Positions 1-29,982 of a stretch of DNA of 29,982 nt are shown one piece after another. The stretch lies in assembly GCA_049510745.1 (NCBI GenBank), contig JBEKYR010000055.1, forward strand, positions 1 through 29,982. Reading direction: 5' to 3'. The DNA comes from Verrucomicrobiota bacterium. Its GTDB lineage: Bacteria; Verrucomicrobiota; Verrucomicrobiia; Limisphaerales; Palsa-1400. The notes under the pieces were generated by a model. The model saw only the letters and a program-made list of their open reading frames with translations. It ran no database searches and was not told where the DNA came from. The position numbers were made by a program, and so were the translations under genes. Numbering within the stretch: position 1 is the first letter of the stretch; every line of letters begins with the position of its first letter.

Positions 1-99
1 GCAACTCAAGCAATTGGAGAGTCTTTCCCGTCGGATCATCTTCCAATCGACCCCAAATCCGCGCCGTCGCAAACGGTTGACGCAAAAGGTTTTAGGCAC

Positions 100-122
100 T
101 AACTAAGTGCCATTCGGGTCAA
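100..122 (-). repeat. Left copy of a putative tyrosine-recombinase core site (minus strand TTGACCCGAA-TGGCAC-TTAGTTA)
   Basis: 100-119 TAACTAAGTGCCATTCGGGT is the exact reverse complement of 29862-29881. The AA-N6-TT layout resembles dif; that function is inferred. Confidence 0.6.
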
Positions 123-307
123 CCCATAGTTTGGTTCGCTTTTGTCGCAGGGGGTCTTCCATAGTTCCTCCGGATTTTTAAGTTTTCTCGTGGATTTCAG
201 CGAACGCGGCGGCGGCTCAAACAATCGCTTCTTCAATCCTCGCCCGGCCGAACCCCTTCTTTATCCTGTCATCCTTTCTCAGGGTATTCTCTGGTCCTCT
301 CCGCGGT

Positions 308-827
308 GCCATGTCTCAGAATCGTTTATTCTCGGGAAAGTGTCTCGCCACGGATTTCGCGGAGTTTCACGGATGGAAACCCCGTCGTTTCCCATCCCCA
401 CGCGCAAGCCCACGCGCCAGCGTCAGCCCGACAATTTGTTCACTTGTCAGCCCAACAATTTGTTCATTTGTGTATTCCGTGCCATCCGTGGTCGCCTTCC
501 TTTCGTTACCGCTGCCGCTCTGCACTGCCATCCCGAAACGTTTTGTTTTCCTGACAAGATTCTTCGCCGCAAAAAAACGTAAGGAACACAGAGATAAGAG
601 ATTACGTTGTTTTTTCTTTGCGACCTTTGCACTGCACTGTCTCAATATCGCTCATTCTCGCGAGGATTTTTTCATTACCCATGCAACCTCCCATCAATCT
701 TTTAACGCAAGGACGCAAGGGCGCAAACCTGCAAGGGCCCAGCAAAGGAAGCTTTGCGTCTTGGCGTCTTGGCGCCTTTGCGTTGAATTCCTTTTGGCTG
801 CGGCTGCCGCGCTGCGCTCTTTGCGGC
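308..827. repeat. Stack of three related miniature cassettes, each carrying a different periodic imperfect palindrome
   Basis: Hairpin arms at 348-374/468-491, 566-593/(616-630 + 816-827) and 704-736/752-784. Similar left ends at 308-337 and 634-663; similar right ends at 497-523 and 788-815. Confidence 0.65.
422..469 (+). repeat. 24-bp tandem duplication
   Basis: GTCAGCCCGACAATTTGTTCACTT followed by GTCAGCCCAACAATTTGTTCATTT (22/24 identical). Confidence 0.9.
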
Positions 828-850
828 AAAATCCGCCCCAGGCCGTGCGA

Positions 851-922
851 TTTTTCAACAAAAAACTTGTAATCCCCTCAAAACGTGCAATTATTCCCGT
901 GTGCGAGCACTGCTCTTTGACA
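851..922 (+). promoter_or_regulatory. Possible promoter with upstream A/T tract and boxA-like element
   Basis: A-tract, then TTGTAA (867-872), a weak -10 near 889-895, and TGCTCTTTGACA (911-922), which matches E. coli rrn boxA TGCTCTTTAACA at 11/12. Confidence 0.3.
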
Positions 923-1036
923 TAAAGTGGAGCCGCCGGCGACCGGTCCTGTTCGCCCGCCGCGGGACGCACCCCAGGCCGCTGGCAATCCGCCCCGCTT
1001 AAAAAGCAGGAATCGAACCCCCAAAAAACGACGCCC

Positions 1037-1193
1037 AATCAAACCAAAAATCAAACCAAATCAAACCAAATCAGACTAAATCAAACCAAAACAGAAGGGG
1101 GGGGAGGGGGGTCAAGCCCGGTCAAATCAAGGCACCGAAGGTCGCCCAGTCCGTGCCAGTCCGTGCCAGTCCATTCACTGATTCACTGATTCA
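1037..1193 (+). repeat. Short tandem repeat cluster: (AATCAAACCA)x~5, G-run, (CCAGTCCGTG)x~2.7, (ATTCACTG)x~2.6
   Basis: Directly visible at 1037-1091, 1097-1111, 1146-1172 and 1173-1193. Confidence 0.9.
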
Positions 1194-1208
1194 TTTGATC
1201 TCCGCGCA

Positions 1209-3659
1209 TTGCCAAGCTTTCGAGTTTGCGATTTCCCATTTACGAGGGAAAATGGACTCCTGAAATTTGACGAAACATCGAAGCTCTTTGAAGTCTCCGT
1301 CCGCGAATTGGCCGAGACCGACGGCTCCAGGCGCATCGGCTTCGAGCGCGGCGAGGGCTGGCATCGCCTCGGACTGGGCGCCGAATTGCACGCCCGCGTC
1401 CTCCGCGCCCGATGCCTGGCCCGCCCCGGCTATCGCCGCGAGGTCCACCTCCAATCCCGCTGGCCCGTGGAAGATTGGACGGCCCTGATCACCGGCCGCC
1501 TGGACGGCTGCGTGCAGGACCCCGCCGGCTCCTGGTTGATCGAAGAATTCAAATCCGCCTACCTCCCCTCCGCCGACGCCCGCCGCGCCGACGCCGCCTT
1601 TGACCGCCATCAACGCCAGCTTCTTCTCTATTGCCATCTCTGGCGCCGCTTGGGCCACGCGCCCGTCTCCGGCTCGCTCGTTTATCTGGACCTCGCCACC
1701 GCGGAGGAATTCTCCGTCGCCGTCCCCTATGACGAAGCCGCCCTGGACGCCGAACTGCGCCGCCGCCTTGCCCAACTGCTGGCGATTTGGAAGGCCGAAG
1801 CAAAACTCCGCCAACAAAAGGCCGCCGCCGCCCGCGCCCTCCCCTTTCCCCACGATCAGGCCCGCCCCGGCCAGAAAATCATGATCGACGCCGTGCGCCA
1901 AACGCTGGACGCCGGCGACAATCTGCTCGCCGAGGCCCCCACCGGATCGGGCAAAACGGCCGCCACTCTTTTCCCCGCCCTGGCTCACGGCCTGGCCAAC
2001 GGGCGTCAGGTCGTGTTTCTGACTTCAAAGACTCTCCAGCAGAAAATGGCCGTCTCCGTCTTGCGCGCCTTGAATCGCGACGGCGCCTTCCGCACCGCCC
2101 ACATCCGCGCCAAGGAGAAAATGTGCGCCAACGACCGCGTCCTCTGTCACGAAGATTTTTGCCCCTATGCCAGGGACTACCCCGGCAAAATGGAAAAATC
2201 CCAACTCCTCAACCGCCTCCGCGAGGCGCATCCGCACTTCGATCCGGACGCTGTTTTCGCCGCGGCCAAGCGCGGGCAAGTCTGCCCCTTCGAGGTGCAA
2301 TTGGAGCTGGCCCGCCGCGCCGACGCCCTCGTGGCCGATTACAATTACGTCTTCGACCCCGGCGCCGCCTTGGGCCATCTGGACCGCGAGGGCCTGGCCT
2401 CGGCCATCCTTTTGGTGGACGAAGCCCACAATCTGCCCGACCGCGCCCGCCAAATCTTTTCGCCCGAGCTGCTGGAGGAAACGTTTCGGAACGTGGCCGG
2501 ACGGATCTTGCTGCAATCGGGCGAGTTGTTCGAGTCGCTTTCCCGCATCGTGGACGACGCGGCCGCGCTGCTCCGGGAAACCGCGCGGGCGCTCCCCGAA
2601 ACCGAGGCCATCGCCGAACTCCAACCGCCGGCGTCCCCGCTGCGCGATCTGTGGAAGGAATGGGAACCGCAATTTGTCCGGTACCTTTCCTGGAAACGCG
2701 AGGTCAAACTGGCCCTTCCCGAAGACTCGATTGTGGACCTCCATTTCGCCTGGCAGCGCTTCATGGCCATTCTCAATTTGTTTGGTCCGGGCTTCGCCTG
2801 CGTCGTGGAGAAACGCGCTGCCGGCGTCCGCCTCGCCCTCGTCTGCCTCGATCCGGCCCGCGCCCTCGCGCCCGTCTTTCGCGCGGCATCATCGACTATT
2901 CTCTTTTCCGCCACACTCTCCCCCCTCGACGTCACCCGCCGCCTGCTCGGCCTGGAGAAGGAGCGCACCCGCTCCCTGGCGTTGCCGCCGCCTTTCCCGC
3001 CGGAGAACCGCAAAGTGATGATCCTGCCGCAAGTGCAAACGACCTTCGCCGCGCGCGCCCGGCACTTCGGAACCATCGCCACCCTGATCGCCCGCATGGC
3101 CGGGGCGCAAGGCGGCAACGTCCTGGTTCTATTCCCCAGCTACCAATTTCTCCAGCAAGTGGCCGAAAAAATGCCCCCGCTCCGCTCCGCCTTCGCCGTC
3201 CAGCGGCCGGGTCTCGGCGAACAGGAACGCGAAGCCATCTTCCAATCCCTCGCTTCCGCCCCGCCGGCGGGGATGGTGCTCTTTGCTGTCTTGGGCGGGA
3301 TGTATGCCGAGGGCGTCGATTATCCCGGTGAACTTCTCGGCGGCGTCTATATTGTTTCGCCCGCCCTGCCCCAGGTTTCTTTCGAACGCGAACTCTTGCG
3401 CCGCTATTTCGACGAAACCGAGCAAGCCGGCTTCGAATACGCCTATTTGCAGCCGGGCATGACCCGTGTCATCCAGGCCGCCGGCCGCTTGATTCGCAGT
3501 GAAACCGACCGCGGCGTCATCGCCCTCCTCTGCCAGCGGTTCCTCCAGGAACCCTACGCCAGCCATCTGCCCCGCGATTGGTACCGCGACTCCCCCTTGG
3601 AATTGGTGGCCCGTTCCCCCGCCGCCGAAATCCAAAAATTCCTCAATTCCGCGCGATAA
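1209..3659 (+). CDS. DinG/XPD (Rad3-like) FeS helicase with N-terminal PD-(D/E)XK (RecB/Cas4-like) nuclease domain; start uncertain (possibly CTG 1260)
   Basis: Nuclease motifs GRLDG...IEEFKS...QLLLY; Walker A APTGSGKT; four Cys (KMC, LC, FCPY, VCPF); DEAHN; SATL; LFPSY; EGVD; QAAGRLIRSETDRG. Confidence 0.92.
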   Translation: MPSFRVCDFPFTRENGLLKFDETSKLFEVSVRELAETDGSRRIGFERGEGWHRLGLGAELHARVLRARCLARPGYRREVHLQSRWPVEDWTALITGRLDGCVQDPAGSWLIEEFKSAYLPSADARRADAAFDRHQRQLLLYCHLWRRLGHAPVSGSLVYLDLATAEEFSVAVPYDEAALDAELRRRLAQLLAIWKAEAKLRQQKAAAARALPFPHDQARPGQKIMIDAVRQTLDAGDNLLAEAPTGSGKTAATLFPALAHGLANGRQVVFLTSKTLQQKMAVSVLRALNRDGAFRTAHIRAKEKMCANDRVLCHEDFCPYARDYPGKMEKSQLLNRLREAHPHFDPDAVFAAAKRGQVCPFEVQLELARRADALVADYNYVFDPGAALGHLDREGLASAILLVDEAHNLPDRARQIFSPELLEETFRNVAGRILLQSGELFESLSRIVDDAAALLRETARALPETEAIAELQPPASPLRDLWKEWEPQFVRYLSWKREVKLALPEDSIVDLHFAWQRFMAILNLFGPGFACVVEKRAAGVRLALVCLDPARALAPVFRAASSTILFSATLSPLDVTRRLLGLEKERTRSLALPPPFPPENRKVMILPQVQTTFAARARHFGTIATLIARMAGAQGGNVLVLFPSYQFLQQVAEKMPPLRSAFAVQRPGLGEQEREAIFQSLASAPPAGMVLFAVLGGMYAEGVDYPGELLGGVYIVSPALPQVSFERELLRRYFDETEQAGFEYAYLQPGMTRVIQAAGRLIRSETDRGVIALLCQRFLQEPYASHLPRDWYRDSPLELVARSPAAEIQKFLNSAR

Positions 3660-3665
3660 AGACTC

Positions 3666-5762
3666 TCAAACCCCGCTCCCTTTCCGATCCAGACAGTTCC
3701 GCACCGTCTGCGCCAGTTTTTGCGGCGAATAAGGCTTTTGCAGAAAGTTTTCGCCTTCAATCAAAGGAGGCCCCTTGCCCGTCTCTGCGTTGTAGCCGCT
3801 CGAAAAAATAACTTTCAATTCCGGCTTCTCTCCTTGAAGCCGGCTTGCCAGATCGAAGCCGCTTATCCCATCCGGCATCACCAAGTCAGTCACCAGCAGG
3901 TGAACCGGCTGGCTGCGTTCCTTCCAGCACTTCAGAGCCGCCACGCCGGATTCCGCCTGAATCACCGTGTAACCGCATCGCTGCAGAACGTTGCTCATAA
4001 GGAGCCGCAAGGCCGCTTCGTCTTCCACAAGCAAAATGGTTTCCTTCCCGCCCGGCAGCCGCGCTGTGGCCGTCACTTTTCCTTGCCCCCCCTGACCCTC
4101 CTTGATCGCGGGCAAATAAATGCGAAACGCCGTGCCTCGGCCCACCTCGCTCTTGACGGTGATCCAACCGTGATGCTGCTTGACAATGCCATGCACTGTG
4201 GCCAACCCCAGGCCAGTGCCTCTGCCGGCTTCCTTGGTGGTGAAGAACGGCTCGAAAATCCGCGGCAGCACTTCGGGTGGAATGCCGATGCCGGTGTCGG
4301 CGATGTCCAGGCAAACGTGGCGTCCGGCGGCGGCTTCGGGGTTTTGTCGCGCCTGTTCCTCGTCCAGGGTTTCTGTGCCGGTGGTGATCGCCAGCCGGCC
4401 TCCGGCCAGCATCGCATCGCGCGAGTTCACGGCCAGATTCAGCAGAATCTGTTCGATCATGCCCGCATCCGCGTAAATCAACGGCAAAGCGGGCGCCAGT
4501 TCGGAACACAAGGTGATATCCTCGCCCAAAATGCGTTTCAGCATCTTGATCATGCCAGCCACCACCTCGTTCAAATCCAGACTGGCGGGCTGCATGGCTT
4601 GTTTGCGGCTGAATAGAAGCAATTGCCGGGTCAGGCTGGCGGCGCGCTCGGCGGCCAGGATGATTTGCTGGGTGCATTCGCCCCGTAAAGCCGGATCCAG
4701 GTCGGATATAAGCAGCAAACTGGCGTTGCCGTGAATGGCGGTCAGAATGTTGTTGAAGTCATGCGCCACCCCGCCCGCAAGCTGCCCGATGGCCTCCATC
4801 TTTTGCCCCTGCCGGAACTGTGTTTCCAGCGTGACTTCCTGGGTCACGTCGCGCTTGAGGGCGACATAGTTGACAACTTTGCCCGCCGAGTCATACACCG
4901 GCGAGAGGGTCATCTCTTCCTCGTAAAGGGCGCCGCTCTTCTTTTTGTTCGTGATCCGTCCCGACCACACCTTCCCTTGAACAAGGTTGCCCCACATTTG
5001 CTGGTAAAAGGCCTCGTCGTGTTTGCCGCTCTTGAGCATCCGCGGATTTTGCCCGATGGCTTCCGTCCGCGTGTAACCCGTGATCTTTTCAAACGCGGGG
5101 TTCACATAGAGAATTTTCCCGCTGACGTCGGTTATCACAATCGCCTCGGCAGCCTGCTCCACGGCGGTTGCCAGGCGGGAATGCGCTTCCTCCATCAGCT
5201 TGCGCTCCGCGATCTCGCGCTTGAGCTCGCGGTTGGCCTTGTCCAACTCCTCCATTTTATCTTCCAGCTTGTGGATGAGCACCTCGCTGTATTGCCGCAG
5301 GTGCTTCGTTTCTTCTTCCTGCGAAGCCGTGACCGGAATGCGGCCGGGCGGGGCCACCGCCGGCGGAGCAGACGCAGCCGCCCCGCGGACGGCGGGATCC
5401 GTCAGAACCTGTTTGATTCGCGCCATAAAGTCCCCCGGCTCGACAGGTTTAAGAATGAAGGCATTGGCGCCGAGGCTCAGGGCCAGTTGCTCGTCCTTGG
5501 GATCGGTATAGGTGGCGGTATAGACGACGAAGGGAATCAACTTGAGCCGCGCGTCCGCTCTCCACTGTCGCAGCAGGGTGTAGCCATCCATCACCGGCAT
5601 GAGCAGGTCGGAGATGATGAGTTGCGGCGGGTTTTGCAGGGCCTTCTCGAGAGCCTCGGAACCGTTGCGCGCGCTCTCGACCTCGTACCCGCTGCTCTTC
5701 AACAGGGTTTGGAGCAAATAACGGCTCTCCTCCCGGTCATCTACTATCAGGGCTCGGATCAC
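3666..5762 (-). CDS. Hybrid sensor histidine kinase (REC-PAS-HisKA-HATPase-REC, CckA-like)
   Basis: N-terminal receiver ([14 protein letters not shown]), PAS/PAC, H-box [22 protein letters not shown]-box GTGLGL and a C-terminal receiver. Likely GTG start at 5762 after a GGAG RBS. Confidence 0.93.
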
Positions 5763-6147
5763 GTTGTTCTCCTTTCTGGTTGGGCGGCAGGAATCGCTCA
5801 ATCTCCGTCACAAACGTGTCGGGATTGATCGGTTTCTCAAGGTAGCCGTTGCATCCGGCCGCCAACGATTTCTCGCGGTCGCCCACCATCGCGTAGGACG
5901 TGACCGCGATGATCGGAATGTCCCGCAGCGCCGGATTGCTCCGCAGCTCCCGCGCCACGGCGTAGCCGTCCATCAGCGGCAACTGGATGTCCAGCAGGAT
6001 GAGCGCGGGGTTGATGGTCCTGGCCAGTTCGATGCCGGCACGGCCATCGAATGCGGCTATGACCAGATAGCCGCGCTTTTCCAGCAGGAACGTGGCGAGA
6101 TAGCGGTTCTGCTCGTTGTCTTCGATCAAAAGAACTTTCGGTTTCAT
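5737..6147 (-). CDS. Single-domain response regulator (DivK-like)
   Basis: LLIEDN, LLDIQLPLMDG, IIAVTSYAMVGD, YLEKP; overlaps the stop of the upstream kinase (ATGA). Confidence 0.93.
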   Translation of the reverse strand: MKPKVLLIEDNEQNRYLATFLLEKRGYLVIAAFDGRAGIELARTINPALILLDIQLPLMDGYAVARELRSNPALRDIPIIAVTSYAMVGDREKSLAAGCNGYLEKPINPDTFVTEIERFLPPNQKGEQRDPSPDSR

Positions 6148-8312
6148 CGCTTGCTCATGTGTTTCAGTGGCAAAACGAACGTGAAAACGCTTCCCTCACC
6201 CCAGGCGCTTTTTGCCGAAATTTCTCCTCCCAGCAGGCCCGCCAGACGGCGGCAAATGGTCAGCCCCAGACCTGTTCCCTCGTACTGCCGGGTCAGACTG
6301 GAATCAATCTGCCGGAATGGCTGGAAGATTTTCTCCATGTCTTCTGGTTTGATGCCGATGCCCGTGTCGGTCACGCACAGCCGGGCCGCGGACTGCGGCG
6401 TTCCTTGGTTGGGGAAGTTGTGATCTTTGATCAACGCGGCTTCCAAGGTGACCTCGCCACGCTCGGTGAATTTGACGGCATTGTTCAGCAGGTTCAGCAA
6501 CACTTGCTCGACGCGCAACCGGTCGCTGATGGCCTGTTCCACGTCCGGGGACAGAATCACCCGCAACGCCAGTCCCTTTTTCTCCGCCAGTGGTTTGACC
6601 AGCGCGGCCACCTTCTCAAGTGAGGTCCGCAAGTCGAACCGTTCGGCGCGGATTTCCAGTTGGCCGGCTTCGATCTTCGAGATGTCCAGTACGTCGTTAA
6701 TGAGCGCCAACAGATGCCGCGCGCTGCTCTGCACCATGCCCAGTTGTTTGGTCTGTTCGGCGTTCAACGGCCCGGCCAGCCCTTGCAGGAGGATGCCGGT
6801 GAAGCCGATAATGGAATTCAGCGGCGTGCGCAACTCGTGTGACATGGTCGCCAGAAACGCGGATTTGAGCCGGTCCGCCGACTCGGCGCGTTCCTTGGCC
6901 TCGGCCAGTTCGGTCGTGCGCACGAGGACCCGCTCTTCGAGGCTGGCCTGGGCGGCCCGCAACTCTTCTTCGACCCGTTTGCGTTCCGTGATGTCGGTCA
7001 TGACGGCCACGCGGGCGTTTCGCCCCTTGTACACCAGATCATGTGAACTGGCCACGATGGTGATCAGTGAACCGTCGTGTTTGCGGTGACGCCATTCGCC
7101 CACGTTGGCGTGCCCCTGCAACCGGGTTATCAGTTCGGCGATCTTCGCTTTTTCTTCTTCGGGATAGAGGTCGGTCAGCCGCAAAGCCAGCGCTTCCTCG
7201 AGACTGTAGCCATAGTGCCGCAAGAAAGCCTCGTTCACCGCCAGCATTTTCAGTGTGACGCGCTCGTAAATGAGCATCGGCATCGGGTTGTGCTTAAAGA
7301 GGAACCGATAGCTCGTTTCGTTCTCCCGCAAAATCTCCTCCGCCCGTTTGCGCTCGGTCACGTCGCGCGAGACTACGACCACTTTGGAAACCTGTCCCCG
7401 GTCATCCCGAATCACGGTGCCCTGCGATTCGATGTGCCGCGCCTGCCCGTTTTGATCCATCATGCGGTATTCCAGCCGTTGTCCGATGCCGGTTAAAACC
7501 GTCTCTTGGAAAACTCGTTGCACCCGCGCCCGATCTTCTGGATGGACCTCGTCGAACGAGCACGTGCCAATCAGTCCTTCCGGGTCGCCCAGAATGCGAC
7601 CGTAGGAGGGGCTGTTGTAGAGACGGCGGCCGTTCAGATCGAGCACCGCCACCAAATCGGCCAGATTCTCCATGATCGAGCGGAACTGTTCCTCGCTTTG
7701 GCGCAGAATGATGCTGTTGGCGTGCTCCACCATTTCGCGATACTTCCGTTCGCCTTCGCGCACTTCTTCCTCAGCTTTCATGAGCCGGTCATGCTCGGAC
7801 TGAACGCGGGCCAATTCCCGCGTGCGGCGGCGCAGTTCCAGTTGCGTCATCACCTGCCGGCTGAGAACACGGAGAGACTCCTGTTGGCCGGGTCTCAATT
7901 CTCTGGGAACATGGTCAATAACGCAGAGCGTGCCGAGCGCCTGGCCCTCGGGCGAGACGAGGGGCGCGCCCGCGTAAAACCGGATGCGCGGCTCGGCGGT
8001 GACGAGGGGATTGTCGGCAAACCGCTCGTCGAGAGCTGCATCCGGCACGATAAAAAGGCCGCTCTGATGGATGGCGTGGCCGCAGAAGGAAATGTCGCGC
8101 ACGGTTTCGGAAACCCTCAGGCCGATCTGCGACTTGGCCCACTCCCGGTTTTCATCCACCAGCGAAATGAGCGCGATGGGGGCTTCGCAGATGTGCGCGG
8201 CCAGCGCCGTAAGTTCGTCAAAGGCTTCCTCCGGTCGCGTATCCAACACTTCATACTGCCGGAGAACCTCAAGACGCCGTTTTTCGTCCTGCGATGGTAA
8301 CGAAGGTTTCAT
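6144..8312 (-). CDS. GAF-PAS-PAS sensor histidine kinase
   Basis: GAF (SFCGHAI, DERFADNPLV, RFYAGAPL), two PAS domains, H-box MSHELRTPLNSI, NLLNNAVKFT, DTGIGI, GTGLGL. Confidence 0.93.
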   Translation of the reverse strand: MKPSLPSQDEKRRLEVLRQYEVLDTRPEEAFDELTALAAHICEAPIALISLVDENREWAKSQIGLRVSETVRDISFCGHAIHQSGLFIVPDAALDERFADNPLVTAEPRIRFYAGAPLVSPEGQALGTLCVIDHVPRELRPGQQESLRVLSRQVMTQLELRRRTRELARVQSEHDRLMKAEEEVREGERKYREMVEHANSIILRQSEEQFRSIMENLADLVAVLDLNGRRLYNSPSYGRILGDPEGLIGTCSFDEVHPEDRARVQRVFQETVLTGIGQRLEYRMMDQNGQARHIESQGTVIRDDRGQVSKVVVVSRDVTERKRAEEILRENETSYRFLFKHNPMPMLIYERVTLKMLAVNEAFLRHYGYSLEEALALRLTDLYPEEEKAKIAELITRLQGHANVGEWRHRKHDGSLITIVASSHDLVYKGRNARVAVMTDITERKRVEEELRAAQASLEERVLVRTTELAEAKERAESADRLKSAFLATMSHELRTPLNSIIGFTGILLQGLAGPLNAEQTKQLGMVQSSARHLLALINDVLDISKIEAGQLEIRAERFDLRTSLEKVAALVKPLAEKKGLALRVILSPDVEQAISDRLRVEQVLLNLLNNAVKFTERGEVTLEAALIKDHNFPNQGTPQSAARLCVTDTGIGIKPEDMEKIFQPFRQIDSSLTRQYEGTGLGLTICRRLAGLLGGEISAKSAWGEGSVFTFVLPLKHMSKR

Positions 8313-8453
8313 TGTCCCACTGCAAAACTACCGGTCTTTCTTTAATCCACCCGAAACATATCCGTTTCCTTGCCCGATTGCCAGTGGAAACTTCAGCCGC
8401 CTTTGTGAAACACTCCGCCATCCGCAGGGCACATCCATTTACTGAGCCCCTCA

Positions 8454-10703
8454 TTATGGTTGACAAATGAGGGCGGCGTCAAGGCGGCAGCGCGCGCCTT
8501 TGTCCAGTTTGAGGTCGGCGGTCTTGTCGCCGCAACGCACCTTGCACGGGTTGCCGGCCAGGCTCTGGATCGTGGCTGTGGCAAGCCTGCCGTTCTGCCA
8601 GGCCATATCCACCTCGAAGCCGCCGCGGGCGCGAAGCCCTTTGACCGAACCGTCGGGCCACGCGGCGGGCAGCGCCGGCAGCAGGTTTATTTCCCCCTCG
8701 TGGCTTTGCAGCAGCATCTCCGCCATGCCGGCGGTGACGCCGAAATTTCCGTCCATTTGCATCGGAGGGTGAAGGCCGAACAGATTCGGGCAGGTGTTGC
8801 GTTCGGTTAACAGCATCTGGATCATGCGATGGGCGTTCTCGCCGTCATGCAACCGCGCATAAAGCGCGGTCCGCCAGGCAAAAGACCATTCGCGCACGTC
8901 GCTTGCGGCATCGGTGCCGCGGGCGTCGAGTGAAACTTTCGCCGCCGCGGCCAGCGCGGGTGTTTTGCCGACGCTGATTTGCCGTCCGGGAAAAACTGCG
9001 AAAAGATGCGAGGTGTGGCGGTGGTGGTCGTTAGGGGTGTCCAGTTCGGGATAGCGGGGGTCCTTCTTCTCGGCCAACCATTCGAGCAATTGCCCCCAAC
9101 TGCCCACGCCGGGAGTGGCGAGCTTGTCGCGCAGGGACGCGATTTTGCCGCGGAAATCCTTGTCAAAACCAAGGATGTCGCAGGCTTCGACGTAATTATT
9201 GAACAAATCCCAGACAATTTCCTGGTTGTAACTCACCCCGTCTTCGTCGGGGCCGTGCTCGGGCGACCAGCCGTGCGGCACAACCAGCCGGCCGTCGGGC
9301 AATTCCTTCAAATGATCTTCCCAGAATTGGCAGGTTTCCTTCATGATGGGATAGGCCGTGTTGCGCAGGTATTCTTTGTCCTGGCCGAAGGCATAGTGCT
9401 CCCAGAAGTGGTTGCAATACCAGGCATTGGCCGTCTTGTCCCATTTGTAGCCCATGCCGCCCATGATGTTGTGCGAAGTGCGGATGGCGAAGCCGCGCGT
9501 GGTCACGGCGCCCTCGGGCGTCTTCAATTCCGCCGACGCGGCGGTGGCTTCCCGCCACGGCTCCAACTGGCTCTGGATGAGGTCAAACAACGGCCTGTGG
9601 CACTCGCCGAGGTTGGCCACTTCGGCCGGCCAATAATTCATCTCCACATTGATGTTGGCGTGATAATCCGAGTGCCAGGCGGGATGGTTGTTGTCATTCC
9701 AAAGCCCCTGCAAATTTGCCGGCAGGCCGCCTGGGCGCGAGCAGGAAATCAGCAGATAGCGCCCGTATTGGAAAAGAAGCTGCTCCAATCCCGGGTCAAC
9801 CGTCCGCGCGGCGTCGAGTTTGCGCTTGTCCGTCGGTTGGGCAAGTTGGGCGGGGGTGGAACGGCCGAAATCCACCGTGACGCGGTCAAAGAGTTCCTGA
9901 AAATCCTTCTGCTGGGCGTCCTTGAGAGCCGCGTAGCTTGTGCCCGCGGCGGCGTCCAGCGCCGCTGTCAACCGCCCGTGAGGGTCTTCGCCCCGGTAGT
10001 TTTTGGCATGGTCCAGGACGTAGTCCGTGCCTGCGGTGATGAGCAGCGTGAGACCGTCGCAGTCCTTGAATTCAAGGGTGCTGCCGTTGGTTTGAAGCGA
10101 GCCGCCGTCGGGCAGCACCAGGGCCTGCCATTCATATTTCATTCCGTTGGCCAGCTTGCCTGAGACGGTCAGCCGGTTGCCCGCGACCACGGTTGCAGCC
10201 TGGTGCGAGTCTTCCATCTCCACCGCGCCGGAATAGCGATGCGGCTTGTCGGCGGTGAACCGGGCCGCCAGCAAACCGGCGGGATGGCTGCAAAAAAACT
10301 CGCGCTCATATTTGACCCCGCCGGACTCGTAGGTAACGTGCGCCTGCGCTCTGCCGAGGTCGAGGTCGCGGCGGTAAGCGGCCATGTTGGTGTGTTCCGG
10401 CAAATCGACATAGACGTTGCCGAAAACCTGGTAAGATCCCATCGTGCCGTCCTCACCCGACGGGTTCAGCCCGCCCACCCAGAGGCTATCCTCGTTGATG
10501 GAGATGCGCTCTCTTTGCGTGGCGCCAAAGATCAGTCCTCCCATGCGGCCATTGCCCACCGCCAGGGCTTCGTTCATGGGTCTGCCATTGCTCGCCGGCT
10601 GCTGATACCAGAGTGTTAAGTCGGCGGCCAGGCAGGATGCGGCCGAACACAAAGCAGAGACCAGAACCGTCAAATTGCGAATTAAGCCATTTCTTGTGGG
10701 CAC
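8454..10703 (-). CDS. Glycoside hydrolase family 95 (alpha-1,2-L-fucosidase-like), secreted
   Basis: Signal peptide; [76 protein letters not shown]. Confidence 0.93.
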
Positions 10704-10902
10704 GGTTCGGATTGTATGGCCACGCGCGGCTGGAATTCAACAAAATGATGGCCTGCCCCCCAAGCCCATGAAAATCGCGGACGGAGCAATTTAAGAGGCA
10801 CAACGATCGGCGTCAGCGAATTGATAGTTTAGCACGATTGAGCGCGATTGACCCCGACTGGGGGGCCATTAACGCATTGGCACACCCTTGAGATCGGAAA
10901 AA

Positions 10903-10986
10903 GCCGTCACGCCGTCACAATCGTTGATAATCAGGGACTTAAGCCGTAACATTTGCCGTCACAAACCCTCATCCAATCCCGTCACA
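10903..10986 (+). repeat. Cluster of CCGTCAC heptamers around TTGATAATCAGGGACTTA
   Basis: CCGTCAC at 10904, 10912, 10956 and 10979; CCGTAAC at 10944. Confidence 0.75.
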
Positions 10987-11035
10987 GGCCTGGGGTCCTT
11001 CCTCTGGCGGACGGGCAGGACTGGAAAAGAGGCTG

Positions 11036-11050
11036 TTGACTTGCAGTCAA
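11036..11050. promoter_or_regulatory. Palindrome TTGACT-TGC-AGTCAA overlapping a probable -35; candidate TA operator
   Basis: Perfect 6-bp inverted repeat ending 23 bp upstream of the antitoxin ATG. Confidence 0.45.
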
Positions 11051-11073
11051 AATACGGGAATATAGGGAAAACG

Positions 11074-11310
11074 ATGTTATCACCGGCCTTCAACGAAATC
11101 GAAAGAGAGTTTGAGCGATTGTCGCCTGAGGCTCAACTCAGCCTGCTGGAACGGCTGCTGCGTCGCGTCCGGATTTCGGTGTCGGGTCGGCACGACCCGT
11201 GGGAAGCCGGATTGTCCGACATGGCTGCCGACCCGGAAGTGCGGCGGGAACTGGACTGCTGCAATGCCGAGTTCCATGCCACAGAAGCCGATGGGCTGCG
11301 GGGAGACTGA
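11074..11310 (+). CDS. Putative antitoxin (78 aa)
   Basis: Small acidic protein MLSPAFNEIE...MAADPEVRREL...EADGL; its stop overlaps the toxin start (TGATG). Confidence 0.75.
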   Translation: MLSPAFNEIEREFERLSPEAQLSLLERLLRRVRISVSGRHDPWEAGLSDMAADPEVRRELDCCNAEFHATEADGLRGD

Positions 11311-11657
11311 TGGCGGTCCAACGCGGCGAGATTTATTTGGTCACCCTGAATCCGGCGCAGGGGCGGGAGCAATCCGGGCGGCGTCCCGTTTTGGTGTTAT
11401 CCGTTGACGCCATCAATCGGCTGCCACTGGTCGTTACGGTGGTTGTTGGAACGAAAGGCGAAAATGTGACGCGCGACTACCCAACGAATGTGCGTGTTTC
11501 TCCAGCCGAAAGCGGCCTTCCGATGGAAACAGTCTTCCTTTGCTTCCAGATCCGTTCGCTCGATCCCAGCCGCTTTGGCGGCCAAGCCGCCGGAAGGCTT
11601 TCCGGGGCTGTAATGGAAAGGATCGAAAGCGCCCTGCGTCATTGTCTTGGACTTTAA
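11310..11657 (+). CDS. mazF: PemK/MazF family endoribonuclease toxin (115 aa)
   Basis: MAVQRGEIYLVTLNPAQGREQSGRRPVLVLS...SGLP...CFQIRSLDPSRF...LGL matches the PemK/MazF pattern. Confidence 0.92.
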   Translation: MAVQRGEIYLVTLNPAQGREQSGRRPVLVLSVDAINRLPLVVTVVVGTKGENVTRDYPTNVRVSPAESGLPMETVFLCFQIRSLDPSRFGGQAAGRLSGAVMERIESALRHCLGL

Positions 11658-11751
11658 AACCGAAGCAGAGATTTGGAGTCACATCCAAATACTCAACAAT
11701 TACTCGGGTTTTCGATTTACGAGCGGTTCCTGGCTTGCCAAGTTGTCCGCC

Positions 11752-12369
11752 ATGCCGGCGAGCGAGAAAATGCGGCTGTTTGTGGCGGTCTTCCCGCCGG
11801 CGCAGGTCGTCGAACGTTTGACGGACGCGATACGGCGCGTGGCCGGCGGTCTTTCGCCAAGGGCGGTGGCCTGGACCTCGCCGGAACAGATTCATTTGAC
11901 CCTGAATTTCCTGGGGAATACCGAACGCGAAACGGTGCCGGAGCTTGAAAGGGTGTTGGACGGAGTTTGCCGCACGGGGGCATCCCATGTTTTGCGGGCG
12001 CGCGGTCTGGGATGTTTTCCGAATCCGGGCCGGCCCCGGATCATTTGGGCGGGATTGGAGGATCCGCCGCGCGCTCTGGCGGCGCTGAAGGAAAAGCTGG
12101 ATGACGGTTTAACCAGGCTCGGTTATGTGCCGGAGGATAGAGCCTTCCATCCGCACCTATCACTGGGCCGTGTGAAGGAATTGCATGGAGGCGACCGCCA
12201 GCATCTGGCCCAGTCCCTGCGGGAACTGAGCGACACGGATTTCGGCCGATGGACCGTGGAAGGGGTGGACTTGATGCGAAGTGAGTTGTCGCCGAGCGGA
12301 GCGCGCTATTCCGTCGTAAAGTCGTTCTTGCTGGGCGGAGAAACTCAGGCTGGTTTCACTGCGGCGTGA
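11752..12369 (+). CDS. thpR: RNA 2',3'-cyclic phosphodiesterase (2H phosphoesterase, LigT/ThpR)
   Basis: MRLFVAV, two HxT/S motifs (HLTLNFLG, HLSLGRV), GCFP..RPRIIWAG, SELSPSGARY. Start at 11752 or 11770. Confidence 0.92.
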   Translation: MPASEKMRLFVAVFPPAQVVERLTDAIRRVAGGLSPRAVAWTSPEQIHLTLNFLGNTERETVPELERVLDGVCRTGASHVLRARGLGCFPNPGRPRIIWAGLEDPPRALAALKEKLDDGLTRLGYVPEDRAFHPHLSLGRVKELHGGDRQHLAQSLRELSDTDFGRWTVEGVDLMRSELSPSGARYSVVKSFLLGGETQAGFTAA

Positions 12370-13660
12370 TCGTGATGGTGTGGGTCACAGGCACGAAGGC
12401 GGCTTTGATGGCCGCGACCAGGGCGGCCCGTTCTTGCTCGCTGTCGGCCACGGTTTTTTCCATGTCGGCTTTCCCCTCCTTGCCGTGAAAGAGTTCCTTC
12501 ACCTGTTTTGTTTCGTAGGCCTGTTTCCTGGCCACGGCTTCATCGACCGCGGCGAAGGCGTCGGAAAACGCGTTGACTTCAAAATCGGCCGCGAGGTTGA
12601 CGCCGCGCGTGAGTTGCCCGGCGGAATAATTGCGGGAGACGGCGCCCCAGGTGATCTGATAGCTCTTTGCCTTGCCGCCTTTGACCCGCAACATCAGGCG
12701 GTTGAATTCCTGGTTAAACGGCACCAACGCCATGCCGGAACGGACGCTGTCGTCATTGTCCGCGGCGCCGGCGGCGCAAAAGGGATAGCGCGCGCTCTTG
12801 ATCGTCAACGCGCCGTCCTGAAACGACACCAATTCGTGCCCCTCGGAAACGGATGCCTTCTTCCGAGCCAGATCAACGGTAAAGGCGCCGATGTCGCCCG
12901 GAACGTCGAGCGCCTTGAGGAACGCGTAGGCCATGACCAGATGTCCGGCCCAGCGGGGGTGGACGGAGTCCTTCCCGGCCAGGGCGTAATTGGTTCCGTA
13001 CGATTGCCGGGCACGGTATTGGGCCAGGTACATGTCCCGGAAAACATCGGCGAAGCCAGTATGTTCGGCCTCGGCCAGTTCGATGTCGATATCGCGCAGC
13101 GTGCAAAGGTTGGCGTTTCTGTCTTCCGGTGTGCCCTGGACCCAGTTCCACCCCGGAGTTCCCAAGCCCATGCAACCGGGCGACCCCACCACCGTGCGCG
13201 TCCCGGCGCTTTTGAAGGCGAGAATGACGGCCATCATGTTCGACGCATACGCGTCGCCGATGGCGGGCTCATACGGCCGGTAATGGTGATCGTTCATCCC
13301 GTAACAGGTCGTGGCGACGGTCGGGTGAAAGCGGAGCACGTCGTTGGTCATGCGGTTGAGGAAGCCGGCGGCTTGCTCGCCGCTCCAGCCGAATTGCCGC
13401 GTGCTGATGTTCAACTCCGGCCACGCCACCGTCAGGTAAGTTTCCATGATGCGCGAATACCGTCTCTGTTCGGTGATGGAATCGCCGCAGATTGCCAGAC
13501 GATCGCCTGGCCGCAGAACGGGGCCTTTGGGTTGGGGCGTTTTGGGCAGGTACACCCGGGCGAAATAAGGGTCGTTCTTCGGCGTGGTGTCAGTCGAGGC
13601 CGCCAGCGCGGTCCCGCACAGGGACAAAAGAACTGCGGCGGCGAAAAATTTCAATTTCAT
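12356..13660 (-). CDS. Secreted SGNH/GDSL hydrolase family protein
   Basis: Signal peptide; GDSIT block I, GWSGE, YGMND, DSVHP catalytic DxxH. Confidence 0.9.
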   Translation of the reverse strand: MKLKFFAAAVLLSLCGTALAASTDTTPKNDPYFARVYLPKTPQPKGPVLRPGDRLAICGDSITEQRRYSRIMETYLTVAWPELNISTRQFGWSGEQAAGFLNRMTNDVLRFHPTVATTCYGMNDHHYRPYEPAIGDAYASNMMAVILAFKSAGTRTVVGSPGCMGLGTPGWNWVQGTPEDRNANLCTLRDIDIELAEAEHTGFADVFRDMYLAQYRARQSYGTNYALAGKDSVHPRWAGHLVMAYAFLKALDVPGDIGAFTVDLARKKASVSEGHELVSFQDGALTIKSARYPFCAAGAADNDDSVRSGMALVPFNQEFNRLMLRVKGGKAKSYQITWGAVSRNYSAGQLTRGVNLAADFEVNAFSDAFAAVDEAVARKQAYETKQVKELFHGKEGKADMEKTVADSEQERAALVAAIKAAFVPVTHTITITPQ

Positions 13661-13705
13661 GCCGGTTGTTTTAGAACAACGCGTTCAAAGTTCAAAGGTC
13701 AAAAT

Positions 13706-16153
13706 TTACTCTGGCTTCGCGTCGAAGCTCCTCAACACCTTCTCGGCGAACTCTCGTTGTTCCGGGGGGAGACCGTCTAAAATCGCGCGTTCCTTGCCTT
13801 CCAGCACGGCACAAACCGGCTCGAGAAAATGGAGTGCTTCCCCAAGCTCCGGCCGCGGAGTCTCGGCAAGAATGCGCCACGCGGTTGGCCAGGCATCTTT
13901 CATTATGGGTGACGTTATGCTGTTAAGGAAGCGGAGCGCGGCCGCACACGCCAATTCGTTCGGCGCAGAGTTCAAAACGCCGCCGAGTTTCGTTACGACA
14001 GCCTTCGCCCCGGCATAATCCTTGCGAAGCCATAATATGCCGTATGCAATTTTGGCGGCATGAACCACCAAATCATCCGCCAGTACTGCAAGGTCAATCA
14101 CCTTGAGAAAATCCGCCACGGCTGCTAAGCTCTTATCTTGCTGGTGGAATGTAAGCCCGCGGTTGAACGAAGCCCAGGCGAGGTTTTCCTTGGACACACC
14201 CATCATCTCAATCACGTCCGTGCAATCCGAAATCGCTCCTTGCGTGTCGTTCAGCTTTCCCTTGGCAACGCTGCGGTTGATCAACGCGAGCGCGACCAGT
14301 TCCCTGGGTGCAGCCTCCAGTTCAATCACAGTGGTACAGTCAGAAATCGCGCCCTGCACATCGCCGGACAGACCCTTGGCAACGCCACGGTTGAACAACG
14401 CGAGCGCGACCAGTTTCTTTGGTGCGTCCTCCAGTTTAATCACCGCTGTACAGTCAGAAATCGCTCCGTGATTATCGCCCAACTGTCCCTTGGCAACGCC
14501 TCGGATTCCCAACGCGAGCGCGACCAGTTTCTTTGGTGCATCCTCCAGTTTAATCACGGCTGTACAGTCAGAAATCGCTCCGTGATTACCGCCCAACTGC
14601 CACTTGGCAAAGCCGCGTTTGACTAATGCTTTGACATCCCTTGGGTGCTTGGCAATGACCTCATCCAACGACTGAATGGCGCGTTGATAATCATCATGTT
14701 CAAAAAGCCAATCTCCGAGGCCCGTGTATGCCTGCATTTCATCCAAATCAGACCTTTCTTTGCCTCCACTGGACAAGTCAGCATACGCCAGCGCAGCCTC
14801 TCGAAAGTCCGCTTTCAGCCATTGCTCAGTGCAAAGCTCGGTGGCCAGACGCTCATGCCGGGTGCCTTTGAGTGAGGCCGCAAAGTATTCAGCCGTGGTG
14901 GCGGATTCCCTGAGAACTTGCTCCGCGCCGCCCTGCCCAGGCGATGCCAGGCTGCGCAAAGTGACGAGCCTTTCCTCCTCCTCGAACCAAACGCGGAGCA
15001 CCTCGACAAACACTTCGATGCGCCGGCGGTTCTGGCCAAGGTATCGCATTTGATACCAAACGGCGAACAGCTTGTCCGGCACGGTGTAGTTCGCCGTCCG
15101 GCCTTTGCCGCCACCGAGCACTTCGACGAATTGCGCCTCTTTCAAACGCCCGAGCTGGGTGGTGATCGCGTTGAGTGGCAACCGGGTTCGCGCAACAAGG
15201 TCGGTCGGTTGGGCGGTGCCGCCTTTCTCCATCAACGCGTGGATGATCAGCCTCTGCTGCGGCGGAAGGTTTTCGATCTCGTGCTTTAGCAAAGGCGTCA
15301 GCTCGTCCACCAGCCGTCGCAGACATTGCACGATGGTCGTCATCTGCCGCTGGGTCAACAACTCGTAAAGCATGAGGATCAGCCGCGGATTACCCCCCGA
15401 GAGGAGGACGATGGCGCGGACTTTTGATTGATGGCTGGGAAGCTCCTTGAGAAATTCGTGGTTGCCATCGAACTCGGCCCGAAGCCTCAGCAGTTCGAAG
15501 ACCTCTTCCGCCGTCAGCCTCTCCAGCGGCACCTGGCCGAAATAGTTAAAGAAGGCCTCGTCGTAGCTCTTAAGCGAATCGAACAGATGCACCGCGCTGC
15601 CGATAACCATCATAAACGGATCGCTCATCAGCAGCCGCCGAAAAGTGCCCTTCATTTGGTCATCGAGGCACTCCCCCAGCAACTGATTCAGGTTCTCGAT
15701 GAAGAGAATCAGGCGCTTGCCCTGCTGGCGCGTGATTTCGCGCAAGCCGGTCAGGGCAAGTTGCAGGCTTTGTTCTTCGTTTGTTTCCGCCTCCACCTTT
15801 TCCAGCCAGCCTGGCGCCTGCGAAATGCCCTGCTTCACCAGCAACTGAAGTGTGGCGGCCATCAGGTCTCGCAACGAGGAGATGTTGAATTGTTCTTCCG
15901 GAAAAACGACCGGGATCCAGGCCGCCGTCAGCTTGGGATCCTGCCTGATGCGCAAGGCGACCATTTGAATGACGGTGGACTTGCCCGAACCGCGCGGCCC
16001 GGTGATGACAAAGCTGGAGAGGGTGCCGGAATGAATCTGCTTGCGCAGGGACGTCAACAAGTATTCCACCGTGTGCCCGCGAGCCGCGAAAGTTGCCTCC
16101 AACTCGTGATCCGGCATTTCGGCTGGCGTGTATTTGTGTGCGACAAGGCTCAT
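13706..16153 (-). CDS. STAND-like P-loop NTPase with wHTH and TPR repeats (815 aa from ATG 16153)
   Basis: Walker A GPRGSGKST, degenerate Walker B LILFIENL, GGNPR (GxP-type motif), MarR-like wHTH and 38-aa TPR-like repeats. ATGA overlap with the upstream gene's stop. Confidence 0.85.
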   Translation of the reverse strand: MSLVAHKYTPAEMPDHELEATFAARGHTVEYLLTSLRKQIHSGTLSSFVITGPRGSGKSTVIQMVALRIRQDPKLTAAWIPVVFPEEQFNISSLRDLMAATLQLLVKQGISQAPGWLEKVEAETNEEQSLQLALTGLREITRQQGKRLILFIENLNQLLGECLDDQMKGTFRRLLMSDPFMMVIGSAVHLFDSLKSYDEAFFNYFGQVPLERLTAEEVFELLRLRAEFDGNHEFLKELPSHQSKVRAIVLLSGGNPRLILMLYELLTQRQMTTIVQCLRRLVDELTPLLKHEIENLPPQQRLIIHALMEKGGTAQPTDLVARTRLPLNAITTQLGRLKEAQFVEVLGGGKGRTANYTVPDKLFAVWYQMRYLGQNRRRIEVFVEVLRVWFEEEERLVTLRSLASPGQGGAEQVLRESATTAEYFAASLKGTRHERLATELCTEQWLKADFREAALAYADLSSGGKERSDLDEMQAYTGLGDWLFEHDDYQRAIQSLDEVIAKHPRDVKALVKRGFAKWQLGGNHGAISDCTAVIKLEDAPKKLVALALGIRGVAKGQLGDNHGAISDCTAVIKLEDAPKKLVALALFNRGVAKGLSGDVQGAISDCTTVIELEAAPRELVALALINRSVAKGKLNDTQGAISDCTDVIEMMGVSKENLAWASFNRGLTFHQQDKSLAAVADFLKVIDLAVLADDLVVHAAKIAYGILWLRKDYAGAKAVVTKLGGVLNSAPNELACAAALRFLNSITSPIMKDAWPTAWRILAETPRPELGEALHFLEPVCAVLEGKERAILDGLPPEQREFAEKVLRSFDAKPE
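14130..14625 (-). repeat. Intragenic 114-bp tandem repeats (about 4 units) encoding 38-aa TPR-like motifs
   Basis: GAISDCT recurs four times at 38-aa spacing; 14396-14496 and 14510-14610 differ at only 5 of 101 nt. Confidence 0.92.
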
Positions 16154-17415
16154 GACTTCCGGGCTTGTGGAGTTTTCGCCTTCGCGCCCGGCGCCGGATA
16201 CCAGCGCCGCCACCAATCTTGCATGACCTTGAGCCGGAAGTGGAACTCGTTGGTGTCCGTATCCAGGCGCAAGTACCACTCGTATTCCAGGTCTGCCATC
16301 AGTTCATCAAACGCTTGATCGCTGGCGGCCTTGCCTCGTTCCTTGCGGTAGATGTCGAAAAGAGCGGGCCGGGAAATGCGCCCCTGGCTGGCGACCGCCC
16401 GAAGAACCGCCACGGCCGCCTTCTCCCCGGTCTTGCCGTAACGCTGCAACCGGCTGCTGTAGTGAGTGAAATAGTGACGGCAAGTGGGCCCGAGCACGCG
16501 GTCTCTGTAAATGCGCTCCACATCAGCGACCGTGAGACCAGTCCGTTGGGCCGGCGGCAACTGGGCGATCTGCGACATGAAGATGTGAATGAAGTAGGGA
16601 ACGGGCGCGCCGATCAGCTCGAACAGCCTGCCCAGAATCGCATCGTTGCAGTTGACTGAACAGGACTGAGCCAGATCGCCGGCCAGTTTGTGCGCCGTTG
16701 TACCGTCGAGCGGCTCAACGGTCAATCGCGCGAAGTCCACCAATTTATCGGCCGCCCCCAGCTTGCGGAGAATCTGGTCAATGCCGACGCTTCCCGCGAC
16801 GATAAATCTGTGGCGCCGGAGCACATCCTTTTGTTCCAGCCGGACTGATCGGAACCATGCCAAAAAATCGCGTGCGACGGATTCGCCTTGTTTTTCGATG
16901 AGGCGGTCGAGCATCGCCGGGAACTCGTCGAAGAGGAAGATGATTGTCTTGTCCGCCTTCTCCAACTCTGCCAGCATCCGTTTCGCTGCTTCGCGCCAAT
17001 CCTCCTTGATGTCCTCTTTGAATTTGATCTTCGCTCCCTCGAATTCGGCTTCGTCGAAATTCGCCTTTACCCACCCCGCAACAGCCTTGGGCAGGCGCTT
17101 TGCCTTGCTTAACAAAGACTGCACGAAGTCGTGTCTTAAAAGTTCGCGGGTGACACGCCAGACAAATTCTTCGGGTGAATCCACATCTTCCAACTCAAAC
17201 GAAAGAGGCAGAAAACCGGTTCGGGGTCGCAGCAGCACGTGCCGCATCACTCCGCTCTTGCCAAATCGCCGTGGGGCAAGCAGCAGAATATTGTTTCCCT
17301 CAATCAGCCGCCAAAGATGGTCAATGAAATCCTCGCGCCCGTAGAGTTCGTCAGGGTCGGGAATCTGTCCAACAAGGCTTCTCGTTTGTCGTGGGCCATT
17401 GATTTCGTCATTCAT
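16150..17415 (-). CDS. P-loop ATPase (archaeal-ATPase/STAND-like) with probable C-terminal wHTH
   Basis: LYGRE, Walker A APRRFGKS, Walker B IIFLFDEFP, sensor-like VAGSVG, PVPYFIHI and a C-terminal ...LKVMQDWWRRWY. Confidence 0.87.
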   Translation of the reverse strand: MNDEINGPRQTRSLVGQIPDPDELYGREDFIDHLWRLIEGNNILLLAPRRFGKSGVMRHVLLRPRTGFLPLSFELEDVDSPEEFVWRVTRELLRHDFVQSLLSKAKRLPKAVAGWVKANFDEAEFEGAKIKFKEDIKEDWREAAKRMLAELEKADKTIIFLFDEFPAMLDRLIEKQGESVARDFLAWFRSVRLEQKDVLRRHRFIVAGSVGIDQILRKLGAADKLVDFARLTVEPLDGTTAHKLAGDLAQSCSVNCNDAILGRLFELIGAPVPYFIHIFMSQIAQLPPAQRTGLTVADVERIYRDRVLGPTCRHYFTHYSSRLQRYGKTGEKAAVAVLRAVASQGRISRPALFDIYRKERGKAASDQAFDELMADLEYEWYLRLDTDTNEFHFRLKVMQDWWRRWYPAPGAKAKTPQARKS

Positions 17416-17417
17416 AA

Positions 17418-17492
17418 CAACATAAATGTTGCTCTAATTCAGTTTTAAAGCAACAAAAATGTTGTTAAATCTTTCGTATCTGCAACATGTTG
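17418..17492. promoter_or_regulatory. Three CAACA...TGTTG palindromic boxes in the AT-rich leader of the ATPase operon
   Basis: CAACATAAATGTTG (17418-17431), CAACAAAAATGTTG (17451-17464), CAACATGTTG (17483-17492). Confidence 0.65.
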
Positions 17493-17542
17493 AATATAAA
17501 TGCCTTAATAAAGGCCGCAAGGATTGCAGCGGCACGTCAAGA

Positions 17543-18430
17543 TCAACGCGCGGGCAACGAGCTGGTTTCCAATAGGCGGCGGAAGGTCTGGTGTGTTTGC
17601 AGGACTTCGTCGTGCGGCAGGGCGCTGAAAAGGAAAACCAGACGGTTGTTTCGGAGGTCGGCGGGCGTGGCGTTGGTTTCGTTCGCGCTGAAGTAGGGCA
17701 CGCCGCTGCCTTGCAACGCCGTCATCAGCCCTTCCGTTTCATCCTTCGTGCCGCCGTGCTCGGTGTAGAGATCAATGAAACGCCCCGGATGATGGTCGAA
17801 CCAGACGGCGAACCGCTCCGTTTTCGCATAGAGGGCATCGAACAGCCAGACTTCGCGGATGTGGGCGGTCAATCCGCCGCGGGCCAAGATCGCCGACATG
17901 ACTTCGTAGCCGCCGCTGTGCCCGCAAAGAATAATGCGTCCGAGCCGGGCACTGTCAATTAAACCCCGCTGGCGCAACGCCTCGACGGCCTCGGCCATGA
18001 ACCGTTGGAAGCCGCCGGCGTCCTCGAGTTTGCCGCCGAAGGAGTCCGAGGCGTCGAACGGACCTTGCGGGACGATGAGGATGGCGTTGCGCCGGCTGGC
18101 GGTGAATTGTCCAGGCAATTGGTACTTTTCGAGCACGTTGGTGACATGGTTCCCCCAGCCGTGGAAATGGACGACGAAATCCACTTTGCGGCCCGGACGG
18201 AAACCGTTGGGAACAAAGAGCGCAACGTGGCTGTCTTGATAGTGTTCGGCGGCGGAAAAAAATTTGTCCTTGTATTGGTGGCCTTCGGCGCGAAGCGGGT
18301 GGGGGAAGGGGGCGGAGACGAAGTTGGTGATGATCAGGCAGCCCGGCGAGTTGGTGTCTTCGGCCCGGTCGCCGGCCATCAGGCGCGCGGCGGCCAGGAA
18401 ACAGAGCAACGGCAAAAGGATTTTCTTCAT
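17543..18430 (-). CDS. Secreted alpha/beta-hydrolase-fold protein (295 aa)
   Basis: Signal peptide MKKILLPLLCFL; VVHFHGW oxyanion region, nucleophile elbow GHSGG, LFDALY and a C-terminal His (PHDEV). Confidence 0.75.
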   Translation of the reverse strand: MKKILLPLLCFLAAARLMAGDRAEDTNSPGCLIITNFVSAPFPHPLRAEGHQYKDKFFSAAEHYQDSHVALFVPNGFRPGRKVDFVVHFHGWGNHVTNVLEKYQLPGQFTASRRNAILIVPQGPFDASDSFGGKLEDAGGFQRFMAEAVEALRQRGLIDSARLGRIILCGHSGGYEVMSAILARGGLTAHIREVWLFDALYAKTERFAVWFDHHPGRFIDLYTEHGGTKDETEGLMTALQGSGVPYFSANETNATPADLRNNRLVFLFSALPHDEVLQTHQTFRRLLETSSLPAR

Positions 18431-18549
18431 GCGCGCGGAAACGATGCCGGACGGCGCGCGGATTGTGAAGGAATTATCGCCACCGGCGGGCTGGCGTTGC
18501 CGAAAGTGACAGCCAGAAACCGGACGTGGCTGGTCCGCCGCGGACACCA

Positions 18550-19737
18550 TCACAGTTCGCGCAAGGCCGCCGCGATAGGCAGCCGGGCGGCGCGAACCGC
18601 CGGGAGGAGGCCGCCGATCAACCCAATCGTCGCCGCCCAAACCATGCCTTGGAGCAGCAATTGCGGCGTGACCCGGAAGGCAAACGCCACCTGGCTGAAG
18701 CTCTGAAAGTTCATCGTGGAGGTGTGAAAATTATTGAAGGCGAAATACGCCAGACTGCCCCCCACCACGCCGCCGAGCAACGCCAGCAACAGCGATTCGA
18801 TCATCAAAGAAACCACCACCGCTCCGCCGCCAAATCCCAGCGCCCGCAGCGTGGCAATTTCCCGCGTCCGCGCCGCGACCGCGCTGTACATGGTGTTCAA
18901 CGCGCCAAAGACCGCGCCGATGGCCATGAGAAAAGCAACCGAGAAGCCCAGCGACGTAATCAGCCGCGTCATGGTTTCGGATTGCTGGGCGTAATACTCG
19001 GATTGCCGGGCGGCTTTCACCGTCAGTTGCGGGTTGGAGGTCAACGAGTCTTTGAACCCTTGAAACGCGCCCGGTGACGTCAGCCTGGCGCGGACGGACT
19101 GGAACGAATCGCCGCGATGGTAGGCGGCTTGGAGCACCTTGGCATCGGTCCAGATTTCCGATTCGCAAACCGCGCCGTTGGCCGAAAACATTCCGACCAC
19201 CGGCCATTCATAGCGCCCGACTTTCAGGCTCGAGCCAACGTCCAGGCCGGCGAACTCCCGGGCCGCGCCGCTGCCGACGATCACCTCATCCTTTCCCCAG
19301 TCGAACATCCGGCCCTGGATGATCCTGAGGTTGTCGCGCACTTCGAGGGCGGCGGCTTCCACGCCACGCAACGGCACGTTGGCATCCGTGCCGGTGGAGC
19401 GTTTGGGCAGGTTGATAATGACGAATAATTCCGCGGAGGAGAGCGGCCCCCGGGCGGTGCGCGCCACCCCGGGAGAGTCGGCGATGATCTGGGTTTGTTC
19501 GCGGGAAAAACCGCTGACCATTTCGCTGTCCGCTCCGCTCCGCAGCACGATGGCGGTGTCCGGCGAACTGGAAACGGTCATGGCCTGCCTGAAGCCCGCC
19601 GCCATCGAGAGCACGCCGACGAGCACGGCGACGACGCCCGCAATGCCGATGACGGTCGTCGCCACCGGGCCGCGCCGTTGCGGAATGCTCATCAACCCGA
19701 ATCTGGTGATGGATGCGATTTGTGAAAGCCAGTTCAT
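18550..19737 (-). CDS. ABC transporter permease (MacB/FtsX family)
   Basis: N-terminal TM, periplasmic domain, NTMYSAVAARTREIATLRALGF, GGLLPAVRAAR. Confidence 0.92.
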   Translation of the reverse strand: MNWLSQIASITRFGLMSIPQRRGPVATTVIGIAGVVAVLVGVLSMAAGFRQAMTVSSSPDTAIVLRSGADSEMVSGFSREQTQIIADSPGVARTARGPLSSAELFVIINLPKRSTGTDANVPLRGVEAAALEVRDNLRIIQGRMFDWGKDEVIVGSGAAREFAGLDVGSSLKVGRYEWPVVGMFSANGAVCESEIWTDAKVLQAAYHRGDSFQSVRARLTSPGAFQGFKDSLTSNPQLTVKAARQSEYYAQQSETMTRLITSLGFSVAFLMAIGAVFGALNTMYSAVAARTREIATLRALGFGGGAVVVSLMIESLLLALLGGVVGGSLAYFAFNNFHTSTMNFQSFSQVAFAFRVTPQLLLQGMVWAATIGLIGGLLPAVRAARLPIAAALREL

Positions 19738-19749
19738 GGGGCCAGTCTG

Positions 19750-20904
19750 TTATATTCTGCGCAAGGCGTCGGACACGCGGAGGCGCAGGGCCTGGAGCGC
19801 GGGAAAAATTCCGGTGGCCAAACCGAGCGCCAGACAGAGAACCGCGCCCATCAGCAAATCGCGTCCCGGAAAAAAGAAGAGCGGCAGCAGGCCGCCGGTG
19901 GGATCGCCGCGGGAAATGACCATCCACGCCAGCCCAAGACCGAGACCTCCGCCCAGGCCCGAAAGCAGGCACGACTCGACGAGGATGAGGGCGACCACCT
20001 GGGCATTGGTGAAGCCGATGGCTTTGAGCAGGCCCAACTCTCCGGTGCGCTCGCGCACGGCCTGGGACATGGTGTTGCCAGTCACCAGCAGGATGGTGAA
20101 AAACACCGCGCCGAGAATCGCCGCGACAATCAGCTCGATGTTGCCGATCTGGCTGACCCACGCCTGGACGAATGCTCCTTCCGGCTCCGTTTTCGTTTCG
20201 GCGTCGGAATTTTCAAATTCTCTATCCACCAGGGTCGCCGTTTCCGCCGCCCGCGCAGGGTCTTTGACCCGGATGGTGTACCAGCCGACCAATCCTTTGC
20301 CGTTGCTGCGCGCTTCGTCGAAGTAATCGTAGCGGAAGAGCATCGGGGTCGTGTCCGTCCCTTTGTCCTTTCCGTCAAAAATGCCCACGATATCGAACTC
20401 CCAGGTGCGGCTGCCGTTTGCCTGCGACCAGATGGAAGTCTGAATGGGCACTTTATCGCCGATCTTCCAATGAAAGCGCTCGGCCGTTTTCCGGCCGACA
20501 ACGGCGCCGGTGCGGTTTTGCAGCCAGGCCTTTTTCTGCTCCGGCGGCAGGATGAATTCCGGATGAATCTCGCAGAACTCCTCCGGCTCCACGGGAGTTT
20601 GCATGAAAAAATTCTTCGGGTCCTGATAAATCCCGCCGAACCACGTTTGATGCGTGGCCAGAACCACGCCCGGGATTCGCTCCATCCGGGCTTTGTAACT
20701 CTGCGGCAGAAGCTGGATAATGGAAACCTTGTGGCGGACGATCAGCCGGTCCGCCCCCGCCATATGCACGCCGCCGGTCAGGGCCTGTTTGATGGAGGAA
20801 AGAAAACCGAAGAGCACAAAAGCCACCAGCACGGAAAGCAGCGTCAGCAGCGTGCGCAGCTTTTTGCGTTTGAGATTGCTCCAGATGAGATGGGCGAATT
20901 TCAT
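19750..20904 (-). CDS. ABC transporter permease (MacB/FtsX family)
   Basis: NLKRKKLRTLLT, NTMSQAVRERTGELGLLKAIGF, GIFPALQALRL. Confidence 0.92.
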   Translation of the reverse strand: MKFAHLIWSNLKRKKLRTLLTLLSVLVAFVLFGFLSSIKQALTGGVHMAGADRLIVRHKVSIIQLLPQSYKARMERIPGVVLATHQTWFGGIYQDPKNFFMQTPVEPEEFCEIHPEFILPPEQKKAWLQNRTGAVVGRKTAERFHWKIGDKVPIQTSIWSQANGSRTWEFDIVGIFDGKDKGTDTTPMLFRYDYFDEARSNGKGLVGWYTIRVKDPARAAETATLVDREFENSDAETKTEPEGAFVQAWVSQIGNIELIVAAILGAVFFTILLVTGNTMSQAVRERTGELGLLKAIGFTNAQVVALILVESCLLSGLGGGLGLGLAWMVISRGDPTGGLLPLFFFPGRDLLMGAVLCLALGLATGIFPALQALRLRVSDALRRI

Positions 20905-21608
20905 TTCTCCGCCTGACTGCCCAATTGGCCTTTGTTGAGATACACCGTCCGCGCCGCGCGCGCCGAGGCGTGCGGATCGTGTGTGACCATGATGATCGTC
21001 TTGCCGTGTTCCCGGTTGAGCGCCTGGAGCAAATCCAGGATTTCATCCCCCGCCTTGCGGTCCAAGTCGCCCGTCGGCTCGTCGCACAGCAGGAGGGTCG
21101 GATCGGTCACAATGGCGCGGGCGATGCCCACCCGCTGCTGTTCGCCGCCGGAAAGGGTGCGCGGATAATGTTGGGCGCGATGCGACAGGCCCACGATGGC
21201 CAACGCCGTCTCGACGTGCTTTCTCCGCTCGGCTTTGGAAAGGTGCGTGAGGAGCAGCGGCAATTCCACGTTGCGCTCCGCGTTGAGCACGGGCATGAGG
21301 TTGTAAAGCTGAAAGACAAAACCGACATGCCGGGCGCGCCAATGCGCCAGTTGCGGGTCGGAAAGCTGGTCAATGCGTTCCTGGCCCACGGTCACCGATC
21401 CTTTGGTGGGGCGGTCCAACCCGCCGATCAGATTGAGCAGGGTGGTCTTGCCCGATCCCGACGGCCCCATCAGCGCGAGGAATTCGCGGGCGGGAACCTG
21501 CAGACTCAAATCGGCCAGCACGTGAATGTCTTCCGCGCCGCGATGGAAAACCTTCTCCACCCGATCCACCCGCACCAGCGCGCCGCCGTCTTTTTCATTT
21601 TCGTTCAT
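20901..21608 (-). CDS. ABC transporter ATP-binding protein (LolD/MacB-type)
   Basis: [32 protein letters not shown]. Confidence 0.95.
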
Positions 21609-22825
21609 GACTTCTTTTCCTTGACCGCAGCCCCATCTTTCAGGCCGGGGGGCGGGTCCACAATCACTTTTTCGCCGGCGCTCATACCGGCGCTCAACAC
21701 CGCGTCATCGCCCTGCGTGTCGCTGACGGTGACGGCGCGCCGTTCGGCGCGGCCATTTTGCACGGCGAAAACGACGTCGTGGCCGTCCTGGTTTTGCAGG
21801 GCACTTTTGGGAACAAGCACCGCGAGGGCCGCCGCGGCGGGCGCGCCGGCCGTTTCGAGAAAGGCGACTTTTACCGCCATGTCCGGCAGGATGCGCGGGT
21901 CCAGTTTATCGAAACCGACGCGCACTTTGACGGTCGCTTTCTGGCGGTCCGCCGTGGGAATAATGGCGATGACGTGGCACGGGATCATCCAGTCGGGGTA
22001 GGCGTCCAGCGTGGCCTGGGCCGCCTGGGCCGGCTCGACGCGGTTGATGTAGCTTTCGTTGACGTCGAGTTCAATTTCCAGCGAGTTCATATCGACAATA
22101 GTGCAAATCCCCGTGCGGGTGAAGCCGCCGCCCGCGGAAACGGGGGAAATCATTTCGCCGGGTTGCGCGTCCTTGGTCGTGACCACGCCGTCGAAGGGGG
22201 CGCGGATGACCATGTCCTCAATCTGCTGCTTCCACAGCGTGACCTGGCGTTCGGCGGTGGTGATGTCCAATTCCTGCCGCGCCAGGCGCGCCCGCAGGGT
22301 CATGGCGTCGGACTCGGCTTTGTCGAGGTCGGATTGCGAGGCGATGTTCAGTTTGGCCAGGTCGGTGGAGCGCTTGAATTCCAGGTCGGCTTGTTTGAGT
22401 TGGGCGCGCGTTTCTTCCAGGGAGACGCGCGCGGATTCCAATTGCGCCTGGGCCACGTCCAGACTGGTCTTGACATTCGAATCGTCCAGTCGCGCCAAAA
22501 CCTGCCCCTCTTTGACTTTCATCCCTTCCTCGATGAGCACCTCCACCACCTTGCCGGTGACTTTGGCGGAAACCGTCGCCTCCCGTCGCGCGGTGACATA
22601 GCCGGATGCGTGCAAGACCGCCCGGTCCGTCCCGCCGCCGCTTCGGCGGGCCAGAACGGTTTGCACTTCCACCATGTCGGAATGTCCGTGCCACCAGAGC
22701 GCGCCGCCGGCCAGCAAAACCAGAATGACCGCCACAACCGCCAGCCATGCGTTGCTGGAGGACCGCGCCGCTTCCGGGCGGCGCTCGATGCGCAGGTCGT
22801 CCAATGCGGGTTTCGGCAACCTCAT
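21605..22825 (-). CDS. Efflux periplasmic adaptor (MacA/HlyD-like membrane fusion protein)
   Basis: N-terminal TM, ASGYVTARR, lipoyl halves (VKEGQVLARLD, IRAPFDGVV), coiled-coil hairpin, IPTADRQKATV. Confidence 0.92.
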   Translation of the reverse strand: MRLPKPALDDLRIERRPEAARSSSNAWLAVVAVILVLLAGGALWWHGHSDMVEVQTVLARRSGGGTDRAVLHASGYVTARREATVSAKVTGKVVEVLIEEGMKVKEGQVLARLDDSNVKTSLDVAQAQLESARVSLEETRAQLKQADLEFKRSTDLAKLNIASQSDLDKAESDAMTLRARLARQELDITTAERQVTLWKQQIEDMVIRAPFDGVVTTKDAQPGEMISPVSAGGGFTRTGICTIVDMNSLEIELDVNESYINRVEPAQAAQATLDAYPDWMIPCHVIAIIPTADRQKATVKVRVGFDKLDPRILPDMAVKVAFLETAGAPAAAALAVLVPKSALQNQDGHDVVFAVQNGRAERRAVTVSDTQGDDAVLSAGMSAGEKVIVDPPPGLKDGAAVKEKKS

Positions 22826-22891
22826 AAGATGGCATTATAGGGAAAGGCGGGGTCGGGGGCGAGAGTTAATGATTCGGGCATTAATGGACTG

Positions 22892-23896
22892 TCAGCCTGC
22901 CTTGAGCCACCGCGCCGCGGAGGTCGCGGCGTAAGTGATGATAAAGTCCGCTCCCGCGCGCCGCATGGCCAGCAGCGTCTCCAGCGTCACGGCCCGTTCG
23001 TCAATCCAGCCCTTTGCCGCCGCGGCTTTGATCATGGAAAACTCCCCGCTCACCGCGTAGGCCGCCGTCGGATAGCCGAATTCCGTCTTGACCCGGTGCA
23101 GAATATCCAGATAGGCCAGGGCGGGCTTCACCATCACCATGTCCGCCCCTTCCCGAATATCCAGGGCGACTTCCCGCAAGGCCTCGCGGGCGTTGGCCGC
23201 ATCCATTTGATAGGCGCGGCGATCGCCGAATTGCGGCGCCGATTCCGCCGCGTCGCGAAAAGGGCCGTAATAGGCGGAAGCGAATTTTGCCGCGTAGGAC
23301 AGGATGGGCGTGTCGGCAAAACCGTGCTGGTCGAGCGCCTGGCGAATCGCCGCCACCCGGCCATCCATCATATCGCTGGGCGCCACCAGGTCCGCGCCCG
23401 CCATCGCATGGCTCAGAGCGGTTCGCGCCAGCAGCGGCAAGGTGCGGTCATTGGCCACCCGGCCCCCTTTGTCTTTCTCCACGATGCCGCAATGGCCGTG
23501 ACTCATGTACTCGCACAGGCAGACATCCGTGAACACCAGCAAGCCGGGCAAATGCTTTTTCAGCAGGCGAACGCTCTGTTGGACAATGCCGTTGCGGGCA
23601 TAGGCGCCCGAAGCCTTTTCATCCTTGGTTCCAGGAATGCCAAAAAGCAAAACCGCCGGAACGCCCGACTCGAACGCCTTCTCCGCCTCGCGGACAACTT
23701 CGTCCGGCGACAACTGGAAAACGCCGGGCATGGAGGGGACGGGCTGGCGCAGCTTGCGGCCGGCGCGGGCGAAGAGCGGCAAGACCAGTTGGCCCGCGGT
23801 CAACGAGGTCTCCCGCACCAGGCTCCGCCAGACCGCCGACTGCCGGAGCCGGCGGGGCCGATACGCGGGAAACTGTCCAATGACGGAAAAGTTCAT
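22892..23896 (-). CDS. hemB: Porphobilinogen synthase (ALA dehydratase), Zn-Cys type
   Basis: RPRRLR, DVCLCEYMSHGHCG, APSDMMDGRV, YAAKFASAYYGPFRDAA, MVKPAL. Confidence 0.97.
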   Translation of the reverse strand: MNFSVIGQFPAYRPRRLRQSAVWRSLVRETSLTAGQLVLPLFARAGRKLRQPVPSMPGVFQLSPDEVVREAEKAFESGVPAVLLFGIPGTKDEKASGAYARNGIVQQSVRLLKKHLPGLLVFTDVCLCEYMSHGHCGIVEKDKGGRVANDRTLPLLARTALSHAMAGADLVAPSDMMDGRVAAIRQALDQHGFADTPILSYAAKFASAYYGPFRDAAESAPQFGDRRAYQMDAANAREALREVALDIREGADMVMVKPALAYLDILHRVKTEFGYPTAAYAVSGEFSMIKAAAAKGWIDERAVTLETLLAMRRAGADFIITYAATSAARWLKAG

Positions 23897-23942
23897 GCGG
23901 CCAGCGTAATGAAATGGAACGGCCGGGGCAACAGCCTTTGCA

Positions 23943-24059
23943 ATGCCTCAGTGACGGCGGGCTTGGGAATGGTAGGGTCGCCTCGCCGAGGCGACCACCC
24001 GGCAAGAACCACCCTCGGACGGCTCGGCGAGCCGTCCCTACCATCCGTCACTGAGGCAT
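23943..24059. repeat. GTAG-type REP doublet (REPIN) enclosed in a 15-bp outer inverted repeat
   Basis: REP GGTAGGGTCGCCTCGCCGAGGCGACC (23971-23996) and inverted REP GGACGGCTCGGCGAGCCGTCCCTACC (24017-24042). Outer IR ATGCCTCAGTGACGG at 23943-23957 and 24045-24059. Confidence 0.85.
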
Positions 24060-24116
24060 CACCTGCCTTTCCGGTTTTGTCTTTTGCCTTTGGGCGGGCG
24101 GGGTTAGGCTGGGCGC

Positions 24117-24695
24117 ATGTGGAAGAAAGCCGCGTCCGCGCTCGGAGCGTTGGCCATCATATTCGCGCTCGGCCTGTTTCTGGGCGTGATGGCGTACAAG
24201 TGGTTTGCGTCCGGAGCGGGAGGCCTTTTCAACACGGCCACCGTGGTCAAAAAGGTGCAAACCCTCTCCCAATTCACCACCGTCAAATATACGTTGGAAA
24301 AGGTGGTGGTGTACGAAGACGCCAAATGGTACGGCGACAGCCGGGTCCTGCTCGTGGCGCACGGGATCGTCAAGGCCGGCATCGACCTCGATCAACTGGG
24401 ATCGAACGACATCCACATTTCCGGCAAAAAAATCTCCATGACCCTCCCCCGCCCGCGCGTCACCGACGTGTATCTGGACGACCACCACAGCGAAATAGTG
24501 GAGAGATCGACCGGCATCCTTCGAGCCTTCGACAAGGACCTGGAGCAAAGCGCGCGCCGGGCGGCGGTGGACGAATTGCGGCTGGCGGCGCTGCGAAACG
24601 GGATTCTCAACGACGCCGCCGAGCGGGGCCGCTCGCAACTGACGATCCTGCTCTACCAGCTTGGCTTCACGGACATCGACCTGCGCTCGAAATAG
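24117..24695 (+). CDS. DUF4230-like membrane-anchored protein
   Basis: N-terminal TM; LLVAHGIVKAGIDL, ISMTLPRPRV, GILNDAAERG, LGFTDI pattern. Confidence 0.8.
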   Translation: MWKKAASALGALAIIFALGLFLGVMAYKWFASGAGGLFNTATVVKKVQTLSQFTTVKYTLEKVVVYEDAKWYGDSRVLLVAHGIVKAGIDLDQLGSNDIHISGKKISMTLPRPRVTDVYLDDHHSEIVERSTGILRAFDKDLEQSARRAAVDELRLAALRNGILNDAAERGRSQLTILLYQLGFTDIDLRSK

Positions 24696-24816
24696 GCACG
24701 TGCCGCCCAAGGCACATCTTGCCGCGAGGTATGGAGCGCGGGCCGGCCTTGACTGTCCCTGAACGACAGAAATGCTTTTCCCGTGACGTCAGCGGGTTTG
24801 TTCTGTCATAATTAAC

Positions 24817-26259
24817 ATGAACTCTGAATCCGCCACGAATCCGGGAAAGATGCTTTCCAGCATCATCCGAGTCGAAGCCGCTGACGGCAAACCGCTGCCC
24901 AACGTGACGGTCGTCCGCGTTGACCTCTCCACAAAGGCTGTTTTGAAAGGCACGGCCATGGAAGGCGGCAGCGAACGATTTCAGACCGATGCCGAAGGAC
25001 GATTCTCCTTGCCGTGGGACGGTACGAATGCAGTCCTGGTGGTGGCCAACGACAAGGGTTTTAGTCTGGCGCAGAGCAGCGACCTGATAAAAAGTCCAAA
25101 GATGATTGTCCGTCCTTGGGGCCGGATCGAAGGCCGTCGGATAAATCGCGGCCAGCCTGTGGTGGGGCAACGTCTCAAATACAGCGTCGCCATGAGGTTC
25201 CTGGTTTCTGAAGAGTTACGGGAAACAATCTCGGTTGCCAATTGTCGGGCCGTAACCGATCCGGAAGGCCGGTTTGTTTTCGAATTCGTTCCGCCCGTTG
25301 ACATTCTCCTCTCCGGAATGCAAAAGCATCCCGAAAGAGCATACTCCCAACTTCAATGGGCGGAGGTCGAGCCGGGAAAAACCAACCGGATTGAGATTGC
25401 CACAGAAGGACGGACGATTGTTGGACATTTGGAGTTGGACCCGGGATTAACCAGCCGGATTGATCTCATGTCTATTGCTGTCGGGATCCAGCCCGATATG
25501 GATATAAGGAAAGCTGCTTTGTGGCCTTCCATTCCGAAAGAATTTGACACGCCCGAAAAGCGAGTCAAATGGTGGCGCGAGTGGTATCACACAGATGCCG
25601 GTCGTCAACGTGTTGAAGCGTATTCCAGATTATGCGAGGTTGAAATTCACTCCGATGGTTCCTTCATTGCCGACCTGATCAAACCCGGCAAGTATTTCAT
25701 GACCAGCGACATTGCGGAGAATGGAAAAATGGTGGCCGTGTTGCGCGAGCACGTCGATCTTCCTCCAGCCGGAACGAATGCCGAAAATGAGCCGTTTGAC
25801 ATGGGCAAAGCCACCATCAAGAGCGCTGTGAACCTGAAAGTCGGCGACGTGGCGCCCGAGTTCAGTGTCACGATTCTTGATGGCAAGCCCCTCAAACTTT
25901 CTTCACTCCTGGGAAAATATGTCCTGCTGGATTTCTGGGCCACTTGGTGCGGGCCATGCGTTGCCGAAACACCCAGTCTGAAGACAACCTATGACGCGTT
26001 CGGCAAAGATGAACGCTTCGTGATGATCAGCTTGAGTCTGGATGCGGATCAAGCAGCGCCAATTCAATTTGCCCGAAATCAGGGCATGGCGTGGACTCAG
26101 GGTTTTCTCGGCGAATGGTTAAAGAATAGAGTGACGCTATGCTATGGGGTCTATGGCATCCCCGCAATTTTCCTGATTGGCCCGGATGGCAAAGTATTAG
26201 CCGCCGGTCTGCGAGGTCCAAAAATCAAAGAAGCCGTGGCAGCGGCATTGGCGCATTGA
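24817..26259 (+). CDS. TlpA-like redoxin with N-terminal beta-sandwich (carboxypeptidase-regulatory-like) domains
   Basis: LKVGDVAPEF...VLLDFWATWCGPC...YGIPAIFLIGPDG; N-terminal TDAEGRF and TDPEGRF motifs. Confidence 0.85.
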   Translation: MNSESATNPGKMLSSIIRVEAADGKPLPNVTVVRVDLSTKAVLKGTAMEGGSERFQTDAEGRFSLPWDGTNAVLVVANDKGFSLAQSSDLIKSPKMIVRPWGRIEGRRINRGQPVVGQRLKYSVAMRFLVSEELRETISVANCRAVTDPEGRFVFEFVPPVDILLSGMQKHPERAYSQLQWAEVEPGKTNRIEIATEGRTIVGHLELDPGLTSRIDLMSIAVGIQPDMDIRKAALWPSIPKEFDTPEKRVKWWREWYHTDAGRQRVEAYSRLCEVEIHSDGSFIADLIKPGKYFMTSDIAENGKMVAVLREHVDLPPAGTNAENEPFDMGKATIKSAVNLKVGDVAPEFSVTILDGKPLKLSSLLGKYVLLDFWATWCGPCVAETPSLKTTYDAFGKDERFVMISLSLDADQAAPIQFARNQGMAWTQGFLGEWLKNRVTLCYGVYGIPAIFLIGPDGKVLAAGLRGPKIKEAVAAALAH

Positions 26260-26410
26260 TGGAGGTTGTTCCGGCTAATCGGCGCGGCGCGCATCATTTC
26301 CCCAATTGCCGTTTGTGAAACGCCCGCCTGGACAAAAGGCCCGTATAAAATGACTGCCTGTCAAATCCCCTTGGCAGCGTGGCGGGGTTTTGGTTATCTG
26401 GGCAGGCTCA

Positions 26411-28705
26411 ATGAGACAAACCTGGCCCCTGACACTGATGGCGCTGTTCCTGGCGTTCGCGGCGGCGTGTCCAGCGCAGCAGGCGGAGCCGTGGCACATC
26501 AACGGCCTGGACAGCCAAAGCCAGTTTGAATCGCGCGACAACACCAACTTTTTCAGCCACGGCGTCATGGTCAGCAATGAAACGACGCTGATCACGGCGG
26601 AGCAGGCGGCGGCCACGGACCTGACCGGCGAGGTCGTGGCTGAGGGTGATGTGACGATTCTGGACCACGGCCATATCTGGCGCGGGACCAATTTCATTTA
26701 CAATTTCAAGACGGGCGACGTGCGGGCGGGTTCGTTCAAAACGGGCCAAATGCCCTTCTCCGTTTCCGGCGAACATCTCACCGGCAACAGCAACCGGGTC
26801 TATACGGCGACCAACGCCGCGATCACGACCGACGATTATGAGCGGTCCGCTTACAGGATCCGGGCGCGGCAGATCACCATCGTGCCCGGCGACTATTTCG
26901 AGGCCCATCAGGCGACGTTTTATATCGGGAAAACGCCCGTTTTTTACTGGCCTTATTACAAGCGGAAACTGGGGCAACACCCCAACAACTGGCAATTCGC
27001 CCCCGGCTATCGCAGCATGTTCGGACCGTATTTACTAAGCGCCTACAATTGGTACGGCACCGGCCTGCTCGATGGCACGATTCATTTTGATGAACGCGAA
27101 AGACGCGGCCTGGCCGGCGGGCCGGACCTGTGGCTCCACGGAGGCGACTGGGGCGAGGCGGCGTTCCGCTATTATTTCGCGCGCGATCAGGACCCCGGGG
27201 CGGATGGCATCGCCGCACCGCACCTGAAGGAAGACCGGCAGCGGATGAGTTTTTATTACGAGGACCGCCTCGGCTCCAACGCCACGGCCAAAGTGGTGGC
27301 CAACTATCAAAGCGATCCGCTGGTCATCCGTGATTTCTACTTGGAGGAGTACAACGCCAATGTGGAGCCGGCTTCCTTCGCCGAGGCGACGCAACTGCGG
27401 CCCAATTGGGTCTTGGACGGCATGGCCCAGCCGCGCCTGGTCAATTTCTTTGAAACGGTCGAGCGCCTGCCGGATGTCAAATTGACCGGCCTGCGCCAGG
27501 AGGTCGGCGTGACGCCCGTGTATTACGAAAGCGAAAGCTCGGTCGGATATTACGAGCGGGCTTTTTCAAATACCAACTCCCCCTCGCCTTTCACCAACAT
27601 CACCCTGGCCCCCGACGGACTGGGCTATTTCGTCACCCGCGGTTGGACGACCAACCCGGCCAATTACACCGCCGCGCGGGCGGACACTTTCCATCAATTC
27701 ACCTTGCCGGAGACCTTCTTTGGCTGGCTCAACATCACTCCGCGCATGGGCGGCCGGGCGACCTATTACAGCGATGTCAACGGCCCGCAAGTCCACACCA
27801 ACCAACAGGCGCGCGGCGTGTTCAACACGGGAGTGGATGTCTCGTTCAAGGCCGCGCGGGTGTTCCGCGACGCGGAGAATTCGCTGCTGGACGTGCATGA
27901 ACTGCGCCACATCATCGAGCCGGACATCGACTACGGTTATGTGCCCGCGCCGACGCGCTCGGCGTCGCAACTTCCGCAATTCGATTACCAGCAGCCCAGC
28001 CTGCGGCAGTTGCCCCTGGAATATCCGGGATACAATTCCATCGACTCGATCGGCAGCCAGAATGTCCTGCGCCTGATGCTGCGGAACAAACTGCAAACCA
28101 AGCGGCAGGATGGGCTCGAGGACCTGGTCAATTGGGCGGTCTATACCGATTGGAACCTCAGCCCCGGCACCAATCACGCCTTTACCGATTTTTATTCCGA
28201 CCTGGACCTGCGCCCGCGCTCGTGGCTGACGTTCAATTCCTCGACGCGCTACGATCTGGCCGACTCGCGATGGCGCGAGGCGATCGAGCGCATCTTTGTG
28301 CAGCCGACCACCGCCTGGAGCCTGTCGCTGGGCTATTATTACCTGATGAACAACGACCCCGAATTTCAGAGTTACCCCGGACAGAACGTGCCGGGCAACA
28401 ATCTGATCGACTTCAGCCTCTATTATCGAATGAACGAGAATTGGGGGGCGCGCATCACCGAGCGGTTTGAAGCGCAAAACGGAACCATGCAGGAGCAGAT
28501 TTATTCCATTTACCGCGATCTCAGAAGCTGGACCTCGGCCTTGACCGTGCGCCTGAACCAGGGACCGGGCCAGCCGACCGATTTCACCATTGCCATCACC
28601 TTCTCCCTCAAAGCCGACCCGCGCTACCGCTTGAACTCGGACAACAACCGGCCCAGCTTGCTGATGAGCAGCGCCACGCCGGCGGATTTGAGGAGTCAGT
28701 ACTAG
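26411..28705 (+). CDS. lptD: LPS assembly outer-membrane protein LptD-like (OstA domain plus beta-barrel)
   Basis: Signal peptide; VVAEGDVTI, YNFKTG, YRIRARQITI, GKTPVFYWPY, ERLPDV, LRHIIEP, LRNKLQTKR, YRDLRSW. Confidence 0.8.
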   Translation: MRQTWPLTLMALFLAFAAACPAQQAEPWHINGLDSQSQFESRDNTNFFSHGVMVSNETTLITAEQAAATDLTGEVVAEGDVTILDHGHIWRGTNFIYNFKTGDVRAGSFKTGQMPFSVSGEHLTGNSNRVYTATNAAITTDDYERSAYRIRARQITIVPGDYFEAHQATFYIGKTPVFYWPYYKRKLGQHPNNWQFAPGYRSMFGPYLLSAYNWYGTGLLDGTIHFDERERRGLAGGPDLWLHGGDWGEAAFRYYFARDQDPGADGIAAPHLKEDRQRMSFYYEDRLGSNATAKVVANYQSDPLVIRDFYLEEYNANVEPASFAEATQLRPNWVLDGMAQPRLVNFFETVERLPDVKLTGLRQEVGVTPVYYESESSVGYYERAFSNTNSPSPFTNITLAPDGLGYFVTRGWTTNPANYTAARADTFHQFTLPETFFGWLNITPRMGGRATYYSDVNGPQVHTNQQARGVFNTGVDVSFKAARVFRDAENSLLDVHELRHIIEPDIDYGYVPAPTRSASQLPQFDYQQPSLRQLPLEYPGYNSIDSIGSQNVLRLMLRNKLQTKRQDGLEDLVNWAVYTDWNLSPGTNHAFTDFYSDLDLRPRSWLTFNSSTRYDLADSRWREAIERIFVQPTTAWSLSLGYYYLMNNDPEFQSYPGQNVPGNNLIDFSLYYRMNENWGARITERFEAQNGTMQEQIYSIYRDLRSWTSALTVRLNQGPGQPTDFTIAITFSLKADPRYRLNSDNNRPSLLMSSATPADLRSQY

Positions 28706-29022
28706 CGCGCTTGGAGCAGGACCTGGAATCGCTCCCCGAGATGTTCGGGGTGGGTCAGCGTCTGAAACTGCCGGACGTTTTTCTGGTTCGATAACCAAAC
28801 CGCCCGGCAAGACTGCGGGCAGCACGCCCGGTGAAGAAGGCGCGTTCAGGGTTGCCGGACACGGCCGGACGGCTATGATGACGATTACGACTGCTGCGGA
28901 AATCGAGCGCGCGGCAAGTGCTTCGCCGTCTCCGCCTGGTCCGCACTCGACGGTCTGGGCGGCCCGTGCTATCAGTTTCAAGCGACCAAAGATCCGTTCG
29001 TTCGGAAATAGGCCGCAGATAT

Positions 29023-29748
29023 ATGAAGATGACAAAACTGATTGCATTTTCAGTGGGATCGGCGTTCGCTGCTCTCTCAGTTCAAGGGCAAGGCACGTTT
29101 CAAAATCTCGATTTCGAGTCGGCGACGCCTTCGACACCTATCTTGGGTCCACTTGGTGCGTATTACCAGCCCGCAGGGCTTGCGTTGCCTGGCTGGACCG
29201 CCTATCTCGGCACCGTTCAGCAGACACAAGTTCTGCAAAATGTTTATACGCTCGGTGATGCCAGCATTGATATCTTCGGCCCAAACTATCCCGCCGCAGG
29301 TCCCCTTCCAGGCCTGATCCCCGGAACCATCGATGGAAATTATAGTGTCCTGCTTCAGTCAGGCGGCGTGCCCCCAGGTTCACTCGTGGGTGCCTCTATT
29401 GCGCAGACTGGCTTTGTTCCGCTTGGGTCTCAATCTTTGGAATTCCGGGCGTGGCAAACACCGTTCACAGACTTTTCGGTTTCATTCAGTGGCAATTCGC
29501 TCTCCCCGGTTGTGATTGGCAGTGGCGCGAACTATCTCCTGTATGGCGCGGACATTTCCGCGTATGCCGGCCAAAGCGGACAACTGGAATTCACCGCGGA
29601 TTTCAGCGGAAGAGGCGCAAGCTGGCTCGGACTGGACGACATTGCATTTTCTCCGACGGCGGTTCCTGAACCGAGTCCGCTCGCTTTGGCGGGACTTGGA
29701 GGTCTCCTGTTTGCGCTGTCCCGCCGCTTTGCGCCCAAGCGCCAATGA
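29023..29748 (+). CDS. PEP-CTERM sorting-signal protein (241 aa)
   Basis: Signal peptide, QGTFQNLDFES, and C-terminal VPEPSPLALAGLGGLLFALSRR (PEP, TM, basic tail). Confidence 0.92.
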   Translation: MKMTKLIAFSVGSAFAALSVQGQGTFQNLDFESATPSTPILGPLGAYYQPAGLALPGWTAYLGTVQQTQVLQNVYTLGDASIDIFGPNYPAAGPLPGLIPGTIDGNYSVLLQSGGVPPGSLVGASIAQTGFVPLGSQSLEFRAWQTPFTDFSVSFSGNSLSPVVIGSGANYLLYGADISAYAGQSGQLEFTADFSGRGASWLGLDDIAFSPTAVPEPSPLALAGLGGLLFALSRRFAPKRQ

Positions 29749-29852
29749 AATTGCAAATCGCCATCGTTCTTCTCGCAGTGATGTCCGCTCAGGCCCAAGG
29801 CAAATTTCAAAACCTTGATTTTGAACCAGCAGAGCCAAGTAAGGTAATTTAA
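29745..29852 (+). pseudogene. Truncated 5' fragment of a second PEP-CTERM paralog (35 aa; below the ORF-track cutoff)
   Basis: MKLQIAIVLLAVMSAQAQGKFQNLDFEPAEPSKVI*: signal peptide plus QGKFQNLDFE matching QGTFQNLDFE of the upstream gene; ATGA coupled. Confidence 0.8.
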
Positions 29853-29858
29853 GGCAGT

Positions 29859-29881
29859 TTAACCCGAATGGCACTTAGTTA
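29859..29881 (+). repeat. Right copy of the putative tyrosine-recombinase core site (TTAACCCGAA-TGGCAC-TTAGTTA)
   Basis: Inverted match to 100-122 (22/23, 20 contiguous). Confidence 0.6.
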
Positions 29882-29982
29882 AGAGCACGGTAATTGCGTG
29901 GGTTTGAAGTCCAATAGCGATTGCGATGGAAGGACTCTTGGAAGAGCCGTCTAGGTTTGGTGAGCCAGCCGAAGTTTTTTGG

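Follow-up and report, generated by a model that had tools for sequence, protein, structure and literature searches.

The closest published idea to the locus described here is nSTAND2 (Kaur et al. 2021, PMC8195603), which the available parts of that paper describe as a mobile two-gene operon encoding two STAND NTPases that are predicted to form a hetero-multimer. An arginine finger is present in both subunits; in one of them the NTP-binding motifs are eroded, and this subunit carries a GT4 or HEPN effector. In the accessible sections of Lee et al. (2026, PMC13581612), who classify 589 STAND clades, the anti-phage STANDs Avs/AVAST and bNACHT are each encoded by one gene, and most carry an effector at the N terminus. 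Cooperation of an active ORC/STAND ATPase with a divergent one is described, in the portions of the sources at hand, for the LypAB CARD-NLR pair (PMC13236601) and for the BREX BrxB/BrxC iSTAND pair (PMC12839542).

The window (the whole stretch of DNA that was analysed, 29,982 nucleotides) contains two coupled genes on the reverse strand. Gene A (16150..17415) encodes a 421-residue STAND/ORC-type ATPase with an NTPase, a helical domain and an acidic winged helix. Gene B (13706..16153) encodes 815 residues comprising an NTPase with a Walker B of EN, a basic MarR/ArsR-like winged helix, an arm, a TPR array and a helical cap. The initial annotation had described two genes joined by an ATGA overlap behind an AT-rich leader, and both features were borne out. 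The stop codon of A overlaps the start ATG of B (at 16153) on the reverse strand at 16150..16153, consistent with translational coupling, and the GC content of the leader was 34.6%. A spacing of -4 was the most frequent one between A and B (17/66 loci). The cassette had also been called less GC-rich than its surroundings; the value was indeed lower than the genome median (57.3% versus 60.6%), but the drop was mild, corresponding to the 14th percentile of 1,474 windows. Each gene was present in one copy in the source genome. Frameshifts in several long-read genomes were possibly assembly errors and were excluded from the evidence.

The upstream flank is a putative hydrolase gene with no Pfam match and an uncertain start (17543..18448, reverse strand), and the downstream flank is a GDSL-family hydrolase gene (12356..13660, reverse strand). 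These hydrolases had been regarded as unrelated, a view that did not hold, as the two genes adjoin in six family relatives, where they are ∼40 to 180 bases apart and represent the empty site. Because the flanks adjoin in these relatives without the cassette, it was read as an insertion, and on this comparison it is a clean one between the two host genes. No terminal repeat or target duplication was seen by eye and no shared 3' end was detected. No accompanying recombinase, transposase or integrase was found; transposase domains were present near 4 of 64 loci and belonged to differing families.

Gene A has an intact Walker A (APRRFGKS) and Walker B (FLFDE), as had been claimed, together with a GxP motif (GAPVPY), and the DE of Walker B was kept in 63/63 A sequences. 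Pfam gave a sub-threshold match only, and a PDB sequence search with gene A alone gave no match. A structure model (pLDDT 84) contained the winged helix that had been thought probable for this protein. The top fold matches were the archaeal ATPases SSO1545 (PDB 2fna; Z score of 27.3, rmsd of 3.6, 333 aligned) and PAB2304 (2qen; Z score of 26.4, rmsd of 3.4, 334 aligned), spanning the whole A chain, with a Z score of 20.1 for the next-best fold; NLRs and Orc1/Cdc6 followed, and a resemblance to TnsC was also detected. A deep profile of A agreed with the fold, indicating the SSO1545/PAB2304 type with E values of 4e-10 and 8e-9. Both archaeal proteins are of the PF01637 type, which we take to be the MNS clade of STANDs. 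A shares their NTPase-helical-winged helix layout but has only 16 to 18% identity to them and differs from them in its coupling to another ATPase, which bears a sensor array, and in having an operator. No sensor or effector domain was detected in gene A, and one A homolog carries an AbiEi fusion. Gene A is predicted to encode the catalytic subunit of the pair.

The motifs of gene B (GPRGSGKST, LFIEN and GGNPR), followed by a MarR-like winged helix, TPRs and a helical tail, were present as initially listed. Pfam matches were to AAA_16, nSTAND1, MarR_2 (E value of 5e-4) and TPR; the nSTAND1 match (PF20703) scored 33.7 against a cut-off of 27.1, covered half of the model and was exceeded by the AAA_16 score. 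A PDB sequence search with B alone produced TPR matches only, and the best Foldseek match was PH0952 (6mfv; E value of 8e-9), with a low TM-score of 0.23. This protein had been considered degenerate. The Walker B (LFIEN) does lack the Asp, but Walker A was intact (GK[ST]) in 108/108 B sequences, all collected beside A, and Walker B was EN in 66, DN in 41 and DS in 1. As Walker A is intact throughout and Walker B is fixed as [ED]N, B is, as judged by conservation, not a dead NTPase, and [ED]N is a conserved family motif and not a sign of decay. A comparison of the A and B profiles was weak (probability of 8.5%, E value of 0.004), and it is plausible that the two genes arose by duplication of one ancestor. 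As modelled, both proteins have the features of NTPases of the STAND/ORC-Cdc6 clade, namely, an AAA+ core, a helical domain with a GxP motif and a winged helix.

A scan of species genomes with A identified 79 loci. Four weak non-family matches and six loci in which the contig ended in A were dropped, leaving 69 evaluable loci from many phyla, of which 67 had B directly downstream of A. Profile searches of four phylum samples detected A or a relative in 5/301, 20/133, 6/401 and 17/301 genomes (the 20/133 tally takes in one unpublished genome); A was present in 5/301 genomes of its own phylum and in 5/41 relatives, with the source genome counted. B was next to A in 35/38 matches of at least 200 bits with downstream DNA, a set that overlaps the first by at least 3 loci and in which the 3 exceptions were partial A matches inside longer ORFs. 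Weak matches of <120 bits had B beside them in 0/10 cases. Searching from B, A was found upstream at 32 of 34 evaluable places. In trees of 54 pairs, 22/27 supported splits of A recurred in the B tree and 1 conflicted, and the tree mixed phyla. These counts and the congruent trees bore out conservation of the pair and showed, at the level of sequence comparison, that A and B are co-inherited and travel together, as a unit of 4 kb, among distantly related bacteria. The family is large, with 1,743 clusters at 50% identity (E values up to 1e-10, solo relatives included). A occurred without B at two loci (L071 and L077), and B occurred without A at two others from different clades (L178 and L181). 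An insertion sequence lies inside A at L034, and an IS5 gene abuts a 5'-truncated A at L090. No relatives of A were found in phage records and viral contigs. No third gene was conserved beside the pair and no neighbor family recurred in a conserved position.

A complex of A (residues 10 to 408) and B (residues 1 to 470) was modelled. The A-B model had a score of 0.71, compared with 0.00 for the best of three controls; this mark is reached by 116/157 solved complexes and 2/215 mismatched pairs, a calibration roughly valid for the alignments used. Model runs agreed in at least 88% of contacts, and the partner pLDDT was at least 79. The pass may be due to the likeness of the pair to solved AAA+/ORC heteromers. 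In the modelled interface, the A pocket (R50, S54, E76, D77 and D163) faces helix 166-177 of B, and Asp77 of A touches Arg172 of B (codon at 15638..15640, reverse strand), the predicted arginine finger for the A active site according to conservation and the complex model. A contact of this kind is the trans arginine finger arrangement of AAA+ proteins. Arg172 was present in 108/108 paired B proteins, while the position was Lys in 2/2 solo B proteins (two cases only), one of which has a DD Walker B. Conserved arginines were also present in A (Arg189 in 97% and Arg192 in 99%; n = 100); neither is part of the modelled interface, and both could act on the adjoining subunit. The model and its controls thus supported the hetero-oligomer that had been proposed, and A and B probably work as one machine. 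The arrangement differs from the plain sensor/helper NLR-type pair first suggested, as B appears to activate A via an arginine finger.

Two CAACA-N4-TGTTG palindromes, features absent from the initial annotation, were detected over the promoter in the leader. Box 1 is at 17451..17464, and box 2 (17418..17431) is 33 bp from box 1 and ends 2 bases before the ATG of A. The paired box was found only at its own promoter in the 5.6-Mb genome; the three other exact single boxes were no more than a simple base count would predict by chance. In 40/44 near-clade loci, two boxes matching at ≥8/10 bases were present 31 to 35 bp apart, and in many near-clade relatives box 1 fills the spacer between a TTGACA -35 element and a -10 element. 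A sigma-70 scan of the window detected no promoter. Other clades had different palindromes and different B recognition helices, suggesting that operator and helix co-vary between clades; this covariation is confounded by shared descent and was not taken as proof. The winged helix of B (approximately residues 296 to 360; 15074..15268, reverse strand), the predicted operator-binding domain, had a basic helix and wing in 94% of sequences (n = 105), and its profile matched MarR, ArsR and MJ223 regulators; the helix and wing of A were acidic in 82% (n = 100), and the winged helix of A gave no clear regulator match. Upstream boxes were retained at both solo B loci and upstream repeats were retained, at least in part, at both solo A loci; distant solo ATPase relatives likewise had upstream repeats. 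The boxes are probably bound by the winged helix of B, and we infer autoregulation in which B would repress the A-B operon. In type II toxin-antitoxin operons, palindromes over the promoter mediate autorepression; at the A-B locus the operator is conserved, and its binding by B is a prediction.

The TPRs of B derive from a 114-bp tandem repeat (14259..14622, reverse strand; 3.2 copies, 85% matches) encoding 38-residue units. The lengths of B proteins ranged from 532 to 1398 residues and often differed by 38 residues, and close homologs had 87 to 98% identity in the NTPase and winged helix versus 57 to 72% in the repeats. The groove-facing positions, presumably 2, 5, 6, 9 and 13 in the usual TPR numbering, had an entropy of 2.4 to 3.4 bits (87 repeats). 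The pN/pS ratio was 0.76 at groove positions versus 0.24 at core positions, the core value being biased low by the search pattern; evolution of the groove thus appeared relaxed, with a ratio not clearly above 1. One clade has HEAT repeats in place of TPRs. Among the best five Pfam matches per protein, 61 B C-termini had TPR, HEAT or no family and no enzyme or effector domain. Overall, the array varies in copy number and groove residues in the manner of a sensor. The claim that the pair has no effector also stood, with no effector domain in either protein and no recurring third gene.

Comparison with the described systems indicated partial likeness to several of them. Like nSTAND2, as presented in the available text (PMC8195603), the locus is a mobile STAND pair with conserved arginines in both proteins (R172 of B in 108/108, R189 and R192 of A in 97% and 99%), although a finger role was modelled for B only. 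Unlike nSTAND2, the pair has no eroded subunit (Walker A GK[ST] in 108/108 B, DE in 63/63 A), no GT4 or HEPN effector among the best five Pfam matches per protein in 61 B C-termini and no nSTAND2 Pfam match, and B has a winged helix and a TPR/HEAT array; the features that define nSTAND2 in that text are thus not those of the A-B pair. B resembles Avs and bNACHT, as outlined in the accessible sections of PMC13581612, in having an NTPase, a winged helix and a C-terminal TPR sensor, but B starts at the NTPase, and the locus differs in having two different ATPases, an operator and no effector. The NOD, arm and TPR order of B is that of PH0952 and MalT in the parts of PMC6468293 available. The DNA-binding domain of those proteins is a separate terminal domain, whereas the STAND winged helix of B itself looks DNA-binding and B, as modelled, would require a partner ATPase. 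LypAB and BrxB/BrxC, in the available text of the cited papers, differ from the pair in carrying proteases, PglZ or methylases and in having inactive subunits without Walker motifs.

The best explanation of the locus is a mobile, self-repressing, two-subunit STAND switch that most likely acts as an anti-invader (abortive or growth-arrest) module, a reading to which we assign a probability of roughly 0.45. The architecture in this explanation is very probably correct; its weak points are the immune role and the output. The winged helix of B would repress the operon. B would bind nucleotide but hydrolyze it poorly, as its catalytic Glu is replaced by Asn. In the model, B docks at the nucleotide pocket of A and supplies Arg172 in trans, so that A would hydrolyze ATP only with B. 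A foreign protein on the TPR/HEAT array would then open B, free the operator and drive formation of A-B oligomers, in which Arg189 and Arg192 of A may complete the site of the following B subunit. The assembly would itself be the output, through ATP drain or DNA coating, and an oligomer with a fired A ATPase would arrest the cell. A more specific version is an effector-less immune receptor of two STAND ATPases, with B as receptor, repressor and arginine-finger activator and an ATP-burning or DNA-coating heteropolymer as the weapon, amplified by derepression; this version is doubtful. The switch explanation is favored by the pairing counts and tree congruence, the patchy distribution, the complex score, the Arg172 pattern, the paired boxes, the charges of the two winged helices, the variable groove, the HEAT repeats of one clade and the plasmid copies in defence islands. 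Against it are the lack of an effector domain in 61 B C-termini, of a recurring neighbor and of a clear excess of defence-type neighbors, a groove pN/pS of 0.76, the solo A genes at two loci with upstream repeats, and the chance that the complex pass comes from likeness to solved heteromers. If the switch is defensive, it would represent a STAND receptor functioning with no enzyme fused to it, with sensing tied to its own transcription.

A selfish cassette of the toxin-antitoxin kind would account for coupled genes with a palindromic operator over the promoter: an autorepressed two-gene operon would be kept since its loss or imbalance harms the cell, with no anti-invader benefit. Addiction is also consistent with the lack of a regulon in the host genome, with insertions among housekeeping genes at unrelated sites and with the upstream repeats of distant solo ATPase relatives. 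It is nevertheless unlikely, as both genes were found alone or broken (the two solo A, two solo B and two IS-associated loci) and as addiction would not call for a large array of fast-evolving repeats. The match of B to PH0952, a STAND-TPR protein called a predicted transcription factor in the available text of PMC6468293, and the likeness of its winged helix to MarR, ArsR and MJ223 regulators favor a module for signalling or transcription that resembles MalT/PH0952, in which B would sense a host ligand and regulate genes while A tunes B. The restriction of the paired box to its own promoter, the chance-level number of single boxes, the lack of a conserved target gene and the patchy, horizontally spread distribution argue against such a module, which we consider quite improbable. 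Finally, the folds shared with Orc1/Cdc6 and TnsC and the clean insertion would suit a mobility or replication helper (TnsC/IstB/Orc1-like), with the boxes as an origin or element end. A transposase or integrase does not travel with the cassette (transposase domains at 4/64 loci, from differing families), neither a shared 3' end nor terminal repeats or a target duplication were seen, and the boxes are in promoter position; there is very little chance that this reading is correct. The remaining probability falls to other outputs. Exact mutations can be aimed at the operator, at Arg172 and at both Walker B motifs, and the pair would offer a handle on uncharacterized archaeal-type ATPases and on the origin of paired NLR-like receptors.

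PADLOC and NCBIfam searches detected no system above threshold for A and B, only weak P-loop matches, and none for 37 A representatives, save the AbiEi fusion, or for distant pairs; the named-system check thus gave no system-level match, and the cassette is an unnamed paired-STAND variant in the libraries tested. No published description of the A-B pair was found in the literature searched, mostly papers outside subscription, although the 589-clade tables of PMC13581612 may list these proteins. No paired effector-less system was seen in the accessible text sections of that paper, and a term search of its smaller supplements gave no match. Neighborhoods were scanned for 407 of 457 crudely called ORFs (≤650 residues) within 5 kb of 64 loci, and most neighbors were housekeeping genes. 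By reading of the matches, a defence- or toxin-type neighbor was present at 9/64 loci (L008, L015, L020, L054, L059, L065, L067, L077 and L078; a Sir2 gene at L030 was left out), compared with 1/20 random 10-kb windows in a control that was small, drawn from the source genome only and scored with stricter cut-offs; the expected defence-island enrichment was not clearly seen. Distant plasmid copies were located in defence islands: one lies beside Qat in Moraxella, and a Segatella copy lies behind a WYL gene and near DUF262 genes.

A third palindrome, CAACATGTTG, which has no spacer, was located in the leader of the ATPase gene A (window positions 17483-17492), 19 bases upstream of the operator palindrome box 1, and similar sequences were detected only at loci L007 and L008. 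Short repeats or palindromes of their own were frequent directly upstream of distant solo ATPase relatives (L083-L085, L105, L106, L136 and L157-L166), all of which lacked the TPR-containing partner, B. These elements suggested that single ATPase genes under self-regulation constitute a wider class.

Both solo B genes L178:1476 and L181:1461 (minus strand, positions on the reverse complement) had Lys in place of Arg172, the predicted arginine finger, and retained the upstream boxes. One 1.9-Mb genome, G349, carried a solo B gene and two A-B pairs of different clades. Differences at the N-terminus were detected among A homologs, with P0339 (612 aa) having an AbiEi antitoxin-like domain and P0329, P0340 and P0369 having unannotated extensions of 115-120 residues. 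At L154-L156, where B was absent, an A-like protein was represented by its C-terminal two thirds, which lay behind a different N-terminus within ORFs of 466-501 residues.

Genes for a dUTPase, a PRTase-like protein, an Sll1717-like ATPase, a CARF-like protein and an N6-methylase were found 3' of the Moraxella pair (L086:11376-16899). This set, common to two plasmids, looks like a defence cluster distinct from the pair. Within the window itself, the genes for a DinG-like helicase (1209-3659) and a LigT-like 2H phosphoesterase (11647-12369) were ordinary.
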